Assembly (NCBI GenBank): GCA_900772095.1 | Contig: CAAGQJ010000031.1 | Coordinates: 14,479-78,478, forward strand | DNA from: Bacilli bacterium | GTDB lineage: Bacteria > Bacillota_I > Bacilli_A > RF39 > UBA660 | Direction: 5' to 3' | DNA length: 64,000 bases | Shown here: in pieces, positions 1 through 64,000 of the stretch | Position numbering within the stretch: the first letter of the stretch is position 1 | How the letters are laid out: every line of letters begins with the position of its first letter | The notes under the pieces: generated by a model | Database searches by the model: none | What the model saw: only the letters and a program-made list of their open reading frames with translations | What the model was told of the DNA's origin: nothing | Made by a program: the position numbers and the translations under genes

Positions 1-1366
1 TTTCTTTAGCTTGAATTTTTAAGCATTCAAATTCAGATAGGTTTTCTTTATCGGTTAATAATGAACAAGTTCCTTTATTTGAACTAAATGGCATGTGGGC
101 TGAATAGGTGATAATGTAAGACATAGATAAGCCTTCGTTATCAAATATTAATTTACTAAATGTTTCATTTTTTAAAAGTTCAGTATCTAACCAATATGAA
201 TTATCATTGTATTGTTTAATATCTTTTAAGCCGTAGTAATTATCATAACCGAAACTTTTGTAATTAATGCCTCGAGAATAAAATTCTTTTGTATTCATGT
301 GAAAAGCATTGACAGAATATCCTTCATTTTTAAGTAAGTGTGGTAGGGATGCAAAGTAGTTATTTCTGCTTAAAAGATAGGCTCCTTCATTATAGTTGTA
401 AGCAGTGGAGTATCCTGTATTAACCATAAATTCTGAATTGAAGGTAGAGCCTCCTCCTGAAGTGAATGAGTAATGGTTATTAAAGCTTAGTGATTTTTGT
501 TTTAGATTATATAAAGTAGGCATAATGTTTTTATTTACTAGAAAGTCATCAACGCTTTCAAGTTGTACAATTATTAGGTTTTTTCCTTTAAATATACCTG
601 TGTATTTATTTTTGGTACTTGGGGTATCTTCTTTGAAGTTGTTTTCAAGTAATGTTTTTTCTTCTTCGGTTACAGTTTTTTGGTCTTTAATAAAGTTTAC
701 ATATATATTTCTTAATGTATATTCATACATACCTGATATCATCATACTTTTATTATTATCATTAAATGAGTTATAGATAATACGGGGGTTACTCCAGTCA
801 TCCCATGAAACGGAACTTGATTTATTACCATATAGCATTGGAGCACTTAAGTTTAAAATTAAGAAACTTGCAATGACAATTCCGAGTTTTTTGAAGTTTG
901 TTTTACCGTTATTATTTAATCTTCTTAATCCATATATTGAAGAAGTAAGACTTATTATAGTGATTAAAATAATCCATGGTTTAATATTGGTTAAAATGGT
1001 ATCGAAATATTCCGCGCCTTCGCCAGCAATTTTAAGGGTACTGAAATCAAAGTATGTGTTAAAATATGAAAAGTATATAGAGTGTGTTAAAAATAGTGCT
1101 AAAGATATTATGTAACTGATAATATAAATAATTTTTCCTTTTTTTCCTTTTATAGTTTTAAGTAGACCTAATATTAAAAATATCCACATAATAGTAAAGT
1201 AATTAGGCATAAATCTATAGAATTTATAGAATTTTATAAATTTATAATAATACGCTCTAAGACTAAAGTCTAAAATAAATAGGGAAAATCCTAATATGAT
1301 AAATTCTTTGTTATATATAATATAATTTTTTATAATATTGAAATATTTAATTATTTTTTTTTTCAT
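1..1366 (-). CDS. LTA synthase (LtaS/sulfatase) family membrane protein; 3' end lies outside the window
   Basis: The minus-strand frame is open from ATG 1366-1364 (GAGGTG at 1374-1379) to the window edge. It is missing from the ORF track because it has no stop in the window. Hand translation gives MKKKIIKYFNIIKNY..., several N-terminal hydrophobic helices, then ..IIVQLESVDDF.. and ..FTSGGGSTFNSEFMVNTG.. (LtaS-type G-x-T-x-x-x-E-F Thr nucleophile context). Confidence 0.65.
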   Translation of the reverse strand, partial: MKKKIIKYFNIIKNYIIYNKEFIILGFSLFILDFSLRAYYYKFIKFYKFYRFMPNYFTIMWIFLILGLLKTIKGKKGKIIYIISYIISLALFLTHSIYFSYFNTYFDFSTLKIAGEGAEYFDTILTNIKPWIILITIISLTSSIYGLRRLNNNGKTNFKKLGIVIASFLILNLSAPMLYGNKSSSVSWDDWSNPRIIYNSFNDNNKSMMISGMYEYTLRNIYVNFIKDQKTVTEEEKTLLENNFKEDTPSTKNKYTGIFKGKNLIIVQLESVDDFLVNKNIMPTLYNLKQKSLSFNNHYSFTSGGGSTFNSEFMVNTGYSTAYNYNEGAYLLSRNNYFASLPHLLKNEGYSVNAFHMNTKEFYSRGINYKSFGYDNYYGLKDIKQYNDNSYWLDTELLKNETFSKLIFDNEGLSMSYIITYSAHMPFSSNKGTCSLLTDKENLSEFECLKIQAKE

Positions 1367-1505
1367 TACTACACACCTCAAATTTAATACTTGCTAATAA
1401 ATTATAACATATTTTCTTTATCTATGTAAAATAATTAAGTAAAGTTTACATATTAAAACATTGTATAAAATTTTAATATTTTGTATAATGATGGTGGTGG
1501 TTGTT

Positions 1506-4337
1506 ATGAAAAAAAGATATATATATTCATTTTTAATACCTATTGCTATAGTTTTAATATCATTTTTAATATTAGGTATGTATCCATTTAAAGATAGGAG
1601 TATTATTTTAATTGATTCTAATACTCAGTATGTTGATTTTATTATATATTTTAGGAGTATTCTTTTGGGATTAAATAATTTTAAGTATACTTTTAGTAGT
1701 ACTTTAGGACAAAATTTTATACCACTTTTGGGTTATTATTTAATGAGTCCTTTGAATTTGTTATCTATATTTTTTAAACCTTCTAATATGAAGTTATTTA
1801 TGACTATTATTATATTAATAAAAATAGGTTTATGTGGTTTAACTATGGAAGTATATTTAAGTAAAACATATAAAAAAGTAAATATTTTGTTTTCTATTTG
1901 TTATGCTTTAATGATGTATAATATAGTTTATATGTATCATTTGATGTGGTTGGATTCTATTATTTTGTTTCCGCTTGTGATACTTGGAATAGATAATATT
2001 TTTAATAAAAAAAGTCCATTGTTATATATTGTATCTTTATCTTTATCAATAATATTTAATTATTATATTGGATTTATAATATGTATATCTTCAGTAATTT
2101 ATTTTGTATATAAGTATTTTTTAAATAGGAATAGTATTAATAAGTTTAAAGTATTTTTAGAGTATATGATATCTTCAGTTTTAGGTGGCATGATTTCTAT
2201 GTTTATATTACTTCCTTCATTACTTGGTTTGGAGGGAGGAAAGGCAACACTTTCATTATTTAATTTAACTTTTGATATAAATATATCGATATTTAAAGTT
2301 ATTGCTAAAATGTTTACAGCATCAACTGGGGCATATGAAACATGGCATGGAGGCCCAATGATAGGATGTTCTATGTTGGTATTGGTGTTAGTTATATTAT
2401 ATTTTTTAAATAATAAAGTAAATAAAAAAGAAAAGTTGTTTGATGGGTTATTAGTTTTAGTATTTGTACTTTCTTTTGTATTTAAAGATTTTGATACTTT
2501 ATTTCATGGTTTTAATACTCCAAATTGTTTTGATTTTAGGCATGCTTTTGTACTTGTTTTCTTTCTTATTAATATTGCTATAAAATCATATATAAATTTA
2601 GATAATAAGAATTATAAGAAGGGTTTATTTATTTTATTTATTGTTAGTTTATTAGTGTATTTATGTCATTTTAGGTTTAATGTTTCTACTTATAATTTGA
2701 CTATTTTAATTAGTTTATTTCTTGGAGTAGTATATATTGTTTTATTATCGAAGAATAAAAAGTTTATATTTTATGTTTTACTTATAGATTTATTGTTAAA
2801 TACTGTATCTGGTATTTTAACTGATACTATGGCAGATAAGCAGTTTAATTCTTCTTTTACAAAGTATGTAGAAGAAGTAAGTGAAGTAGTAAGTTCTATA
2901 GAGGATAATTCTTTTTATAGGATGGAAAAAACTTTTGATAGGGAAACTAATAAGAGTTTTTTAGCTATTAATGATTCAATGATATTTAATTATAATGGTA
3001 TAAGTCATTTTGATTCTACTAGTCATGAGGATGTAGAAGTATTAATGGAACAACTTGGTATGAGAAGGTTACTTACAAGGGCTTATTATAATGAAAAAGG
3101 TAGTACTTATTTTGTTGATGCAATGCTTGGAATAAAATATGTTTTATCTAATGATATTTATAAAAATTATAAATTTATAAATAAAGTAAATGATATAAGC
3201 ATATATGAAAATCCTTATTATTTACCGCTTAGTTATGTTATAAGTAGTGATGATATTGTATTAACTAAGAATCCTTTTGTTAATCAAAATAATATTGCTA
3301 AGAGTTTTACTTCTTTATCTTTAGATATATATAATAAAGCAAATTATAATTATGTTGATAATGAATATGTAGTTAATATAACTAGTACAGATGAATTATA
3401 TTTTTATGCTGAACTTTATAATAGTTTAGATACTAATTATGGTAATGCTAAAATATATGTTAATGATAATTATTTATGTGATTATTTTACTAAGTATGAT
3501 AGTGGTGTTATATCTTTAGGTAAATATAATATAGGGGATATAGTTAGGATAAGAATAGATTTTGAAAATGAAATAGAGTATGGTGATATTGATATTTATT
3601 ATGAAGATATGGATGTATTAGAAAAGCATCTTAGTATTTTAAGGGAAAGTGATTTGGAAGTAGTTAGAAAGAGTTCATCAAATATAGTTATTAAGGGTGA
3701 TTTTAAGGATAATTCTAAAGTGTTTATTACAATTCCTTATGATAAGGGGTTTAGTGTTAAAGTAGATGGTAAGAGTGTTTCTTTTGATAATTCTATATCT
3801 TTGATGAGTGTTGATGTTCCTAGTGGTGAACACGTAATAGAGCTTGATTTTACTCCTAGGGGTTTGAAAATTGGTGTATATCTTAGTATTTTATCAGTAA
3901 TATTTACTATTGTTTATTTAGTTTTAAGGGAAAAATTATGGAATTTGTATTTAAAGTATCAAGAGTTATGTAATTATTGTATAGTTGGAGCATTAACTAC
4001 TTTAGTTAGTTTAGTATCATATTTTATACTTTCGAGAATATTTGATATTAGTAATAATTTTTATTTTATATTATCTAATACGATTTCATGGATATTATCT
4101 GTGGCGTTTGCATATATTACAAATAAAAAATATGTATTTAATTCTGATGCTAAGGGGATAAAAGAGGTTATTAAGTTTGTATCTTCTAGAATTGCTACAT
4201 ATTTAATAGATTTGTTTTTGATGTTTATTTTTGTAAAGGTTATTTTAATTAATAATGATATTTCGAAATTAATTGTTCAAGTTGTAGTTTTTGTTTTAAA
4301 TTATATATTTAGTAAATTACTTGTATTTAAAAAATAG
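1506..4337 (+). CDS. YfhO-family GT-C glycosyltransferase fused to a C-terminal GtrA-like module
   Basis: ORF 1461-4337. The likely start is ATG 1506 (MKKRYIYSF, GGTGGTGG upstream). It has many TM helices and a large extracytoplasmic region, as in YfhO proteins. The last ~130 aa are GtrA-like. Confidence 0.7.
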   Translation: MKKRYIYSFLIPIAIVLISFLILGMYPFKDRSIILIDSNTQYVDFIIYFRSILLGLNNFKYTFSSTLGQNFIPLLGYYLMSPLNLLSIFFKPSNMKLFMTIIILIKIGLCGLTMEVYLSKTYKKVNILFSICYALMMYNIVYMYHLMWLDSIILFPLVILGIDNIFNKKSPLLYIVSLSLSIIFNYYIGFIICISSVIYFVYKYFLNRNSINKFKVFLEYMISSVLGGMISMFILLPSLLGLEGGKATLSLFNLTFDINISIFKVIAKMFTASTGAYETWHGGPMIGCSMLVLVLVILYFLNNKVNKKEKLFDGLLVLVFVLSFVFKDFDTLFHGFNTPNCFDFRHAFVLVFFLINIAIKSYINLDNKNYKKGLFILFIVSLLVYLCHFRFNVSTYNLTILISLFLGVVYIVLLSKNKKFIFYVLLIDLLLNTVSGILTDTMADKQFNSSFTKYVEEVSEVVSSIEDNSFYRMEKTFDRETNKSFLAINDSMIFNYNGISHFDSTSHEDVEVLMEQLGMRRLLTRAYYNEKGSTYFVDAMLGIKYVLSNDIYKNYKFINKVNDISIYENPYYLPLSYVISSDDIVLTKNPFVNQNNIAKSFTSLSLDIYNKANYNYVDNEYVVNITSTDELYFYAELYNSLDTNYGNAKIYVNDNYLCDYFTKYDSGVISLGKYNIGDIVRIRIDFENEIEYGDIDIYYEDMDVLEKHLSILRESDLEVVRKSSSNIVIKGDFKDNSKVFITIPYDKGFSVKVDGKSVSFDNSISLMSVDVPSGEHVIELDFTPRGLKIGVYLSILSVIFTIVYLVLREKLWNLYLKYQELCNYCIVGALTTLVSLVSYFILSRIFDISNNFYFILSNTISWILSVAFAYITNKKYVFNSDAKGIKEVIKFVSSRIATYLIDLFLMFIFVKVILINNDISKLIVQVVVFVLNYIFSKLLVFKK
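3945..4334 (+). other. GtrA-like four-helix module in frame with YfhO
   Basis: YCIVGALTTLVSLVSYF..NTISWILSVAFAYITNKKYVFNS..SRIATYLIDLFLMFIFV..FVLNYIFSKLLVFKK. No stop codon separates it from the YfhO part. Confidence 0.6.
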
Positions 4338-4343
4338 CTTGCG

Positions 4344-5279
4344 CTATTTTTTTTCTATATTTGTTTCTTTTATAATGTAAATTGGTCTTTTCTTTGTTTC
4401 TAAGTAGGCTTTTGCTAGATATTCTCCCATAATGCCTAAACAAAATAATTGAACGCCACTTACAAAGAAGATAATGCATGCTAGGCTTGGCCAACCATTT
4501 ACTGGGTCTCCGAAGCATAGTGTTTTGATTATAATTACTATTATCATTATAAAGGCAATTAAACAAAATATTATACCGATAAGTGCTGCGATAGTAAGTG
4601 GGGTAGTAGTGAATGAAACAATTCCTTCAATTGCGTAAATAAATAGTTTCCAAAATGACCATTTTGTTGTTCCAGCGACACGATTTATGTTTTCATATTC
4701 TAACCATTTTGTTTTATAACCGACAAAACTAAATAATCCTTTTGAATAACGATTATATTCTTTAAGTTCAAGTATTGAATTTACCATTTGTCTAGTCATT
4801 AATCTAAAATCTCTAGCGCCATCAACCATTTCAACTTTTGACATTTTATTAATTATTTTATAAAACATTCTTGCAAAGAAACTTCTAATAGGGGGCTCTC
4901 CTTTGCGTGTTACTCTTCTAGTGCCGACGCAGTCAAAACCTTCTTCTTTAATTAATCTAATCATTTCAGGAATAAGAGCAGGTGGGTCTTGTAAATCAGC
5001 ATCCATAATTGTAATATAATCACCGCTTGATAGTTCAAGACCTGCTAGCATTGCAGATTCTTTTCCAAAGTTTCTAGATAAATTAATATATTTAATATTT
5101 TTATCTTTTTTACTTAAATCTTTTATAATTTCTATAGTTTTATCTTTTGAGCCATCGTTTACAAAAATGATTTCAAAATTATATTTCATTTCTTTAATAA
5201 TTTTATTTATTTCATTATAGAAATATGGTATTGCTTCTTCTTCATTATAACATGGTACAATAATACTTATTTTTTCCAT
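4344..5279 (-). CDS. GT2 polyprenyl-phosphate glycosyltransferase (CsbB/GtrB-like)
   Basis: ISIIVPCYNEEEAI, FVNDGSKD, DADLQDPP, and two C-terminal TM helices. The start is moved to ATG 5279 (GGAGG at 5285-5289). Confidence 0.8.
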   Translation of the reverse strand: MEKISIIVPCYNEEEAIPYFYNEINKIIKEMKYNFEIIFVNDGSKDKTIEIIKDLSKKDKNIKYINLSRNFGKESAMLAGLELSSGDYITIMDADLQDPPALIPEMIRLIKEEGFDCVGTRRVTRKGEPPIRSFFARMFYKIINKMSKVEMVDGARDFRLMTRQMVNSILELKEYNRYSKGLFSFVGYKTKWLEYENINRVAGTTKWSFWKLFIYAIEGIVSFTTTPLTIAALIGIIFCLIAFIMIIVIIIKTLCFGDPVNGWPSLACIIFFVSGVQLFCLGIMGEYLAKAYLETKKRPIYIIKETNIEKK

Positions 5280-5334
5280 TTTTACCTCCATTAACTACCT
5301 ATATTATATAGTTTATATAATTAAAATTCAAGTA

Positions 5335-5697
5335 CTATAAGCCTTCAATAATATCTAAAGTGTCTAGTTCAGGGTTTTTAATTCTGAAATATATTAAGCA
5401 AAATAATCCAATTACTACTAAAATGCTTCCGATTAATCTAGTTTCATATATAGAGGTTTTGTGGTTTTGATATTCTTTATAGTTTAAATAAACAAAGTAT
5501 ATGTAAATAATTATTGTTATAGACAAAGTAAAAATAACAATTTTATTAGCATTTTTTAAATTGTTTACGTTTTTAGTTAAAAGGTATTCTTTTTCTAATT
5601 CATCAGCATATAAGTTTATAATATTTATAATTATAAATATTGCAATTATTGTTTCATCAATTAATATACTGTTAAATCTTTCTTTGTTATTGTTCAT
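5335..5697 (-). CDS. small integral membrane protein, function unknown
   Basis: 120-aa ORF with three or four hydrophobic helices. I recognise no motif. Confidence 0.4.
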   Translation of the reverse strand: MNNNKERFNSILIDETIIAIFIIINIINLYADELEKEYLLTKNVNNLKNANKIVIFTLSITIIIYIYFVYLNYKEYQNHKTSIYETRLIGSILVVIGLFCLIYFRIKNPELDTLDIIEGL

Positions 5698-5812
5698 ATT
5701 AAATTTTATGCCTTATATTTGAAAAATAATAAGTTAAAACTTTTATATTTTTCTTTTTTAATTTTTCTTGTATTTTGTCATATTATGTAGTATATTATGC
5801 GTAGGTGATTAG

Positions 5813-6238
5813 ATGATATATGATTGGATATTTTTATGTATAATTTTAATAATAATTGAGTTTGTTACTGTTAATTTAGTTACTATTTGGTTTGCTATTG
5901 GTTCTCTTTTTGGAGCGTTTACTAGTTTGTTTACTGATAATATTACTATTCAAATATGTGCATTTTTAGGAGTTAGTATATTAACTTTAATATTTACTAG
6001 ACCACTTGCTAAAAAGTATTTAATGCCTAAAATTACTAAAACAAATTATGACAAGGTGATTGGTATGATTGGAGTAGTAACTAAGGATATAAGTACTTTA
6101 GATTATGGAGAGGTAAAGGTTGATGGTAAGTATTGGACTGCTGTTTCAGATACTGATATTAAGAAAGGTAGTAAAGTAGAAATACTTTCTATAGATGGTG
6201 TAAAATTAGTTGTAAAAATGAGAAAGGAGAATGACTAA
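5813..6238 (+). CDS. NfeD-family membrane protein
   Basis: N-terminal TM helices plus a C-terminal OB-like segment (GEVKVDGKYWTAVSD..GSKVEILSIDGVKLVV). Its stop overlaps the start of the SPFH gene, the classic NfeD-SPFH pairing. Confidence 0.7.
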   Translation: MIYDWIFLCIILIIIEFVTVNLVTIWFAIGSLFGAFTSLFTDNITIQICAFLGVSILTLIFTRPLAKKYLMPKITKTNYDKVIGMIGVVTKDISTLDYGEVKVDGKYWTAVSDTDIKKGSKVEILSIDGVKLVVKMRKEND

Positions 6239-7116
6239 TGTTATATTTATTAATTGTAATTGTAATTATTGCAATAACTGGTATTAAAATAATACCTCAA
6301 TCAAAGGCTTATGTAATTGAAAGACTTGGTGCGTATAATAAGACGCTTCATACTGGATTAAATTATGTAATTCCAATTATTGAGAGAATATCGAATAAGG
6401 TAAGTTTGAAGGAAATTGTTAAGGATTTTGACCCACAACCAGTAATTACTAAGGATAATGTTACTATGCAAATTGATACAGTAGTATATTTTCAAATAAC
6501 AGACCCAAAGTTATATACATATGGGGTTGAAAATCCAATAAGTGCGATTGAAAATTTAACTGCGACAACTTTACGTAATATTATCGGGGAACTTGAACTT
6601 GATGAAACACTTACTTCTCGTGATATTATTAATTCTAAGATGCGTTTAATTCTTGATGAAGCCACAGATCCATGGGGAATAAAGGTTACTCGTGTTGAAG
6701 TAAAAAATATTTTGCCTCCAAAAGATATTCAAGAAGCAATGGAAAAACAAATGCGTGCAGAGCGTGAGAGAAGAGAAGCAATTTTACGTGCTGAAGGTGA
6801 AAAGAAAGCTGCGATTTTAACTGCTGAGGGTGAAAAAGAAAGTATGATACTTCGTGCTGAAGCTAGAAAAGAGGCTCAGGTTAAAGAGGCAGAAGGTGAG
6901 GCAGAAGCAATAATCAAATTAAAAGAGGCAGAAGCTCAAGGATTAAAATTGATAAAAGAAGTTAAAGCGGATGAAGCGGTTTTAAGATTAAAAAGTTATG
7001 AAGCTTTTATTAAAGTTGCAGATGGACAATCTACTAAAATAATTGTTCCATCAGAGTTACAAAATTTAGCAACTTTTGCTACTACAGTAAATGAATTAAC
7101 TAAGAAAGATAAATAA
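6238..7116 (+). CDS. SPFH/band-7 (stomatin/slipin-like) protein
   Basis: N-terminal TM, an SPFH core (VITKDNVTMQIDTVVYFQITDP, TRVEVKNILPP) and an Ala/Glu-rich coiled-coil tail. Confidence 0.85.
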   Translation: MLYLLIVIVIIAITGIKIIPQSKAYVIERLGAYNKTLHTGLNYVIPIIERISNKVSLKEIVKDFDPQPVITKDNVTMQIDTVVYFQITDPKLYTYGVENPISAIENLTATTLRNIIGELELDETLTSRDIINSKMRLILDEATDPWGIKVTRVEVKNILPPKDIQEAMEKQMRAERERREAILRAEGEKKAAILTAEGEKESMILRAEARKEAQVKEAEGEAEAIIKLKEAEAQGLKLIKEVKADEAVLRLKSYEAFIKVADGQSTKIIVPSELQNLATFATTVNELTKKDK

Positions 7117-7133
7117 GATTATAATGATGATAT

Positions 7134-7169
7134 AAACCTCGTTTTTTGGGTAAAAATGCGAGGTTTTTG
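7134..7169 (+). terminator. rho-independent terminator after the SPFH gene
   Basis: AAACCTCG (7134-7141) pairs with CGAGGTTT (7159-7166) and is followed by a T run. Confidence 0.6.
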
Positions 7170-7217
7170 TGTGAATAAAATGGAAAAAGTTACATAAAAT
7201 AAAAATGTAGAAAAAAA

Positions 7218-7244
7218 TTAGCACTTTCTATTGACAAGTGCTAA
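7218..7244. promoter_or_regulatory. CIRCE (HrcA operator) inverted repeat
   Basis: TTAGCACTT-N9-AAGTGCTAA against the consensus TTAGCACTC-N9-GAGTGCTAA. The two arms are perfectly complementary. Confidence 0.75.
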
Positions 7245-7258
7245 AATAGTGGTATAAT
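7231..7258 (+). promoter_or_regulatory. sigma-A-type promoter of hsp20, overlapping CIRCE
   Basis: TTGACA 7231-7236, a 16-nt spacer, then TATAAT 7253-7258. Confidence 0.6.
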
Positions 7259-7282
7259 TATAATTGTTAGGAGGAATGAATT

Positions 7283-7669
7283 ATGAATTTAATACCTAGT
7301 AGAAAATTCTTTTTAGATGATTTCTTTGATGATTTGGAACCAGTAAGAAATAACATGAAATGTGATATTTATGAAAAGGATGACAAATACTTTATTGAAA
7401 TGGATATTCCTGGATTTGATAAAAAGGATATTAACATCAATCTTGATAATGGATATTTAACAGTATCTGCTTCTCATGAAGAAAGTATTGATGATGAAGG
7501 AAAGAATTATATAAGAAAAGAAAGAAGTTCTTATAAAAATTCTCGTGAATTCTATCTTGGTGATGTAGATGAACAAAATATTGAGGCAGAATTTAATAAT
7601 GGTATTTTAAAAATTGTTGTTCCAAAAAAAGAAGAAATTGATACTAAAAAGAAAATAGAAATTAAATAA
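7283..7669 (+). CDS. Hsp20/alpha-crystallin small heat-shock protein
   Basis: Alpha-crystallin domain pattern: DIYEKDDKYFIEMDIPGFDKKDININLDNGYLTVSA..REFYLG..FNNGILKIVVPK. RBS AGGAGG. Confidence 0.85.
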   Translation: MNLIPSRKFFLDDFFDDLEPVRNNMKCDIYEKDDKYFIEMDIPGFDKKDININLDNGYLTVSASHEESIDDEGKNYIRKERSSYKNSREFYLGDVDEQNIEAEFNNGILKIVVPKKEEIDTKKKIEIK

Positions 7670-7671
7670 GA

Positions 7672-7698
7672 AGGTAGGAAAAAATTCCTACTTTTTTT
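7672..7698 (+). terminator. rho-independent terminator after hsp20
   Basis: GGTAGGA / TCCTAC hairpin followed by T7. Confidence 0.65.
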
Positions 7699-7826
7699 AT
7701 GAAAATAACTATGCAAAATATCTAATTTATAGTACAATTATTAGTATAGTATTTTAAAAAATAAATAAAAAGTATTTAATAATTATAAAGAATGTGTTAG
7801 AATAACTATTGCTTAGGAGAAGTATT

Positions 7827-8519
7827 ATGGAAGAGTTTATAAATAGTTTTGGACGCAACAACTTAATTATTGTTGTCGCAGTAATTTTTGCAATTGTTTT
7901 ATCACTTGTAGTGATAGTTTTAATAGAAAAAATAAAGACAAGGAAAAGTGAAGTAATAGAGTATTATGAAGAGGAAGAACCTAAAAAAGAAAATATAGTG
8001 TATGCAACTTCTCAGACAAAGGAAGATGCTAAAAAGACGCTTGAGGATATTACTAAAAAGTTGGTAGAGCAAGAAGAAAATCCTAATTTAATAGGAAAAA
8101 CAACTTTTGAAATAGAACAAGAGGAGCGTTCTGTTATAAGCTATGACGAACTTTTAAAAGCAAGTCATGATATAGATGAAACAAATGATGCGTTATTAAA
8201 AGATGAAGGAACAGAACCAATTACTATTGAAGAGTTATATAAAAAGCATTTGGAAGAAACAGAAAAGGAAACTTTGGATAATCCTATTTTTGTATCAGAA
8301 GTAAAGGAACTACCGAAAGAGGCAACTGTTTCTGAACCAAAGAAATTTAAAAATTCAGAAATTATTTCTCCAGTATTTGGTATCTATAATGCTAAAAAGA
8401 GTAAACAAAATGAGGAATATTTAGAAAAAACAATGGATTTAGAAGACTTGGAAATGGAGATTAAGAAGACAGAAGAGTTTTTAAATGAGTTAAAGGATTT
8501 AAAAAATAAGTTAAATTAG
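7827..8519 (+). CDS. N-terminally membrane-anchored, Glu/Lys-rich protein, function unknown
   Basis: ATG 7827 (TAGGAGAAG RBS). One TM helix (LIIVVAVIFAIVLSLVVIVLI), then a long charged, low-complexity region. Confidence 0.45.
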   Translation: MEEFINSFGRNNLIIVVAVIFAIVLSLVVIVLIEKIKTRKSEVIEYYEEEEPKKENIVYATSQTKEDAKKTLEDITKKLVEQEENPNLIGKTTFEIEQEERSVISYDELLKASHDIDETNDALLKDEGTEPITIEELYKKHLEETEKETLDNPIFVSEVKELPKEATVSEPKKFKNSEIISPVFGIYNAKKSKQNEEYLEKTMDLEDLEMEIKKTEEFLNELKDLKNKLN

Positions 8520-8627
8520 TAGAAGGTACTCTTGAAAGGAGTATTTTTTGTTTTAATGATGACGCTAGATGAGTCTTTATTTTTTAGGTAGTTTATGTTA
8601 AAATAAGTGATAAGAAAGAGGTAGTTT

Positions 8628-9881
8628 ATGAAAGTAGGAATATATACATTAGGTTGTAAAGTAAATACATATGAAAGTGAATATATAATGGGTCTTTTTA
8701 AGGAAAAGGGTTATATTATATGTGACCCAGAGGAAGATTGTGATGTTTATGTAATTAATACTTGTACTGTGACTAATAATAGTGATAAGAAGGATAAGAA
8801 AATAATTAATCATGTAAAGAATAGGAATAAGGATGCTATTATAGTGGTATGTGGATGTTTTGTAGAAAGTAATAAAGATTATAATTTTGATGGGGTTGAT
8901 ATAGTAATTGGTAATTATAATAAGAGTAAAATTGTAGATTTAGTAGAAGAATATAGATTAAATAAGAATAAAATATTTTTAAGAGAAAATATGATGAGTG
9001 TTCCATTTGAGGATATGATGATAACTTCATTTCCTAATAGGACACGTGCTTTTGTAAAAATTCAAGATGGTTGTGAAAATTATTGTAGTTATTGTGTTAT
9101 TCCTTTTGTTAGAGGTAGATGTCGTTCTAAAGAGATGTCTAAGGTTTTAGAAGAAATAAAACATTTAACAGATAATGGTTATAAAGAAATAGTATTAACG
9201 GGTATTCATACTGGTAGTTATGGGGTGGATTTAGGAATAAAGTTTTCGCATTTACTTAAAGAAATACTAAAGAATAAAGATTTAAAGCATTTAAGAATAT
9301 CTTCTATTGAGATAACTGAACTTGATGATGACTTTTTTAAATTATTAGAAAATGATGTATTGTGTAATCATTTACATATACCTTTACAAAGTGGTAGTAA
9401 GAATATATTAAAAGCTATGAATAGAAAGTATACAAAAGAAGAGTTTTTACAAATGGTAAATAAAATAAGAAGTATTAGACCTGATATATCTCTTACTACT
9501 GATTTAATTGTTGGTTTTCCGGGGGAAACTGATGATGATTTTAAGGAAACAATGGAATTCTTAAGGGTTTTAAATTTTTCTAAAATTCATGTATTTCCAT
9601 ATTCTAAACGAAATGGTACTAAAGCTGCAAGAATGGATAATCAAATAGATGATGCTACAAAAAAGGAAAGAGTAAAACAAGTATTAGAGTTAAGTTCTAT
9701 AGGAGAGAAAGAGTATTTTAATAAATTTATTGATAAGGATGTAGAAGTATTAATTGAAAAGTATGAAGATGGTTATTCTTATGGACATACATCAAATTAT
9801 CTTTATTTAAAAATAAATGAAAAACTAGAACATAATAAGACTTATATTGTAAAAGTAAAGCAAGAAATGTTTACAAAATGA
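8628..9881 (+). CDS. mtaB: tRNA t6A37 methylthiotransferase MtaB (radical SAM MiaB-like)
   Basis: MKVGIYTLGCKVNTYESE (UPF0004 N-domain), radical-SAM CENYCSYC, a C-terminal TRAM-like end, and a length of 417 aa. Confidence 0.75.
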   Translation: MKVGIYTLGCKVNTYESEYIMGLFKEKGYIICDPEEDCDVYVINTCTVTNNSDKKDKKIINHVKNRNKDAIIVVCGCFVESNKDYNFDGVDIVIGNYNKSKIVDLVEEYRLNKNKIFLRENMMSVPFEDMMITSFPNRTRAFVKIQDGCENYCSYCVIPFVRGRCRSKEMSKVLEEIKHLTDNGYKEIVLTGIHTGSYGVDLGIKFSHLLKEILKNKDLKHLRISSIEITELDDDFFKLLENDVLCNHLHIPLQSGSKNILKAMNRKYTKEEFLQMVNKIRSIRPDISLTTDLIVGFPGETDDDFKETMEFLRVLNFSKIHVFPYSKRNGTKAARMDNQIDDATKKERVKQVLELSSIGEKEYFNKFIDKDVEVLIEKYEDGYSYGHTSNYLYLKINEKLEHNKTYIVKVKQEMFTK

Positions 9882-9916
9882 TTTATATTTGATATATTTA
9901 TAGTAGAGGTGGGGAA

Positions 9917-10510
9917 ATGAAATTTAGTGAAAAACTTAACGATTTATTTAATCGTCTTACTACAAGTTATGATGGTCCTTCTAAGGAAGCTGAAGAATTT
10001 GAGAGAATGGTTAGTGAAAAAGTAAAAGATGAGAGAAAAGATATAATTGATGAGGAGTATTTAAATAAATTAGTCAATTATATTGCAACTAATGAGCCTA
10101 ATTATCTTATAGTTAAAGAGCAAGAAGAAGTATCTGTACCAATTCCTTCAAATAATGATTATGCTAGTTCAAAAGATTATGAACGTGCTAAGAAAATAAG
10201 AAAGTTTATTGTGTCTGTAGCGTCTTTTATTGCAATTTCTTATGCTATTTTTATGATTTCTTCTAAAAGGAATACTAAAGAAGATGGTAGTGAGAAACCA
10301 AGTATTAATTCTTATGAGACTGTAAGTGATGAGGAAACAAAGGAAAAGCGTTCAATAAGTGGTGAACAATTATATAAGATATTTATACAATATGCTAAAG
10401 ATAATGATTTAGCAATAACTCGTGAAAATTACGTAGATTTTTTAGAAGCATTTGAAGATTATTTTGTAAATGGTGGTACTTATCCATCTAGAGGAGATAC
10501 AAGACCATGA
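9917..10510 (+). CDS. bitopic membrane protein, copy 1 of the duplicated module
   Basis: Charged N-terminus, a single TM (FIVSVASFIAISYAIFMISS), and a C-terminal segment EQLYKIFIQYAKDNDLAITRENYVDFLEAFEDYF that is shared with 10733-11821. Confidence 0.5.
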   Translation: MKFSEKLNDLFNRLTTSYDGPSKEAEEFERMVSEKVKDERKDIIDEEYLNKLVNYIATNEPNYLIVKEQEEVSVPIPSNNDYASSKDYERAKKIRKFIVSVASFIAISYAIFMISSKRNTKEDGSEKPSINSYETVSDEETKEKRSISGEQLYKIFIQYAKDNDLAITRENYVDFLEAFEDYFVNGGTYPSRGDTRP

Positions 10511-10740
10511 GTAAAGATATTATTGTATTAGATGGAAGAGATTTTTTAATAGTAGAAAGAGTAACTTATCAAGATGAGAACTATTTATATGTAATAGCAA
10601 CAGATGGTTCTAATGATATTACAGTATTACATGAATATGAGAAAATGAATAAGAAGTATGTTAAGAGTATTACAGATAAAGATATAATAGATAAAGTATT
10701 TCTTTTAGTAGCACAAAAATATGAGGTAAATAATGCATAA
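10507..10740 (+). CDS. DUF1292-like small protein, copy 1
   Basis: 77 aa. The ATGA overlap with the upstream gene indicates coupling. It shares 52/77 residues with 11824-12057. The motif DGRDFLIVERVTYQDENYLYVIA resembles DUF1292/YrzB. Confidence 0.5.
   Translation: MSKDIIVLDGRDFLIVERVTYQDENYLYVIATDGSNDITVLHEYEKMNKKYVKSITDKDIIDKVFLLVAQKYEVNNA
10561..10599 (+). repeat. 39-nt block identical to 11878-11916
   Basis: GTAACTTATCAAGATGAGAACTATTTATATGTAATAGCA occurs in both small genes. Confidence 0.9.
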
Positions 10741-11821
10741 TATAGATGATTATATTAATAAGGAAATAGATGATAATTTTCCTTTGGATGATGATATAGA
10801 TAAGTTTATAGAAATTATTGATAAACAAAGGAAAGTATTGGGAAAATGTATAGATGCACCTACTATGCCTAAATTTAGAACTTTTACTAATTCTGAAGAT
10901 GAAAGACCTGTTCAAAGTAAAAGGGAAGCAGAATTAGAGGAAATGCTTCGTGAAAGTATTATAAATGACCCTGATTATTTTAAGAAACTGAGTGTTGAAA
11001 TTGCTAGAAGAAAAGAAGAGGAAAAGAGAAAAAAGGAAGAACGAATAGACGAGGAAAAAAGAAGATTTAGTACTAATGAAGAGTTAATTGATGATGATGA
11101 TGATGATGATCCTTTTAAAGATATGTTTCATTTTTTTGAGAGTGATAAGCCTAAGGAAGAAAAAAGAGAATATGAAACAAGACTTTATAGTGGCGATGAT
11201 GTGTTTAGTCATATTTTTTCTGATATAGATAATGCTGGGAAGTCTACTGCTTTAAGTAAAGTTGATAATTCTTCACGTGAAGAGAAGAAAGAAAGTAGGA
11301 AGATAAGGGATGCATTTGATAGTTATGTACATACTTCTAATAGAAAGGAAGAATTACGAAGGGCTAAAATTGCTAGATGTACAGATGCTATTTTTGGTAA
11401 ATTCCAAGATGTGATAGACTTTTTAAGTGATAAAATTTTTGAACCAATTTCAGATTTTTTTAGAGATGCTGAACCTAAAGAAGTGATTTTTGCGACTGCC
11501 GGTATAATAATAATTATTGGTACCTGTGTTGTTACTACGCTTGATAAGTCTTTACAGGAAAATCAAGGAAGAATTGCGCCAAGTCCTACACCAAGTCCTA
11601 CGCCAAAACATACTCATACAATTACTATGAATAATTTAAATACTCCAACAACATTTGTTCAAAGGGAAGATGGTAGTGTAACTAATACATTTGATGAAGA
11701 AGTATATCAAAAGTTTGAAGATTATGCTAGGGAAAATAATCTTATAATGAATAGTGAAAACTTTGAGAAATTTTGTGATATGTTTTATAGTGATACTAAT
11801 AATCGTAGTTCTAGGAGGTAA
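10733..11821 (+). CDS. bitopic membrane protein, copy 2 of the duplicated module (expanded)
   Basis: Long acidic/basic N-terminus (poly-D, KEE repeats), TM VIFATAGIIIIIGTCVVTTL, Pro/Thr linker SPTPSPTPKH, and C-terminal EEVYQKFEDYARENNLIMNSENFEKFCDMFYSD. Confidence 0.5.
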   Translation: MHNIDDYINKEIDDNFPLDDDIDKFIEIIDKQRKVLGKCIDAPTMPKFRTFTNSEDERPVQSKREAELEEMLRESIINDPDYFKKLSVEIARRKEEEKRKKEERIDEEKRRFSTNEELIDDDDDDDPFKDMFHFFESDKPKEEKREYETRLYSGDDVFSHIFSDIDNAGKSTALSKVDNSSREEKKESRKIRDAFDSYVHTSNRKEELRRAKIARCTDAIFGKFQDVIDFLSDKIFEPISDFFRDAEPKEVIFATAGIIIIIGTCVVTTLDKSLQENQGRIAPSPTPSPTPKHTHTITMNNLNTPTTFVQREDGSVTNTFDEEVYQKFEDYARENNLIMNSENFEKFCDMFYSDTNNRSSRR

Positions 11822-11823
11822 TT

Positions 11824-12057
11824 ATGGATAAGGATATGATTAAATTAGATAATAGGGACTTTTTGGTTATTGATAAAGTAACTTATCAAGATGAGAACTA
11901 TTTATATGTAATAGCAGTAGATGGTAAAAATGATATTACAATATTACATGAATATGAAAAAATGAATAAAAAGTATGTTGAAAGTATTACTGATAGAGAT
12001 TTAATAGATAAAATATTCTATATAGTAGCACATAATTCTAGTAGAGGTGATATTTAA
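11824..12057 (+). CDS. DUF1292-like small protein, copy 2
   Basis: 77 aa, a paralogue of 10507-10740. AGGAGG RBS lies inside the upstream stop region. Confidence 0.5.
   Translation: MDKDMIKLDNRDFLVIDKVTYQDENYLYVIAVDGKNDITILHEYEKMNKKYVESITDRDLIDKIFYIVAHNSSRGDI
11878..11916 (+). repeat. 39-nt block identical to 10561-10599
   Basis: Same string as 10561-10599, read directly from the sequence. Confidence 0.9.
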
Positions 12058-12058
12058 A

Positions 12059-12310
12059 ATGACTGATTTAGAAGTATTGGATAGTCCTCGAACATATGTA
12101 AATTTAATTAACGTATATAGAAAGAATAAAGCTACAGCGCATTTAAATGGTTCATATAATTATATAAATTTTAAGGCTCAAGAGGAACAAATTATTCAAG
12201 GTAAAACTGATGAAACATTAATTCCAACTGCTTTAGTAATATCATGTGGTTATTCTATTGATATGCTTGGTGGTGACCATAATTTTTTAAAACCTTATAG
12301 AGGTAGATAG
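12059..12310 (+). CDS. hypothetical 83-aa protein
   Basis: ATG 12059 with AGAGGTG RBS. It is the last gene before terminator 12309-12339. I recognise no motif. Confidence 0.4.
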   Translation: MTDLEVLDSPRTYVNLINVYRKNKATAHLNGSYNYINFKAQEEQIIQGKTDETLIPTALVISCGYSIDMLGGDHNFLKPYRGR

Positions 12311-12339
12311 GAAGAAGAAAAAAATTCTTCCTTTTTTTG
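12309..12339 (+). terminator. rho-independent terminator
   Basis: AGGAAGAA / TTCTTCCT hairpin plus T7. Confidence 0.6.
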
Positions 12340-12376
12340 TGTTTTTTTGATATAATCTTTGCATGGAGATGATATT

Positions 12377-13648
12377 ATGTTTGTAGATGAGGTAAATATT
12401 AAGTTAATCGCAGGAAATGGTGGGGATGGTTGTACAGCTTTTAGAAGGGAAAAATACATAGAATTTGGTGGTCCATATGGTGGTAATGGTGGAAAAGGTT
12501 CTGATATAATATTTAAAGTTGATGAGGGATTAAGGACTTTAATTGATTTAAGATATAATAAAATAATCAAGGGGGATAAAGGAGAAAATGGTCAAGGCAA
12601 GAATAAAAATGGAAGAGGCGCTAAGGATATAGTTGTTAAAGTACCACAAGGAACTATTGTTACAGACCTTGATACAAATATAGTTATATGTGATTTAAAA
12701 AATAAAGATGATGAATTTGTTATAGCTAAAGGTGGTCGTGGTGGAAGAGGTAATACAGCTTTTAAAACGTTAAGTAATCCTGCACCAAATTTTTCTGAAA
12801 AGGGTGAGCCTGGAGAAGAAAGAAATATTAAAGTAGAAATAAAATTATTAGCGGATGTTGGATTAGTTGGTATGCCTTCAGTTGGAAAAAGTACTATTAT
12901 TTCTAAAATTTCTAATTCTAAACCCAAAATAGCAGAATATCATTTTACTACTATAAATCCTAATTTAGGAGTGGTAAAAACTACTGATAATAGAAGTTTT
13001 ACAGTAGTAGATTTACCTGGTTTAATTGAAGGTGCATCTTTAGGACAAGGACTAGGGGATAAGTTTTTAAGACATATTGAAAGAACTAGAGTAATTGCAC
13101 ATGTTATTGATATGGCGGGAACTGAAGGAAGAAATCCTTATGAAGATTATTTGAAAATATGTAAAGAGTTAAGTGATTTTAATGAAAATTTATTAAAAAA
13201 GGAACAAATAATAATAGCAAATAAAATGGATATTGATAGTGCTAAAGAGAATTTAATAGAGTTTAAAAAGAAAGTAAAGGATATTAAAATATTTGAAGTA
13301 TCTGCATTAGAGAATAAGGGTTTTGAAGAGGTGTTATTATTTTTAGCGGATTTATTAGATAAAATAGAGGTTACTCCTTTAGTAGAGGAAACTTATGATG
13401 ATTATATATTATATAAGTATAAAAAGGAAGAACCATTTACTATAACTCGTGAAAATAATTATTATATAATTAAGGGAGAAGTTGTAGAAAAATTATTTAG
13501 AATGACTAAGTTTAATACAGAGGAGGCAGTAATTCGTTTTGCTAAAAAACTTACTAGACTTGGAATTGATGATAAGTTAGAAGAAATGGGTGCTAAGCAG
13601 GGTGATATAGTAAAAATTCTTGATTATGAATTTGAATATAGAAATTAA
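12377..13648 (+). CDS. obg: GTPase Obg/CgtA
   Basis: MFVDEV.., a Gly-rich Obg fold (GNGGDGCTAFRREKY, GGPYGGNGGKGS), G1 GMPSVGKST, G3 DLPG, G4 NKMD, and a C-terminal OCT-like domain. Confidence 0.9.
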   Translation: MFVDEVNIKLIAGNGGDGCTAFRREKYIEFGGPYGGNGGKGSDIIFKVDEGLRTLIDLRYNKIIKGDKGENGQGKNKNGRGAKDIVVKVPQGTIVTDLDTNIVICDLKNKDDEFVIAKGGRGGRGNTAFKTLSNPAPNFSEKGEPGEERNIKVEIKLLADVGLVGMPSVGKSTIISKISNSKPKIAEYHFTTINPNLGVVKTTDNRSFTVVDLPGLIEGASLGQGLGDKFLRHIERTRVIAHVIDMAGTEGRNPYEDYLKICKELSDFNENLLKKEQIIIANKMDIDSAKENLIEFKKKVKDIKIFEVSALENKGFEEVLLFLADLLDKIEVTPLVEETYDDYILYKYKKEEPFTITRENNYYIIKGEVVEKLFRMTKFNTEEAVIRFAKKLTRLGIDDKLEEMGAKQGDIVKILDYEFEYRN

Positions 13649-13654
13649 TAGGAA

Positions 13655-13693
13655 AAGCAAAAATGTAAAAACTCTAGACATTTCTGCTTTTTT
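13655..13693 (+). terminator. rho-independent terminator after obg
   Basis: AAGCAAAAATGT / ACATTTCTGCTT (one mismatch) followed by a T run. Confidence 0.55.
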
Positions 13694-13728
13694 CTTTTAT
13701 ACTTAATATGAAGGGTAGGTAGTAAGAA

Positions 13729-14490
13729 ATGGATGAAATTAAAGTATATTTATTAGGGCATACAATGTCTTTATTTAACGATAGACCAGAAGCTGTTGTA
13801 GCTACAGCGGGTAAGTTATGTTATAGTAAATCTGATATAAAATCACTTGCTAATAAGCAAACTGATGAAAGTATTGATAAGTTTGTAAATATGTTAAGTT
13901 CTTTGGGGCATGAATCACCAATTGAACATATTTCATTTACTTTTGGTATTGAGGGAGTAAGCCGTGCATGTACTCATCAGTTAGTAAGACATCGTGTTGC
14001 AAGTTATTCACAGCAAAGTCAAAGATATGTTGATTTAAGTGAAACATATAAATATATTACACCTCCAGCAATTAAAGAGGATGAAGAATTATTAAGTTTA
14101 TATGATAAAGCAAATGAAGAAATATTTGATAATTATAAAAAAATTAGTAATATTTTAGAAAAAAAATATATTGACAATGGAATGAAGGAAAAGGATGCGA
14201 AGAAAAAAGCAATTGAGGATGCAAGATATATTTTACCTAATGCATGTGAAACTAAAATAATTGTAACTATGAATGCAAGAGAACTTTTACATTTCTTTAA
14301 AGAAAGATGTTGTAATCGTGCTCAATGGGAAATAAGAGAAGTAGCAAATCAAATGCTTGATTTATGTTTAGAAGTTGCACCAAATATTTTTCAAAAAGCA
14401 GGAGCTCCATGTGTATTTGGAAAATGTAAAGAGGGTGCTATGTCATGTGGTCATAGACCTTCTCCTAGAAAGAGGCAAAGAAGTGAGTAA
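13729..14490 (+). CDS. thyX: flavin-dependent thymidylate synthase ThyX
   Basis: ThyX signature RHRVASYSQQSQRY. Confidence 0.85.
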   Translation: MDEIKVYLLGHTMSLFNDRPEAVVATAGKLCYSKSDIKSLANKQTDESIDKFVNMLSSLGHESPIEHISFTFGIEGVSRACTHQLVRHRVASYSQQSQRYVDLSETYKYITPPAIKEDEELLSLYDKANEEIFDNYKKISNILEKKYIDNGMKEKDAKKKAIEDARYILPNACETKIIVTMNARELLHFFKERCCNRAQWEIREVANQMLDLCLEVAPNIFQKAGAPCVFGKCKEGAMSCGHRPSPRKRQRSE

Positions 14491-15142
14491 ATTAATTGTA
14501 GTGGAAGGTACTGATTGTTCTGGAAAGGAAACTCAAAGTCGTTTATTAGTAGAAAAGTTAAATAGTATGGGTAAAAAAAGTGTTTATATAACATTTCCAA
14601 ATTATAATTCTCCAACTGGTAAAATAGTTGGAGGACCTTATTTAGGTAAAGAAGAAATATGTAAATCATTTTTTAAAGAAGGGGCAGTACATGTAGATCC
14701 TAAAATAGCAAGTCTTTATTTTGCGGCAGACCGTTATTATAATTTAAGTACTATACAAAAGTATTTAGATGATGGATATATAATTATAATGGATAGATAT
14801 GTTACTAGTAATATGGCTCATCAGGGTGGTAAAATAACTTCTAAAGAAGAAAGAAAAAAAATTTATGATTTTATTGACCAGTTAGAATATGGTTTACTTC
14901 ATCTTCCAAAGCCTGATAAAACAATTTTTTTACATATGCCATATGAATATGCTTTAGAACTTAAGAAAAATAGATTAAGTTTGGATGAACATGAGAAGAG
15001 TAAAGAGCATTTAAAAAATGCTGAAAAAGCATATTTAGAATTAAAAGATATATATAATTTTACCTATGTAAATTGTGTTAGTGATGACAAAATAAGAACT
15101 ATTGAAGATATAAATAATGAAATATTAAGGTTTATTCCTTAA
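14483..15142 (+). CDS. tmk: thymidylate kinase
   Basis: GTG 14483 (GAAAGAGG RBS) overlaps the thyX stop by 8 nt. P-loop VVEGTDCSGKETQ and the DRY box (MDRYVTSNMAHQ). Confidence 0.8.
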   Translation: MSKLIVVEGTDCSGKETQSRLLVEKLNSMGKKSVYITFPNYNSPTGKIVGGPYLGKEEICKSFFKEGAVHVDPKIASLYFAADRYYNLSTIQKYLDDGYIIIMDRYVTSNMAHQGGKITSKEERKKIYDFIDQLEYGLLHLPKPDKTIFLHMPYEYALELKKNRLSLDEHEKSKEHLKNAEKAYLELKDIYNFTYVNCVSDDKIRTIEDINNEILRFIP

Positions 15143-15494
15143 TGTTTTTATTTATTCCAAACATTGCTCCTAGCATAGTAGAAAGAATTATAATTAAATA
15201 AAATAATAAGTTACTCCATTTAAAGTTTGAAAATCCTAGTATTGATAGTAAAAATATGATAATTACATATATAATACCTAGTTTTATTCCTTCTAGATAA
15301 CCTTTTTTATCACTATTTTTACCAATCATAAAACCTCCTACAAAAGTTGCTATGATTGAAACAATAATTTTCAATATTTTTAAAACGCTGGTACTTAGTA
15401 TGTCAAAATAACTAAATATTGTAAGAAATAAAGTTATTCCAAATATAATAGCAAAAATATATCCTAAAGATATTAAGTATTTTTTAATATTCAT
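15132..15494 (-). CDS. small four-TM membrane protein, function unknown
   Basis: 120 aa, four hydrophobic helices, convergent with tmk (11-nt overlap). Confidence 0.5.
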   Translation of the reverse strand: MNIKKYLISLGYIFAIIFGITLFLTIFSYFDILSTSVLKILKIIVSIIATFVGGFMIGKNSDKKGYLEGIKLGIIYVIIIFLLSILGFSNFKWSNLLFYLIIILSTMLGAMFGINKNIKE

Positions 15495-15540
15495 TTTTAT
15501 TCACCTAGTAATTAATATGAAAAAGAAGGTAAAAATATTA

Positions 15541-15617
15541 TAATAAGTTGAAAATAATCTAATTTTATGGTATATTTGTTATGATAGAAAGTGATAGTAG
15601 GGAGGAGAAAATGAAAG
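15541..15617 (+). repeat. promoter/5'UTR block A, near-identical to 17691-17767
   Basis: 5 mismatches and no gaps over 77 nt by hand alignment. It contains TTGAAA (15548-15553), a 17-nt spacer, TGgTATATT (-10 at 15571-15576) and an AGGGAGG RBS. Confidence 0.85.
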
Positions 15618-16036
15618 GTAAAAAGTTAAGAGTAGTTTTAATATTTTTGATAATAGTTCTTGTATTAATTGTATTTTTTACTACTAAAATATTGGTAAAT
15701 AAGCATATAAATTCTAATTATTATAAAAAATTATTAGAAAAAGAAACTTGGGTAATTGTAAAAACTGAATATTTATATGATAATTATTTGACTACTTATG
15801 AAGACACGGGGTTATCATTTAGTTTTAATAATGGTAATTTAAGAATATGTGGTGTTAATGGATGTAATGATACGTTGTATACTTTGAAAAATAATAAATT
15901 AAAAATAGATAAATATGGTGATGAGAGTTTTTATGGGTTATATGAAGTTGATTATCAAAACGAATTATTAGGTCTTAAAATGTTTTATGAAGATAATGGT
16001 TATGTTAAATACTATTTAGATATTGTTAAGGGGTAG
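15611..16036 (+). CDS. signal-anchored small protein, cassette A
   Basis: ATG 15611 after AGGGAGG. MKGKKLRVVLIFLIIVLVLIVFF, then a Tyr/Asn-rich ectodomain. Confidence 0.5.
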   Translation: MKGKKLRVVLIFLIIVLVLIVFFTTKILVNKHINSNYYKKLLEKETWVIVKTEYLYDNYLTTYEDTGLSFSFNNGNLRICGVNGCNDTLYTLKNNKLKIDKYGDESFYGLYEVDYQNELLGLKMFYEDNGYVKYYLDIVKG

Positions 16037-16043
16037 GAGATTT

Positions 16044-17609
16044 ATGAGAAATAAAAAAGGTTTTACTCTAGTAGAAATAATAATTGTAGTGGCAATAATT
16101 GGAATTCTAGCAGGTATTATTATTTCTAGTGTAACTAGATATATAAAAAAAGGAAAAAATGATTATAATTATAAATTAGAAACAGAATTAGTATCAATAG
16201 CAAAGGGTTATTATTCTGAACATAAAAAGGAGTTACCAGATGGTAGACCTGTTGCTTTTAAAGTACTTTGGGCAAGTTTTTTATCAAGTAATAATTATTT
16301 AAGTAGTACTTTTATTGATGCTGATGGAAATAAGTGTTTAAATAGTTATGTTATTGTAGAAAAAGGTAAAGATGATTATAGTTATACTTCGTGTATAGTG
16401 TGTGATAATGGTTATAAAACAAATAATGATGCTTGTACATTTGATAATAATTATATTGGGGATATAACTCCGCCACAATGTAATAAAGTAAGTGCTACTA
16501 ATATAAGTAATGGTTATGTAAATGGGAAAATATATTTAGAAATAGATGCAGTTGATAGTGGTTCTGGTATTTCTAAGTATAAGATTAATGATATAGAAGT
16601 ACCTTATAAAAGTAATGAAAATCCATTTAAATATACATTTTTAACTTCTTTAGAGGGTAAAATTAATATAAAAGTTAAAGTTTATGATAAAGCCGGGAAT
16701 GAAGCAACTTGTGATGATTTTTCTTTGATAGTAGATAGGACTAAACCAGTAATTAAAAAGTTTACTATTGTTTCTAATAATTATGAGATAAATACTAAGG
16801 AAGCAACTGCTACAGTTTTGGGAACTGATAGTTCTAGTGGTGTAGATAAAGTGTGTATAACTACTAGTGATGATAGTAGTACATGTTCTTGGACTGATAC
16901 GACTTCAAATGAATACATTGATAAAAGCTTTAAAACTAAATCTGATACAGGAAGTGGAGAAACAGAAAGTTTTTATGCGTTTATAAAAGACAAGGCTGGA
17001 AATGTGTCAGATAGTAAGAAAGTTGATTATAAATTATATACTTATTGTACTTACAATATTAGAAAAGAAGGTGAATGGGGTTCTTGTTCTAAGGATTGTG
17101 GAGGTGGTGTTCAAAAAAGAACAATATATTATAATGATAAATATGTACCTTCTCATAGTTGTCCAGCTGGTGAAGAAACTCAGTCTTGTAATACTAATTC
17201 TTGTGGCTCTTATTGTTATAAAGTTACGGCGTCAAGTGGTTTAAATTGTCGTAGTGGTCCAGGTACTAGTTATGGTAAAGTAACAAGTTTTAATGCTTGG
17301 GAATATTTTATGTTTAGTCCTAGAAGTGATGGTTGGTATTACAATAGTACTTATGATTGCTATTCTAGTTCTGATTATTTAGAATATTATTCTTCATCAT
17401 GTCCCGGTTCTAGTTCTGGAGGAGGTAGTTCTGGTGGCGCTTCTTGTACATGTCCTTCTGGTTATATTAAGATGGGTACTACATGTTATAGAAAATGTTT
17501 GGTTAATAGTATAAAACCAGGGGAAAAATGTAGTAATTGTCCAGGAGGTCAAGCTGGTTTTGCTGGTAATACTGGATACTGCATGAATAGTTATAAATCT
17601 TGTTCTTAG
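16044..17609 (+). CDS. large type IV prepilin-type protein (class III signal) with Ig-like, TSP1-like, SH3b-like and Cys-rich modules
   Basis: MRNKKG|FTLVEIIIVVAIIGILAG is a prepilin cleavage/methylation motif. DKAGN-type Ig-like repeats are present. See the sub-features. Confidence 0.75.
   Translation: MRNKKGFTLVEIIIVVAIIGILAGIIISSVTRYIKKGKNDYNYKLETELVSIAKGYYSEHKKELPDGRPVAFKVLWASFLSSNNYLSSTFIDADGNKCLNSYVIVEKGKDDYSYTSCIVCDNGYKTNNDACTFDNNYIGDITPPQCNKVSATNISNGYVNGKIYLEIDAVDSGSGISKYKINDIEVPYKSNENPFKYTFLTSLEGKINIKVKVYDKAGNEATCDDFSLIVDRTKPVIKKFTIVSNNYEINTKEATATVLGTDSSSGVDKVCITTSDDSSTCSWTDTTSNEYIDKSFKTKSDTGSGETESFYAFIKDKAGNVSDSKKVDYKLYTYCTYNIRKEGEWGSCSKDCGGGVQKRTIYYNDKYVPSHSCPAGEETQSCNTNSCGSYCYKVTASSGLNCRSGPGTSYGKVTSFNAWEYFMFSPRSDGWYYNSTYDCYSSSDYLEYYSSSCPGSSSGGGSSGGASCTCPSGYIKMGTTCYRKCLVNSIKPGEKCSNCPGGQAGFAGNTGYCMNSYKSCS
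17043..17207 (+). other. thrombospondin type-1 repeat-like module
   Basis: YCTYNIRKEGEWGSCSKDCGGGVQKRTIYYNDKYVPSHSCPAGEETQSCNTNSCG fits W-x-x-C-S-x-x-C-G-x-G-x-x-x-R...C...C-N-x-x-x-C. Confidence 0.5.
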
Positions 17610-17633
17610 TAGATTTAAATAAAGATAAAGTAA

Positions 17634-17673
17634 AATATGATACTGGTTATTTATAAGAGGTATCATATTTTTT
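17634..17673 (+). terminator. hairpin terminator after cassette A
   Basis: AATATGATAC / GTATCATATT stem with a 16-nt loop, then a T run. Confidence 0.5.
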
Positions 17674-17690
17674 GATATATAAAAATATGA

Positions 17691-17767
17691 TAATAAGTTG
17701 AAAATAATCTAACTTTATGGTATATTTATTATGATAGAAAGTAATAATAGGGAGGAAAAAATGAAAG
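17691..17767 (+). repeat. promoter/5'UTR block B, near-identical to 15541-15617
   Basis: Same TTGAAA-17-TGgTATATT promoter and AGGGAGG RBS. 5 of 77 nt differ. Confidence 0.85.
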
Positions 17768-18246
17768 AGAAAACGTTAAAGATAATTTTAATATTTTTAG
17801 TGATTGTTTTAGTTATTGTTTCTACATTTACAATATTAAAATTCGCTAAAAAAAGTGGTATAAGAAAAGATATAGTAAATAATGCTCCTGTAGATATGGA
17901 TAAAGAATTAAATAGAACTAGAAATAATAGTGGTGAAATAACAAAGCCACATACTTTAGATAATTTAACTGTAACAGGAATAAATATTTTATGTGAGAAA
18001 GATTTATTTTGTGTAGTAAAGGGAATATTAACTAATAATAGTGATAAGGAAGTAAAAGATAAATATATAAAATATACTTTTTATTATAATGATAAAGAAA
18101 AAATAGAAGCATTATATTATGAAAGTATAAAACCAAATGAAACAGTAGATATAGAAATTCAATCAAATGATTTTGATATAGTTAATGCTACTTCATATAA
18201 AATTGAAACTATTGAGAAGGAAGAATACGAAAAATTAATTGGTTGA
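17761..18246 (+). CDS. signal-anchored small protein, cassette B
   Basis: ATG 17761. MKEKTLKIILIFLVIVLVIV. The ectodomain is unrelated to its cassette A counterpart. Confidence 0.5.
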   Translation: MKEKTLKIILIFLVIVLVIVSTFTILKFAKKSGIRKDIVNNAPVDMDKELNRTRNNSGEITKPHTLDNLTVTGINILCEKDLFCVVKGILTNNSDKEVKDKYIKYTFYYNDKEKIEALYYESIKPNETVDIEIQSNDFDIVNATSYKIETIEKEEYEKLIG

Positions 18247-18308
18247 AATGACAAAATAAACATGATATTATTAATTGTAGGATAGTATCATACTTTTGGA
18301 GGATTTAT

Positions 18309-19868
18309 ATGAGAAATAAAAAAGGTTTTACTCTAGTAGAAATAATAGTAGTAATAGCAATAATAGGGGTTCTAGCAGGTATTATTGTTCCTAGTGTAAT
18401 GAGATATGTAAGAAGAGGTAAAAATGATTATAATGCTAATTTGGAAACAGAGTTAGTATCGGTAGCAAAGAGTTATTATTCTGAACATAAAGAAGAGTTG
18501 CCAAGAGGCTATATAAATGAAAATACTAATTTACCTATAACTACAAAGCTTCTTGGAGTATCGTATTTAGCAAATCAAAATTATTTACTTGGTGATTTTA
18601 AAGATGCTGATGGTAATAATTGTAAAATAAATAGTTATGTTGTTGTAGAAAATGATGGTGGTAACTATAAATATACTCCATGTGTAGTGTGTGATAGCGG
18701 ATATAGTTCTGATGAAAAGTCATGTAACTATAAAGCTCCGAGTTCATCTAATGAGGGTGAAAATACTCCTCCTTCTTGTAGTTTAACGTTGAAAAGTGGG
18801 GTTATAAATAAATGGACTAATGGTGATGTAGTTTTAAAGTTATCTGCTAGTGATAATAAAGGATTATCATATTATTATTTAAATAATGATGCAGATGGAA
18901 TTACTATAAAAGACAATCCTTTATCGTTTGAGCATGAAATAAATTTTGATAAAGATACCAATATTCCTAGTTATTATGTAAAAATTGAGGATGTTTCTAT
19001 AAATTATAATCGTTGTTATTTTAATGAAAAAATACTAATAGATAAGACAGCACCAACTGTTGATGATATTAACTTTGATGGTGATGGTAATGTTCTTACA
19101 ATTAAGGCGAGTGATAAAGGTGGCAGTGGTTTAGATAGAGTATGTATTAGTGCTAATGAATTTAAGTGTGATTGGGATGATAGTTTTTCTTTTGATATTA
19201 GCTCTGGAACATATACTAAATCTGGTTATAATCCACCTAACAATTATACTGGTATAATATATGTTTTTGTAAAAGATAAGGCAGGTAATGTATCTGTTAG
19301 TACAAAATACACTATAGTAAAATTGCCAACAAAGGTAGTAATTTATAATGATAGTAAAACTTATTTTTATTCTAGTGGAGCACCAACAACAGTGTGTTTA
19401 CAAGATGCAATTGGGTTAAATCATTTTACTATAGAAAGGGAATTTTATACTGAAAAGCAAATAAATGTAAGTTATTATTATGATGAAGCAAAAAAGGCTT
19501 ATTGTTTTAATGATAAGGTTACTTTGAGCCAACCAAGGTATACTTATGTTTATTATAAAGCTAAATATAATGATGATTATACAAAGTCGGATGGTTCTAT
19601 AGTTTCTTTAAAAGCAAGTTTTACAAATAAAACAAAAAAAACTTATTATGTTGGATGTGTATATTTTGAACAAATATCTGATTATACTCCAAAACCAACT
19701 TGGCAAGATAAATATTGTGATAGTTCAAAAAGATTATATGCATATAATAAGCTAGATTATGTTGATTTTGAAGGACAATATTTATATAGTTATAGTGATT
19801 CTGATTATGTTTGGGATATAACTAATGGTGCATATCGTTTTGGAGATCAGTTTAGATTTTATAATTAA
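18309..19868 (+). CDS. large type IV prepilin-type protein (class III signal), paralogue of 16044-17609 with a different C-terminal half
   Basis: MRNKKG|FTLVEIIVVIAIIGVLAG. The first ~130 aa are similar to cassette A. Ig-like repeats are present (ASDKGGSGLDRVCIS, VFVKDKAGNVSVS). The C-terminal domain is Tyr-rich and unknown. Confidence 0.75.
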   Translation: MRNKKGFTLVEIIVVIAIIGVLAGIIVPSVMRYVRRGKNDYNANLETELVSVAKSYYSEHKEELPRGYINENTNLPITTKLLGVSYLANQNYLLGDFKDADGNNCKINSYVVVENDGGNYKYTPCVVCDSGYSSDEKSCNYKAPSSSNEGENTPPSCSLTLKSGVINKWTNGDVVLKLSASDNKGLSYYYLNNDADGITIKDNPLSFEHEINFDKDTNIPSYYVKIEDVSINYNRCYFNEKILIDKTAPTVDDINFDGDGNVLTIKASDKGGSGLDRVCISANEFKCDWDDSFSFDISSGTYTKSGYNPPNNYTGIIYVFVKDKAGNVSVSTKYTIVKLPTKVVIYNDSKTYFYSSGAPTTVCLQDAIGLNHFTIEREFYTEKQINVSYYYDEAKKAYCFNDKVTLSQPRYTYVYYKAKYNDDYTKSDGSIVSLKASFTNKTKKTYYVGCVYFEQISDYTPKPTWQDKYCDSSKRLYAYNKLDYVDFEGQYLYSYSDSDYVWDITNGAYRFGDQFRFYN

Positions 19869-19916
19869 TTTAAATTAACTGAAAGCGAACAAATTAGAAA
19901 AATAATAATTAATTAC

Positions 19917-19945
19917 TTGTATTATTAATGAAAAGAGTATATAAT
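19917..19945 (+). promoter_or_regulatory. candidate promoter of the aspS leader
   Basis: TTGTAT 19917-19922, a 17-nt spacer, then TATAAT 19940-19945. Confidence 0.45.
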
Positions 19946-19950
19946 TTAAT

Positions 19951-20176
19951 TAATGACTTTGAAGAGGAATAAATTATAATAAAATTATAGAGAGTTAGTG
20001 GTTGGTGTAAACTAATATAGAGTTATAATTTTTGACACCTTGGAGTTGTTTATCTGAAATTAGTAGGATAAACCGGCTAAACCGTTATCAAATAAGTGAT
20101 TATAGTAATATAATAAATTGGGTGGTACCGCGGATTAACAGTTATTCGTCCCTTTGGGATATAACTGTTTTTTTAT
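19951..20176 (+). promoter_or_regulatory. T-box riboswitch leader, Asp (GAC) specifier
   Basis: Stem I elements (GAAGAGG..AGAGAG..TTGGAG), specifier loop ..TTTTTGACACC with GAC at 20034-20036 followed by A, T-box sequence AAATTGGGTGGTACCGCGG at 20115-20133, and a terminator hairpin. Confidence 0.85.
20137..20176 (+). terminator. T-box attenuator terminator
   Basis: AACAGTTAT (20137-20145) pairs with ATAACTGTT (20161-20169), followed by T7. Confidence 0.75.
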
Positions 20177-20190
20177 TGAGGAGGAAAGTT

Positions 20191-21945
20191 ATGAAGAAAA
20201 ATATGAATACTGATTTTAGTCTTTTGGATGTAAACAAAAAAGTTGAACTTTATGGTTGGGTAAGTAAGAAAAGAAATCTAGGTGGAGTAATTTTTATAGA
20301 TCTACGTGATAGAAGTGGAATTATTCAACTTGTAGTTAATCCAGATAATTCTTTTTATGATACTGCGCTTAGTTTAAAGAGTGAATATGTTATTCGAGTA
20401 CAGGGAGTAATAAAAGAAAGAGAAAATAAAAATAAAAATCTTTTAACTGGTGATATTGAAGTAGATGTTACTGATATAGAAATAATTAATAAATCTGAAG
20501 ATTTGCCATTTGAAATAAGTGATAATACTACTGCAAGTGAGGAAACAAGATTAAAATATCGTTATCTTGATATAAGAAGAAATTCTATTAAAAATAATTT
20601 GATTTTAAGGCATAAAATTATGTTGTCTGCAAGAAATTTCTTTGATAAGAATGGATTTATTGAAGTAGAAACACCAATACTTGGGAAGTCTACTCCAGAG
20701 GGTGCAAGGGATTATTTAGTGCCTTCAAGAGTAAATAAGGGTAATTTTTATGCATTGCCTCAGTCACCACAAGTTTATAAACAATTATTAATGGTTGGAG
20801 GTATAGAAAGATATTTTCAAATAGCAAAGTGTTTTAGAGATGAAGATTTGCGTGCTGATAGACAACCAGAGTTTACTCAAATAGATGTTGAAATGAGTTT
20901 TGTATCTGAAGATGATGTTATGGAAATTGGAGAACAATTTATTAAGACTATTTTTAAAGATACAATAAATTATGATATAAAATTGCCTTTAATGCGTATG
21001 AAATATGTTGATGCTATTAAGGATTATGGTTCTGATAAACCTGATTTAAGATTTGATATGAAAATAAAGGATATTACTGAGGTGTTTAAAAATACTTCTA
21101 TAGAGTTTATAAAAAATATAATTAATAATTCTGGTATTGTAAATTGTTTGGTTGTGAAAGATGGAAGTTCAAAGTATTCGAGGAAAGATATAGATAAGTT
21201 ATCTGATTATGTAAAGACTTATAAGGCTAATTTTTTAGCGTATTTAAAAATTGAAGATGAAGTTACTGGTAGTTTAGCAAAAAATATGACAAGTGAAGAG
21301 ATTAAATCTTTAAGGGATGTATTAGAATTAGATAAGAATGATTTAGTTTTAATAGTTTCTGGTGATTATAATATAGTAAAAACATCTTTGGGAGCATTAA
21401 GATGTAAACTTGCTCGTGATTTGAATTTAATAGATAAGAATGATTATAAGTTATTGTGGGTTACTGATTTTCCTTCTTTTGAATGGAGTGAGGAAGAAGG
21501 GCGTTTTGTTGCATGTCATCATCCTTTTACTGCACCAAAGGATGAAGATATAGATAAGCTTATGACTGATAAGGCGAATTGTTATTCAAAGGCTTATGAT
21601 ATTGTTATAAATGGTTATGAAGCTGGTGGTGGTTCTATTAGAATTCATAATGAGGAGGTTCAAGAGAAAATGTTCCTTGCGCTTGGACTTTCTATGGAAC
21701 TTGCTCGTGATAAATTTGGTTATTTTATGGATGCCTTTAAATATGGTGCGCCAAGTCATGGCGGTTTTGCATGTGGTTTAGATAGATTAACTATGTTACT
21801 TTCTAAAACAGATAATATAAAAGATGTTATTGCATTTCCAAAGACGACATCTGCTTCATGTTTGATGAGCGAATGCCCAAATAAAGTAGATAATTCTCAA
21901 CTTGAAATATTAGGTATTTCAGTAGATAAAAAGAGTAAGGACTAA
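20191..21945 (+). CDS. aspS: aspartyl-tRNA synthetase
   Basis: ATG 20191 after GAGGAGG. OB-fold VELYGWVSKKRNLGGVIFIDLRD, class II motif 2 FRDEDLRADRQPEFTQID, GGGSIRIH, and motif 3 GLDRL. The track's upstream extension is the T-box leader. Confidence 0.9.
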   Translation: MKKNMNTDFSLLDVNKKVELYGWVSKKRNLGGVIFIDLRDRSGIIQLVVNPDNSFYDTALSLKSEYVIRVQGVIKERENKNKNLLTGDIEVDVTDIEIINKSEDLPFEISDNTTASEETRLKYRYLDIRRNSIKNNLILRHKIMLSARNFFDKNGFIEVETPILGKSTPEGARDYLVPSRVNKGNFYALPQSPQVYKQLLMVGGIERYFQIAKCFRDEDLRADRQPEFTQIDVEMSFVSEDDVMEIGEQFIKTIFKDTINYDIKLPLMRMKYVDAIKDYGSDKPDLRFDMKIKDITEVFKNTSIEFIKNIINNSGIVNCLVVKDGSSKYSRKDIDKLSDYVKTYKANFLAYLKIEDEVTGSLAKNMTSEEIKSLRDVLELDKNDLVLIVSGDYNIVKTSLGALRCKLARDLNLIDKNDYKLLWVTDFPSFEWSEEEGRFVACHHPFTAPKDEDIDKLMTDKANCYSKAYDIVINGYEAGGGSIRIHNEEVQEKMFLALGLSMELARDKFGYFMDAFKYGAPSHGGFACGLDRLTMLLSKTDNIKDVIAFPKTTSASCLMSECPNKVDNSQLEILGISVDKKSKD

Positions 21946-22004
21946 GGTTATAGAACTTTAGTTTTTTACTCTTTCATTTTATTAAAAAAAATGTTATATT
22001 TAAT

Positions 22005-23270
22005 GTGGTGATACTAGTGGTAAAAAGAAGGAAAAGAAAGTATAAATTAAAAAAGAAGTTTAAATTATTATTGTTTGTAATTTTTGTACTTGGATTTATT
22101 TTAATAATAAAGCCATTTAATAATAGGGATAATAAGAAAAGTATTTTTAGTGAAAGTTATGAATATCAAAATATTATAAGAAATAATACTAATGAGGTTA
22201 TTGATGATGATGTAGAGGCTTTAATTATTAGTTTTTTAAATACATATTTTAGAGCAATGAAGGAATTAAAAGAATATGATATGATGAAATATTTTAATAA
22301 TTATGAGGAGGCATATTTAAATCAAACTGCACTTAAAGTTCTTATAAATTCTAGGGTTAAGCAATTAAATGATTTAAAACTTGATAAAGTAAGTTATGAT
22401 ATTTATTATGAGGATATATCTACTAATGATGATGTTATAAAGGTAGTTTTAAAGGAAAATAGTTATCTTAATTTTAATTTTATGAAAGATATAACTTCAA
22501 AGATATATAATGTTGTTAATACTTTTTATATAGTTAAAGAAGATGATGGTTATAAAATACAGAAATTTGATAAGGAACAGGGGTATTTTATAATGACTAA
22601 GGATTTATATTCTTCTAATGGTAAAACTGATGAGGAGATAAAGGATGATTTGGATAGTATTTTAAAAGTATATAATGATGAATTTGATAAGATGCTTAAA
22701 GAGCAAAATGTTTTATATAATAGGTATCTTGAATATAAGGATAAGAAGTTTAAAGAGTGTGATAATAAATATGATAGAAATAGTGCTAGGGATTATGCTT
22801 TAAGTCATGTTTTAGAAAGTACTCCAGTAAATTATGGTTCTCTTGGGGGAAATTGTCAAAACTATGCTTCTTGGGTTTTAAATGCTGGTGGTATACCTAT
22901 GGATAATGATGGTTCTTATAAGTGGAAACATTATGATTCTAGTATAGATGAAACTAGTTCAAAAAAGGGAAGAACTTCGTCATGGACTGGGGTTGTAAAT
23001 TTTTATAATTATGCTAAAAACAATACTGGATATGGGTTATGTAGTGAAGTAGATGTAAATACTTATTATGGTGAAGCTGGCGATATTATTCAAATTGGTT
23101 ATGATAATGAATATAGGCATTCAGCGGTGGTTATAGATACATATAAGAAAGATGGTAGTACTATAGATTTAATTTTAAATTCTAATACTGGTGATTTGGA
23201 ACAATTTCCGCTTTCGGCATATGTTTATCCTTTGAAAAGATTGATAAAGGTTTTGGGCTTTAACAATTAA
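22005..23270 (+). CDS. membrane-anchored protein with a C-terminal putative amidase (Amidase_6-like) domain
   Basis: Basic N-terminus plus TM. The C-terminal RNSARDYALSHV..GGNCQNYASWVLNAGGIPMD..HSAVVID pattern matches the putative amidase domain family. Confidence 0.55.
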   Translation: MVILVVKRRKRKYKLKKKFKLLLFVIFVLGFILIIKPFNNRDNKKSIFSESYEYQNIIRNNTNEVIDDDVEALIISFLNTYFRAMKELKEYDMMKYFNNYEEAYLNQTALKVLINSRVKQLNDLKLDKVSYDIYYEDISTNDDVIKVVLKENSYLNFNFMKDITSKIYNVVNTFYIVKEDDGYKIQKFDKEQGYFIMTKDLYSSNGKTDEEIKDDLDSILKVYNDEFDKMLKEQNVLYNRYLEYKDKKFKECDNKYDRNSARDYALSHVLESTPVNYGSLGGNCQNYASWVLNAGGIPMDNDGSYKWKHYDSSIDETSSKKGRTSSWTGVVNFYNYAKNNTGYGLCSEVDVNTYYGEAGDIIQIGYDNEYRHSAVVIDTYKKDGSTIDLILNSNTGDLEQFPLSAYVYPLKRLIKVLGFNN

Positions 23271-24549
23271 TTTTCTTTATTTTACTATATAAGTATATAA
23301 TATTAAATATATAATAAGTTAAATATGATATTAGAATTGGCATCATTCCAATATTTAAAAATAATGTAATAAATAGTGTTAGTGTTTTAATAATAATTCC
23401 GATAGAACTTGCTCTTGCTATATATTTTGCTTTATTCATAGCTTGAAGACTACTTATGAGTGGTCCAATAATATAGGATGGTAAGAAAATAATTGCGGCA
23501 ATTCTTAATTTTTCAGTTCCACTAGTTACATTAAACATTATATTTAAGAAAAAGCTTGGAAATAAAACAAGTAATATAGTGCAAGGAATACCTACTGCTA
23601 GGGAAAGCATTATTGCTTGTTTTATTTTTTGTTTTACTCTTTTTATATTGCCATTACTAGAATATTTGGAAATAACAGGAAGAAGGGCTGAACTAATTGC
23701 ACCAGTTAAAAACATTGGCATTGTAACCATTGGTAGGACATAGCCATTTATTATTCCATAACCATTTGTTATATAGTTATTATCAAATCCTAGTTTTAAT
23801 AAAACAAATGTAACTATTACTGGTTCTAAGAAGTTACCTACTGAAGTAATTAATCTACCTATAGTAGTAGGAAAGGATATTGCTACAATGTCTTTAATAT
23901 TATCATAGTTTGGTTTTATGTCTTCTTTTTTTATTTTGAAATTTTTAGGTAAAAATAAGAATAGTATAATAATTGAAGATAATTCACTAACAATATTTAA
24001 TAGTATTAAGAAAGTAATAGTTACAATAGTACCTTTTGGTAATATGTAGGGAGTAACTAAGACTACTATAATTATTCTAATTATTTGTTCGAAAATATTT
24101 GATATAACATGGGGAAACATTTTTTCTTTTCCAAAGAAGTATCCTCTTGCAATACTAGATAATGTAATAAATGGAAGAGTAAAACTAATTGATAAAATGG
24201 GGTAGTATAAGTCGTTATTTTTAAGTAAATTATTGGCAATAAAGGAAGAGGAAAGTACTAAAATAAGCATGATTATTATATTATAAATCATTGCTATTGG
24301 AATAACTCCTAGTATAACATTTTTATTATTTCTTTTGTTTTCACTAATTAGTTTTGAAAGGGAAGTTGGTAGTGAAAAGCTTGTTATTGTTATAAATAGA
24401 TTAAAAGTAGGCATAACAAGCATATATAAGCCGATGTTATTACTACCTATATATCTAGTTATAACTATTCTGATTACCATAGCAAGTATTTTTGTGATAA
24501 AGCCTCCTAGAACTAGAATAATTGTTGATTTTATAAACTTTTCTTTCAT
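23260..24549 (-). CDS. MOP-superfamily flippase (polysaccharide biosynthesis / SpoVB-MurJ-like)
   Basis: 429 aa, polytopic. The N-terminus KSTIILVLGGFITKILAMVIRIVITRYIGSNNIGLY is typical of the family. Confidence 0.65.
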   Translation of the reverse strand: MKEKFIKSTIILVLGGFITKILAMVIRIVITRYIGSNNIGLYMLVMPTFNLFITITSFSLPTSLSKLISENKRNNKNVILGVIPIAMIYNIIIMLILVLSSSFIANNLLKNNDLYYPILSISFTLPFITLSSIARGYFFGKEKMFPHVISNIFEQIIRIIIVVLVTPYILPKGTIVTITFLILLNIVSELSSIIILFLFLPKNFKIKKEDIKPNYDNIKDIVAISFPTTIGRLITSVGNFLEPVIVTFVLLKLGFDNNYITNGYGIINGYVLPMVTMPMFLTGAISSALLPVISKYSSNGNIKRVKQKIKQAIMLSLAVGIPCTILLVLFPSFFLNIMFNVTSGTEKLRIAAIIFLPSYIIGPLISSLQAMNKAKYIARASSIGIIIKTLTLFITLFLNIGMMPILISYLTYYIFNIIYLYSKIKKINC

Positions 24550-24594
24550 AGTTAAATATATGAAAGAATGTAAGTTATTAGCATAAAATTTAGT

Positions 24595-25602
24595 ATGAAA
24601 AAATTAAATTATAAATTAATAAATATTCTATTAGTTTTTCTTATAATGTTTTTATTATATAAATTATTTCCTCTTTTTTATATGTTTTTTGGTGTTTTAA
24701 AGAAAGTATTAGGACCTTTTTTTATATCATTTATTATTTCATATGCATTGTATCCTGTAACAGTTTTTTTTAATAAGAGGTTTAATAAAGCACTTTCTTA
24801 TATTTTTACTATTTTAATAGTTATTTTTCTTTTTTTTATTTTATTATATTTTTCTATACCAATAATTATTAAAGAATTAAATATTTTGGGAAATGATTTA
24901 TTAACTATTTTACCAAGAATATTGAGTAAAAATATTCCGAGTGTTTTTAGTAATTTAATAAGTAATACTTTATCTATTTTTAGTAATAATGTTTATAAAG
25001 TTAGTTTGTCTTTTATTAAAAATTCTATTTCTTTTGTAATAAATCTTTCTCTTATTGCTATTATGAGTGTTTCTTTATTGGTAAATATGGATAAAATAAG
25101 AAGTTTTTTGAAGAGAATTATTAGAAATAAAGATGTTTATTTACTTGTTCAAAATATTGATAGTGAGTTGTTTTGTTATATTAAGAGTATTTTTAGTATT
25201 ATGCTTATTGAAATATTTGAATATACATTATTATATTTTTTAATAGGGCATCCTTATTATTATTTACTTGGTATTTTAATTGGGATAACTACTATTATAC
25301 CTTACGTTGGGGCTTTGTTTACTAATTTTATAGCGTTTATAACGGCGATAAATGTTAGTAGTAAGTTATTTATTTTTACGGCATTAATATCGCTTTTTAT
25401 TCCTATAATAGATAATTATTTAGTTGATCCTAAAATAATGAGTAAAAGGGTTAAGGTGTCTTTTTTGGAGGTAATTGTATCTATTATAATTTCTTCTTCT
25501 TTGTTTGGGGTTACTGGTTTAATAGTAGCGGTACCATTATATATAATAGTAAGTAATATAGTTAAGTATTTATATAAAACTATTTATAATAAAGCAAAGT
25601 AA
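24595..25602 (+). CDS. AI-2E family (PerM/UPF0118) transporter
   Basis: 335 aa, about 8 TM, with the conserved ..IPYVGA.. region. Confidence 0.65.
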   Translation: MKKLNYKLINILLVFLIMFLLYKLFPLFYMFFGVLKKVLGPFFISFIISYALYPVTVFFNKRFNKALSYIFTILIVIFLFFILLYFSIPIIIKELNILGNDLLTILPRILSKNIPSVFSNLISNTLSIFSNNVYKVSLSFIKNSISFVINLSLIAIMSVSLLVNMDKIRSFLKRIIRNKDVYLLVQNIDSELFCYIKSIFSIMLIEIFEYTLLYFLIGHPYYYLLGILIGITTIIPYVGALFTNFIAFITAINVSSKLFIFTALISLFIPIIDNYLVDPKIMSKRVKVSFLEVIVSIIISSSLFGVTGLIVAVPLYIIVSNIVKYLYKTIYNKAK

Positions 25603-26203
25603 TTATTCTTCCTTTTGTTAGAATGAAGCCTTCATCTTTTAAGTTTTTAAGTTCTCTAGACATGGCAGTTCTATCTACTGCTAGATAGTCTGCTAGAAGA
25701 GTGTAACTAAATGGTAGATATATTATTCTTTTATGATTTGATGCAACTTTAAAGTATTCAAGTAATTTATCGCGTATAGTTTTTTTGGATAGGATTTCGA
25801 TGTGTTTGTTTTTTTCATCTATTAGTTTTATTAATATATCAAGTAAATTTTTTAAAAACCTATTATAATAGGAAGTATTGTTATTTAAAATGAGGGCGCT
25901 TTCATAATCAATAAATAATATTCGTGAATTTTCTTTTACTAGAACTGAGTATTCATCGTTTGATAAATAGGATATAGTAGTGCCAAATATATTGTTATCA
26001 TTTAATTCTTCGACTATTTTTTGGTTACCATTATAATCTGTTTTAATAATAGAAAGTCTTCCTTTTAATAAAACTCCAATTATATTTTCTCTTGTATTTA
26101 TAGAAATATAGGAGTTTTTAGTATAGGTTCTTGTATATGATTCGAATAGTTTTAGTAATTTTATTTGGTCTTTTAAGTTAATATTATAGAATAGTTCGTT
26201 CAT
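25580..26203 (-). CDS. Crp/Fnr-family transcriptional regulator
   Basis: ATG 26203 (AGAGGTG RBS). N-terminal cNMP-binding-like beta-roll and a C-terminal HTH (LADYLAVDRTAMSRELKNLKDEGFI). No FNR-type Cys cluster is present. Confidence 0.7.
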   Translation of the reverse strand: MNELFYNINLKDQIKLLKLFESYTRTYTKNSYISINTRENIIGVLLKGRLSIIKTDYNGNQKIVEELNDNNIFGTTISYLSNDEYSVLVKENSRILFIDYESALILNNNTSYYNRFLKNLLDILIKLIDEKNKHIEILSKKTIRDKLLEYFKVASNHKRIIYLPFSYTLLADYLAVDRTAMSRELKNLKDEGFILTKGRIITLLYYK

Positions 26204-26222
26204 TTTACACCTCTTGAATAAA

Positions 26223-26251
26223 ATTTTATCATTTTTTCTTGTTTGTTGCAA
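26223..26251 (-). promoter_or_regulatory. candidate promoter of the Crp/Fnr-family gene
   Basis: On the minus strand: TTGCAA (26251-26246, inside the palindrome), a 17-nt spacer, then TGaTAAAAT (-10 at 26228-26223). Confidence 0.45.
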
Positions 26252-26260
26252 TTGCAACAA
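26243..26260. promoter_or_regulatory. perfect 18-bp palindrome, candidate Crp/Fnr-family operator
   Basis: TTGTTGCAATTGCAACAA. The inner TGTTG-N6-CAACA has CRP-type 5-6-5 geometry. Confidence 0.5.
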
Positions 26261-26277
26261 TACTATTTTTTTATTTG

Positions 26278-26286
26278 TGTTATATT
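26278..26286 (+). promoter_or_regulatory. candidate extended -10 of nrdD
   Basis: TGtTATATT. No good -35 is seen at 17 nt. Confidence 0.4.
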
Positions 26287-26328
26287 TTTATTGTAAGAAA
26301 AATAAAAAAGTTGTAGAGGAGAAGTTAT

Positions 26329-28524
26329 ATGAAAGTAATCAAAAGAGATGGACATGTAGTGGATTATTGTCCTGAAAAGATTGAAATTGCTATTAAAAAA
26401 GCTAATAATGAAGTATCTGAAGAGGATAGAGTAAGTGATATTCAGATTAAGAATATTATAAAATATATTGAAGGTTTAAAGAAGAAAAGAATTTTAGTTG
26501 AAGATATTCAAGATATTATAGAAATGCGTCTTATGTCACTTGGAAAGTATGCTTTAGCTAAGGGATATATAACATATAGGTATACAAGGGAATTAGTAAG
26601 AAAGAGTAATACTACTGATTTATCAATTAAAGAATTAATAGATGGAGAAAGTGAGTATTGGAATACTGAAAATTCTAATAAAAATGCTAAAGTTGTAACT
26701 ACTCAAAGGGATTATTTAGCAGGTATTACTTCAACAGATATTACAAGAAGATTTTTACTTCCAGAAGATATAGTTAAGGCTCATGATGAGGGGATTATTC
26801 ATTTTCATGATGCTGATTATTTTGCTCAAAATGCATTACATAATTGTGATTTAATTAATTTAGAAGATATGTTACAAAATGGAACTAATATAAATGGAGT
26901 AATGATAGAAAAACCTCATAGATTTTTAACTGCTACAACTATTGCAACACAACTTATTACTGCTGTAAGTTCTAATCAATATGGTGGGTGTACAATTACT
27001 TTAACACATTTAGCACCATTTGTAAGAGAAAGTTATAATCGTTATTTAGAAAAGTATAAGAAGAGGAAAATGTCTAAGGAAGATGTAGAAAAATATGCAA
27101 AAGAGGATTTAAAAAAAGAAATAGAAGATGGCGTTCAAACATTTCAATATCAAATTAATTCTATGACTACAACAAATGGTCAAGCTCCTTTCTTAAGTGT
27201 ATGTATGTATTTAGGGGAAACTAAAGAATATAAAGAAGAACTTGCTATGATTATTGAAGAAGTATTAAAACAACGTATTTTAGGAATGAAAAATGAAAAG
27301 GGTGTATATATAACTCCTGCTTTTCCTAAACTTTTATATGTTTTAGAGGAGGACAATATTCATGAGGATAGTAAGTATTATTATTTAACAGAACTTGCTT
27401 GTAAGTGTACTGCAAAGAGAATGGTACCAGATTATATTTCTGAAAAAATAATGTTAGAGTTAAAGAAAAATGAATTTGGTGAAGGTGAGTGTTATCCATG
27501 CATGGGATGTAGGTCTTTTTTGACACCTGACCGCTCTATTAGTTTAGGTAATATAGCTAAAGCTAAGAATTATGTTCCAAATAAGGGTAAGTATTATGGT
27601 AGATTTAATCAAGGTGTAGTTACTATCAATTTAGTAGATGTTGCACTTTCTGCTGATAAGGATATGGATTTATTCTGGAAAATCATGGATGAAAGATTAG
27701 ACTTATGTCATAGAGCTCTTCAAATTAGGCATAAAAGATTATCTAAAGTAACAAGTGATGTAGCACCTATATTATGGCAACATGGAGCACTTGCTAGATT
27801 GGATAAGGGTGAAAGTATTCATAATTTATTACATCATGGATATTCTACTATATCTTTAGGATATGCTGGTCTTTATGAATGTGTTAAATTTATGACAGGG
27901 CATTCTCATACTGATAATGGTAAGGGTAAAGAATTTGGTTTACAAGTAATGCAGTATTTAAATGATAAGTGTAAAGAATGGAAGGAAAAGGAAGACATTG
28001 ATTATAGTGTTTATGGTACTCCAATTGAGTCTACTACATATAAGTTTGCTAAGTGTTTAAAAGAACGTTTTGGTAAAATAAAAGGAATAACTGACCGTAA
28101 TTATATTACTAATTCATACCATGTGCCAGTTTTTGAAGAAATTGATGCTTTTACTAAGTTAAAATTAGAAAGTGAGTTTCAAAAATTATCTCCAGGTGGT
28201 GCAATAAGTTATATAGAAACACCTAACTTAACTAATAATTTAGAAGCAGTAATGCAAATAGTTAAATTTATTTATGATAATATTATGTATGCAGAGTTAA
28301 ATACTAAATCAGATTATTGTCAAGAATGTGGTTATGATGGAGAAATTTTGTTAGATGAAAATTTAGAATGGTATTGTCCTAATTGTGGTAATCGTAATCA
28401 TGATAAGTTAAATGTTGCTAGAAGGACTTGTGGTTATATTGGTACTAATTTTTGGAATAAAGGTAGAACTGAGGAAATTAAAGAAAGGGTTATCCATGTA
28501 GATAATAAGGAATTAGAGGAATAA
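26329..28524 (+). CDS. nrdD: anaerobic ribonucleoside-triphosphate reductase
   Basis: N-terminal ATP-cone (MKVIKRDGHVVDY), Zn ribbon CQECGYDG..CPNCGN, and glycyl-radical motif RRTCGYIG. Confidence 0.9.
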   Translation: MKVIKRDGHVVDYCPEKIEIAIKKANNEVSEEDRVSDIQIKNIIKYIEGLKKKRILVEDIQDIIEMRLMSLGKYALAKGYITYRYTRELVRKSNTTDLSIKELIDGESEYWNTENSNKNAKVVTTQRDYLAGITSTDITRRFLLPEDIVKAHDEGIIHFHDADYFAQNALHNCDLINLEDMLQNGTNINGVMIEKPHRFLTATTIATQLITAVSSNQYGGCTITLTHLAPFVRESYNRYLEKYKKRKMSKEDVEKYAKEDLKKEIEDGVQTFQYQINSMTTTNGQAPFLSVCMYLGETKEYKEELAMIIEEVLKQRILGMKNEKGVYITPAFPKLLYVLEEDNIHEDSKYYYLTELACKCTAKRMVPDYISEKIMLELKKNEFGEGECYPCMGCRSFLTPDRSISLGNIAKAKNYVPNKGKYYGRFNQGVVTINLVDVALSADKDMDLFWKIMDERLDLCHRALQIRHKRLSKVTSDVAPILWQHGALARLDKGESIHNLLHHGYSTISLGYAGLYECVKFMTGHSHTDNGKGKEFGLQVMQYLNDKCKEWKEKEDIDYSVYGTPIESTTYKFAKCLKERFGKIKGITDRNYITNSYHVPVFEEIDAFTKLKLESEFQKLSPGGAISYIETPNLTNNLEAVMQIVKFIYDNIMYAELNTKSDYCQECGYDGEILLDENLEWYCPNCGNRNHDKLNVARRTCGYIGTNFWNKGRTEEIKERVIHVDNKELEE

Positions 28525-29027
28525 TGAACTATAATATAATAAGAAAGATGGATATATCTAATGGACCAGGAGTTAGAGTTTCAATTTTTATGCAGGGTTG
28601 TACGTTTAAATGTAAGAATTGTTTTAATCCTGAAACACATGATTTTAATGGTGGAAAGAAATTTACTTCTGATACAATAAATAAAGTTTTAGAGTTATGT
28701 GATAAAGATTATATTGAAGGTTTATCTATTCTTGGTGGAGAAGCACTTCATCCGAAAAATATAGAAAATACTACTAAACTTGCTAAGGCTTTTAAAGAAA
28801 AATTTAAGGATAAGACTTTATGGGTTTGGACTGGTTTCTTATTTGAACAAAAAAAGGATGAAGAAGTGTTTAAATATATTGATGTTTTAGTAGATGGACA
28901 ATATGTAGATGATTTACATGATTTTACTTTAAAATGGAGAGGGTCTTCTAATCAAAGAGTAATAGATGTGCAAAAATCGTTGAAAGGAAATAAAGTAGTA
29001 CTTTATAAAGAAAGGATAGATATTTAA
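28524..29027 (+). CDS. nrdG: anaerobic RNR activating protein (radical SAM)
   Basis: GPGVRVSIFMQGCTFKCKNCFNPE. The start overlaps the nrdD stop. Confidence 0.85.
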   Translation: MNYNIIRKMDISNGPGVRVSIFMQGCTFKCKNCFNPETHDFNGGKKFTSDTINKVLELCDKDYIEGLSILGGEALHPKNIENTTKLAKAFKEKFKDKTLWVWTGFLFEQKKDEEVFKYIDVLVDGQYVDDLHDFTLKWRGSSNQRVIDVQKSLKGNKVVLYKERIDI

Positions 29028-29476
29028 TGAGAGGTTTTGAGATTGTAAAAGGATATGAAGATAAGAATATAAATTTACCAGTTAGAAAGACAGCGCATTC
29101 TGCTGGATATGATATAGAGTCTGCTGAGGATATAGTAATTCCAATGTATAGACCAGGAATTAAACCGACACTTATTCCTACAGGTCTAAAAGCTTATTGT
29201 GAGGATGATGAATGTTTCTTTTTATTAAATCGTAGTAGTGGGCCAAAGAAAGGATTTTTGATGGCTAATAGTGTTGGCTTGATTGATTCTGATTATTATG
29301 GTAATGAAGATAATGATGGACACCTTTACTTTGCTTACTTTAATTGTAGTGACCATGATATTGAAGTTAAGAAGGGAGACGTTATTGGACAGGCAGTATT
29401 TCAAAAGTTTCTTATAACTGATGATGATAACGCTAGTGGTAAAAGAGTTGGAGGTTTTGGCTCTACAGAAAAGTAG
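29027..29476 (+). CDS. dut: dUTP diphosphatase (trimeric dUTPase)
   Basis: SAGYDI, NRSSG, GLIDSDYYG, and a C-terminal GGFGSTE motif. The start overlaps the nrdG stop. Confidence 0.8.
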   Translation: MRGFEIVKGYEDKNINLPVRKTAHSAGYDIESAEDIVIPMYRPGIKPTLIPTGLKAYCEDDECFFLLNRSSGPKKGFLMANSVGLIDSDYYGNEDNDGHLYFAYFNCSDHDIEVKKGDVIGQAVFQKFLITDDDNASGKRVGGFGSTEK

Positions 29477-29588
29477 TAGGGATGATATTAATATTTGTTC
29501 TTTATGGGATGAATTTTAATATCTTTTTTTATATTTTAATTGTTAGTTCACTTAAAAATATGGTATGATGTAGATGGAGGATGTTAGT

Positions 29589-30434
29589 ATGAAGTTATCT
29601 ATTATTGTAAATAAATATTTACTTATATGGCACTTATTATATCAATCATCTGTTTCGGATGAAATACACAGATTAAAACAAAAGTTGTGGCAAGACCATA
29701 AAAAGGAATATGCTAGTATTCATAGAGATAAAATACTTATTTTGTCATCGCCATTAGATTTTATACCAGATGATGATTATATATACAATATGGTGGAATC
29801 TTCTATATATTATAAAAAATTAAAGCAAGAGACAAATAAATATCGTTTGAATGTAATGGAAGTATGGGATAAGAATAGAAAGAAGTATAATGAGGAATTA
29901 GAAAAGTTATTTAAAACGGATTTAGATTGTTCTTATGATATATGTGTAATACATCCATCTTTAGATGTGGTGGAAAGTGATTTGTCTACTAAAACATTAA
30001 CAATAGGAAAAAGATTAATTTTAAAGGATAAAGATAATTTTCTTACTTATGTTGTATATAAAATAGTAAAAAATGAATTTAATAATATAAAAACAGCAGA
30101 TAGAGATATAGTGGATGCGATAACAGAATTATTAATTACTAATGAATTATATACACGTATTACTAGGGAGTCTAAATATAATTTGGGAAAGAAATCGTTA
30201 AAAGAAATTAAGCATAAAATATATCCATATTTTTTAATGTATTTAGGAGTTAATAAGAATGATTTTGAAAAGTATATGATTAGGGATAATATATTTTTTA
30301 ATATAAATAATTATAATTATATTAGTTATTTAAAAAATATAGATATTTATTCCTTTATTGATTTTATTATAAAGAGTAAAGAGAGTATTTTAGGTATTAA
30401 AGATTTAAATGACTCTGTTATAGAAGTTTTATAG
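29589..30434 (+). CDS. hypothetical protein upstream of polC
   Basis: ATG 29589 after GGAGG. 281 aa, soluble. I recognise no motif. Confidence 0.45.
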   Translation: MKLSIIVNKYLLIWHLLYQSSVSDEIHRLKQKLWQDHKKEYASIHRDKILILSSPLDFIPDDDYIYNMVESSIYYKKLKQETNKYRLNVMEVWDKNRKKYNEELEKLFKTDLDCSYDICVIHPSLDVVESDLSTKTLTIGKRLILKDKDNFLTYVVYKIVKNEFNNIKTADRDIVDAITELLITNELYTRITRESKYNLGKKSLKEIKHKIYPYFLMYLGVNKNDFEKYMIRDNIFFNINNYNYISYLKNIDIYSFIDFIIKSKESILGIKDLNDSVIEVL

Positions 30435-30443
30435 GAGGTAATA

Positions 30444-33400
30444 ATGGACAATAAATTAGAAAATTTGCTTAATAAGATAAATTTAGCTCCTTTTTATATG
30501 GAAGAATTTAAAGAAGCAAAAATAGAAAAAATTAGAGTAATAGAAAGTAAGAATACATGGGTTATTTATTTACATAATAAGACTAATTTTAAGTATGAAG
30601 CAGTTAATGCTTTTTTAGAGGCTTTGGAAAATTATGTAAAGGGAAAGTATATATATAAATTAGTTATTAAAGTAGATAATGAAGATTTGTCTTTAATTGA
30701 TAATTATTATAAGAATATTTTAATATTATTAAATAATAATAATTTTTATTTTAATATGTTTTCAGATAGATTAATAAATAAAGATAGTTCTTTCTTTATA
30801 GAAGTGTATAATAAACAAGAAAGTAATACTATTGGTAATATTATAGATAAAATTAATAATTATTTAGATAATTTTGGGTTTTCTAGTAAACTTTCTATAG
30901 TAGAAAATAATGAAAAAGGAAAAGAAATACTTGAGGAAATATCTCGTGATAAGGAAGTTATTATTAAATCAAATGATAAGAATGTTAAACCTAGTGGTAT
31001 TTTATTTGGGTCAGGAGTAAAGGGGAAAGTAACTCCATTAAATGAGATAACTTATGAAGTGGATAATATTACAGTGGAAGTTCAAGTTTTTGGAGTGGTT
31101 CCTAGTACTAAGAAGGATTTTTATTCATTGTCTTTGAAGGTTACTGATTTAATAACTAGTATGTATGTAAGAGTATTTGCAAATTCTAGCGAAGTTTATG
31201 ATAATTTATTAAATAAAATAAAAGAGGGTATGTGGCTTAAAATAAATGGTTATGTAAAGAATAATAAGTTTTATAATGATTTAGTAATAAATGCTCGTAA
31301 TATTGAAGTAATAGAAAAAGAAATTGAAATACCAAAAGATTTAGAAGAGGTAAAAAGAGTAGAATTACATACTCATACGATGATGAGTCAGATGGATGGA
31401 GTAGTAACTCTAAAAGATTTAGTAAATCGTGCTAAATTATGGGGTCATAAAGCAATTGCTATAACTGACCACAATGCTATTCAAACTTTTCCTGAAGCTG
31501 CTAAGTATGTAACAGATGACTTTAAAATTATTTTTGGGACAGAACTTAATATGATTGATGATGATTTAAATTTAGTTGTAAGACCAAATAATTCTAAATT
31601 ATTAGAAAATACTTATGTTGTTTTTGACTTTGAAACTACTGGTTTTAATGCTGGTGGTGGAGATTCTATAATTGAAATAGGTGCAGTTAAGTTATTAAAT
31701 GGTGAAATTATAGATAGATTTGATAGATTAATTAATCCTGGTAGAAAATTATCGCCACATATTTCAGAACTTACTAGTATTACTGATGAAATGTTAAAGG
31801 ATTGTCCTAGTGAGGAAGAAGCTGTAAAGGAGTTTATTAATTGGACAGGTGATTTACCTATGGTAGCGCATAATGCTAAATTTGATTCTTCATTTTTAGA
31901 GATGGCTTATAAAAAATATAATTTAGGTGAATATACTAATCCTTTATTGGATACTTTACAAATATCACGTGCTATTGACCCATCACAAAGTAGGCATTCT
32001 TTATCTGCTCTTGTAAAAAGGTATGAAGTACCATTTGATGAAGATGCCCATCATAGAGGAGATTATGATGCTGAGGCAACTGCTAAAGTGTTACATAAAA
32101 TGTTACTTAAGTTAGACCAAAGAAAAATAGAGAAAATGAGTCAAATAGATGAATTAGTTTCTAAGGAAGAAATACATAAGTTTGGTGAATTATATCATGT
32201 AACGCTTCTTGTAAAAAATCAAACTGGATTAAAGAATTTATTTAAGTTAATTTCATATGCAAATACAAAATATTTATATAAAACACCAAGAATATTAAAA
32301 AGTGAAATAGAAAAATATAGAGAAGGTATTTTAATAGGAAGTTCTTGTGCAAATGGTGAAATATTTCGTTTAGCAAGAAGTAAGAGTGATGAAGAAATAG
32401 AAAATTTAATGGATTTTTATGATTATATTGAGTTACAAGTTCCTGAAGTATATAGATATTTAATAGATTTGGAAGATTTTAAGAATGAAAATGAAATGAT
32501 TGAAAATATTAAGAAGATTATAGCTTGCGCTACTAAAAAAGAAAAGTTAGTAGTAGCAACAGGAGATGTTCATCATCTTGATAGAGAAGATAAAATATAT
32601 CGTGAAATAATTGTAAATCAAAAAGTACCTGGTGGTGGTAGGCATCCATTAAATAGAAAGGAAATAAAATCTATTCCTTCTATGCATTTTAGAACTACTA
32701 GTGAAATGCTTGCTTGTTTTGATTTTCTAGGTAAGGAGAAAGCTTATGAAATAGTAGTAACTAATACTAATAAAATAGAGAGTATGATAGAAAATGTAAC
32801 TATTGTACCGGATACTCATGGTATTCCTTTTTCACCTAGATTTGAAAATAGTGTGGAACAATTAAAAAGTTTGGTATTTGAAAAAGCACATAGTATATAT
32901 GGTGATGTTTTGCCTTCTATAGTTCAAGATAGACTTGATAGTGAGTTAAATGGTATTATAAATGGAGGTTTTGATACTATTTATTTAATAGCACAGCGAT
33001 TAGTTAAGAAATCTAATGATGATGGTTATGTAGTAGGTTCAAGAGGTTCTGTTGGTTCGTCACTTGTTGCTACAATGCTTGGAATAACTGAAGTAAATAG
33101 TCTTCCTGCTCATTATGTTTGTCCTAATTGTAAAAAGAGTATTTTTGAAGATGAAAATGGTAAGGCATATGGTATTGATTATGCTTCTGGGTATGATTTA
33201 CCTGATAGAGTATGTTCTTGTGGTACTAAGTTTAATAAAGAGGGACAGGATATGCCATTTGCTACATTCTTAGGTTTTAATGCTGATAAAGTTCCAGATA
33301 TTGACCTTAATTTTTCGGGTGATTATCAAGCAAAAGCTCATGAATATACTAAAGTTTTATTTGGTGAAGATAATGTTTATAGAGCAGGTACTATTGGAAC

Positions 33401-34745
33401 TGTTGCGGAAAAAACGGCTTTTGGTTTTGTAAAGGGATACTATGAAGATAGGGGAATAACTGGAATAAGTTCTTTAGAAATAGAACGTTTGGCTAAAGGG
33501 GTAACTGGAGTTAAAAGAACAACTGGACAACATCCTGGTGGTATAGTAGTAGTTCCTGATTATAAAGAAATATTTGATTTTACTCCATTTCAATATCCGG
33601 CAGATACTGTGGATGCAGAATGGAGGACTACTCATTTTAATTATCATGATATAGAATCTTGTTTATTAAAATTAGATATATTAGGTCACGATAATCCTAC
33701 TATATTTAAAATGTTAGAAGATTTAACAAAAATAGACCCTAATACAATACCTATGGATGATAAAGAGGTAATGAGTTTGTTTACTTCTACTAAAGCTCTT
33801 AATGTAACTCCTGAACAAATAGAAAGTGAAGTTGGATGTGTTGGGTTACCTGAATTTACTAAGTTTGTAATAGGAATAGTTTTGCAAACAAAACCTACTA
33901 CTTTTGCAGAATTAGTTAAGATTTCTGGTTTATCACATGGTACTGATGTTTGGAATGGTAATGCGGAAGAATTAGTTAAAAATAATATATGTCCTTTTAA
34001 AGAAGTAATTGGATGTCGTGATGATATTATGGTATATTTATCAAATCATGGTATTAAACCAATCGATGCGTTTAAGATAATGGAATTGGTTCGTAAGGGA
34101 AAACAAAAGAAAGAAAAGGAAAAGTGGGATAATTATAAAGCACTTTTAAGGGAAAATAATATTCCTGAATGGTATATAAATTCTTGTGATAAAATTAAGT
34201 ACATGTTTCCTAAAGCTCATGCTACTGCGTATGTAAGTGCGGCTTTTAGAATAGGATGGTATAAGATAAATAGACCTATTGAATATTATGCTACTTTCTT
34301 TTCAGTAAAATGTTTTTCATTTGATTTGGAATGTATGGAAGCGGGTTATGATAAAATAAAAGAAAGATTAGATGATTTAAATTTGAGGAAATTTAGTTTG
34401 AGTGTTAAGGAGCAAGATTTGATTGGTACTTTAGAAGTGGCACTTGAGATGACTGCTAGAGGTTTTAAATTTGGTCAACTAGATTTATTAAAATCTGATG
34501 CTATGAATTTTGTTATAGATGAAGATAGAAAAACTCTTATTCCTCCATTTAGAGCACTTGATGGACTAGGAGATGTTGTTGCTAAAAATATAATAGAAGA
34601 AAGGAGTAAGGGAGAGTTTATCAGTATTGAGGATTTGCAAAAACGTGCTAAAATTTCTTCTACAATAATAGAAAATATGAGGTTGATGGGAATATTAAAG
34701 AATTTACCGGAATCTAGTCAATTATCGCTTTTTGATGTTTTTTAG
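30444..34745 (+). CDS. polC: DNA polymerase III PolC-type
   Basis: 1433 aa. PHP (VELHTHTMMSQMDG), inserted DEDDh exonuclease (VVFDFETTG, AHNAKFDSSFL, HRGDYDAEA), Zn finger CPNC..CSCG, and pol III alpha core (GSRGSVGSS, PDIDLNF). Confidence 0.95.
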   Translation: MDNKLENLLNKINLAPFYMEEFKEAKIEKIRVIESKNTWVIYLHNKTNFKYEAVNAFLEALENYVKGKYIYKLVIKVDNEDLSLIDNYYKNILILLNNNNFYFNMFSDRLINKDSSFFIEVYNKQESNTIGNIIDKINNYLDNFGFSSKLSIVENNEKGKEILEEISRDKEVIIKSNDKNVKPSGILFGSGVKGKVTPLNEITYEVDNITVEVQVFGVVPSTKKDFYSLSLKVTDLITSMYVRVFANSSEVYDNLLNKIKEGMWLKINGYVKNNKFYNDLVINARNIEVIEKEIEIPKDLEEVKRVELHTHTMMSQMDGVVTLKDLVNRAKLWGHKAIAITDHNAIQTFPEAAKYVTDDFKIIFGTELNMIDDDLNLVVRPNNSKLLENTYVVFDFETTGFNAGGGDSIIEIGAVKLLNGEIIDRFDRLINPGRKLSPHISELTSITDEMLKDCPSEEEAVKEFINWTGDLPMVAHNAKFDSSFLEMAYKKYNLGEYTNPLLDTLQISRAIDPSQSRHSLSALVKRYEVPFDEDAHHRGDYDAEATAKVLHKMLLKLDQRKIEKMSQIDELVSKEEIHKFGELYHVTLLVKNQTGLKNLFKLISYANTKYLYKTPRILKSEIEKYREGILIGSSCANGEIFRLARSKSDEEIENLMDFYDYIELQVPEVYRYLIDLEDFKNENEMIENIKKIIACATKKEKLVVATGDVHHLDREDKIYREIIVNQKVPGGGRHPLNRKEIKSIPSMHFRTTSEMLACFDFLGKEKAYEIVVTNTNKIESMIENVTIVPDTHGIPFSPRFENSVEQLKSLVFEKAHSIYGDVLPSIVQDRLDSELNGIINGGFDTIYLIAQRLVKKSNDDGYVVGSRGSVGSSLVATMLGITEVNSLPAHYVCPNCKKSIFEDENGKAYGIDYASGYDLPDRVCSCGTKFNKEGQDMPFATFLGFNADKVPDIDLNFSGDYQAKAHEYTKVLFGEDNVYRAGTIGTVAEKTAFGFVKGYYEDRGITGISSLEIERLAKGVTGVKRTTGQHPGGIVVVPDYKEIFDFTPFQYPADTVDAEWRTTHFNYHDIESCLLKLDILGHDNPTIFKMLEDLTKIDPNTIPMDDKEVMSLFTSTKALNVTPEQIESEVGCVGLPEFTKFVIGIVLQTKPTTFAELVKISGLSHGTDVWNGNAEELVKNNICPFKEVIGCRDDIMVYLSNHGIKPIDAFKIMELVRKGKQKKEKEKWDNYKALLRENNIPEWYINSCDKIKYMFPKAHATAYVSAAFRIGWYKINRPIEYYATFFSVKCFSFDLECMEAGYDKIKERLDDLNLRKFSLSVKEQDLIGTLEVALEMTARGFKFGQLDLLKSDAMNFVIDEDRKTLIPPFRALDGLGDVVAKNIIEERSKGEFISIEDLQKRAKISSTIIENMRLMGILKNLPESSQLSLFDVF

Positions 34746-34765
34746 TGTAAAGTTATAAATCGTTC

Positions 34766-34794
34766 TTGACTTTAAAAAAAATATTTTGTACAAT
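34766..34794 (+). promoter_or_regulatory. candidate strong promoter of the secreted-protein pair
   Basis: TTGACT 34766-34771, a 17-nt spacer, then TACAAT 34789-34794. Confidence 0.5.
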
Positions 34795-34825
34795 TAGTTT
34801 ATAAGATAGAAGGAGGAGTCTAGAA

Positions 34826-35422
34826 ATGGAAGAAAAGAAACAGTCAAAAATTATTTTTGCAGTACTTGGAGTAGCAATTTTGTTAACTCTAACAGTTGGT
34901 TTATCATTTGCGATTTATACGTATAATGCAACTGGTGGAGAAAATACAATTCAAACAGGTACAGTAAGTATGAGTTTTACTGAAAGTACAAATGTAGTTA
35001 ATATTTCAAACGCACTACCAGTTCAAAATGAGGCAGCTGCTAAAACTTCAAGCGATTATTTTGAATTTTCAGTAAAATCAAGTACAACTGGTGCAATGAA
35101 TGTACCTTATACAATTAATATTACAGAGGTAGCAGTTGATACTGGATATACAAAATTAAGTCCAGAATATGTTCAAGTTTATTTAACTGAAGTAGACGGT
35201 GGAACAGAAACTGAAAAAGTAAATAAAACTGCTAATGCAATTCTTAATACTCAAACAACTGGTAAATTAATTGATGGTACTCATAATCATACAGCAGGAG
35301 GAGAACTTACTACAACTTATAGATTAAGATTATGGATACCTTACAGTGTAGATGCTTCTGATTGGGGTGCAGATACAAAATTAGAATATAAAGTAAGAAT
35401 TGACGCTAGTGGCGAAATGTAA
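34826..35422 (+). CDS. secreted protein with a TasA/camelysin-like (SipW-type) N-terminal junction, paralogue 1
   Basis: AAGGAGGAG RBS. KIIFAVLGVAILLTLTVGLSFAIYTYNATGGENTIQTGTVSM. The mature part is Thr/Gly-rich and Cys-free. Confidence 0.55.
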   Translation: MEEKKQSKIIFAVLGVAILLTLTVGLSFAIYTYNATGGENTIQTGTVSMSFTESTNVVNISNALPVQNEAAAKTSSDYFEFSVKSSTTGAMNVPYTINITEVAVDTGYTKLSPEYVQVYLTEVDGGTETEKVNKTANAILNTQTTGKLIDGTHNHTAGGELTTTYRLRLWIPYSVDASDWGADTKLEYKVRIDASGEM

Positions 35423-35443
35423 TATTAGAAAGGAGATATAATA

Positions 35444-36142
35444 ATGGAACAAAGTAATAACAAAAAGACATTAGTTTTATCATTAGTTGCTGTTTTAGTT
35501 CTAGTTGGTTCTGTAATTGGAGTAGCATATGCTATGTTTAGTTTCAGTGCTACTGGTACTCAAACTAATATTATTAAAACTGGTTATGTTACACTAAATT
35601 ATGAAAATGAATCAGTTATTAATTTAACTGGCGCACTTCCAACTGCTGATGATGCTGTTACTGCTACTGACGATAATACTTTATCATTTGATGTAGCTGC
35701 TACTATTAATGGTACAATGACTGTAAATTATGATTTAGCAATTGATAGTGCTTCTATAGTAGAAGGTGCTACATTAAAGAAAGAATATATTAAGATTAAG
35801 TTACAAAAATCAACTGATGGTACTGCTTGGACAAATGTTGATTTAGGTACTAATAACACAATAGCTAAACGTGCTTCAATAGCAGGTACATACTCAACAG
35901 CTACAAATAATTCTACAGGAACTGGTGTTACAACTTATGCTCTTGATTCAGGACAATTTACTGCAACTGGTACTGTAAAATACAAATTGACTGCTTGGGT
36001 TAGTAGTGATTATCAATTGGATGCTAGCATTGGTGATATAACTAAGACTGAAGAAGATGGAAAAGTTACTCAATCAAAAGGTAATACACCTGAAACTTTC
36101 AAATTCAAAGTTAAAGTAGTTGCTGGACAAGCTAATCAATAA
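35444..36142 (+). CDS. secreted protein with a TasA/camelysin-like (SipW-type) N-terminal junction, paralogue 2
   Basis: LVLSLVAVLVLVGSVIGVAYAMFSFSATGTQTNIIKTGYVTL. Composition matches paralogue 1. Confidence 0.55.
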   Translation: MEQSNNKKTLVLSLVAVLVLVGSVIGVAYAMFSFSATGTQTNIIKTGYVTLNYENESVINLTGALPTADDAVTATDDNTLSFDVAATINGTMTVNYDLAIDSASIVEGATLKKEYIKIKLQKSTDGTAWTNVDLGTNNTIAKRASIAGTYSTATNNSTGTGVTTYALDSGQFTATGTVKYKLTAWVSSDYQLDASIGDITKTEEDGKVTQSKGNTPETFKFKVKVVAGQANQ

Positions 36143-36163
36143 AAACCGATTTTCGGTTTTTTT
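36142..36163 (+). terminator. rho-independent terminator
   Basis: AAACCGA / TCGGTTT hairpin plus a T run directly after the stop. Confidence 0.75.
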
Positions 36164-36212
36164 ATTGATTTTTTTGATATATATGTTAAAATAATGGTGC
36201 ATGGAGGATAGT

Positions 36213-36680
36213 ATGAAAGAAAATAAAGAGGTATTGATTGAAATAAAAACTGAAGCATTACAAGTTTTATCTGAAAAGTTAGCAAAATTACTTAATAATT
36301 GTTATTTAAATAATGAATTAATGAAAAAATTAAGAAAAGTAATTATGCCAACTGCTGTATTATCTATTACAGCGCTTTGTAGCATCATACATGGAATTGC
36401 TAATGATTATCTTTTAAGTTTAATACTAGGAATAATTGTTAGTGTAGTAAATACACCTGTTGTAGCTAATGCTACTATAGTTTATAAAAGATGTAAAAAG
36501 GATAATTTGCAAACGAAAGTTCTTTTGAATAGCACAGAAAAGGACATAACATTAGTTCTTGAAGAACTTGCTAGATTAAAAACTAATGATGAAGTCATAT
36601 TAGATGAGTGTTTAAATGAAGTTTCTGAAATTGATGAAAATATTAATACTAAAAATAGGGTAAGAGTAAGGAAAAGATGA
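36213..36680 (+). CDS. hypothetical two-TM protein
   Basis: ATG 36213 after GGAGG. Central hydrophobic hairpin with helical, charged ends. Confidence 0.4.
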   Translation: MKENKEVLIEIKTEALQVLSEKLAKLLNNCYLNNELMKKLRKVIMPTAVLSITALCSIIHGIANDYLLSLILGIIVSVVNTPVVANATIVYKRCKKDNLQTKVLLNSTEKDITLVLEELARLKTNDEVILDECLNEVSEIDENINTKNRVRVRKR

Positions 36681-36761
36681 TTTTTCTTTATTTTTTTAAT
36701 GAAATAATTGAATAAAAATAAATATTTTGCTATACTAAGTATAGTCGAAAGGAAGTTTTTT

Positions 36762-37931
36762 ATGAGAACAAATGTTGGCGTCATTTTTGGTGGCAAGAGT
36801 GTTGAACACGAAATAAGTATAATTTCAGCAGTAGAAGCAATGGGTTATCTTGACCCAAATAAGTATCAGGTAATTCCTATATATATTGATAAAGATAATA
36901 ATTGGTGGACTGGAATGCATTTAAAGGATATATTGAATTATCGTGATATAGCATTGGTAAAAAGGTATGCTAAAAAAGTTGCATTAATTAAAGATGGTAA
37001 GAGAATTGTTTTACAATCACTAGGACTATTTAAGAAAGATTTATATGTTATAGATATAGTTATGCCTATTGGACATGGAAGTTTTATGGAAGATGGTTCA
37101 CTTCAAGGTTATTTAAATATGCTTGGTATACCATATACAGGCCCTGGAGTTCTTGGTGCTGCACTTGGTCAAGATAAAGTCTATATGAAAGAGATTTTAG
37201 ATTATAATCATATACCTATAACAAATTATGTATGGTTTGATAATAAAATGTTTGACGTAAATAAAAAGGAAATAATAGAAAAAATATCTAAATTAAAATA
37301 TCCTTTATATGTTAAACCATCGAGTTTAGGTTCTTCGATAGGAATAACTAAAATTGAAACAGAAAGCGCTTTAATTCCAGCGATTAAAAATGCATTTAAG
37401 TATGATAAAAGAGTTTTAGTGGAAGAAGCAATTAAAAATGTAAAAGAGGTAAATATAAGTGTATTAGGAGATAATAATAAACAAGAAGTAAGTGGTATTG
37501 AGGAAATTAATTGTGATGGAGAATTCTATTCTTTTAAAGAAAAGTATGTAGAAAATTATTCTAAGTCAGTAATTAATGCTAGAAAGACAAAACCATTATT
37601 ATCAAAAGAAATGCAAGAAGATTTAAAGAAATATGCTAAAGAAACATTTAGATTATTAAATGCACGTGGAGTAGCTAGAATTGATTTTTTAATAGATGAA
37701 AAAAGCAAGAGTATTTATGTAAATGAAATAAATACTATACCGGGTTCATTATCTGGATATTTATGGCTTGAAAAGAAGAAACCTCAGCAAGAATTGTTAG
37801 ATGATTTAATAAAAATTGCTATGAATACTTATAAAGAAAAGGATGAGTTATCATTAGCTTTACCTGGTAATTTACTTGAAGGTTATGATATATTAAAAGG
37901 TTCTAAATTAAAGAAAAAAAAGAATGAGTAA
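36762..37931 (+). CDS. ddl: D-alanine--D-alanine ligase
   Basis: ATG 36762. VGVIFGGKSVEHEISIISA, ATP-grasp segments (LYVKPSSLGSSIGI, ARIDFLID, VNEINTIPG). Confidence 0.85.
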   Translation: MRTNVGVIFGGKSVEHEISIISAVEAMGYLDPNKYQVIPIYIDKDNNWWTGMHLKDILNYRDIALVKRYAKKVALIKDGKRIVLQSLGLFKKDLYVIDIVMPIGHGSFMEDGSLQGYLNMLGIPYTGPGVLGAALGQDKVYMKEILDYNHIPITNYVWFDNKMFDVNKKEIIEKISKLKYPLYVKPSSLGSSIGITKIETESALIPAIKNAFKYDKRVLVEEAIKNVKEVNISVLGDNNKQEVSGIEEINCDGEFYSFKEKYVENYSKSVINARKTKPLLSKEMQEDLKKYAKETFRLLNARGVARIDFLIDEKSKSIYVNEINTIPGSLSGYLWLEKKKPQQELLDDLIKIAMNTYKEKDELSLALPGNLLEGYDILKGSKLKKKKNE

Positions 37932-37932
37932 G

Positions 37933-38262
37933 TCATTCTTTTAGTTTGATATAATCATTAATTTTTAAATATTTACATGTATTAAGGGGCATTTCAAGAG
38001 TAAAGTGTCCTTTTTTAGAATATAATATTTTATTTTTACTTACGTTTTCTTTTAAAAAGACAATTTTATTATTTTTATCAATCATACATACATCGATGTT
38101 TTGTTTCATGAAAAAAGTATGAATACTATTACATTTATAAAATAGATAGATGTTATTTATTTTGTCTTTTTTAAAACATAAGCCTAATAATTTATCTTTA
38201 AAGGATTTGCATTTAATTATATTAATTTTCTTATTATTAATTTCTATATACATAATTATCAC
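37933..38262 (-). CDS. DUF192-family protein
   Basis: 109 aa. The ..KDKLLGLCF..NSIHTFFMKQNIDVCMIDKNNKIV.. pattern matches DUF192. It is divergent from the Tad operon. Confidence 0.55.
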   Translation of the reverse strand: MIIMYIEINNKKINIIKCKSFKDKLLGLCFKKDKINNIYLFYKCNSIHTFFMKQNIDVCMIDKNNKIVFLKENVSKNKILYSKKGHFTLEMPLNTCKYLKINDYIKLKE

Positions 38263-38375
38263 ATTTTAATTTTAACAAAAATATTAAAAATTTACAAATA
38301 CTAAAATATTATCTATAAATAATTGACAATTCTTTTAAAAAATTATAAAATTATTGTAGGAGAATAGGTGGTTAT

Positions 38376-38567
38376 ATGAAAAGTAATAGAGGTCAAGCTT
38401 TAGTAGAATATGTTCTAATTATAGCATTAGTTGCAGTGGTTGCTATTACTGCGGTTACACTTCTTGGAGGAAGATTAAAAGATAAAATTACTGAGGCATC
38501 ATGTAATATTGTGGGAGAAGAATATGTAAAAGGTGCTAAGGCTGGTGAGGGATATTGCAAAGAATAA
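38376..38567 (+). CDS. flp: Flp-family type IVb prepilin
   Basis: MKSNRG|QALVEYVLIIALVAVVAI matches the G-x4-E-Y Flp motif. 63 aa. Confidence 0.75.
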   Translation: MKSNRGQALVEYVLIIALVAVVAITAVTLLGGRLKDKITEASCNIVGEEYVKGAKAGEGYCKE

Positions 38568-38902
38568 ATAAAAAGGGTCAGGCTTTAGTAGAATTTGTAC
38601 TTATAATTCCTATTTTAATTATGGTATTATGTGCAATTATTGATTTTTCTTTTATTTTCTATAATAAAAATCATTTAGAGGGTGTTTTAAATGATTCAGT
38701 TACTTATGTTTTAAATGGTAAGACAAGTGAGGAAATTAGAAAATTAATAAATGATGATGATGTTAATTTATCAGTAGAATTTGATGGTGATATTGTTAAA
38801 GTAAAGTTAACAAAGAGTATAAAGTTAATTACACCGGTTTCTAGATTATTTATTAATAGTCCATATACTATAGAAACAGAAAGAGCAGTATTTTATGAAT
38901 AA
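38555..38902 (+). CDS. TadE-like pseudopilin
   Basis: TTG 38555. NKKG|QALVEFVLIIPILIMVLCAIIDF (TadE N-terminal pattern). Confidence 0.6.
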   Translation: MQRINKKGQALVEFVLIIPILIMVLCAIIDFSFIFYNKNHLEGVLNDSVTYVLNGKTSEEIRKLINDDDVNLSVEFDGDIVKVKLTKSIKLITPVSRLFINSPYTIETERAVFYE

Positions 38903-39257
38903 TAAAGGTCAAAGTTTATTTTTATTTGTTTTGTTTTTACCTATTATTGTTTTCACACTTATACTCATATTTGATTCGGCCTATATAACAATAAATAATA
39001 ATAAATTAAATAATATTGCTCGTGATGCAGTTAAATATTTAGTAGAAAATAAAAAGAGTAAAGAAGAAGTAGAAAAAATAATATTACTTAACGATAGTGA
39101 TATTGATATAATAGAAATAACAGATTCTAGTGTTCATTTAAAGCATAATATTAAACCTATATTTGGTAAATATATGGGTTATAAAAAGTATGAGCTTGAA
39201 ATTAATTTAGAGGGATACATAGAAAACGGTAAATTAATTACAAAAGAAAAGGGGTAG
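38895..39257 (+). CDS. TadE/TadF-like pseudopilin
   Basis: NNKG|QSLFLFVLFLPIIVFTLILIFDSAY. Same size class, but it lacks the +5 Glu. Confidence 0.5.
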   Translation: MNNKGQSLFLFVLFLPIIVFTLILIFDSAYITINNNKLNNIARDAVKYLVENKKSKEEVEKIILLNDSDIDIIEITDSSVHLKHNIKPIFGKYMGYKKYELEINLEGYIENGKLITKEKG

Positions 39258-39260
39258 AAT

Positions 39261-40031
39261 ATGAAGAAAGGAAAGGGGAAAATAGTTACTGTAACTTCCA
39301 CTAAGGGTGGAGTTGGTAAGACTATTACAACACTTAATTTAGCAGGATGCTACCACAAATTAGGTCTTAAAACTTTAGTTATAGATTTAGACCTTTTTGG
39401 AGGTGCGATTGGGACTTATCTTAATAGTACTAATGATAAAACAATTTTCAATTTGGTACTTGATTTGGCTTACAATAGATATGAATCTCTTGATAATTAT
39501 TTATATCAATACAACTCTAATATCTATATAATATCTGCGCCTAAAGATCCTAGGAGTGCTAGTAAAATAGATGCTAAATATATACCTATTATTTTAAATA
39601 ACGCTGTGTACAGATTTGATGTGGTTTTAATTGACACAACACATCTTTTAGATGAAGTAAATGTTACTGCACTTGATAATTCTGATTCTATTTTATATAT
39701 TTTAACTAATGATATGTTTGATTTAAAGAATACAAAATCATTTATATCAATTATGAAAGATGTTGGTTTTAAGAATTATTATACACTTTTGAATGAATCT
39801 ATTAATCCCGGTAGAAGTTATTTTTCTATGTATGATATTAGAAGTATTATTAAAAATAATATAGATTTTACTGTTTCTAAGAGTATGTATATTAAAAATA
39901 TAGATAAATATATTATGGATGGAGAAATACTTATTTTAAATAATAAGCTTTCTTTTAAAGATAAAAAAGATTTAAATAAGTATATTGAAATATCTAAAAA
40001 ATTAATTGAAGAAAAGGGGGATAAGAAATGA
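39261..40031 (+). CDS. tadZ: TadZ/CpaE-like ParA/MinD-family ATPase
   Basis: Deviant Walker A VTSTKGGVGKTITTLNLAG. No N-terminal receiver-like domain. Confidence 0.7.
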   Translation: MKKGKGKIVTVTSTKGGVGKTITTLNLAGCYHKLGLKTLVIDLDLFGGAIGTYLNSTNDKTIFNLVLDLAYNRYESLDNYLYQYNSNIYIISAPKDPRSASKIDAKYIPIILNNAVYRFDVVLIDTTHLLDEVNVTALDNSDSILYILTNDMFDLKNTKSFISIMKDVGFKNYYTLLNESINPGRSYFSMYDIRSIIKNNIDFTVSKSMYIKNIDKYIMDGEILILNNKLSFKDKKDLNKYIEISKKLIEEKGDKK

Positions 40032-41365
40032 GAAAAACACTAGCAGAAGCCTTTTCTTTTGATGATAGAAAGTTTAAGAGTGTAAATACTAATGAGAATT
40101 ATGGGATTTTTAAAGATAAGCAATTGCTTGATACTTTAAGAAATAATATAATAGAAAATTTAATAGATAATAATATTCCTACTGATAAGTATTTAAAAGA
40201 GTATATTAATGAAGAGATAGATAAAACTCTTACTGGGTACGATTTATCTAATTTAGAGCGTAATCATATTTTTAATTTAATAGATAATGAAATAAATGGT
40301 TATGGTCCAATTACTGAACTTTTGGAGGATAGAAATATTACTGAAATAATGGTAAATGGTCCGGATGATATATATGTAGAAATAGATGGCCAAGTAGTTA
40401 AAGATACTTCGGTATCATTTATTAATAATGAACATATTATAAGAACAATACAAAGAATGATTCAACCACTTGGAAGAACAATAGATATATCTACTCCTAT
40501 GGTTGATTCTAGATTAAAAGATGGTTCGAGAATAAATGCAATTATTCCACCACTTTCATTAAAAGGTCCAGTTTTAACTATTCGTAAGTTTAAAGATAAT
40601 TTAAATACTATAGATGATTTGATTAGAAATGGTACTCTTACTCCATATATGGCAAGATTTTTGGAGGCATGTGTAAAAGCAAAATTAAATATTTTAATAT
40701 GTGGGGGAACTGGTTCTGGTAAAACAACAGTTTTAAATGTTTTGTCTTCATTCATTGATAGTGATGAAAGAATTATAACAATTGAAGATGCTGCGGAGCT
40801 TCATTTGAGACAAAATCATGTAATTAGTCTAGAAACTAGAAATATGAACTATGAAAAAGAAGGGGAAATAACTATTCGTGATTTAGTAAGAAATTCTCTT
40901 CGTATGAGACCAGACCGTATTATAGTTGGAGAAGTCCGTGGTAAAGAGGCATTTGATATGCTTCAAGCAATGAATACCGGACATGATGGCTCTTTATCAA
41001 CGCTTCATGCAAATGGAACATTAGATGCTTTAAATAGGCTGGAAACAATGGTATTAATGAGTGGTATTGAAATACCGATAAGTGCTATTAGAGAGTATAT
41101 TGAAAAAGCTATTAATATAGTTATATATATTGAAAGATTATCTGATGGAAAAAGAAAGATAACTTCTATTTGTGAAGTTTCGGGTTTAAAAGATGGAGAA
41201 ATTAAATTAAGAGAAATCTTTGCATTTAAACAAAAGGGTTTAACTTCAAATGGTGAAGTAGATGGTGCTTTTGTGTTATATAAATATATACCTAAAGTAT
41301 ATGCAAAAATTAAAAGCAAAGGTATTACAAGTATAGATGATATATTTGAAAATTTAAGAAAGTAA
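40028..41365 (+). CDS. tadA: TadA/CpaF secretion ATPase
   Basis: Walker [18 protein letters not shown], Walker B/Asp box [12 protein letters not shown], and His box [13 protein letters not shown]. Confidence 0.9.
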
Positions 41366-41383
41366 AAATAAGAAGGTGATGAT

Positions 41384-42379
41384 ATGAATTATTTAAGTGT
41401 TACTATTCAAATAATAATGATAATTATTTTAGTTGTTATCACCTTCTTGTTATATCGTTTTTCTCTTGCAAGTAGTAAGGAAAAAAGAATTAATCGTTTT
41501 GCTATAGAGGCTTTAAGTGAAAAGCAAGTATCTATAATTGATAGATTAGAACAATTAATGGATAAAATAATAAGAGCAATGTCTAAGTATTTAGAGGAAC
41601 ATAAAATATTTAAACGCTATCATAAAAAATTTGAAAAATACTTAGGGTTAACTGATAAAGATAGAACTAGTTATGATTATATATCAATTAAAATATTAAT
41701 AAGCATTTTTACTAGTGTATTAACTATTGTATCTGATGCACTTAGGTTTAAAAGTGTTTCATTTTTTCAAGTTTTTGGTTCTTTTTTACTAGGATTTTTT
41801 GCTTTAGATGTTATTCTTATAGTTAGACAAAGAAAATTAAAGAAGGATACTAGTAATGATTTATTAAAAGCAGTTATTATAATGAATAATGCTTTTAAAT
41901 CTGGAAGAAGTATTATGCAAGCAATTGAACTTGTTTCTACTGAATTAGATGGTGCAATTGCAAATGAATTTAGAAAAATATATATAGATTTAAGCTATGG
42001 TTTAGACTTAGAAGTAGTATTTGAACGTTTTTCTAAGAGATTACCATACCAAGAAGTAGAATATATGGCTTCATCATTAATAATATTAAATAAAACAGGT
42101 GGTAATGTAGTAAAAGTATTTTCTTCAATTGAAAGAAGTCTTATTGAAAGAAAACGATTAAATGATGAATTAAATTCTGCTCTTGCTATGTCAAATTTTG
42201 TATTTAAAGTATTAGCAATTATGCCATTTTTTATATTTATAGTTATTTATTTATTTAATAATAGTTATTTTAAGCCATTATTTAGTAATGTTTATGGGAA
42301 AATAATAATAATAGTTATATTATTACTTTATATATTATATATCTTTATAGTTAAGAAGATAACAAAATTGAAAGAGTGA
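41384..42379 (+). CDS. tadB: TadB-like platform protein (T2SS F-domain)
   Basis: Polytopic protein in the expected size and position after tadA, with a T2SF-like helical cytoplasmic domain. Confidence 0.7.
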   Translation: MNYLSVTIQIIMIIILVVITFLLYRFSLASSKEKRINRFAIEALSEKQVSIIDRLEQLMDKIIRAMSKYLEEHKIFKRYHKKFEKYLGLTDKDRTSYDYISIKILISIFTSVLTIVSDALRFKSVSFFQVFGSFLLGFFALDVILIVRQRKLKKDTSNDLLKAVIIMNNAFKSGRSIMQAIELVSTELDGAIANEFRKIYIDLSYGLDLEVVFERFSKRLPYQEVEYMASSLIILNKTGGNVVKVFSSIERSLIERKRLNDELNSALAMSNFVFKVLAIMPFFIFIVIYLFNNSYFKPLFSNVYGKIIIIVILLLYILYIFIVKKITKLKE

Positions 42380-42383
42380 TACT

Positions 42384-43088
42384 ATGGAAAAGAAGAAATT
42401 TGATTTGAGTTCTAAAATTTATAGTACAAATAGCATTAAAAGAGTAGAAAAAAAGATTAAATTACTTGGAGTAACTAATACTTATAGTGCTGGTAATTTA
42501 CTAAATATTAGATTACTTACTTCAATTATTATGTTTTTTGTGTTATTATATTTTTTGAACCTTGGCTATATAGTCGCACCAATAGTAACTTTTATCTATT
42601 ATGTTAGTTTTTTCCCACTATTAATAGGCACTAAAATCAAGAAAAGGGAAAAACGTTTGGAAAAAGATTCTTTATATTTCTTTGAAATACTTGCTTTATC
42701 ACTTGAAGCAGGTAGGAGTATAAAGACTGCTATTGAAGTTACTACTGCCAATGTAAATTCAGAACTGTCTTTAGAGTTTGAAAAGCTTTTAAAAGATATG
42801 ATGTTTGGCAAAAGTTTAGATGAAGCTTTAGATGATTTAAATAGTAGAATACCATCTGATGCTATTAATAATATTATTCTAAATATAAGACAATCTAATA
42901 TATTTGGTAATAATATTTTAGAAACAGTATATAGTGAAGTTGAGTATATAAGAGAAAAGAGAATACTAGATGCTAAAGCACAAATAAGTAAGATGCCAGT
43001 TAAAATAAGTGTAGTATCAGTAATATTTTTTATACCATTATTACTATTATTATTACTTGGTCCAATTATTATAGAATTATTAGGTTAG
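42384..43088 (+). CDS. tadC: TadC-like platform protein (T2SS F-domain)
   Basis: Second F-domain membrane protein directly after tadB. Confidence 0.65.
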   Translation: MEKKKFDLSSKIYSTNSIKRVEKKIKLLGVTNTYSAGNLLNIRLLTSIIMFFVLLYFLNLGYIVAPIVTFIYYVSFFPLLIGTKIKKREKRLEKDSLYFFEILALSLEAGRSIKTAIEVTTANVNSELSLEFEKLLKDMMFGKSLDEALDDLNSRIPSDAINNIILNIRQSNIFGNNILETVYSEVEYIREKRILDAKAQISKMPVKISVVSVIFFIPLLLLLLLGPIIIELLG

Positions 43089-43098
43089 GAGGGTTAAT

Positions 43099-43818
43099 AT
43101 GAGTGGACATTCAAAATGGGCAACAATTAAAAGAAAGAAAGGTGCAATTGATGCTGAAAGAAGTAAAATATTTCAAAAGTTAAATAAAGAAATATATGTA
43201 GCAGCAAAAAGTGGAGATAAGTCATTAGAGAATAATCCTACACTTCGTATGGTTGTAGAAAAAGCTAAGGCACAAAATATGCCAAAAGATAGAATACAGG
43301 CTGCTATTGATAAAGCACACAATAGTAGTGCTAATGAGAACTATGAATTTGTAAGATATGAAGGTTATGCAAGTGGTGGAGTTGCAATTATGGTTGATGC
43401 TTTAACTGATAATAAAAATAGAACAGCAAGTGATGTAAGAAGTACTTTTACTAAGCGTGGTGGTAACTTGGGTACTGATGGTTCAGTAAGTTATTTATTT
43501 GAAAGAAAAGGAATAATTATTGTACCTAATACTTATGATGAAGATACTCTAATGAATATTGCGCTTCTTAATGATGCATTAGATTTTGTAGTAAGTGATG
43601 ATGCATATGAAATTTATACTACATTTGAAAACTTTATTAATATGAATAAAGCTTTAGAAGAAAATGGTATAACAGAGTTTATTATGAATGAAACAAGATA
43701 TATACCTACAAATTATATAAGTTTAGATGATGAGAAAAAAGAAAAAGTATATAATTTAATTGACACTTTAGAAGATTTAGATGATGTTCAAAATGTATAT
43801 CATAATATGGAGGAATAA
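43099..43818 (+). CDS. yebC: YebC/PmpR-family regulator
   Basis: MSGHSKWATIKRKKGAIDAERSKIFQKL is the canonical N-terminus. Confidence 0.9.
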   Translation: MSGHSKWATIKRKKGAIDAERSKIFQKLNKEIYVAAKSGDKSLENNPTLRMVVEKAKAQNMPKDRIQAAIDKAHNSSANENYEFVRYEGYASGGVAIMVDALTDNKNRTASDVRSTFTKRGGNLGTDGSVSYLFERKGIIIVPNTYDEDTLMNIALLNDALDFVVSDDAYEIYTTFENFINMNKALEENGITEFIMNETRYIPTNYISLDDEKKEKVYNLIDTLEDLDDVQNVYHNMEE

Positions 43819-44385
43819 ATGTTTAGTAGAGAAAAATTTCTAACACATGTTTTAGGAGAAAATGCTCTTAAAGCGATAGAAAAGTCATTAGAGTTAATTG
43901 ATGTAAAAGATTGGAGTATTTATAATGTAAGTGATTACTTAAAAGGTAGTCCTTCTGGAAATTTTATATTAAATGATGAGGTATCACTTCACTTTGAACG
44001 TAATTTAACACGTACAGATGATAATGGTTTTTATATGCAAATGGATTTTCCTAATGGTATTATAAATATGTATTTTAGAAATGGTCAGGATTTGCATTTT
44101 TATGAATATAAGGAATTATTATTGAGCGAAGGTTTATTGCACTTTGAGTATTATAAAGGAAATAGATTAACAGAATATTATGATAAAAAAACTTGTGATT
44201 TGGGTAATATAACTGAAAAATCTAATTTAGATGTTTTAAAAGATGAGGGTTTTTCTCCAGATTATGCTGAATGTAAAAATAGGGTTTTAGGTAAATATAA
44301 ATTAGAACCATTCTTAGAACAATTAAATAATTTAAAAACATTAAGACAAAGTATAAATGTGCCCCCAAGTAAAGGAAGAAAATAA
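43819..44385 (+). CDS. hypothetical protein wedged between yebC and tcdA
   Basis: 188 aa. The start abuts the yebC stop and the stop overlaps the tcdA start. I recognise no motif. Confidence 0.45.
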   Translation: MFSREKFLTHVLGENALKAIEKSLELIDVKDWSIYNVSDYLKGSPSGNFILNDEVSLHFERNLTRTDDNGFYMQMDFPNGIINMYFRNGQDLHFYEYKELLLSEGLLHFEYYKGNRLTEYYDKKTCDLGNITEKSNLDVLKDEGFSPDYAECKNRVLGKYKLEPFLEQLNNLKTLRQSINVPPSKGRK

Positions 44386-45065
44386 TGCAATTTGAGCGTT
44401 TTAAAGCTTTGGTAGGGGAAGAGGGTTTTAGTAAAATACAAAGTAAAAAAATATTAATAATTGGTTTAGGTGGCGTTGGTTCTTATGTAACTGAAGCTTT
44501 AATAAGAAGCGGTATTATTAATATAACTATTGTGGATTATGATATAATTGATATTACTAATTTAAATAGGCAAATAATGACCAATTTAAATAATATAGGC
44601 AATAAAAAAGTAGATGAAATAGAAAAAAGAATACTTGGTATTAATGAGGATGTTAAAGTAACTAAAATAGATAAATTTATTGATAGTTCTAATATAGATA
44701 TTATAACTAATAATTATGATTATGTAATTGATTGTTGTGATAGTATTAATACTAAAAAAGATATTATTAAAACTTGTTTGGATAAAAAAATTAAATTTAT
44801 TACTTCAATGGGAACTGCTAAAAAAATGGACCCTTCTAAATTAGAAATAATAGATTTAAGAAAGACTAGTTATGACCCTTTAGCAAAAAAATTAAGAAAG
44901 TGGGTTAATGATAATAATATAAAAGGAAAGATAGTAACAGTGTGTTCGACTGAAGTACCGAAAAAAACAAGTAATGATGTTTTGGGTAGTACTTCGTTTG
45001 TACCATCAAGTGCAGGACTTTTAATTGCTAGTTATATTATTAATGATATTATAAAAAGTATGTAG
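44385..45065 (+). CDS. tcdA: tRNA threonylcarbamoyladenosine dehydratase (ThiF/MoeB-like)
   Basis: ILIIGLGGVGSYVTEALIRSGI..ITIVDYDIIDITNLNRQ. Confidence 0.75.
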   Translation: MQFERFKALVGEEGFSKIQSKKILIIGLGGVGSYVTEALIRSGIINITIVDYDIIDITNLNRQIMTNLNNIGNKKVDEIEKRILGINEDVKVTKIDKFIDSSNIDIITNNYDYVIDCCDSINTKKDIIKTCLDKKIKFITSMGTAKKMDPSKLEIIDLRKTSYDPLAKKLRKWVNDNNIKGKIVTVCSTEVPKKTSNDVLGSTSFVPSSAGLLIASYIINDIIKSM

Positions 45066-45077
45066 GTGATATATTTG

Positions 45078-45101
45078 GTACTTGAAAAAGTACTTTTTTT
45101 T
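45078..45101 (+). terminator. rho-independent terminator after tcdA
   Basis: GTACTT / AAGTAC hairpin plus T8. Confidence 0.6.
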
Positions 45102-45358
45102 ATTATTTAATAATTAATTTATAGAAATAATTATAATGATATGGTATAATATGCAACTTGATGCAATATGGGTAGTTTTTGGTGGAATAAAGATAAACCC
45201 TAAAGGTGGTAAAGTAATTTGCATTACGCCAGAACAATTAGATAGATTATATTCATATGAAATTGGAAGTAAAACTAAAGGTAAATCAAGATAATTAATA
45301 TTTGGAAAGATAGAAGTAATTATATATACTAATAAATTTTAATATAAAAGAATAAGAC

Positions 45359-46585
45359 TTAATTAATCTTATTCTTTTTGTAATTGTTTATTTTTTCATA
45401 TATATCTTTTAATGATTTTTCATATTTTGATGTTTCTTTGGGGATATAGTATTTTTCATTTATTAGACCACTTGGTAGGTATGTTTGATTAACTATAGAA
45501 CCTTTATAGTTATGGGGATAGAGGTAACCGTTATAGGGGCTTTTTAGATAACTTGGCATTTCTCCAATGGATTTAGTGTTTATATCATTTATTGCTTTAT
45601 CTATTGCTAAGTATGCGGTATTAGATTTTGGTGATAGTGCCATTTCTATTACAATATTAGAGAGTATTATTCTAGCTTCTGGTAATCCAACTCTTTCACT
45701 AGCGTTTATAGCACTGTTAAGTTTTGGTCCAAGAGTAGGGTTAGCTAGTCCAATATCTTCATAACATATTACTGATAATCTTCTGTAAATACTATCTAAA
45801 TCTTCTGCTAGTAGTAGTCTAGCTAAGTAGTGAAGTGAAGCATCGACATCGCTTCCTCTTATTGATTTTTGAAGTCCACTTAATACATCATAATGACCAT
45901 CTTCATTTTTATCAATAAAGAAACTTGGTTTATTGCTTATTTGTTTTATAATATCTATATCTACAATATGTTCTTTGTTAAAATAATAAGATACTTCTAG
46001 TAAATTATAGGCATATCTTAAATCTGATTTTGATGTAGCTGCTATAAATTTTAATGTTTTATTATCTATTTTAATGTCTTTTATGTCTTCATGTTTAATG
46101 GCTTTTTTTAAGCCTTTTAATATATCATTTTCATTTAATGGTTCAAGTTTAAATATTTGACATCTACTTCTTATAGCAGGATTAATTCTATGATAGGGAT
46201 TACTTGTAGTAAGTCCAATTAAAGTAATTAAACCACTTTCTAAGCATGGTAATAGTATATCTTGTTTATCTTTGTTTAATCTATGTATTTCATCTAATAC
46301 TAAAATCATACCACCATATATTTTTGCTTCTTCTATTACGGTGTCTAAATCTTTTTTATTGTTAATGGTGGCATTTAAAAAGCGATAATCGCATCCTAAG
46401 TCATTAACAATGGCATTAGCAATGGAGGTTTTTCCTATGCCTGGTTCTCCATAAAGTATAATGGAAAACATTTTTTTATTTTTAACTAGATTACTAATTA
46501 TTTTGTTATTACCAATTAAGTGTTCTTGTCCTAGTACATCTTTTAATGTTTTAGGTGCAAGTTTAAGTGCTAGTGGTTTATCCAT
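45359..46585 (-). CDS. rarA: replication-associated recombination protein A (AAA+ MgsA/RarA)
   Basis: The start is set at ATG 46585 (MDKPLALKLAPKTLKDVLGQEHL). Walker A GEPGIGKTS, Walker B LVLDEIHR, and a C-terminal MgsA domain. Confidence 0.85.
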   Translation of the reverse strand: MDKPLALKLAPKTLKDVLGQEHLIGNNKIISNLVKNKKMFSIILYGEPGIGKTSIANAIVNDLGCDYRFLNATINNKKDLDTVIEEAKIYGGMILVLDEIHRLNKDKQDILLPCLESGLITLIGLTTSNPYHRINPAIRSRCQIFKLEPLNENDILKGLKKAIKHEDIKDIKIDNKTLKFIAATSKSDLRYAYNLLEVSYYFNKEHIVDIDIIKQISNKPSFFIDKNEDGHYDVLSGLQKSIRGSDVDASLHYLARLLLAEDLDSIYRRLSVICYEDIGLANPTLGPKLNSAINASERVGLPEARIILSNIVIEMALSPKSNTAYLAIDKAINDINTKSIGEMPSYLKSPYNGYLYPHNYKGSIVNQTYLPSGLINEKYYIPKETSKYEKSLKDIYEKINNYKKNKIN

Positions 46586-46724
46586 ATATATCACATCCAT
46601 CATTATTATATCATGTATAATGTTGAGCATAAAGATTTCTAGTTTAAAATTTTAATTTCTTTAGGTTTTTTGTTATTATAAAAATATCTATATTAAGTTT
46701 AAACTTTTAAAAAAGACCTGAGTC

Positions 46725-48068
46725 TTAGAGATTATCTAAAGCAACAGAGTCTTTTATTTTTTTGGGTTTCTTTTGTTTGTCTTTTTTATTTTTATTTTTA
46801 GTTTTTACTGAGCATGCTACTATGGCAAGTATTCCTAAGAATAATCCGGCAGAGCCAATTATTAAAATGAATTTTTTGTATTGATTTATTTCATTTTCAT
46901 ATACTTCTTTTATTTCATCTGTATATTTTTGAACAGTGTTTTCATCTTCTTCATATGTATACCAATTAGTAAGTGATGTTTCTAAGTTGGTTCCATATAT
47001 TAGTGTATATTTTGAGTCTTTATTAATTTTGTATCCGGTAACTTCAATGTCTCCTATTTTGATAGTGGTTTTAATATATTTATCAATATTTTTATTTGGT
47101 TCTAGAATTAATAATTTAATATTATTAAAAGTTATTTCACTATATGGTTTGTATGTATTAGTATCTTTATCGTATATATATAGATTGATGTTTCCATCAC
47201 TATCTTTAAGACCTATTAGTGTAAGATTTGTAGAGCTATTATAGAATGCTGGTATTTCTTCATTATCAATTGTAATTTTAGTACTTTGATAATTTGATGG
47301 TTTAGTTAAGATGCTTTCTCTTTTTACAACAGTATAATTTTTATCATTTATTTTTACATTAATAGGGTTGTTATCTTTAACTGTAACAATAATAGTATAA
47401 GTTTTTTTTGTTCCTTTTTCGCTAGTGACAACAATATTAATTTTATTTTCTCCTTCTGAAACTTTTATTTTTCCGGTACCATTTATTTTTGCTTTTGAAT
47501 CTTCTAAAGTAGCGTTTACAGTGATTTCTTCAACTTTTTCTTCTACTTCTAATTTGTATTCTAGGGTATCTTTATTAAAGTTAGGACTTATTTTGTATCC
47601 GGCAACTTCTAAAGTTTTTAAATTATTGTTAGTAGAGTATGTAATTGGTTTAGTAGTAGTTTCTTCTTTTATTCCAGTAATAGTAACAGGACTAACAGTA
47701 GTTTTCATTTCGTCTTCTCCTGCAAAAGTACGCATTGCGTATGATTTGACAGTAACTTTTGATGACCCAGTATTTAGAACTTTAAATTTATATGTTCTTT
47801 TTAGTTGTTTAGTGCTAGAACTAGGTGCAACATCTAGGACACCAATATCTCCTTCTATGAGTTTTAATTTTGAGCTATCATAACTTATGGTGTATTCACA
47901 AGTACCGATAGCAGTACTACTTTTACAATATACTGTAACTGTAGTAGTATTACCAATTTTAACATTTTTACTTGATGCATATATATCAATTGTACCATTT
48001 GCGGCATTTACTTTAAGAACTGGGAATAAGAGTAGTAAAGTAAGTACTAAATATTTAAGTTTTTTCAT
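46725..48068 (-). CDS. C-terminally membrane-anchored surface protein: cohesin-like module, cadherin-like beta-sandwich and stalk
   Basis: Signal peptide ..VLKVNA|ANG. A cadherin-like module (NNNLKTLEVAGYKISPNFNKDTLEYKLEV..TYTIIVTV). C-terminal TM FILIIGSAGLFLGILAIVACSV plus a Lys-rich tail. Confidence 0.6.
   Translation of the reverse strand: MKKLKYLVLTLLLLFPVLKVNAANGTIDIYASSKNVKIGNTTTVTVYCKSSTAIGTCEYTISYDSSKLKLIEGDIGVLDVAPSSSTKQLKRTYKFKVLNTGSSKVTVKSYAMRTFAGEDEMKTTVSPVTITGIKEETTTKPITYSTNNNLKTLEVAGYKISPNFNKDTLEYKLEVEEKVEEITVNATLEDSKAKINGTGKIKVSEGENKINIVVTSEKGTKKTYTIIVTVKDNNPINVKINDKNYTVVKRESILTKPSNYQSTKITIDNEEIPAFYNSSTNLTLIGLKDSDGNINLYIYDKDTNTYKPYSEITFNNIKLLILEPNKNIDKYIKTTIKIGDIEVTGYKINKDSKYTLIYGTNLETSLTNWYTYEEDENTVQKYTDEIKEVYENEINQYKKFILIIGSAGLFLGILAIVACSVKTKNKNKKDKQKKPKKIKDSVALDNL
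47673..48002 (-). other. cohesin-like module (residues ~23-132)
   Basis: GTIDIYASSKNVKIGNTTTVTVYCKSSTAIGTCEYTISYDSSKLKLIEGD..YKFKVLNTGSSKVTVKS follows the cohesin strand pattern (..G.tv.v.v....i.g..f.l.YD...L...). Confidence 0.45.
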
Positions 48069-48080
48069 CTAATTACCTCC

Positions 48081-50327
48081 TTATTTAATCTTTATATAAC
48101 CGAGTATGTGTTTTTGGACTCTTAATAAATCAAGTGAATTTATTTTATCGTCGTAACTTACATCTGCAGCATCTTTGTATTCATTTTTTAATGTACTGTA
48201 TTTTAGGATATGTTTTTGGACTCTTAATAGGTCTATACTATTTATTTTACCATCTCCATTAACGTCTCCTTTTATGACAATTGTGTAACTTTGTTTATCT
48301 GTGCCACTTACTATAGTAATAATATCACCAGTAGCAAGGTTATCTTCTTTTGAGTTGTTTTTATTATCTGTTATAGTGACTTTTGCGCTTGGATAGGATT
48401 TATTAATTGTATTTTTTATATCTCCAGCAGTGGTAAGTACTGCAATGTTAGTTAAGTATCCATTTGATAGTTTAAAATCCATATTATTTATTATTTCACT
48501 AACTTTTATATCTTTGTCTGTGGTTTTCTTTTTAATTATTGTGACATTATAAGTTTTGGTTGTTCCTACTTCGCTGGTAACAGTAATATTAACGGTTGTT
48601 TCGTCTTTTTCTAGTTTAATATTACCAGTTCCTTTAATAGTTGATTTATTACTTTTTGCAGTTGCTGTAATTATTACTTCTTTGGTATCATCTGTAACAT
48701 AATAATCGTATGTTAAGACGTCACTATCAAAGCCATTTACTAAGGTATTATTTATTTTTAAACTAGATAAGTCGTTGTTTGTATTTCCAACAGGTGGGTG
48801 AGAGGTGTATTCATCTGGGGTATTAGTGTATACAGGAATAGAGAATGTCCATCCTACGTCAAGTAAGTTTGCATTTTGATATGCATAATATATGGATAGG
48901 CTTTCACTAGCTGGTGCGATTATATTTGTCATATATTGATTAGTATATGCAGTTGAAGAGGCAGAATCTTTTGTGTTAAACTTTTGATAATATAAAGTAT
49001 CTTGTCCTCCGCCTACATATCTTTTTGTAATAAATTGTGCACCGTATTTAATAGCTTTTTCTCTTGTGTTCCAAGGTGTTCCATCGTAATTATCTACGAT
49101 ACCTGCTGCTACGGCTAAGCCTCTTGTAACAGCGCTTTTAGTAACACTATCTTGATAGGCACCAATATTATAATAATTGTAGTATCCTTTTAAACTTTTA
49201 CCATTATATGTTAAGTTTGATTTACCACTAACACCGTCATAATTTTCATTTGTTCCTCCTTCTTGTTTAACTCTTGCTGCTAAAAGTACGGGACTAATTT
49301 TATAGGTTTCAGCGGCTTCTAGGAAGTATTTTATATAATCTTCATCGCCATTTGCTAAATAGGTTCCACTAAATAAAGTTTCTAATACGCTTCTTGTATG
49401 ATTTTGTTTGTCATATGATTGAAGTAAGAATGCAAAAATATTTTTTTCATTTAAGTAATTTCTAGGGTCAATATAAAATGCAGTCATTGCACTAGAAGCT
49501 GTATACCAGTTAGGATTTTCTTTTAAAGTATTATTTAATCTATATACTGCGTAAGTTGATTGGGTATAGTTTTTACCTGTTTCTTTATCTACTACTGTAT
49601 TAAATTTTTTTGTACTTTTTTCTGCTTTGAAATTCCAATTTGGATGAAGACTATGTAAATAACTTAAATAGGGGATATAACTATCTGGAAAGCCTTCTGC
49701 TTTAAGTTTTTTTGCATATTCAGTATCTGTTTTGGTTATTTTGCTATAATCATCTACTAATCTAGCACATACATATCCAGTTTTATTATTATAATAGGAT
49801 ATTTTATACCAACCAGTTGTGCATGAAGAACTTTTGTTAGTAGGACCAGATAATATTTTAACATCAGTACCTAAGTATATAACTTCAATAGAACTTGCAT
49901 TTATGGAAGCACTTGTTCTTACTGTGGCATAGTTTTCATTAATTCTTGTGGACCAGGATTTTGTTGTATAATAGTTACCATCAGAAGATATTTTATAGTC
50001 ACTATTAATTCCGCCAGTAGCTTCTTCTGTTTCAGTAATTTTTATACAGTTGCTACATACATAATAACCGCTTTTTCCATTATAATAAGCTTCAACCCAT
50101 CCTTTAGAACAGTTACTATCCCCAGTATTATATAGTTTATTGCTTACTAATTGTATGGTTTTTTTATAACTAATGAGAGTTTTATAACTGTAATTAGTAC
50201 CGGGTCCTGTTCTTATATAAACTCCATCTTTATCTGTAACAGTTGCAGTATAACTATTTGCATTAACATCTAATATATAGAAACTAAATATAAAAATGAA
50301 TATTAATAGTTTAATATTTTTTTTCAT
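48081..50327 (-). CDS. secreted peptidoglycan hydrolase: 2x SH3b, GH73 glucosaminidase, cadherin-like module and a type I dockerin
   Basis: Signal peptide ..ILDVNA|NS. SH3b repeats (GVYIRTGPGTNYSYK; GWYKISYYNNKTGYV). GH73-like core (ISPVLLAARVKQEGG, YYNYYNIGAY, GGQDTLYYQKFN). C-terminal dockerin. Confidence 0.7.
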   Translation of the reverse strand: MKKNIKLLIFIFIFSFYILDVNANSYTATVTDKDGVYIRTGPGTNYSYKTLISYKKTIQLVSNKLYNTGDSNCSKGWVEAYYNGKSGYYVCSNCIKITETEEATGGINSDYKISSDGNYYTTKSWSTRINENYATVRTSASINASSIEVIYLGTDVKILSGPTNKSSSCTTGWYKISYYNNKTGYVCARLVDDYSKITKTDTEYAKKLKAEGFPDSYIPYLSYLHSLHPNWNFKAEKSTKKFNTVVDKETGKNYTQSTYAVYRLNNTLKENPNWYTASSAMTAFYIDPRNYLNEKNIFAFLLQSYDKQNHTRSVLETLFSGTYLANGDEDYIKYFLEAAETYKISPVLLAARVKQEGGTNENYDGVSGKSNLTYNGKSLKGYYNYYNIGAYQDSVTKSAVTRGLAVAAGIVDNYDGTPWNTREKAIKYGAQFITKRYVGGGQDTLYYQKFNTKDSASSTAYTNQYMTNIIAPASESLSIYYAYQNANLLDVGWTFSIPVYTNTPDEYTSHPPVGNTNNDLSSLKINNTLVNGFDSDVLTYDYYVTDDTKEVIITATAKSNKSTIKGTGNIKLEKDETTVNITVTSEVGTTKTYNVTIIKKKTTDKDIKVSEIINNMDFKLSNGYLTNIAVLTTAGDIKNTINKSYPSAKVTITDNKNNSKEDNLATGDIITIVSGTDKQSYTIVIKGDVNGDGKINSIDLLRVQKHILKYSTLKNEYKDAADVSYDDKINSLDLLRVQKHILGYIKIK
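48084..48269 (-). other. type I dockerin module (62 aa)
   Basis: Two Ca-binding repeats: GDVNGDGKINSIDLLRVQKHIL and ADVSYDDKINSLDLLRVQKHILG. Confidence 0.75.
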
Positions 50328-50503
50328 AGTGCACCTCTTATTATCTATATTTATATAAATATTATATCAATTTTTTAGGAGAACTCCTAGTATTTGACAA
50401 AAAAAATAAAATATTTTACATATATTTGTCTAACATAATTCATAAAATTTATTAAAAGTACTTGAAAAGATAAAAAATATAAGATAAAATATTAGATGTC
50501 TAT

Positions 50504-50577
50504 GGGACTATAGCCAAGTGGTAAGGCATGGGTCTGCAAAACCTTGAGCACCAGTTCAAATCTGGTTAGTCCCTCCA
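50504..50577 (+). tRNA. tRNA-Cys (GCA)
   Basis: Acceptor GGGACTA/TAGTCCC, anticodon loop CTGCAAA, discriminator U73, encoded CCA. Confidence 0.9.
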
Positions 50578-50590
50578 AATAGAATATAAT

Positions 50591-50614
50591 CCCTTATAAA
50601 ATAAGGGTTTTTTT
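50591..50614 (+). terminator. terminator after tRNA-Cys
   Basis: CCCTTAT / ATAAGGG hairpin plus T7. Confidence 0.7.
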
Positions 50615-50726
50615 ATGTTTTTTAAAAATTGTGTGTGAATTAATATTAGTTTTAATAATATTTAAATATCTTGTTGTAAAATTTTAAATTTATGATATAC
50701 TTTTATTAGAATTGGAGGATTATTTT

Positions 50727-52403
50727 ATGAAAATTAAAAAGATATTATTTACTTTAATATTATTTTTTACATGTTTTTTAAGTGTAAATGCTAAGAATAA
50801 AATATCTAATATTTCTATGTCTATTTATTTAGATAAAGATGGTACGGCATTTATTACTGAAAAATGGGATGTAAAAGGTAGTGATGGTACAGAATGGTAT
50901 AAAGGGTTAGGTAATTTAGGAAATTCAGTACTATCTGATTTTAAAGTTTCAATGGATGGAACTGATTTGACTTATAAAACATGGGATATTAATGAATCAT
51001 TAAGTGAAAAAAAAGGTTATTATGGTATTAATTATAGTAGTAATGGACCTGAATTATGTTTTGGAAAATATGACTATAAGAAACATACTTTTGTATTAAA
51101 TTATAAGTTAACAAATTATATAATTAATACAGAAGATAGTCAAGTTTTATATTGGACTTTAATTGATAGGTTATCAGGTGTTGATTTTGAAAAGTTCGAT
51201 GTAACAGTAACTAGTTATTATTCTTTTCCAGATACATTAGATGTTTGGGGTTATGGTTATAAAGGATATGCTTATGTAAAAGATGGTAAGATAAGTATGT
51301 CTACTGAGGAAAATAGTGATATGAATGATAGTTATGTTGTTTTGCTTGCTAAATTTCCTTTAGAAACATTTGATACAGATAATACAAGTAGTGATTTTTC
51401 AAAGTTTGATGATGTTTATCAAAGGGCTGAAGATGGAACATTTGATTATAATTATGATGATAGCAGTCCAAATATTTTATCAATAATTAAATTTATACTT
51501 TATGCAGGAGTTATTGGTTTTATTTTTGGAATGTCAATTTATTTTGCGGTATCAGGTGGATATGGTTATAAAGATAATAAAACTATTTCTAAGAAGAATA
51601 CACCATTTTTTAGAGATATACCTTGTAATAAAGATATTTATTATGCAAATACTTTAATTAAACTAAATAAATTTGGATATAAAGAGACAAATATTTTGGG
51701 AGCAATATTATTAAAATGGGTAAGAGAAGATAAGATAGGTTTTTCTTCTACTGTTAAAGGTATTTTGAAGAAAGAAGAAGGTATAATAGATTTAACAAAA
51801 TCACCATCATTTGATAATGAAAAGGAAGAAAAATTATTTAACATGATGTATGAGGCTAGTAAAGATGGATATTTAGAGAAGAAAGAATTTGAGAAATGGG
51901 CAAGAACTCATTATGACCGTTTTCTTAGTTTGTTTAATTCGATAGAAAGTGCAAAAGAAAATGAATTAAGAAAAAGTGGGGAAATTTATCGAAGAAAAAA
52001 TAAACAAGAATGTAAGAAGAGAAATGTATTAAGTGATAAGATTTATGAGGATAGTAAACAATTATTTGGATTAAAACTTTATTTAAATGAGTTTACTTCA
52101 ATGAATACTAAAGAAGTAATGGAAGTAAAATTATGGGATGAGTATTTAATGTTTGCTTATTTATTTGGAATTGCTGACAAGGTTGCGAAACAACTTAAAA
52201 ATATGTATCCTGAATTAATAGAACAATCTGATTTTGATTATGGAACATTTATTTTATTAAACAATATATCTAATAGTACTGTTTATGCTGCAACTAGTGC
52301 AAGGGCAGCAGCAGAAAATTATTCTTCAGGTGGAGGCGGGTTCTCATCTGGCGGAGGTGGCGGTGGTTCCTTCGGCGGTGGAGGCGGAGGCGGAAGCCGT
52401 TAA
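50727..52403 (+). CDS. DUF2207-family membrane protein with a poly-Gly C-terminal tail
   Basis: ATG 50727 after GGAGG. Signal peptide, extracytoplasmic domain, TM segments, and tail SSGGGGFSSGGGGGGSFGGGGGGGSR typical of DUF2207. Confidence 0.7.
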   Translation: MKIKKILFTLILFFTCFLSVNAKNKISNISMSIYLDKDGTAFITEKWDVKGSDGTEWYKGLGNLGNSVLSDFKVSMDGTDLTYKTWDINESLSEKKGYYGINYSSNGPELCFGKYDYKKHTFVLNYKLTNYIINTEDSQVLYWTLIDRLSGVDFEKFDVTVTSYYSFPDTLDVWGYGYKGYAYVKDGKISMSTEENSDMNDSYVVLLAKFPLETFDTDNTSSDFSKFDDVYQRAEDGTFDYNYDDSSPNILSIIKFILYAGVIGFIFGMSIYFAVSGGYGYKDNKTISKKNTPFFRDIPCNKDIYYANTLIKLNKFGYKETNILGAILLKWVREDKIGFSSTVKGILKKEEGIIDLTKSPSFDNEKEEKLFNMMYEASKDGYLEKKEFEKWARTHYDRFLSLFNSIESAKENELRKSGEIYRRKNKQECKKRNVLSDKIYEDSKQLFGLKLYLNEFTSMNTKEVMEVKLWDEYLMFAYLFGIADKVAKQLKNMYPELIEQSDFDYGTFILLNNISNSTVYAATSARAAAENYSSGGGGFSSGGGGGGSFGGGGGGGSR

Positions 52404-52620
52404 TACTATATAAAAATGATAAGAACTATAGATTTGTAAGAAATTTAAAATTTGCTTACAATCCATAGTTTTTTTGTTATAAATTGTAAAGTTTTTTATA
52501 AAATATTAGAGGTATACTTAATATTTTTGTGTTCCTAGTGTTATTGATTAAATTAGTTCAATTTAAAAATTGCTCAAGAAGCAAAAAAAGAAAGGTTTTT
52601 ATTGTTTACCTTTCTTTAAT

Positions 52621-52707
52621 TTATTTTTTTAAAACTTTGCTAATAGGTTGAGCTTTTAGTTCTTCTTGATATTTTGCAAGTTTATAATAGTTATTTACAA
52701 AGTACAA
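52621..52707 (-). pseudogene. possible 3' remnant of a decayed gene with an intact terminator
   Basis: A 28-codon minus-strand frame ends ..NNYYKLAKYQEELKAQPISKVLKK*. It is followed on that strand by hairpin 52617-52587 (AAAGAAAGGT/ACCTTTCTTT) and a T run. No start context is seen. Confidence 0.25.
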
Positions 52708-52950
52708 TTATTTCACTATTTGTTTTAGTTACTAGGTAATTATTGTTGGTTTTTATGTATTCTTTTATATGTTATAGTATTATTCAAGTTTTTAGTATTA
52801 AGCTGGAATGCTATGGGTAAGTAATATGATAAGATAAGCACTGAAATTGGTAAAGAAATGGTAATTTAGGCAATTTTTTAAGGAAATTTTATGTTAAGTA
52901 TTGTCAATTAATAATATTTATGATATTATTATATTGCTTGTTTGATTTAT

Positions 52951-53027
52951 GGCGATGTAGCTCAGCTGGCTAGAGCGACTGGTTCATACCCAGTAGGTCG
53001 GGGGTTCGATTCCCTCCGTCGCTACCA
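52951..53027 (+). tRNA. tRNA-Met (CAU), elongator type
   Basis: GGCGATGTAGCTCAGCTGGCTAGAGC..GGTTCATACCC..GGTTCGATTCC..GCTACCA. G1-C72 is paired, so it is not an initiator. Confidence 0.8.
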
Positions 53028-53039
53028 TTAAGTTTATTT

Positions 53040-53060
53040 CCCTTGTATATCAAGGGTTTT
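53040..53060 (+). terminator. hairpin after tRNA-Met
   Basis: CCCTTG / CAAGGG plus T4. Confidence 0.5.
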
Positions 53061-53186
53061 ATTATGGAAGAATATTTTATTTTTTGTTATTATATGTAGT
53101 TTATTGAGGGTTTAAAAAATGAAAAAGTTTTTTTAATTATCTTGATAGTGATGATAATTTTTGTTATTATAATTGTGGTGGGAATG

Positions 53187-54302
53187 ATGATATATTTAGA
53201 TTATAGTGCTACTACAAAGGTAGATGAAAAAGTATTAAGTCGTTTTAGTGAAGTAGTAAATAGATATTATGCTAATCCAAACCAATTGCATTTTCAAGGA
53301 AAAGAAGCAAATAAAGTAGTTTGTGATGCAATCAAAAATATAGAAAAAGAACTTAATTTAAAAGATAAAGAGATAATTTTTACAAGTGGTGCAAGTGAAG
53401 CGAATAATACTGTAATAAAGGGTATTAAGACTAATAAACGACACATTATTACAACAGAATTTGAACATTCTAGTATTTTAAGTCCACTTTCATATTTACA
53501 AAAAGAAGGGTATAAAGTTTCATTTGTAAAGTTAAGAGAAAATGGAATAGTTGATTTAGATGATTTGGAAAATTTAATAACGGATGATACGTTTTTAGTG
53601 AGTATAAATGCTGTAAATTCTGAAATAGGTATAAGACAACCAATAGAAGAAATATCAAAGATAATTAAAAAACATCCTGGTGTTTTATTTCATAGTGATA
53701 TGACTCAAATAATAGGTAAAGATAGTATTGATATAAATTCTGTGGATTTAGCAAGTTTTTCTGCACATAAAATATATTCTTTTAAGGGAATAGGGTGTTT
53801 AATTAAGAATAAAGATATAAAATTAGTACCATTAATTCATGGGGGTAAAAGTACGACAATCTATAGAAGTGGTACTCCGAGCACGGAACTAATTGATAGT
53901 ATTAGTACAGCTTTAACAGTTATAAATGAAGGAAAACAGGAGAAGTATAATCATGTTAAAGAATTAAATAATTATATTAGAAATCATATAAAAAAATATG
54001 ACAATATAATAGTAAATAGTAATGATAGATGTGTTCCTCATATATTGAATATTAGTATTTTAGGGAAAGATGCTACTGCAACTTTAGAGTATTTTTCTTT
54101 TCATAATATTATGATTTCTACTAGAAGTGCTTGTTCAAGTGCTAGTGATATGTCTTATGCTGTTTATAAACTAACCAACAGAAGTGATTTAGCGCGTTCT
54201 TCTGTAAGGATAAGTTTATCTTATAAAACAAGCTTATCTGAAGTTGATGAGTTTTTAAAAGTATTGGATAATTATATGGAGGAAAAAAGTGAAGATAATT
54301 AA
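53187..54302 (+). CDS. cysteine desulfurase (class V aminotransferase, NifS/IscS-like)
   Basis: MIYLDYSATT. PLP-Lys context SFSAHKIYSFKGIG and active Cys STRSACSS. The start is ATG 53184 or 53187. Confidence 0.8.
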   Translation: MIYLDYSATTKVDEKVLSRFSEVVNRYYANPNQLHFQGKEANKVVCDAIKNIEKELNLKDKEIIFTSGASEANNTVIKGIKTNKRHIITTEFEHSSILSPLSYLQKEGYKVSFVKLRENGIVDLDDLENLITDDTFLVSINAVNSEIGIRQPIEEISKIIKKHPGVLFHSDMTQIIGKDSIDINSVDLASFSAHKIYSFKGIGCLIKNKDIKLVPLIHGGKSTTIYRSGTPSTELIDSISTALTVINEGKQEKYNHVKELNNYIRNHIKKYDNIIVNSNDRCVPHILNISILGKDATATLEYFSFHNIMISTRSACSSASDMSYAVYKLTNRSDLARSSVRISLSYKTSLSEVDEFLKVLDNYMEEKSEDN

Positions 54303-54534
54303 AATTACATCTTTAGGTTGTCCATCATGTATTATTATGAATGGTATTTTAGATGAAGTTTCTAAAGATTATAAAATTGATGTTCTTGAATATGATTATG
54401 ATTTTGATGATATAGAAAAGTATAATGTAGGAAAAACTCTTCCGGTATTAATTTTTATAAATGATGACAAGGAAATTGCAAGATTAATAGGAGAACAATC
54501 GAAAGAAAAAATAATAGAGATAATAGGTGACTGA
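54289..54534 (+). CDS. small thioredoxin-fold protein (CPSC)
   Basis: GTG 54289 after GGAGG. KITSLGCPSCIIM. 81 aa with no signal peptide. Confidence 0.6.
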   Translation: MKIIKITSLGCPSCIIMNGILDEVSKDYKIDVLEYDYDFDDIEKYNVGKTLPVLIFINDDKEIARLIGEQSKEKIIEIIGD

Positions 54535-54535
54535 T

Positions 54536-55780
54536 GTGAAAAAAGTAGTAATGTTTTTAATGATGTTTTTAATACTTTTTCCTTCTACTATATTTGCAAA
54601 AGAGGACAAAGAGATAAATTTATATTTGTTTTATGGTAATGGTTGTCCACATTGTAAAAGTGAAGAAGAATTTTTGGATGAATATTTAGAGGGAAAAGAT
54701 AATATTAAGTTATATACTTATGAGGTATGGTATAACAAGAAAAATAGTAAATTGATGAAAGAAGTTTCTAAAGAATTAGGTGTTGACATTATTGGAATTC
54801 CATATTTAATAATTGGAGAAAATGTAATACAAGGTTTTATGGAAAATTCTACAGAAAAAGAGATAAAAGAGTATATTAATTATTGTCTTAATAATGATTA
54901 TACTGATAAAGCAGGAATGGTAATAGGTGTAGCTAAAGATAGCAAAGATAATAATGATAATACTTCAAATAATGATGATGCTAGTAGTGGTGATAATAAA
55001 GGTAATACTTTTAATGATGAAAATAAGAAATGGGAAGTGCCAATACTTGGAGAAATAACTGCTAAAGATGTATCTCTTCCTGTTTTAGCAATTGTGATAG
55101 GACTTGTTGATGGTTTTAATCCATGTGCTATGTGGATATTATTATTTTTAATTAGTATGCTTATTGGGACTAAAGATAAAAAGAAGATGTGGATATTAGG
55201 ATTTGTTTTTATAGGTACTTCTGGACTTATATATTTTCTATTTATGATATCTTGGCTTAATTTAGCAATGTTTATGAACCAAATAACTACAATTAAGTTT
55301 ATTATTTCGGCATTTGCACTTGCTTTTGGAATAATAAATGTTATAAGATATTTTAAACTAAGAAAAGAACCTGTCGGATGTGACGTTACTAATCCTAAAA
55401 TGAGAAAGAAAATTACAACAAGGATAAAAAATAGTGTTTTAAATAACAAGTTTATTATTTCTATATTAGGAATTATGATTTTAGCGGCTTTAGTAAATAT
55501 AGTTGAACTTTTATGTTCTTTAGGGTTGCCTGTTGTGTTTACTGAAATATTATCAATTAATAATTTATCTAAGGGTGCATATATTGCATATTTATTAGTG
55601 TATGTTTTATTCTTTTTGATTGATGATATAATTGTATTTATAATAGCGATGAAAACTTTAAAAATAAGTGTAATTTCAAATAAGTATGGTAAATATTCTC
55701 ATTTAATTGGTGGGGTTCTTATGATAATAATTGCAATTCTTATGATTTTTAAACCTGAGTGGTTGATGTTTAATTTTTAA
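54536..55780 (+). CDS. exported thioredoxin-fold domain (CPHC) fused to a CcdA/DsbD-like membrane core
   Basis: The likely start is GTG 54536 (AGGTGA RBS); the track start 54527 is also possible. Signal peptide, LFYGNGCPHCKSEEEFL, Asn/Asp linker, six TM with GFNPCAMW and ELLCSLGLP. Confidence 0.6.
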   Translation: MKKVVMFLMMFLILFPSTIFAKEDKEINLYLFYGNGCPHCKSEEEFLDEYLEGKDNIKLYTYEVWYNKKNSKLMKEVSKELGVDIIGIPYLIIGENVIQGFMENSTEKEIKEYINYCLNNDYTDKAGMVIGVAKDSKDNNDNTSNNDDASSGDNKGNTFNDENKKWEVPILGEITAKDVSLPVLAIVIGLVDGFNPCAMWILLFLISMLIGTKDKKKMWILGFVFIGTSGLIYFLFMISWLNLAMFMNQITTIKFIISAFALAFGIINVIRYFKLRKEPVGCDVTNPKMRKKITTRIKNSVLNNKFIISILGIMILAALVNIVELLCSLGLPVVFTEILSINNLSKGAYIAYLLVYVLFFLIDDIIVFIIAMKTLKISVISNKYGKYSHLIGGVLMIIIAILMIFKPEWLMFNF

Positions 55781-55866
55781 AAGGACGAAAGTCTTTTGTT
55801 CTTTACTGATTATATGTGTATTTAACTGTAAATATTGTCTTTTTGAATTTGTTTTTTCTAAAATAT

Positions 55867-55895
55867 TTGACAAAATGTGAATAATATGGTATAAT
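55867..55895 (+). promoter_or_regulatory. consensus extended -10 promoter
   Basis: TTGACA 55867-55872, a 17-nt spacer, then TGgTATAAT (-10 at 55890-55895). Confidence 0.6.
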
Positions 55896-55946
55896 TTAGT
55901 CACTTACTTAGAAGATTACCACAAAGTATTAAGGGGGGTAGGTAAT

Positions 55947-56378
55947 ATGGAAAGTAGAAGATGTAATTATCATTTTGAATATGTTAATGAAAATGAGTTT
56001 AGGAAAAAAGAAAGGTCCGTTAGAAAATATAATATGCTTGCATATAAAAAGTTAACTTTCGAGTATTATCCTAAATTAAGAGAAGGTGAATTTTTAGGTA
56101 AATTAGTTTCTTTATCAGATGATAAGAATACTATGAACTATGAATTGAAATTACCAACAGATGCTTTATTTTCGAAAGTTCATGGTGATGTTACCTTACA
56201 TTATACAGTTTATAACGATAGTCATGTTGTACTTCTTACTAATATAACACCAGAAGCAATTTTATCTGAAGGACATAGAAGTGAACTTGGAACATATAAA
56301 GGTGTAATGATATCAAAAACGAATGCTGAAAAAGATATGTTCAAAGTAAATCTATTAAATGCTTTAAACCAAAAATAA
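55947..56378 (+). CDS. hypothetical 143-aa protein
   Basis: GGGGGG RBS, own promoter and own terminator. I recognise no family. Confidence 0.45.
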   Translation: MESRRCNYHFEYVNENEFRKKERSVRKYNMLAYKKLTFEYYPKLREGEFLGKLVSLSDDKNTMNYELKLPTDALFSKVHGDVTLHYTVYNDSHVVLLTNITPEAILSEGHRSELGTYKGVMISKTNAEKDMFKVNLLNALNQK

Positions 56379-56396
56379 AATGTTTTTGGTTTTTTT
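56368..56396 (+). terminator. rho-independent terminator
   Basis: ACCAAAAA / TTTTTGGT hairpin spanning the stop codon, then T6. Confidence 0.7.
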
Positions 56397-56476
56397 ATAT
56401 ATTTTAGCAAAAAAGTATTGATTTTTTAAACTTATTTTGATAGAATTAATATTGCAATGAGAAATTGCTATATTAT

Positions 56477-56553
56477 GGACCCTTAACTCAATTGGTTAGA
56501 GTACCCGGCTCATAACCGGTCGGTTGTAGGTTCGAGTCCTACAGGGTCCACCA
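56477..56553 (+). tRNA. tRNA with a CAU anticodon, probably tRNA-Ile2 (lysidine) rather than Met
   Basis: GGACCCT..CTCATAA..GGTTCGAGTCC..AGGGTCCACCA. The acceptor stem with C4/C5 resembles the B. subtilis and E. coli tRNA-Ile2 sequences as I remember them. Confidence 0.6.
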
Positions 56554-56563
56554 TTTTATTTAT

Positions 56564-56648
56564 GCGGGTATGGCGGAATTGGCAGACGCACTAGACTTAG
56601 GATCTAGCGGAGTGATCCATGGGGGTTCAAGTCCCTTTACCCGCACCA
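56564..56648 (+). tRNA. tRNA-Leu (UAG)
   Basis: Class II tRNA, 85 nt. GCGGGTA acceptor, anticodon loop CTTAGGA, long variable arm, encoded CCA. Confidence 0.9.
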
Positions 56649-57014
56649 GATTAATAGAAAACTCGATTTTTCGGGATAATATAAAAGCTACTCTCAAATT
56701 AATTGAAAGTGGTTTTATTTTGGTAATTTAGCAAACTTGCTATGTTATGACAAAACTAATAATGACGCTAGATTAATTGATATTTTGACTATTTATTTTA
56801 ATTCGAGTTTATTATGTTAAATAAAAAATTATTTGTAAATACCGATTTAATCATTAATAATGTTATTTGCTAACAACATTTTATTACATATGTTATAAAT
56901 TTGTTTTTTTAATATCAGTAAATTGTATTATTAGTGCTCCAAATATATTGAAAAGAAAAGTAGCAAAATTATGCTATTTTTTTAATGAAAACATATAGTG
57001 TAAAGGGGGATAAT

Positions 57015-57620
57015 ATGTATTTTAAAGAAAAATTGAATTATTTGTATGAAACTTTAGAACCATATATAGATACTCATGCTTTAGCAATTCATTATAATAA
57101 TCATTATTTAAATTATTTGAAGAGGTTAAATGAAATTTTAATAAGTAATAATTATGATTATAAGTATAGTTTAGAACAATTACTTTTTCATATTAATGAT
57201 TATAAGAAGGAGCAAGACGATTTATTGTTTAATTTAGGTGGAGTTTTAAATCATCAGTTGTTTTTTAAGTGTCTTGGGGGTGAAATGGTACTTCCTTTTG
57301 GTAAACTTGAGGATAAGATAAACTCTAAGTACGAAAGTTTTGATAATTTTTATGATTTATTTAAAGCAAAAGCATTGGAATTAAAGGGGTCTGGATATAC
57401 ATTTTTGGTATATAAAGATGGAGATATTGATATAATTAATATGTCAAATCAAACAACACCATTATTATTTAATTATGTTCCACTTTTTACTATTGATTTA
57501 TGGGAGCATGCTTATTATTTAGATTATTATAATGAAAGAAATAGATATATAGATAGTTTAAAAAATATTGTTGATTTTACATATGCTTCAATGATGTATG
57601 AAAAAATAGAGTTGTTATAA
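57015..57620 (+). CDS. Fe/Mn superoxide dismutase
   Basis: ATG 57015 after AAGGGGGA. LEPYIDTHALAIHYNNHYLNY, GGVLNHQLFF, DLWEHAYYLDY. The metal ligands His, His, Asp and His are all present. Confidence 0.85.
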   Translation: MYFKEKLNYLYETLEPYIDTHALAIHYNNHYLNYLKRLNEILISNNYDYKYSLEQLLFHINDYKKEQDDLLFNLGGVLNHQLFFKCLGGEMVLPFGKLEDKINSKYESFDNFYDLFKAKALELKGSGYTFLVYKDGDIDIINMSNQTTPLLFNYVPLFTIDLWEHAYYLDYYNERNRYIDSLKNIVDFTYASMMYEKIELL

Positions 57621-57630
57621 TTGCCTTTTT

Positions 57631-57654
57631 GATACTTATTAGTATCTTTTTTTT
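57631..57654 (+). terminator. rho-independent terminator after the SOD gene
   Basis: GATACT / AGTATC hairpin plus T8. Confidence 0.7.
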
Positions 57655-57724
57655 CGTAAAATAGTTTAAAAATAATATACATTTTAAGAAACTTGTTTTA
57701 TAATTAATAATAGGAGTTGATAAT

Positions 57725-58525
57725 ATGAAAACGAGAGTATTAAGTGCAATAGTTTTAATTATTGTTATTGTACCACTTTTAATACTTGGTGGTTTACCAT
57801 TTAGACTATTTGTTACTTTAATATCAATTTTAGGTCTTAAGGAATTATTTGATATAAGAAAAAAAGAAAGAAAATTACCTATTATAGTACAAGTACTTTC
57901 ATATATTTTATTAGGCTTATTTATTTTGTTTAGTAATGAAACTGAATTAAGTAATTTTGCATTTGATTATAGAATTATTTCAATTTTACTACTTGTACTT
58001 CTTTTACCGATTATATTTATTAATGATGATGGAAAATATAATATAAAGGATGCGTTGTTTCTTATTGGGGGTATAGTATTTTTGGGTATTGGATTTAATA
58101 ATTTTATAATTGTTAGGTCGTTTAGTTTAACTCATATGATTTATTTAGTATTAATTACTACAATGACAGATACTTTTGCATTATTTACTGGGATGTTTAT
58201 AGGAAAACATAAATTGTGTGAAAGAATATCTCCTAAGAAGACAATAGAAGGGGCGATAGGGGGTTCATTAATAGGAACGATAATACCTTCATTATTTTAT
58301 ATATATGTAATTAATATTAATGTCAATGTAGTAGTTTTAATTTTTGTAACATTATTACTTACAGTAATTGGACAACTTGGTGATTTACTTTTTTCAAGTA
58401 TAAAGAGGCATTTTGGTGTAAAGGATTTTTCTAATTTAATACCTGGTCATGGAGGTATTTTAGATAGATTTGATAGTTTAATATTAGTAGTTATAACTTA
58501 TTTGTTATTTATGACAATTTTATAG
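57725..58525 (+). CDS. cdsA: phosphatidate cytidylyltransferase
   Basis: SSIKRHFGVKDFSNLIPGHGGILDRFDS signature. Polytopic. Confidence 0.85.
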   Translation: MKTRVLSAIVLIIVIVPLLILGGLPFRLFVTLISILGLKELFDIRKKERKLPIIVQVLSYILLGLFILFSNETELSNFAFDYRIISILLLVLLLPIIFINDDGKYNIKDALFLIGGIVFLGIGFNNFIIVRSFSLTHMIYLVLITTMTDTFALFTGMFIGKHKLCERISPKKTIEGAIGGSLIGTIIPSLFYIYVININVNVVVLIFVTLLLTVIGQLGDLLFSSIKRHFGVKDFSNLIPGHGGILDRFDSLILVVITYLLFMTIL

Positions 58526-58535
58526 GAGGGAAGAT

Positions 58536-59582
58536 ATGATTGTAACATTAATTTTATTTGTAATTATTTTAGGAGTAACAGTTTTTGTACATGAGTTAGG
58601 ACATTTTTTGTTTGCTAAGTTAGTTGGTGTTCATGTATATGAGTTTTCAATAGGTATGGGTCCTGCAATCTTGAAAAAAGTTGCTAAGGATAAAACTGTT
58701 TATGCGATAAGGGCGATTCCGATAGGTGGGTTTGTTTCTTTAGCAGGGGAAGAGACTAATATTGATTTGGATAAGCAAAAGGGACATAATTTGCAAGATA
58801 AAACAGTATTTGAAAGATTTTTAGTTATGTTTATGGGAGTAGGTTTTAATTTTATATTTGCATTTTTAGTACTTTTGTTTTCTGCATTTATATATGGTTC
58901 ATCTAATTTAAAACCAATTATAGCTGAAACTGTAGAAGGATATCCTGCTTATAATGCTGGTTTAACAGGTGGGGATGAGGTTTTAAGAATAAATGGTCAT
59001 AAAGTTACTTATTTAGATGATATTAGTTTATATATGGCAACTGAAGATTTATCAAAAGAACTTAAATTTGAGGTATTAAAACAAGATGGTACTACTAGAA
59101 CTTATAATGTATTACCAGAAAAGCAAATAACAAGTGATGGAGATGAAAGTTACGTTATTGGTATAACTTTAGCTTCAAATGTTGAGAAGGGTTTTATTGT
59201 CTCAATAGTAAATACTACTAGAAAAGTTGGTGCTATATTTAAGCAGATGTTTGTGGTTTTGGGTAATTTATTTACTGGTAAAATTTCTGTTAGCAAATTA
59301 AGTGGACCAATAGGAATATATTCAGTTGTTGGTGAAATGAGGACTTTAGGACTTAATGCTATATTATATTTAATTGCTCTTTTGTGCATAAATGTTGGAG
59401 TAATTAATTTACTACCTTTTCCTGCTTTTGATGGAGGAAGAATATTATTCTTAATAATTGAAAAGGTAAAAGGGTCACCAGTTAATCCTAAAGTAGAGAA
59501 TATAATTCATTCAATTGGTTTTATTCTATTAATACTTTTAATGGTTTATGTAACATTTAATGATATTTTAAGATTGTTCTAA
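58536..59582 (+). CDS. rseP: site-2 (M50) RIP metalloprotease RseP/RasP
   Basis: HELGHF, a PDZ segment, and NLLPFPAFDGG. Confidence 0.85.
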   Translation: MIVTLILFVIILGVTVFVHELGHFLFAKLVGVHVYEFSIGMGPAILKKVAKDKTVYAIRAIPIGGFVSLAGEETNIDLDKQKGHNLQDKTVFERFLVMFMGVGFNFIFAFLVLLFSAFIYGSSNLKPIIAETVEGYPAYNAGLTGGDEVLRINGHKVTYLDDISLYMATEDLSKELKFEVLKQDGTTRTYNVLPEKQITSDGDESYVIGITLASNVEKGFIVSIVNTTRKVGAIFKQMFVVLGNLFTGKISVSKLSGPIGIYSVVGEMRTLGLNAILYLIALLCINVGVINLLPFPAFDGGRILFLIIEKVKGSPVNPKVENIIHSIGFILLILLMVYVTFNDILRLF

Positions 59583-59620
59583 ACTATTGGTTAAAATATT
59601 TAAAAATATTAAATTTTTTT

Positions 59621-59650
59621 GAAAAAGATTAAGGTCTTTTTCTTTTTTTT
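59621..59650 (+). terminator. hairpin terminator after rseP
   Basis: GAAAAAG / CTTTTTC plus T8. Confidence 0.6.
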
Positions 59651-59678
59651 ATCAATTATATATATAGGAGGTGAGAAA

Positions 59679-61715
59679 ATGACAAAAAATTACAAGTATA
59701 TTTTACAAGAAAATGATAACGATTGTGGTGTAGCATCTTTTATGACAATACTTTTACACTTTGGAATAAAGCCGTCACGTGAAGCTATTATAAGTGATTT
59801 AAAAGTATCAAAAGATGGAATATCGGCGTATGACTTAGTAGTTGAAGGTAAAAAGTTTGGTTTAAATGGATATGGGATAAATACTAATATAGATAAATTA
59901 CAAAGTAAACTGCTTCCTGTAATAGCGCATACTATAAAAAATAAAAACTTCTATCATTATATAGTTATATTAGAAAACAATATTAAAACTAAAACGTTAA
60001 CAATAATGGATCCAAGTTTTGGTATTGAGAATATAACATATGAAAAATTTAATGAAATGTCTACAAATATTTTTATTGTTTTTGAAAATAAAGATATGAT
60101 AAAACAAAAGGATAAAAGATTTAAAACTGTATTAACTGAGCTTTTTAAATCTAATAAAAAATTGGTATTTGAGGCATTCCTACTTTCATTTTTCTTTATT
60201 GCTTTTTCTATTATGTATAATTACTATTTGAAAATTATTATAACTATGAATAGTATTAAGACTGCTGTTATAGTATTTATTATTTTTATTAGTATTTCGT
60301 TTTTTAAAAATCTTATTGATTATATTAAAAATAAAACCATATTAAAACTTAATTTAACTATTGATAAAAAAATAACTAAAAAAGTAATTAGTCATATTCT
60401 TCATCTTCCTTATAAATATTATAAATCAAAGAAGGTAGGAGAACTTGTTACAATTATTAATGATATTGAAAACTTTAAAGAAATTATAACTAAAGTGTTT
60501 GTTTTGTGTTTAATAGATGTTTTTTTAATATTTTTAGTACTTATTTATATTGCCTATTATAATTTTATTTATGTAATAGTACTTCTCATATTTATTTATA
60601 TCTATATGTTAGTGGTATTTAAATATCAATATGTATTTAATGATATATTTGTTAAAGTTAAAAGAAAGAAAATATATTATAATTCAATTTTGGTTAATTC
60701 TTTAAATTCATTTGATAGTATTAAAAATTTAAATATTGAAAGTAAGGTTGTAAAGGAAGTTACAAATAATTATAAAGATGTTTTAAATTATAATAAACAG
60801 TATTCAAAAACATATTATAAGTTTGCTACTAAAAGTAATTTATTTATTGAAGTTTTCTACTTATTATTTTCTCTACTAACGGTTTTAATTTTACAAAGAA
60901 CTAATAGTGATTTATCAAATATTATTTTATTAAGTAACTTTTATAATATAGTGTTTGGTTTTACAACTGATATTGGTGAATGTTTAGTAATGTATAAAAT
61001 ATATCAAACTTCTATTGATAAGGTATTAGATATTATGGATATAAATGAAGAAAAATTTTATCAAACAAGAATGAATAAGATAGATAAAATAGAATTTAAA
61101 AATGTATCATATAAAGTTTTTGATAAAAGTATTTTAAATGATGTAAATTTAATTATAAATAAAGGTGATCATTTATTTATTAAAGGGAAATCTGGTATAG
61201 GTAAAAGTACTATGATGAAATTATTATTAAAATATGACGAAGTAACAAACGGGGATATTTTAATAGATGGTATCGATATAAAAACATTAGATTTAAGTTT
61301 TATTAGAAAAAGTATAACTTATGTAAGTCAAAATGAAAATATATTAAGTAATACATTAGATAATGACTTAAAATTAATAAGTAATAATAAAAGAAACAAA
61401 GAACTTGCTTGTAAAACAGTTTTATTAAATGAAATGTTTAATGATGGAAAAATAGATTATAATTTATATTTTGAAGAAAATGGTTCTAATATAAGTGGTG
61501 GTCAAAGAAAAAAGATAATTCTTGCGAGGGCTTTAATGAAAAAATCAAAAGTACTTATTTTGGATGAAGTTTTTAATGAGATTGATGTAACAGAAGAAAG
61601 AAGAATACTTAATAATATTTTGAACAATTACCCTTATCTTACTGTGATACTTATATCACATAGGTATAATAATATAGACTTGTTTAACAAAGTATTTGAA
61701 TTAAAGGAGGAATAA
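59679..61715 (+). CDS. bacteriocin/peptide ABC exporter with an N-terminal C39 peptidase domain
   Basis: ATG 59679 after AGGAGGTG. C39 context: QENDNDCGVAS (Cys), NFYHYIVIL (His), IMDPSFG (Asp). ABC motifs: Walker A GKSGIGKST, signature ISGGQRKK, Walker B VLILDE, H-loop SHR. Confidence 0.8.
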   Translation: MTKNYKYILQENDNDCGVASFMTILLHFGIKPSREAIISDLKVSKDGISAYDLVVEGKKFGLNGYGINTNIDKLQSKLLPVIAHTIKNKNFYHYIVILENNIKTKTLTIMDPSFGIENITYEKFNEMSTNIFIVFENKDMIKQKDKRFKTVLTELFKSNKKLVFEAFLLSFFFIAFSIMYNYYLKIIITMNSIKTAVIVFIIFISISFFKNLIDYIKNKTILKLNLTIDKKITKKVISHILHLPYKYYKSKKVGELVTIINDIENFKEIITKVFVLCLIDVFLIFLVLIYIAYYNFIYVIVLLIFIYIYMLVVFKYQYVFNDIFVKVKRKKIYYNSILVNSLNSFDSIKNLNIESKVVKEVTNNYKDVLNYNKQYSKTYYKFATKSNLFIEVFYLLFSLLTVLILQRTNSDLSNIILLSNFYNIVFGFTTDIGECLVMYKIYQTSIDKVLDIMDINEEKFYQTRMNKIDKIEFKNVSYKVFDKSILNDVNLIINKGDHLFIKGKSGIGKSTMMKLLLKYDEVTNGDILIDGIDIKTLDLSFIRKSITYVSQNENILSNTLDNDLKLISNNKRNKELACKTVLLNEMFNDGKIDYNLYFEENGSNISGGQRKKIILARALMKKSKVLILDEVFNEIDVTEERRILNNILNNYPYLTVILISHRYNNIDLFNKVFELKEE

Positions 61716-61717
61716 AA

Positions 61718-61861
61718 ATGAAAAGAATAAATGATAAAAAATTAAAAGAAATTAAAGGTGGCGCTTCATTCTGGGCGATAACTGGAATAGTAGTAGCGAC
61801 GATAACTTTTATAGCAGGAGTGTTGGATGGATATGTTAGACCAAGTAAATGTCATAAATAA
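61718..61861 (+). CDS. double-glycine leader peptide A (47 aa precursor, hydrophobic 32-aa core); not in the ORF track
   Basis: GGAGG 61705-61709. MKRINDKKLKEIKGG|ASFWAITGIVVATITFIAGVLDGYVRPSKCHK. Confidence 0.65.
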   Translation: MKRINDKKLKEIKGGASFWAITGIVVATITFIAGVLDGYVRPSKCHK

Positions 61862-62012
61862 TAATGAATTAAAAACAATAGTTGGAGGCAAGATTTTATC
61901 TGGTAATTTAATTAATTATTTTAATAAAGCATTATCTACTTTCCTTGATGTGGGTAGAAATATTGGTTCATCATTGAGGCGATTTATTTCAAAAAATAAA
62001 TGTCCACTGTAG
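61827..62012 (+). CDS. double-glycine leader peptide B (61 aa precursor, cationic amphipathic 40-aa core)
   Basis: AGGAG 61815-61819. MDMLDQVNVINNNELKTIVGG|KILSGNLINYFNKALSTFLDVGRNIGSSLRRFISKNKCPL. Confidence 0.65.
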   Translation: MDMLDQVNVINNNELKTIVGGKILSGNLINYFNKALSTFLDVGRNIGSSLRRFISKNKCPL

Positions 62013-62066
62013 GAAGTCTATACGAAGTATTCTAAAAACTTTCTAATATAATATTTATATGTGTTA

Positions 62067-62092
62067 AAAGAAGGAAAAACCTTCTTTTTTTT
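62067..62092 (+). terminator. rho-independent terminator of the exporter-peptide operon
   Basis: AAAGAAGG / CCTTCTTT hairpin plus a T run. Confidence 0.7.
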
Positions 62093-62103
62093 GTTAAATT
62101 TGT

Positions 62104-62132
62104 TTGACTTTAATAAAGAAAAAATATATAAT
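62104..62132 (+). promoter_or_regulatory. candidate promoter
   Basis: TTGACT 62104-62109, a 17-nt spacer, then TATAAT 62127-62132. Confidence 0.55.
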
Positions 62133-62152
62133 AATTTCTGTAGGTGGTTTTG

Positions 62153-62608
62153 ATGAGCACAATAAGTAAATTTATAGTAAATAGAAATGATTTAAATTAT
62201 ATATATGTTGAAAAACGTTTAATTAGTGATAATCCTATTTATTATGTTTATTGCAATGCAAAATCGTATATTTTACCACCGGAACATTTTCAAAACATTT
62301 ATGCTACAGATAAGAAAATGTCGATTGGAGATTTTCTTATTCAAGTGCAAACTGATGTGATAGGTTTAACAGGAGCTGATGATTTCGCTTTGATTTATGA
62401 TACATCTAATAAAATACTAAAAGAAATTAGTGGTAAGAATAAAAAAAATCCTTCATTAGGAAATTTTACATATTCTTTGTGTAATTTGTTAGATAAATAC
62501 AATGAATTTGTATATGAAGAATCAAAAATGAAAGCAAGCAATCCTTGTTTTACTGATCCATTAGATTATGAAGCTGAATATTGTAGATTAATTAAACAAG
62601 AGTTATGA
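62153..62608 (+). CDS. hypothetical soluble 151-aa protein
   Basis: ATG 62153 after TAGGTGG. No TM helices and no recognised motif. Confidence 0.45.
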   Translation: MSTISKFIVNRNDLNYIYVEKRLISDNPIYYVYCNAKSYILPPEHFQNIYATDKKMSIGDFLIQVQTDVIGLTGADDFALIYDTSNKILKEISGKNKKNPSLGNFTYSLCNLLDKYNEFVYEESKMKASNPCFTDPLDYEAEYCRLIKQEL

Positions 62609-62672
62609 CTTTATCTTGTTTTTGTTTGGAAAATAAAGTATTATATTTATAGGAGTTAAAGGAGGAGATAGT

Positions 62673-64000
62673 ATGATAAACAAACAAAAGGGAACATATG
62701 ATTTATATGGTGAAAAAGCAAATGAGTTTTTGGAATTAAGAAGTATATTAGAGAATTTCATGAAACGTTATAACTACGAATATATAAGAACGCCATTATA
62801 TGAAGCAACAGAATTATTTCATAGAAGTTCCGGTGAAACTAGTGATATAGTAACTAAAGAGACATATGATTTTACTGATAGAGGAGAAAGAAAAATTACT
62901 TTAAGACCTGAGGGTACTGCTGGAGTTGTAAGAGCATATATTGAAAATAAAATGTATACTGAAGGGGTAAAAAAGTTTTGGTACTTAGGACCAATGTATC
63001 GTTATGAAAGACCTCAAAAAGGTAGATATAGAGAGCATTATCAATTTGGTTGTGAAGTATTTGGAGTGGATGATCCAATTATTGATGCAGAATTAATAAA
63101 TATACCAGTAAACTTATTTAATTTTTTAGGACTAGAAAATATTAAAGTAAATGTAAACACTTTAGGAGATGAGATTTCTCGTAAAAATTATAAAACAGCG
63201 TTAGAAAACTATTTAAAACCACATATTAATGAATTGTGTGATGATTGTAAAGCAAGATTTGAAAGAAATCCACTTAGAATACTTGATTGTAAAGTTGATA
63301 AGGATAGTGATATTTTAAAAAATGTTCCTAGAATAGTTGATTATCTTACTACAGAAGCTAAAGATAGATTTGATAAAGTATTAAAATATTTAGAAGCGCT
63401 TGATATAGATTATGAAGTTAATACCAATATTGTAAGAGGACTTGACTATTATACACATACAGTTTTTGAAATAGAGGCAGACATCAAGGAATTCGGATCG
63501 CAAAATGTTTTATGTGCTGGTGGAAGGTATAATAATTTAGTGGAAGAACTTGGTGGCAAGTCAACACCTGCTGTAGGATTTGGAATGGGAGTAGAAAGAC
63601 TTCTTAATGCTTTAGAAAGTGAAAATATTAAATTATATGATGATGATTATTTAGATTGTTATATTATCCCTGTGTCAGAAAATGAAAAAGAATATGCATT
63701 ATCTTTGGCAGAAACACTTAGATTTCTTAATATGAGAGTAGAGTTAGACTATAATTCAAAGACAATAAAGAGCAATTTAAAGCAAGCAGAAAAATTAAAT
63801 GCAAGTTTTGCTATTATAATTGGGGAAAATGAAGTAAAAGAAGGCTACATGACTATTAGAAACATGGCGACAAAGGAAGAAGAAAAAGTTGGAAATAAGA
63901 ATGTTATTAAGTATTTAACTGAAAACATAACTATTTTTAATGAATTTGTTCAAGGTTGCGAATGTGATTGTTCTTGTGAATGTGATTGCACTTGTCAAGA
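62673..64000 (+). CDS. hisS: histidyl-tRNA synthetase with a Cys-rich C-terminal extension; open at the window end
   Basis: ATG 62673 after AAGGAGGAG. It is not in the ORF track because it has no stop. LRPEGTAGVVRAY, YRYERPQKGRYREHYQFG (class II motif 2), GGRYNNLV, GFGMGVERL. The tail reads ..QGCECDCSCECDCTCQ. Confidence 0.85.
   Translation, partial: MINKQKGTYDLYGEKANEFLELRSILENFMKRYNYEYIRTPLYEATELFHRSSGETSDIVTKETYDFTDRGERKITLRPEGTAGVVRAYIENKMYTEGVKKFWYLGPMYRYERPQKGRYREHYQFGCEVFGVDDPIIDAELINIPVNLFNFLGLENIKVNVNTLGDEISRKNYKTALENYLKPHINELCDDCKARFERNPLRILDCKVDKDSDILKNVPRIVDYLTTEAKDRFDKVLKYLEALDIDYEVNTNIVRGLDYYTHTVFEIEADIKEFGSQNVLCAGGRYNNLVEELGGKSTPAVGFGMGVERLLNALESENIKLYDDDYLDCYIIPVSENEKEYALSLAETLRFLNMRVELDYNSKTIKSNLKQAEKLNASFAIIIGENEVKEGYMTIRNMATKEEEKVGNKNVIKYLTENITIFNEFVQGCECDCSCECDCTCQ

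Follow-up and report, generated by a model that had tools for sequence, protein, structure and literature searches.

Background

Modular type IV pilins are already known, with PilB and PilC of S. sanguinis as examples and more than 1,200 recorded in InterPro (PMC8179133). In pilin-accessory cassettes, another precedent, conservation is seen in the transmembrane parts and variability in the periplasmic domains (PMC11841053). The locus described here comes from a low-GC, small-genome, uncultured bacterium and was analysed within a window of 64,000 nucleotides, meaning the whole stretch of DNA under study. It consists of two adjacent operons, cassette A (15540-17609; smallA and largeA) and cassette B (17690-19868; smallB and largeB), and all cassette features given below are on the + strand. 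The cassettes are tandem paralogous operons, each with a modular type IV pilin gene, and the large proteins belong to this known class.

Locus organization and conserved 5' DNA

A first-pass annotation made from the sequence alone had assigned to each cassette a promoter/5'UTR block, a small signal-anchored gene, and a prepilin gene of approximately 520 codons, and all four genes were confirmed. The locus is syntenic among relatives, in which the number and order of cassettes vary; the interval between DUF3792 and aspS holds two cassettes here versus three pilin genes in a related species. Within the species, the two-cassette layout was the same in 23 of 23 contigs. A terminator-like hairpin followed by U6 lies between the cassettes (17632-17671; dG -13.1 kcal/mol, z -2.6; inverted repeat I11), and was overlooked by the consensus terminator scan because its stem is AT-rich.

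The near-identity of the 5' blocks was reproduced, with 15541-15617 and 17691-17767 differing at exactly 5 of 77 nt, and the reported promoter motif, TTGAAA-17-TGnTATATT, was located at 15548-15576 and 17698-17726. The site in cassette A is promoter-like (TTGAAA-17-TG-TATATT, with an extended -10), its function being putative. Conserved block 1A (15540-15659) comprises the promoter, the 5'UTR with its RBS (AGGGAGG), and ~16 codons at the start of smallA, which encode the signal anchor, while block 1B (17690-17809) comprises the promoter at 17698-17726, the 5'UTR, the RBS, and the start of smallB. When the two cassettes were aligned at an offset of 2150, 15-20 of 20 nt matched per 20-nt segment inside the block versus 8-10 outside, and block 1A extended from 15540, a sharp left edge 8 nt 5' of the -35 hexamer, to approximately 15659. 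Block 1 was also recovered as repeat family D2 (86% over 134 nt), and its non-coding promoter and 5'UTR DNA was 93-97% identical between A and B. The promoter hexamers were invariant upstream of all five aligned small genes from three genomes. A second DNA block, in the 5' part of the pilin genes (16035-16238 versus 18300-18503), showed 86% identity over 204 nt.

Domain structure of the large proteins

LargeA (16044-17609; 521 aa) and largeB (18309-19868; 519 aa) are modular type IV pilins, in each of which a canonical pilin module is followed by two Ig/FN3-like domains, which form a stalk, and then by a distal module that varies. Both were verified to carry the class III signal noted at first pass, MRNKKG|FTLVE, with matches to Pfam N_methyl (E 1e-8) and to TIGR02532 (above its cut-off). 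The canonical module has the leader MRNKKG with cleavage after Gly, F1, E5, an alpha1 helix of ~50 residues, and a small head that contains a disulfide. Residues G6, F7, and E11 were invariant in both large proteins and all ten aligned relatives, leaving the cleavage motif (Gly-1, F1, E5) intact, and the head with its conserved Cys was kept in the aligned large proteins. In largeA the pilin module (16044-16463; aa 1-140) has a 6-aa leader, G|FTLVE, a helix at aa 9-59, and a small Cys-containing head, and phmmer aligned aa 1-61 with type IV pilins of solved structure; the AF2 models of largeA and largeB both show strands after a helix at 9-59. The module has a paralogue in a 148-aa pilin encoded on contig C36 (33-50% identity).

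The C-terminal halves had been described as unrelated; BLASTP, however, aligned A 1-326 with B 1-333 at 40% identity (E 4e-59), so that homology covers the pilin module and both Ig/FN3-like domains and relatedness is lost only in the last ~190 residues. In largeA the tandem Ig/FN3/PKD-like beta-sandwich domains (16458-17042; aa 139-234 and 231-333) were modeled with pLDDT 73-94 (single domains, VIA Z 8-9.6, rmsd 2.0-2.9 A), with a Big_13 match of 27.7 bits (cut-off 27), a sub-threshold OmpL47-barrel match, and Foldseek matches that include adhesin stalks. The corresponding domains of largeB (18756-19328; aa ~150-340; pLDDT 78-95) gave Foldseek matches to adhesin stalks with tandem Ig-like domains, among them SiiE, FdeC, and GhpA. 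The D-K-A-G-N turn assigned to these repeats ends each of the two domains in A, but is present just once in B.

The distal module of A consists of a TSP1 repeat, an SH3b-like segment, and a Cys-rich tail. The thrombospondin type-1 repeat (17070-17204; aa 343-387, WGSCSKDCGGGVQKR...) matched PF19030 at 26.4 bits (cut-off 23.8) and PF00090 at 24.5 bits (cut-off 21.6), and TSP1 families also matched seven of ten aligned relatives. The SH3b-like segment (17235-17339; aa 398-432) is a tentative assignment, as SH3_3 (E 8e-4, 20 bits) fell under its cut-off of 27, the phmmer match to solved SH3b chains was weak (E 0.0065), and model confidence was low. The Gly/Ser linker and Cys-rich tail (17409-17606; aa 456-521) showed 19-35% identity to every relative; the alignment of relatives contains three tail types, and the tail type of largeA was common to no relative found. 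The distal module of B is an orphan domain (19311-19865; aa 335-519, ~185 residues), Tyr-rich with 4 Cys, which had no Pfam match and which, in a profile search of 1.84e9 representatives, retrieved only two clusters, its own and that of a single 679-aa pilin encoded at a relative's syntenic locus. The last ~190 residues were low-confidence in both large-protein models, and the largeB model was unreliable past aa 437.

A protein search with the family gave 94 matches, mostly N_methyl proteins of 460-900 aa, about one-third of them also with TSP1, and prepilin-type ORFs of more than 400 aa were present in 13 of 40 related genomes.

Small upstream proteins

SmallA (15611-16036; 141 aa) has an N-terminal signal anchor and an ectodomain of ~110 aa with a conserved C-x4-C, ending YVKYYL..G. 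Leads to lipocalin-like lipoproteins were weak and sub-threshold (DUF3642, E 0.0017; DUF5640 in two of six members; Atlas score 0.84). SmallB (17761-18246; 161 aa) is likewise signal-anchored, with weak leads to the beta-sandwich families FxLYD and DUF2393, and its relatives were confined to its own species and one sequence from a congener (53-56% identity depending on alignment). The first-pass view of a conserved N-terminus with unrelated ectodomains was upheld: the anchors are identical at 14 of 24 positions, and hhalign of the two families aligned only 22 anchor columns. A weak hairpin, ATGATA..TATCAT, occupies the smallB-largeB gap (18262-18291; dG about -10 kcal/mol, z -1.7) and is overlapped by a promoter-like site from the promoter scan (18243-18271).

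The small genes had also been proposed as conserved partners of the pilins, and a smallA-family gene was indeed found directly 5' of a TSP1-type pilin gene in six of six loci, with a spacing of 7-13 nt. Five large pilins have no small-gene neighbor (L012_3, G002:C1, G002:C5, G003:C2, and G003:C6). Synteny is the evidence that suggests a link between small protein and pilin. Where the distal modules of the adjoining pilin had been swapped (18-29% identity), the small protein ectodomain was still 96% identical.

Recombination and divergence

The proposal that conserved 5' modules are joined to exchanged 3' modules is better supported in relatives than in the window, and the breakpoint had been misplaced. 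It was set at residue ~130 between A and B, but protein homology reaches ~330 and low synonymous divergence stops at about residue 120. Third-codon-position identity between A and B, for which 0.44 is the random expectation, was 0.63-0.87 in aa 1-120 and 0.33-0.43 in aa 121-226, and in the first 30 codons an identical codon was used at 22 of 24 conserved residues. A sharp breakpoint does exist between the near-identical loci of two close relatives, L002 and L035: identity is 97-100% across gltX and the small gene and on for ~100 nt into the pilin gene, after which it falls abruptly to 84-94% and later to ~70-80%. The relatives did not show the two genes as stable minor pilins in a complete T4P operon lacking such breakpoints. 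In L012, from another species, the tandem cassettes 1 and 2 share a 200-nt tract at 100% identity (6092-6291), with flanks at 76-86% and the 3' end at 75-79%. Segment-wise identities gave nearest neighbors that are mosaic along each protein. In A, alpha1N, which is conserved more than any other protein segment, has B as its nearest neighbor (78%), the head and Ig1 are nearest to P0014 (58% and 42%), and the Ig2, TSP1, and SH3-like segments to L012 pilins (66%, 57%, and 74%). The C-terminus of B is nearest to L012_3 (56-61%). These alignments indicate that tandem copies trade 5' sequence through gene conversion, and that the 3' adhesin-encoding parts are evidently replaced by recombination, for which the conserved 5' part of the pilin gene serves as one crossover site.

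Within-species comparison was based on one strain pair. Between the two strains, aa 141-519 of largeB differ by 4.1-5.5% and the flanks by 0-0.7%. The dN/dS was 1.2-1.3 for this region and 0.07-0.08 for the genes obg, thyX, and aspS (N:S counts 46:9 versus 5:16, Fisher p = 1.7e-6); in a single pair, the higher value does not separate positive selection, relaxed constraint, and imported DNA. In this strain pair the exposed parts, above all those of B, gain non-synonymous change ~10-fold faster than flanking genes.

Pilus machinery and alternative explanations

The first-pass statement that no Pil genes accompany the cassettes in the window needs qualification, since a Tad/Flp locus with one T2SSE-family ATPase and two T2SSF-family proteins is present at 38376-43088; T4a-type PilB, PilC, and PilD, for which a genome search had been advised, were all found on other contigs. 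The PilB-type ATPase matched T2SSE at E 6e-123, with GspE/PilB as best NCBIfam matches, the single PilD in the genome carries A24_N and Peptidase_A24 domains, and four small pilins are encoded elsewhere. All T4P genes are dispersed among housekeeping genes in this genome, so the lack of machinery beside the cassettes is normal here. PilM and PilN (by Pfam) and a PilT-like ATPase were not found in the 93%-complete assembly; the filament may therefore be minimal and non-retractile, or the proteins may stay membrane-anchored.

The best explanation, which we regard as likely, is that the locus encodes modular type IV pilins in recombining tandem cassettes. Once processed by the PilD-type peptidase, the pilin module would enter a type IV filament built by the PilB-type ATPase, the PilC platform, and the four small pilins. 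Both large proteins, which probably display adhesion domains, would be minor subunits of low abundance, probably located close to the tip, and the filament would thus present their distal modules to host or microbial surfaces as a means of attachment; E5, kept by both, does not by itself put either at the extreme tip.

The class III signal might instead just export and anchor surface adhesins of membrane-anchored or pseudopilus type, with no long polymerized pilus, for which archaeal class III-signal substrate-binding proteins and T2SS-like pseudopili are models. Such large subunits pack poorly in a fiber body, PilM, PilN, and PilT went undetected, and the pilus genes are dispersed, leaving the cassettes without a dedicated operon around them. 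We nevertheless hold this reading to be unlikely, given the cleavage motif intact in both proteins and ten relatives, the globular head retained with its conserved Cys, the presence of PilB, PilC, PilD, and small pilins in the genome, and an alpha1N that is the most conserved segment and homogenized between paralogues, as packing against other subunits would require. Ordinary duplicated minor pilins, whose 5' likeness reflects purifying selection on alpha1 and whose 3' parts diverged long ago with no ongoing exchange, would fit the constant layout within the species and the conserved N-terminus and variable C-terminus of all type IV pilins (PMC11841053). This is very improbable in view of the third-position identity, which is elevated just in the 5' 360 nt and includes 22 of 24 shared codons, the 93-97% identity of non-coding DNA, the abrupt breakpoint between near-identical relatives, the 200-nt identical tract in tandem copies, and the incongruent nearest neighbors along the protein.

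The analogy with polymorphic toxin loci, also drawn at first pass, could not be sustained. An N-terminal delivery module with swappable C-terminal effectors for contact-dependent competition, and the small protein as immunity factor, would account for the pairing of each large gene with a small gene, and the 5'-conserved/3'-variable plan with junction recombination is indeed reminiscent of CDI, Rhs, and polymorphic toxin loci; the orphan module of B matches no known function, and two smallA-family members had a weak Pfam match to the Tai4 immunity family (E 0.021). Those matches are far under the cut-off, however, neither C-terminus yielded a toxin, nuclease, deaminase, or peptidase domain, and the recognized modules (TSP1, Ig-like, SH3b-like) are of adhesion type. 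The small gene lies upstream, its product is exported and membrane-anchored, and it stays unchanged when the C-terminus is swapped. A tblastn search of the genome for further C-terminal cassettes found no orphan or silent ones, and neither toxin nor immunity gene was found, so that we give this account hardly any credence.

Comparison with pilin-accessory systems

Under the favored reading of modular pilins in recombining cassettes, the small proteins would be membrane-anchored extracytoplasmic accessory factors, each co-expressed with its own pilin, and may aid the handling or priming of the bulky subunit ahead of assembly. They would in this respect resemble the Pseudomonas TfpX/Y/Z pilin-accessory cassettes in function, although they are not homologous to them.

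Organization of the two cassettes

Two tandem cassettes had been described in the first-pass annotation, each consisting of a promoter block, a gene for a small signal-anchored protein, and a gene for a large prepilin-type protein; the finding holds up, and this description was correct in its main lines. The four genes lie on the forward strand and encode smallA (15611-16036, 141 aa), largeA (16044-17609, 521 aa), smallB (17761-18246, 161 aa), and largeB (18309-19868, 519 aa). The cassettes are flanked by housekeeping genes, with obg, thyX, tmk, and a divergent DUF3792 gene upstream and aspS downstream, and a T-box leader (Rfam RF00230, 125 bits, full length) is located 5' of aspS at 19950-20156, directly after cassette B. 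No Rfam element was found within the cassettes. A mobile-element origin was considered and rejected based on a GC content equal to that of the flanks, the housekeeping nature of these flanks, and conserved synteny. Another tandemly duplicated two-gene unit is present just upstream, at 9917-12057, and encodes proteins of 197 aa and 77 aa followed by proteins of 362 aa and 77 aa. The 77-aa proteins are clear paralogues (approximately 84% nucleotide identity over about 200 nt in a strain comparison), a hydrophobic segment occurs in both larger proteins, whose C-termini are similar, and no protein of this unit had a Pfam match.

The 77-nt promoter and leader block reported earlier was exact, with 5 mismatches between 15541-15617 and 17691-17767. 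At a fixed offset of 2150, similarity begins abruptly at 15540, which is 8 nt ahead of the -35 hexamer, and fades past approximately 15659, which falls near codon 16 within the small gene. Two more blocks are shared, one at 86% identity (16035-16238 versus 18300-18503) and one at 78% (16339-16416 versus 18628-18705). The element TTGAAA-17-TGnTATATT is located ahead of both small genes and did not vary among five aligned cassettes from three genomes, which is stronger evidence for a real promoter than a consensus match by itself would be. Between the cassettes, at 17632-17671, there is a hairpin with U6 directly after it (dG -13.1 kcal/mol, z -2.6), and because this terminator-like structure parts them, cassettes A and B are probably separate transcription units. 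The 62-nt spacer between smallB and largeB (18243-18300) contains an ATGATA..TATCAT hairpin of the same type as the terminator after largeA, overlapped by a promoter-like site, and may act as an attenuator or as a second promoter for largeB; in cassette A there is no comparable spacer, its two genes being only 7 nt apart. A search for phase-variation devices revealed no convincing inverted repeats around the promoters (AT-rich, low-complexity pairs only) and no long homopolymer tracts at the gene starts.

Pilin signals and assembly machinery

Both large proteins contain the class III signal MRNKKG/FTLVEII with Glu at +5, and both matched N_methyl (PF07963; 34.3 and 34.9 bits, cut-off 21.2) and TIGR02532 (29.9 and 30.4 bits, cut-off 16.3). 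Residues G6, F7, and E11 are invariant across 10 relatives, and the match to type IV pilins of solved structure covers residues 1-61. The signal is T4a/Com-like in type and not Flp-like. Because the pilin module carries non-pilus domains, which is the definition of the class, the large proteins are assigned to the modular type IV pilins, a known class, and a role as pilus-displayed adhesins is predicted for them. A protein-database search with largeA returned 94 hits, mostly of 460-900 residues with N_methyl, and about a third of these also had TSP1. Prepilin-type ORFs of more than 400 residues were present in 13 of 40 related genomes.

The genome containing the window has an assembly size of 1.6 Mb, a GC content of 31.8%, and a completeness of 93%; the genomes of family relatives are 0.8-1.4 Mb in size. 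It had been proposed that PilB, PilC, and PilD be sought elsewhere in this genome, and all were located: PilD (A24_N and Peptidase_A24) and PilC on contig C19, and a PilB/GspE-type ATPase on contig C12. Four small pilins are also encoded, one of which is paralogous to the pilin module of the large proteins. These type IV pilus genes are dispersed among housekeeping genes on contigs other than that of the window, and PilD is the only A24 peptidase found in the genome. PilM and PilN (by Pfam) and a PilT-like third ATPase were not found in the 93%-complete genome.

Some neighboring features of these loci were also recorded. The PilB-type ATPase on C12 (L016:6309-8240) has 643 aa, of which approximately 240 residues past the T2SSE domain lack a family match, and its gene stands alone between those for PriA and a 656-aa protein without a Pfam or NCBIfam match. 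Contig C19 encodes a 527-aa protein (L015:227-1810) with SpaA/prealbumin-like fold domains, as in adhesins of the sortase-pilus type, upstream of rplM-rpsI; the same position in a congener is occupied by a cassette of small and large pilin genes.

The first-pass annotation had stated that the cassettes are not accompanied by pilus assembly genes in the window. This holds for PilB, PilC, and PilD of the type IV pilus, but a separate Tad/Flp (type IVc) pilus locus, complete-looking and spanning 38376-43088, had been missed. It comprises flp (38376-38567, a 63-aa Flp-type pilin), a tadE-like gene (38555-38902), a gene for a ParA/TadZ-like ATPase (39261-40031), tadA (40028-41365), and separate tadB (41384-42379) and tadC (42384-43088) genes, along with a gene for a 120-aa protein without an assigned family; yebC is next. 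A paper on a TANB77 pilus (PMC11680825) was considered as a class precedent and set aside, as its subject is a Tad-type cluster in which TadB and TadC are fused and small pilin-like proteins are encoded, and not the cassette genes.

Domain anatomy of the large proteins

The two large proteins had been portrayed as a conserved head joined to unrelated halves. This picture had to be revised, since BLASTP joined residues 1-326 of largeA to residues 1-333 of largeB with 40% identity (E 4e-59), and the difference in kind is confined to the last ~190 residues. In AF2 models the pilin region forms a helix (9-59) followed by short strands (72-125), with a pLDDT of only 35-80 in the head. The models are confident over residues ~145-335 of largeA and ~150-340 of largeB, where each has two consecutive beta-sandwich domains. 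Matches in VIA-align were to single FN3/PKD/Ig-like domains (Z 8-9.6, rmsd 2.0-2.9 Å), and those in Foldseek were to the tandem Ig-like adhesin stalks SiiE, FdeC, and GhpA and to the Ig-Ig-TSP1 ectodomain of UNC5. The fold-search lists for both models were filled by Ig-like domains, and no fold is claimed for the pilin head or for the distal modules, where pLDDT was below 50 over residues 437-519 of largeB and much of 384-521 of largeA.

In largeA, TSP_1, TSP1_ADAMTS, and Big_13 scored above the Pfam cut-off. The TSP1 repeat spans aa 343-387 (PF19030, 26.4 bits, cut-off 23.8; PF00090, 24.5 bits, cut-off 21.6) and has the core CSxxCGxGxxxR with flanking Cys residues and one Trp only; TSP1 families matched 7 of 10 relatives, and the pLDDT over aa 340-380 was 63-74. 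It is followed at aa 398-432 by a match to SH3_3 (20 bits, E 8e-4) which, being below the cut-off of 27, is named SH3b-like only; phmmer comparison of this segment with solved SH3b chains gave E values of 0.0065-0.015. A Gly/Ser linker and a Cys-rich tail complete the protein. The C-terminal module of largeB had no recognised family in Pfam or NCBIfam, and its profile, when searched against 1.84 billion cluster representatives, retrieved its own cluster and one 679-residue pilin only. This module was absent in a search of three congeners.

Module exchange between cassettes

An exchange of 3' modules, as put forward in the first-pass annotation, was supported by comparison with relatives, and by four lines of sequence evidence module exchange occurs in this family. 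In an alignment of ten proteins, segment identities were incongruent along each protein. The alpha1N segment of largeA is nearest to that of its neighbor B (78%), its head and first Ig domain are nearest to those of P0014, the pilin of a relative (58% and 42%), and its second Ig domain, TSP1 repeat, and SH3b-like segment are nearest to pilins of L012, the locus between DUF3792 and aspS in a related species, which is syntenic with that of the window (66%, 57%, and 74%), while its tail is unique among the ten. The distal module of largeB is nearest to that of the third L012 pilin (56-61%). Three types of Cys-rich tail are joined to otherwise similar bodies in the same alignment.

Third-codon-position identity between A and B was 0.63-0.87 at residues 1-120 and 0.33-0.43 at residues 121-226, compared with a random value of 0.44. 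The same codon was used at 22 of the 24 conserved residues within the first 30 codons, and the non-coding promoter and 5'UTR were 93-97% identical. This pattern of third-position and non-coding identity excludes purifying selection on the alpha1 helix as the cause, and indicates that the 5' parts of the two cassettes were homogenised recently.

A sharp identity breakpoint, which had been set beforehand as a test, was seen in the pilin gene of a second locus with the order gltX-small-pilin-rplM. When a congener (L002) was compared with a metagenomic contig (L035), identity was 97-100% from gltX across the spacer and the small gene and on into the first ~100 nt of the pilin, past which it fell to 84-94% and then to ~70-80%. 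Protein identity of these pilins from alpha1N to the tail was 92%, 73%, 68%, 55%, 45%, 18%, and 29%; the ectodomain of the small protein was 96% identical. The L012 locus contains two cassettes of small and large genes and a third large pilin. Cassettes 1 and 2 of this locus share a 200-nt tract at 100% identity within the pilin head and are less similar elsewhere (approximately 76% in the small-gene ectodomain and 75-79% at the 3' ends).

The third L012 pilin (L012:10024-12060) has a 31-residue, very Lys-rich leader before G/FTLIE, encoded by A-rich DNA, as well as one extra Ig-like domain; it has no small gene upstream and is followed by a gene for a 230-aa protein without a family.

Congener fragments around DUF3792-aspS suggest a different cassette order. 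In the species of the window, the two-cassette layout was the same in all 23 contigs found, and exchange is therefore not frequent on a within-species time scale.

Divergence of exposed parts within the species

Divergence and dN/dS were determined for a single strain pair, the window and L011. The flanking genes obg, thyX, and aspS differed at 0-0.7% of nucleotides, with a dN/dS of 0.07-0.08. Residues 141-521 of largeA differed at 1.0-1.4% of nucleotides, with a dN/dS of 1.78 for residues 141-334 (7 N : 1 S only), and residues 141-519 of largeB differed at 4.1-5.5%, with a dN/dS of 1.2-1.3. The ratio of N to S changes was 46:9 in the latter region versus 5:16 in the housekeeping genes (Fisher p = 1.7e-6). 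The excess of N changes in largeB would fit positive selection, relaxed constraint, or imported DNA, which are not separable on one pair.

Small upstream proteins

The small proteins have 141-161 aa and one hydrophobic segment each. The smallA family comprises six sequences that have in common an anchor at the N-terminus, a conserved C-x4-C motif, and YVKYYL..G at their end, and in 6 of 6 cases the gene is located 7-13 nt upstream of a TSP1-type large pilin. Fold leads for smallA were weak (sub-threshold DUF3642 and DUF5640, and Atlas neighbors resembling lipocalin-like lipoproteins). Outside the species, a single relative of smallB was found (53-56% identity, varying with the alignment used), which adjoins DUF3792 at a contig end, and its weak leads were the FxLYD and DUF2393 beta-sandwich families. 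The anchor helix is the sole part common to the two families. Searches of 150 family genomes with smallA and smallB gave marginal matches (E 5e-5 to 1e-3, and one of 1e-7 for smallB) that were not counted as homologues.

A function of the small proteins as pilin accessory factors is conceivable and is given somewhat less than an even chance. A tip-specific partner role is weakened by the near-identity of the small ectodomain in the L002/L035 comparison, where the distal modules of the pilin are replaced, and by the occurrence of several large pilins without a small-gene neighbor. Anchor identity correlated with that of alpha1N and the head (rho 0.70 and 0.84, 15 non-independent pairs). Use of this correlation to assign the interacting pilin domain was abandoned, as 15 pairs are too few and physical linkage explains the anchor correlation equally well.

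Alternative explanations and significance

Polymorphic toxin/immunity cassettes would also combine conserved 5' with variable 3' modules. This explanation fails, as no toxin family (Pfam, NCBIfam) was found in either large protein, although the orphan C-terminus of largeB leaves a slight chance of a novel toxin. The small gene is located upstream, its product is exported, and it does not co-vary with the large gene, being 96% identical in L002 and L035 where the distal modules of the pilin are 18-45% identical. Orphan cassettes were not found either: a search for further C-terminal cassettes had been proposed, and in the 93%-complete, 1.6-Mb assembly tblastn with all four proteins as queries gave no further copies of either C-terminal module. 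Descent of A and B as plain old paralogues likewise fails, given the high synonymous-site and non-coding identity together with the breakpoints. An anchored adhesin or pseudopilus would be a possible alternative to display on a pilus, and the failure to find PilMN and PilT speaks in its favor.

With modular pilins as the assignment of the large proteins, a joint reading was formulated, which is considered unlikely. The DUF3792-aspS and gltX-rplM loci would be hot spots of pilus-adhesin diversification, in which the promoter/anchor and pilin 5' blocks serve as portable recombination handles and the ectodomains of small proteins and pilins are exchanged independently. The single-pass small proteins would be monoderm counterparts of TfpY, forming a new group of cassette-specific factors for pilin assembly or priming. 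Pili tipped with TSP1/SH3b would, under diversifying selection, let a reduced-genome bacterium attach to other cells, either at host mucosa or at the walls of bacteria.

Modular pilins are a proposed route by which simple type IV filaments gain binding specificities. To our knowledge, very few of them have so far been investigated, and the abundant, uncultured, small-genome gut Firmicutes are not represented among these. New here are the organization in cassettes whose conserved 5' blocks are portable, a family of single-pass putative partner proteins encoded upstream, tips of the TSP1/SH3b-like kind as well as an orphan one, and the evidence that exposed parts recombine and evolve fast. The cassettes form a naturally mosaic pilin series in which pilin module, stalk, and tip are recombined, so that module boundaries can be mapped without experiments. 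Fast within-species change of the exposed modules is expected under pressure from hosts, phages, or competitors. The cassettes also provide a candidate new accessory protein family linked to one pilin type, and a eukaryote-like TSP1 repeat on a predicted bacterial filament, for which an orphan module is the alternative tip. Should the tips bind host or bacterial surfaces, they would offer handles to understand, and possibly isolate, these organisms.

Comparison with known systems

In the pilE/pilS system of Neisseria, recombination acts on conserved 5' pilin sequence, and what varies is the 3' part, which codes for the exposed surface; the cassettes resemble it in both respects. Unlike pilE/pilS, both copies are complete with promoters, no promoterless silent copies were found by tblastn in the 93%-complete genome, and exchange takes place between strains and tandem paralogues and is not programmed within-cell switching.

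CofB has ~520 aa and initiates assembly, and CofB and TcpB are paired with the secreted proteins CofJ and TcpF. The large proteins are likewise presumed minor pilins of ~520 residues in which a pilin module is joined to beta-rich domains and, in CofB/TcpB, a terminal beta-sandwich binding domain, with a small exported partner; the domain layout of CofB, a type IVb large minor pilin, has been described (PMC8179133). The two groups are unrelated in sequence, CofB forms trimers and starts assembly in the setting of a complete T4b operon, and the small proteins of the cassettes are signal-anchored, unlike the soluble, secreted CofJ/TcpF. The TSP1 repeat of largeA differs from a typical one in being single, in having one Trp instead of a WxxW ladder, and in its bacterial pilin context. 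A full-text literature search returned no paper describing a TSR-bearing pilin; TSP1-bearing pilins recur in metagenomes among the protein-database hits.

In the pilin island of Pseudomonas aeruginosa, the accessory genes tfpO/W/X/Y/Z are matched to particular pilA allele groups (Qaderi et al. 2025, PMC11841053). The FimB-like TfpX/Y/Z of these Pseudomonadota have three N-terminal TM helices and a periplasmic mixed beta-sheet domain, are 235-245 aa long, and are encoded downstream of the major pilin (PMC11841053). As in that island, a pilin gene and an accessory gene are co-inherited as a cassette, the locus is strain-variable, and a terminator-like hairpin is located between or after the genes. 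The membrane parts are similar and the extracytoplasmic domains divergent, as in the Tfp proteins, with the accessory role suggested here by analogy. Unlike TfpX/Y/Z, the small proteins have one anchor helix and 141-161 aa, are encoded upstream of a large, presumably minor, pilin, and share no sequence similarity with them, so the resemblance would be functional and organizational only.

InterPro lists more than 1,200 modular pilins with 264 architectures (PMC8179133), of which PilB (pilin and vWA) and PilC (pilin and lectin) of Streptococcus sanguinis are the founding examples (Raynaud et al. 2021, PMC8179133; PMC9934059). In contrast to these, the proteins described here carry two Ig/FN3-like domains with either TSP1, SH3b-like, and Cys-rich modules or an orphan domain, and are encoded outside any pilus operon in tandem cassettes with their own promoter and a small membrane protein upstream; exchange of 3' modules is evident between strains and paralogues, and pilus display is predicted. 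Like PilB and PilC, they combine a small pilin module bearing a class III signal with grafted adhesion modules in a monoderm host, presumably as low-abundance subunits that give the filament its binding specificity.

Follow-up and report, generated by a model that had tools for sequence, protein, structure and literature searches.

A two-gene module in the 64-kb window analyzed here (the whole stretch of DNA, 64,000 nucleotides long) probably tethers a peptidoglycan N-acetylglucosaminidase to the surface of the cell that makes it, through a type I cohesin-dockerin interaction that would be non-covalent and Ca-dependent; we place the probability of this reading at about 0.72. Both open reading frames were found at the coordinates and on the strand given by the initial annotation (748 and 447 amino acids, Table 1), and the pair described there was confirmed in its open reading frames, junction, hydrolase domains and anchor architecture. 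As had been reported, the anchor gene starts 12 nt downstream of the hydrolase gene behind a GGAGG: the junction reads TAA-GGAGG-TAATTAG-ATG, with the GGAGG 7 nt ahead of the anchor ATG. Judging from this arrangement, the two genes form a bicistron that is likely translationally coupled.

Table 1. Features of the hydrolase-anchor gene pair, with positions in the window.
Feature	Positions	Strand	Basis
Gene 1, secreted GH73 peptidoglycan hydrolase with C-terminal dockerin, 748 aa	48081..50327	minus	ORF, Pfam, AF2
Hydrolase signal peptide, residues 1-23, ...LDVNA/N cut	50259..50327	minus	Sequence; N-terminal helix 2-15, low pLDDT
Hydrolase two SH3b repeats, residues ~24-200	49728..50258	minus	Pfam SH3_3, Foldseek
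Hydrolase GH73 N-acetylglucosaminidase core, residues ~201-515, E356 and QYMTN 464-468	48783..49727	minus	Profile, Foldseek
Hydrolase cadherin-like beta-sandwich, residues 516-605	48513..48782	minus	Pfam PF12733 6.8e-8; model strands 520-600
Hydrolase module X, small alpha/beta, residues 606-683	48279..48512	minus	AF2 secondary structure, pLDDT ~86-91
Hydrolase type I dockerin, residues 684-748	48084..48278	minus	Pfam, Foldseek, conserved Ca ligands
Intergenic spacer, 12 nt, with GGAGG at 48076-48080	48069..48080	minus	Sequence
Gene 2, type I membrane protein with N-terminal cohesin (anchor), 447 aa	46725..48068	minus	ORF, AF2
Anchor signal peptide, residues 1-22, ...LKVNA/A cut	48003..48068	minus	Sequence; low-pLDDT N-terminal helix
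Anchor divergent cohesin module, residues 23-135	47664..48002	minus	Ortholog Pfam, family profile, fold; covariation with dockerin
Anchor cadherin-like beta-sandwich, residues 141-232	47373..47648	minus	Pfam PF12733, 1.5e-11
Anchor beta-sandwich stalk and juxtamembrane helix, residues 233-399	46872..47372	minus	AF2 strands 237-381, helix from 384, pLDDT ~90
Anchor transmembrane helix, residues 400-421	46806..46871	minus	22 hydrophobic residues
Anchor Lys-rich cytoplasmic tail, residues 422-447	46728..46805	minus	Sequence KTKNKNKKDKQKKPKKIK...; pLDDT <50 from residue 426

The hydrolase (AlphaFold2 model with pLDDT 88.8 and pTM 0.69) carries the signal peptide, two SH3b repeats, GH73 core, cadherin-like module and dockerin named in the initial annotation, which had left out module X. 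Pfam recovered the SH3_3 (twice, 7e-12), Cadherin-like (residues 520-599, 7e-8) and Dockerin_1 families expected there, and Foldseek matched the SH3b region to the clostridial SH3b domains 2kt8, 2krs and 9ovi (TM 0.70-0.79). Glucosaminidase (PF01832) gave no Pfam match in this protein, and the core was assigned by other means: phmmer matched AtlE (4pi7, 4e-6) and SagB (6u0o, 8e-6), while a profile of the hydrolase family searched against the PDB retrieved Atl (6fxo, 2e-15), SagB (3e-15) and Acp (5wqw, 4e-13), E356 lining up with the Glu of LLETG. Using Foldseek, GH73 structures of this set superposed on the core with TM 0.60-0.75, SagB being the best structural match (E 1e-13). No variation was seen at E356, Q464 or N468 across 55 orthologs, and conservation at Y465 and T467 reaches 90% or more. 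The core is firmly a GH73 domain despite the PF01832 miss, and it would be expected to act as an N-acetylglucosaminidase. Module X, which we add here, has no Pfam match and is joined to the dockerin without a linker.

The Dockerin_1 match (residues 686-742) scores 61.6 bits (cutoff 22.9; 8e-17), and the module superposes on 1ohz_B with TM 0.94, an rmsd of 0.7 A and 44% identity (Foldseek). Its two F-hand Ca loops are accompanied by a pair of near-identical helices; the two Ca-binding repeats that had been described hold up, both loop patterns with their D/N/S residues being kept in 77 orthologs. The repeats change in lockstep: they share identical residues at the recognition positions 9, 10, 11 and 15 with an identity of 0.69-0.83 where 0.30-0.45 is expected, a value reached in 0 of 2000 shuffles. 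Such concerted selection on the recognition positions implies a protein partner with drifting specificity, and the symmetry of the repeats suggests a dual binding mode.

For the anchor (AlphaFold2 model, pLDDT 86.3), the cohesin assignment proposed for the N-terminus was retained on the strength of orthologs, family profile and fold, although the window's own protein misses Pfam Cohesin and has Cadherin-like (residues 160-229, 1.5e-11) as its sole Pfam match. The five sequences that it matches in the PDB, weakly (E 0.05-0.24), are all cohesins, and a profile built from 53 family members matches PDB cohesins at 1e-4 to 8e-4. Orthologs that are 41-56% identical pass the Pfam Cohesin gathering score on the colinear N-terminal module (29.5-33.2 versus 24.1 bits). 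Residues 24-133 were modeled as an all-beta module of 9-10 strands (pLDDT >90), which matches cohesins with TM 0.5-0.64, including 6kgc_A (TM 0.64, rmsd 2.7 A), 3ul4_A (TM 0.58) and 1qzn (TM 0.53), each with probability 1.00; 6kgc, 3ul4 and 5lxv, all among the fold matches, were solved in complex with dockerins. The rest of the layout was also borne out by Pfam, sequence and model. The cadherin-like module is ~40% identical to that of the hydrolase, the stalk (residues 233-399) has no Pfam match, and the hydrophobic stretch FILIIGSAGLFLGILAIVACSV (residues 400-421) lies inside the model helix 384-424, beyond which the 26-residue Lys-rich tail falls in the low-confidence end of the model. The sequence ahead of the transmembrane helix holds no LPXTG motif, and Pfam detected no SLH domains in the anchor.

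To assess conservation we used 80 species-level genome loci from RF39-like gut MAGs. A GH73 gene lies directly upstream of the anchor in 80/80 loci and carries a C-terminal dockerin in 79/80, in agreement with the co-occurrence that the initial annotation had looked to; the intergenic gap has a median of ~10 nt and falls between 8 and 16 nt at the majority of the 79 orthologous loci where it could be measured. The genes flanking the pair, by contrast, are not conserved. More widely, we found >1100 homologs of the hydrolase, most carrying Dockerin_1, and >846 of the anchor; for the anchor, a collection with one genome per species yielded at least 455 confirmed matches. The pair is conserved in hundreds of related species. 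A dockerin-only search returned fragments alone. Each locus has one dockerin and one cohesin, and the 64-kb window contains no further copy of either. In indirect support of binding, the covariation of the dockerin is specific to the cohesin module: with six other modules controlled for, the partial Mantel r is 0.30 (p = 0.001, a test whose significance can be inflated across related species), and all controls containing just one of the two modules give 0.14 or less. Residue-level mutual information, computed on 77 pairs only, showed no dockerin-cohesin enrichment (0.86x).

In the mechanism that we propose, both proteins would be exported via their Sec signal peptides. The C-terminal helix would keep the anchor in the membrane, with the Lys-rich tail pointing into the cytoplasm and a rod of three beta-sandwich domains presenting a single cohesin outward. 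The C-terminal dockerin of the hydrolase would plug into this cohesin, its two symmetric helices probably permitting either of two orientations, and the GH73 core and SH3b repeats would then act on the wall at a fixed reach from the membrane. Housekeeping wall remodeling or daughter-cell separation is the most likely role of the pair.

The same complex could serve another purpose if the surface-held GH73 attacks foreign peptidoglycan, either as a harvester providing muropeptides and amino sugars to a wall-building auxotroph (a 'peptidoglycan-osome', by analogy with the cellulosome or amylosome) or as a weapon for contact killing of neighboring bacteria. Cohesin-dockerin systems classically hold polysaccharide-degrading enzymes beside the cell, and rumen dockerin-lysozymes have been proposed to act in microbial competition (Bensoussan et al., PMC6487960). 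We nevertheless consider this use unlikely, as the pair is a universal, apparently single-copy, vertically inherited core module in 80/80 species, which is more typical of housekeeping autolysins, as self-acting autolysins (Atl, AtlE, Acp) have SH3b plus GH73 as their standard domain layout, and as no amino-sugar uptake or catabolic genes are linked to the pair within the window. An origin as a prophage or mobile-element lysis cassette, with an endolysin and an accessory protein in place of a chromosomal housekeeping module, is highly improbable. GH73 and SH3b are found in phage endolysins, the phiSM101 endolysin SH3b is among the Foldseek matches, and the flanks differ between species (RarA and DUF2207 each occur in 1/80 loci); against this stand the Sec signal peptides on both proteins, the presence of the pair in all 80 species representatives with divergence tracking across modules, neighboring genes that are rarA, thiF-like, DUF2207 and nifS-like and include no phage or mobile-element genes, and a GC content (0.26-0.30 versus 0.20-0.31 across the window) without anomaly.

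The N-terminal module of the anchor might instead be a purely structural, cohesin-shaped beta-sandwich with no affinity for the dockerin, the genes being coupled for some other reason: the anchor would then be a regulator or scaffold touching the hydrolase elsewhere, for example through module X and the stalk, and the dockerin would have another partner, either some other cohesin or a component of the wall. The Pfam miss in the window's protein fits such an arrangement, as do the covariation of module X with the anchor stalk (partial r 0.44, p 0.002), which exceeds that of dockerin and cohesin and is unaccounted for by a simple tip-to-tail tether, and one locus (L021) in which the anchor keeps its cohesin beside a GH73 without a dockerin; this locus may mean that the cohesin has other partners or that its lineage is in transition. 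We regard a non-binding module as quite improbable, given that orthologs pass Pfam Cohesin on the same module, that its fold matches include dockerin-complexed cohesins, that dockerin and cohesin covary specifically, also once the six other modules are controlled for, that the dockerin recognition positions are under concerted selection, and that no second cohesin was found in the window or within ~7 kb on either side in the 80 loci.

Among known systems, SagB is a GH73 glucosaminidase that acts at the membrane with a membrane-protein partner and cuts glycan strands near the membrane; its structure with SpdC from S. aureus (PDB 6u0o), termed the 'peptidoglycan release complex', was crystallized in lipidic cubic phase. 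In the proposed arrangement, the pair would resemble SagB-SpdC as a membrane-held GH73 partnered with a membrane protein. SagB, however, has its own N-terminal transmembrane helix and SpdC is polytopic and CAAX-protease-like, whereas the tether here is a separate single-pass protein, putatively joined by cohesin and dockerin, and the partners share no homology. Modular autolysins (S. aureus Atl/AtlE, C. perfringens Acp, S. pneumoniae LytB) likewise combine a GH73 core bearing the conserved catalytic Glu with SH3b-type wall-binding repeats, but are retained solely through wall polymers, bound by SH3b, GW, choline-binding or LysM-type modules, and are not known to use a dockerin or a dedicated protein receptor, unlike the pair as predicted here.

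The docking modules themselves resemble those of clostridial cellulosomes. The dockerin is of the canonical type I, 42-44% identical (TM 0.92-0.94) to the Xyn10B dockerin of the C. thermocellum Xyn10B-CipA cohesin 2 pair (PDB 1OHZ/2CCL), with which it shares the paired F-hand Ca loops and the symmetry of the helices, and the anchor module shares the cohesin fold of C. acetobutylicum CohA2-Doc0917 (6KGC; TM up to 0.64 to CohA2). In contrast to these cellulosomes, the cargo is a peptidoglycan hydrolase and not a plant-polysaccharide enzyme, a single cohesin and a single dockerin replace the multi-cohesin scaffoldin, the cohesin of this species is too divergent for Pfam, the partners are encoded as a tight bicistron, and the host belongs to a small-genome, non-cellulolytic gut Bacilli lineage. 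Anchoring scaffoldins include SdbA, OlpB and Orf2p of C. thermocellum, with SLH domains, and ScaE of Ruminococcus flavefaciens, with a sortase signal. In these, as is proposed for the anchor here, a surface-fixed cohesin captures a dockerin-bearing partner; the anchor differs in its C-terminal transmembrane helix and Lys-rich tail, without SLH or LPXTG, and in the three-domain beta-sandwich stalk between cohesin and membrane.

Docking pairs are also used outside plant-fiber degradation, as they would be here: C. perfringens toxin complexes use cohesin and dockerin modules, and non-cellulosomal modules were reportedly surveyed by Peer et al. in 2009. Such reports catalogue modules and describe no conserved two-gene unit of hydrolase and membrane receptor and no lineage-wide distribution. 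In the non-cellulolytic gut Firmicute Ruminococcus bicirculans, the only cohesin and the only dockerin are said to be 'associated with a GH73 enzyme' (Wegmann et al. 2014, Environ Microbiol 16:2879, via PMC4611034); that species belongs to the Clostridia and not to RF39-like Bacilli, and the association, as relayed there, is known from a mention in the genome paper alone. Among the accounts cited here, this mention comes closest to having described the idea before. Dockerins on putative lysozymes were also found in rumen metagenomes, in a survey with Tenericutes among its phyla (PMC6487960). The initial annotation had held that a dedicated autolysin-plus-anchor operon was not a characterized system; with these precedents the GH73-docking idea is not wholly new, and no such system is known to have been experimentally characterized.

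The host of the pair is an uncultured low-GC gut bacterium. RF39 bacteria are mostly walled. Most PBPs and lyt/cwl hydrolases were lost in their ancestor, and they are predicted to lack standard WTA/LTA synthesis (PMC10868615). Envelope genes in the window (YfhO-GtrA, GT2 and a flippase) are consistent with a walled organism.

We located both minus-strand open reading frames where the initial annotation had placed them, the hydrolase gene lying upstream and the gene of its proposed membrane anchor directly behind it. The 12-nt gap and the GGAGG 5' of the anchor were likewise recovered at the junction, which reads TAA-GGAGG-TAATTAG-ATG, with 7 nt between the Shine-Dalgarno sequence and the ATG of the anchor. 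The two genes share one reading frame, with two stops in the 15 nt between them (TAA-GGA-GGT-AAT-TAG), and the spacer measured 8-16 nt in most of the 80 related loci that we fetched (median about 10); the common frame and short spacer, together with a 4-nt overlap in three of these loci, suggest translational coupling. Scanning the window (26% GC, strongly positive GC skew) for promoters returned fewer promoter-like sites than shuffled sequences, and a terminator scan retrieved nothing convincing 3' of the anchor gene, so that operon boundaries were judged from gene spacing only. Few genes lie on the minus strand of the window, the pair and rarA (3' of the pair, with a promoter-like site of its own) among them. 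The divergent DUF2207 gene adjoins the pair in only 1 of the 80 loci and is thus probably unrelated to it.

Pfam models were run against the hydrolase, yielding two SH3_3 matches, in line with the two SH3b-like repeats described before, and a Cadherin-like match (residues 520-599) for the module of that name. The GH73 core stood by homology, fold and motifs and not by Pfam: the Glucosaminidase model (PF01832) gave no match at E <= 1 and is absent from the precomputed Pfam lists of orthologs too, so the assignment needed other evidence. A phmmer search with the single hydrolase sequence matched the GH73 structures AtlE (4e-6) and SagB (8e-6) as well as Atl, and a family profile built from 55 sequences reached E-values of 2.3e-15 (Atl), 2.6e-15 (SagB), 3.5e-13 (Acp from C. 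perfringens) and 7e-12 (AtlE). Using Foldseek on an AlphaFold2 model of the protein (pLDDT 88.8, pTM 0.69), we retrieved the GH73 alpha/beta lysozyme-like fold, with GH73 structures at TM 0.60-0.75 (6u0o_B, E-value 1e-13; 4pia, TM 0.74; 5wqw, TM 0.65; 6fxo, TM 0.63). Both the catalytic Glu and the Y-x-T-[DN] motif of GH73 were found: E356, aligned with the Glu of Atl 'LLETG', is invariant among orthologs, and in QYMTN (464-468), aligned with Atl 'HQYATD', Q464 and N468 are invariant and Y465 and T467 at least 90% conserved. Homology, predicted fold and catalytic motif therefore point to a GH73 core, predicted to act as an endo-beta-N-acetylglucosaminidase on peptidoglycan. A small alpha/beta module without a family match, hereafter module X, runs straight into the dockerin.

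The C-terminal type I dockerin with both Ca-binding repeats was upheld by Pfam, by its ligands and by its fold. Dockerin_1 (PF00404) matched residues 686-742 over its full length (1-57 of 57) with 61.6 bits against a cutoff of 22.9 (E-value 8e-17). We treated the repeats as two F-hands of about 22 residues each, with Ca ligands at positions 1, 3, 5 and 12, and checked position 9 separately: the ligands D688/N690/D692/D699 and D722/S724/D726/D733 stay D, N or S in 77 orthologs, and position 9 (N696, N730) is variable, mostly T or N. The model has the three helices of a dockerin (697-707, 715-721 and 731-741), and the last 65 residues superposed on the C. thermocellum Xyn10B dockerin 1ohz_B at TM 0.94 (rmsd 0.7 A, identity 44%) and, by Foldseek, on 2ccl_B at TM 0.92. 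In 69-83% of 72 distinct orthologous dockerins, repeat 1 carries the same residue as repeat 2 at positions 9, 10, 11 and 15, where 30-45% was expected and none of 2,000 shuffles reached the observed value; the helix pairs change jointly between orthologs, with signatures such as SI, IL, AL, SA, SQ, IV and IY. Matching residues in both repeats are a known signature of dual-binding-mode type I dockerins, and repeats changing in lockstep imply a partner protein with a specificity that shifts from one species to the next. For other cargo proteins, a dockerin-only homolog search was run and 28 short fragment candidates were scored.

For the anchor, a Pfam scan (E <= 1) matched Cadherin-like alone, in agreement with the module described after the cohesin, and not PF00963. 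The cohesin proposed at the N-terminus (residues 23-135) was thus left open by Pfam on the window protein itself, and the assignment was carried by orthologs, the family profile and the predicted fold. All five PDB matches of the single anchor sequence at E <= 10 are cohesins, at weak E-values (0.05-0.24), and a profile of 53 anchor homologs matched the cohesins 3l8q (1.1e-4), 1g1k (5.4e-4) and 2vn5 (7.6e-4). Six of these 53 homologs matched Pfam Cohesin on their own (E <= 0.01); on re-scanning, the orthologs P0005, P0027, P0094 and P0120 scored 29.5-33.2 bits (gathering cutoff 24.1) over residues about 30-119, colinear with the module of the window protein, to which P0005 is 56% identical across the cohesin module. 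In the AlphaFold2 model of the anchor (pLDDT 86.3), the tip was all-beta, with 9-10 strands over residues 24-133 at pLDDT > 90, and by strand count and superposition agreed with the jelly roll anticipated for it. Foldseek matched it to cohesins with probability 1.00 for all five structures (6kgc_A, TM 0.64, rmsd 2.7 A; 6kgf_C, 0.62; 3ul4_A, 0.58; the type II cohesin 1qzn, 0.53; 5lxv_A, 0.50), and as a single domain its best superpositions were on cohesins from dockerin complexes (6kgc_A, 3ul4_A, 5lxv_A). These four lines of evidence, from sequence and from the model, converge on a predicted divergent cohesin at residues 23-135.

The remainder of the anchor gene encodes the cadherin-like sandwich, two more beta-sandwiches and a long helix, inside which we found the expected TM segment (22 hydrophobic residues, 400-421), followed by the 26-residue Lys-rich end. 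An LPXTG-type motif is absent from the sequence before residues 400-421 and SLH domains had no Pfam match, which, with the C-terminal TM helix, argues for a type I membrane protein whose far end is the cohesin. An exhaustive profile search with the anchor family was dominated in its top matches by giant proteins with 10-50 cadherin-like repeats and therefore says little on the limits of the family. One protein of 1655 aa (P0305) matches the signal peptide, cohesin-like and cadherin-like region of the anchor in its first 263 residues and holds more cadherin-like repeats beyond, for a total of 16 matched stretches; possibly it is a giant surface protein with the same cohesin type.

Features of the gene pair and of the rest of the window, with window positions
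Feature	Position	Strand	Details
YfhO + GtrA-like fusion	1461-4337		958 aa; YfhO match 1e-155
GT2 glycosyltransferase	4344-5291		neighbour of the fusion, divergently oriented
Promoter-like site of rarA	46703-46675	minus	
Anchor gene	46725-48068	minus	447 aa
Anchor stalk	46872-47372	minus	residues 233-399
Anchor Cys pair	47900-48000	minus	C48, C57 (CKSS...GTCEY), in cohesin
Hydrolase gene	48081-50327	minus	748 aa
Dockerin Ser at position 10	48126-48239	minus	S697, S731, one in each repeat
Module X	48279-48512	minus	hydrolase residues 606-683
Terminator-like hairpin	50591-50607	both	CCCTTATAAAATAAGGG; between upstream region of the pair and DUF2207 gene
DUF2207 membrane protein	50712-52403		divergent; long Gly-rich C-terminal tail (GGGGFSSGGGGGGSFGGGGGGGSR)
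ABC transporter	59619-61715		N-terminal C39 peptidase domain

The anchor family comprised more than 846 clusters at 90% identity, and a confirmed relative is encoded by at least 455 stretches of a collection in which each species has a single genome. Nearly all hosts are MAGs labelled uncultured Bacilli, Tenericutes, Mycoplasma sp., Clostridium sp. CAG:524 or CAG:762, labels that we take to stand for the RF39-like group. As foreseen, the pair is kept in relatives: a GH73 gene lies directly upstream of the anchor, on the same strand, in 80/80 loci, and ends in a dockerin in 79 of them. The flanking genes of the window (rarA, DUF2207, thiF-like and nifS-like) adjoin the pair in at most 1 of the 80 loci, and persistence of the pair between unshared flanks argues that selection holds just these two genes together. 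Family-specific HMMs detected one dockerin and one cohesin per locus across the 80 loci, and none elsewhere in the 64-kb window. In the single exception (L021:712-4681), the GH73 protein (886 aa) lacks the cadherin-like, X and dockerin modules, stopping directly after its catalytic core, and carries additional SH3b repeats, of which one interrupts that core; the downstream anchor retains its cohesin-like module. Nine loci labelled 'uncultured Muribaculaceae bacterium' or 'Candidatus Ruminococcus primaciens' (L018, L023, L037, L045, L067, L068, L073, L074 and L079) carry the pair on contigs of 25-31% GC; as all 80 loci lie at 23-33% GC, these MAG labels are probably wrong and reflect binning artefacts.

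Distance matrices of eight modules were then compared across 77 species. For the dockerin, the highest correlation was with the anchor's cohesin module (r 0.61), above the modules of its own protein, and a partial Mantel test controlling for the six other modules gave r = 0.30 (p = 0.001), or 0.31 with recognition positions only, against -0.14 to 0.14 for other hydrolase modules with the cohesin and 0.05 for the dockerin with other anchor modules. Mantel tests are liberal on related taxa, and we therefore count this covariation as support short of proof. Mutual information between residues of the two proteins was dominated by phylogeny and showed no enrichment of dockerin-cohesin pairs (0.86x); with as few as 77 pairs, we count it neither for nor against the pairing. 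The Cys pair in the cohesin was the top covarying partner of the Ser at position 10 in both dockerin repeats; it may mark a clade or determine specificity, and 77 pairs are too few to separate it from phylogeny. Module X and the anchor stalk covaried more than dockerin and cohesin did (raw r 0.68; partial Mantel r 0.44, p 0.002; 77 species) and supplied 3 of the top 25 inter-protein mutual information pairs. Behind this could be a second contact, a wall-polymer ligand common to both, or an artefact of rates or alignment; a simple tip-to-tail tether leaves it unexplained.

We favor a tether in which the cohesin of the anchor holds the GH73 hydrolase through its dockerin, and give this reading a probability of about 0.7; cohesin-dockerin binding, its Ca dependence and the enzymatic specificity are what we infer for the pair. 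Both proteins would be exported through Sec, the anchor would remain in the membrane with its rod of beta-sandwiches projecting the cohesin, and the hydrolase would dock via its C-terminal dockerin, with its SH3b repeats and GH73 core working on as much of the wall as the tether lets them reach. A genome survey predicts a wall in most RF39 species, an ancestor that had shed the majority of its PBPs and lyt/cwl hydrolases, and no standard teichoic-acid synthesis (PMC10868615). A protein receptor may thus take the place of polymer-guided positioning of the remaining autolysin. The rival reading keeps the same complex and gives it another role, that of harvesting or attacking foreign peptidoglycan, a role supported by the muropeptide scavenging suggested in that survey (PMC10868615). 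Two more elaborate forms of the complex, which we regard even jointly as unlikely, are a rigid two-contact 'molecular ruler' and a peptidoglycan-harvesting surface machine. In a ruler, the dockerin would sit in the tip cohesin and module X against the membrane-proximal stalk (partial r 0.44), which would keep the active site of GH73 at a set distance from the membrane; in a harvesting machine, the displayed enzyme would gather foreign muropeptides for a lineage whose own synthesis of wall precursors is incomplete (PMC10868615).

Cohesins and dockerins are known to pair outside cellulosomes too. A survey with Tenericutes among its phyla reported dockerins attached to putative lysozymes in the rumen (PMC6487960), and the most pertinent precedent, likened here by citation alone, is a Ruminococcus bicirculans cohesin/dockerin linked to a GH73 enzyme, for which Ze et al. 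2015 cite Wegmann 2014 in one sentence (PMC4611034). Our literature search found no paper mentioning both 'dockerin' and 'RF39'. Whereas a cellulosome joins a scaffoldin with several cohesins to several dockerin-bearing enzymes, the window and the 80 loci each hold one cohesin, in the anchor, and one dockerin. Unlike sortase- or SLH-anchored surface proteins, the anchor has neither LPXTG nor SLH, and typical sorting signals have a tail shorter than its 26 residues. The closest structural relative of the hydrolase core is SagB, solved with SpdC in a 'peptidoglycan release complex' (6u0o), to which the likeness is limited to function and catalytic domain: SagB has its own TM helix, whereas the hydrolase starts with a signal-peptide-like N-terminus (VNA/N cleavage motif) and no hydrophobic stretch follows in its sequence, and SpdC is polytopic and CAAX-like, whereas the anchor is single-pass with beta-sandwich domains. 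Since SagB acts next to the membrane, a membrane-referenced glucosaminidase is a plausible analogy. We believe that the recognition of the divergent cohesin, the TM anchoring mode, the tight bicistronic layout, the lineage-wide conservation and the coevolution evidence are new. In public databases the anchors go by no more than 'cadherin-like beta sandwich domain-containing', and the hydrolases by no more than 'dockerin type I domain-containing', annotations that the present reading corrects.

Autolysin placement is usually put down to wall-polymer binding (LysM, SH3b, choline, teichoic-acid guidance) or to a covalent membrane anchor. A dedicated protein receptor with the plug and socket of the cellulosome would be a different and genetically simple solution, and the pair, with at least 455 genome matches, seems to be standard and not exceptional in a large group of uncultured bacteria with reduced genomes from human and animal guts. 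Should the ruler or harvesting form be true, an entire order of abundant, uncultured gut bacteria would rely on a protein in place of teichoic acid to guide its autolysins. As small soluble modules, both partners can be produced in E. coli, and the pair offers a directly testable handle on division of RF39-like organisms, as well as a ready natural set of species-specific cohesin-dockerin pairs for work on specificity and for synthetic biology.

A prophage or lysis-cassette reading of the pair was rejected. Elsewhere in the window, the YfhO-GtrA fusion and its GT2 neighbour resemble machinery for the glycosylation of envelope glycopolymers; standard teichoic-acid synthesis is predicted absent from this lineage. 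The ABC transporter with a C39 peptidase domain is of the bacteriocin or double-glycine peptide exporter type.
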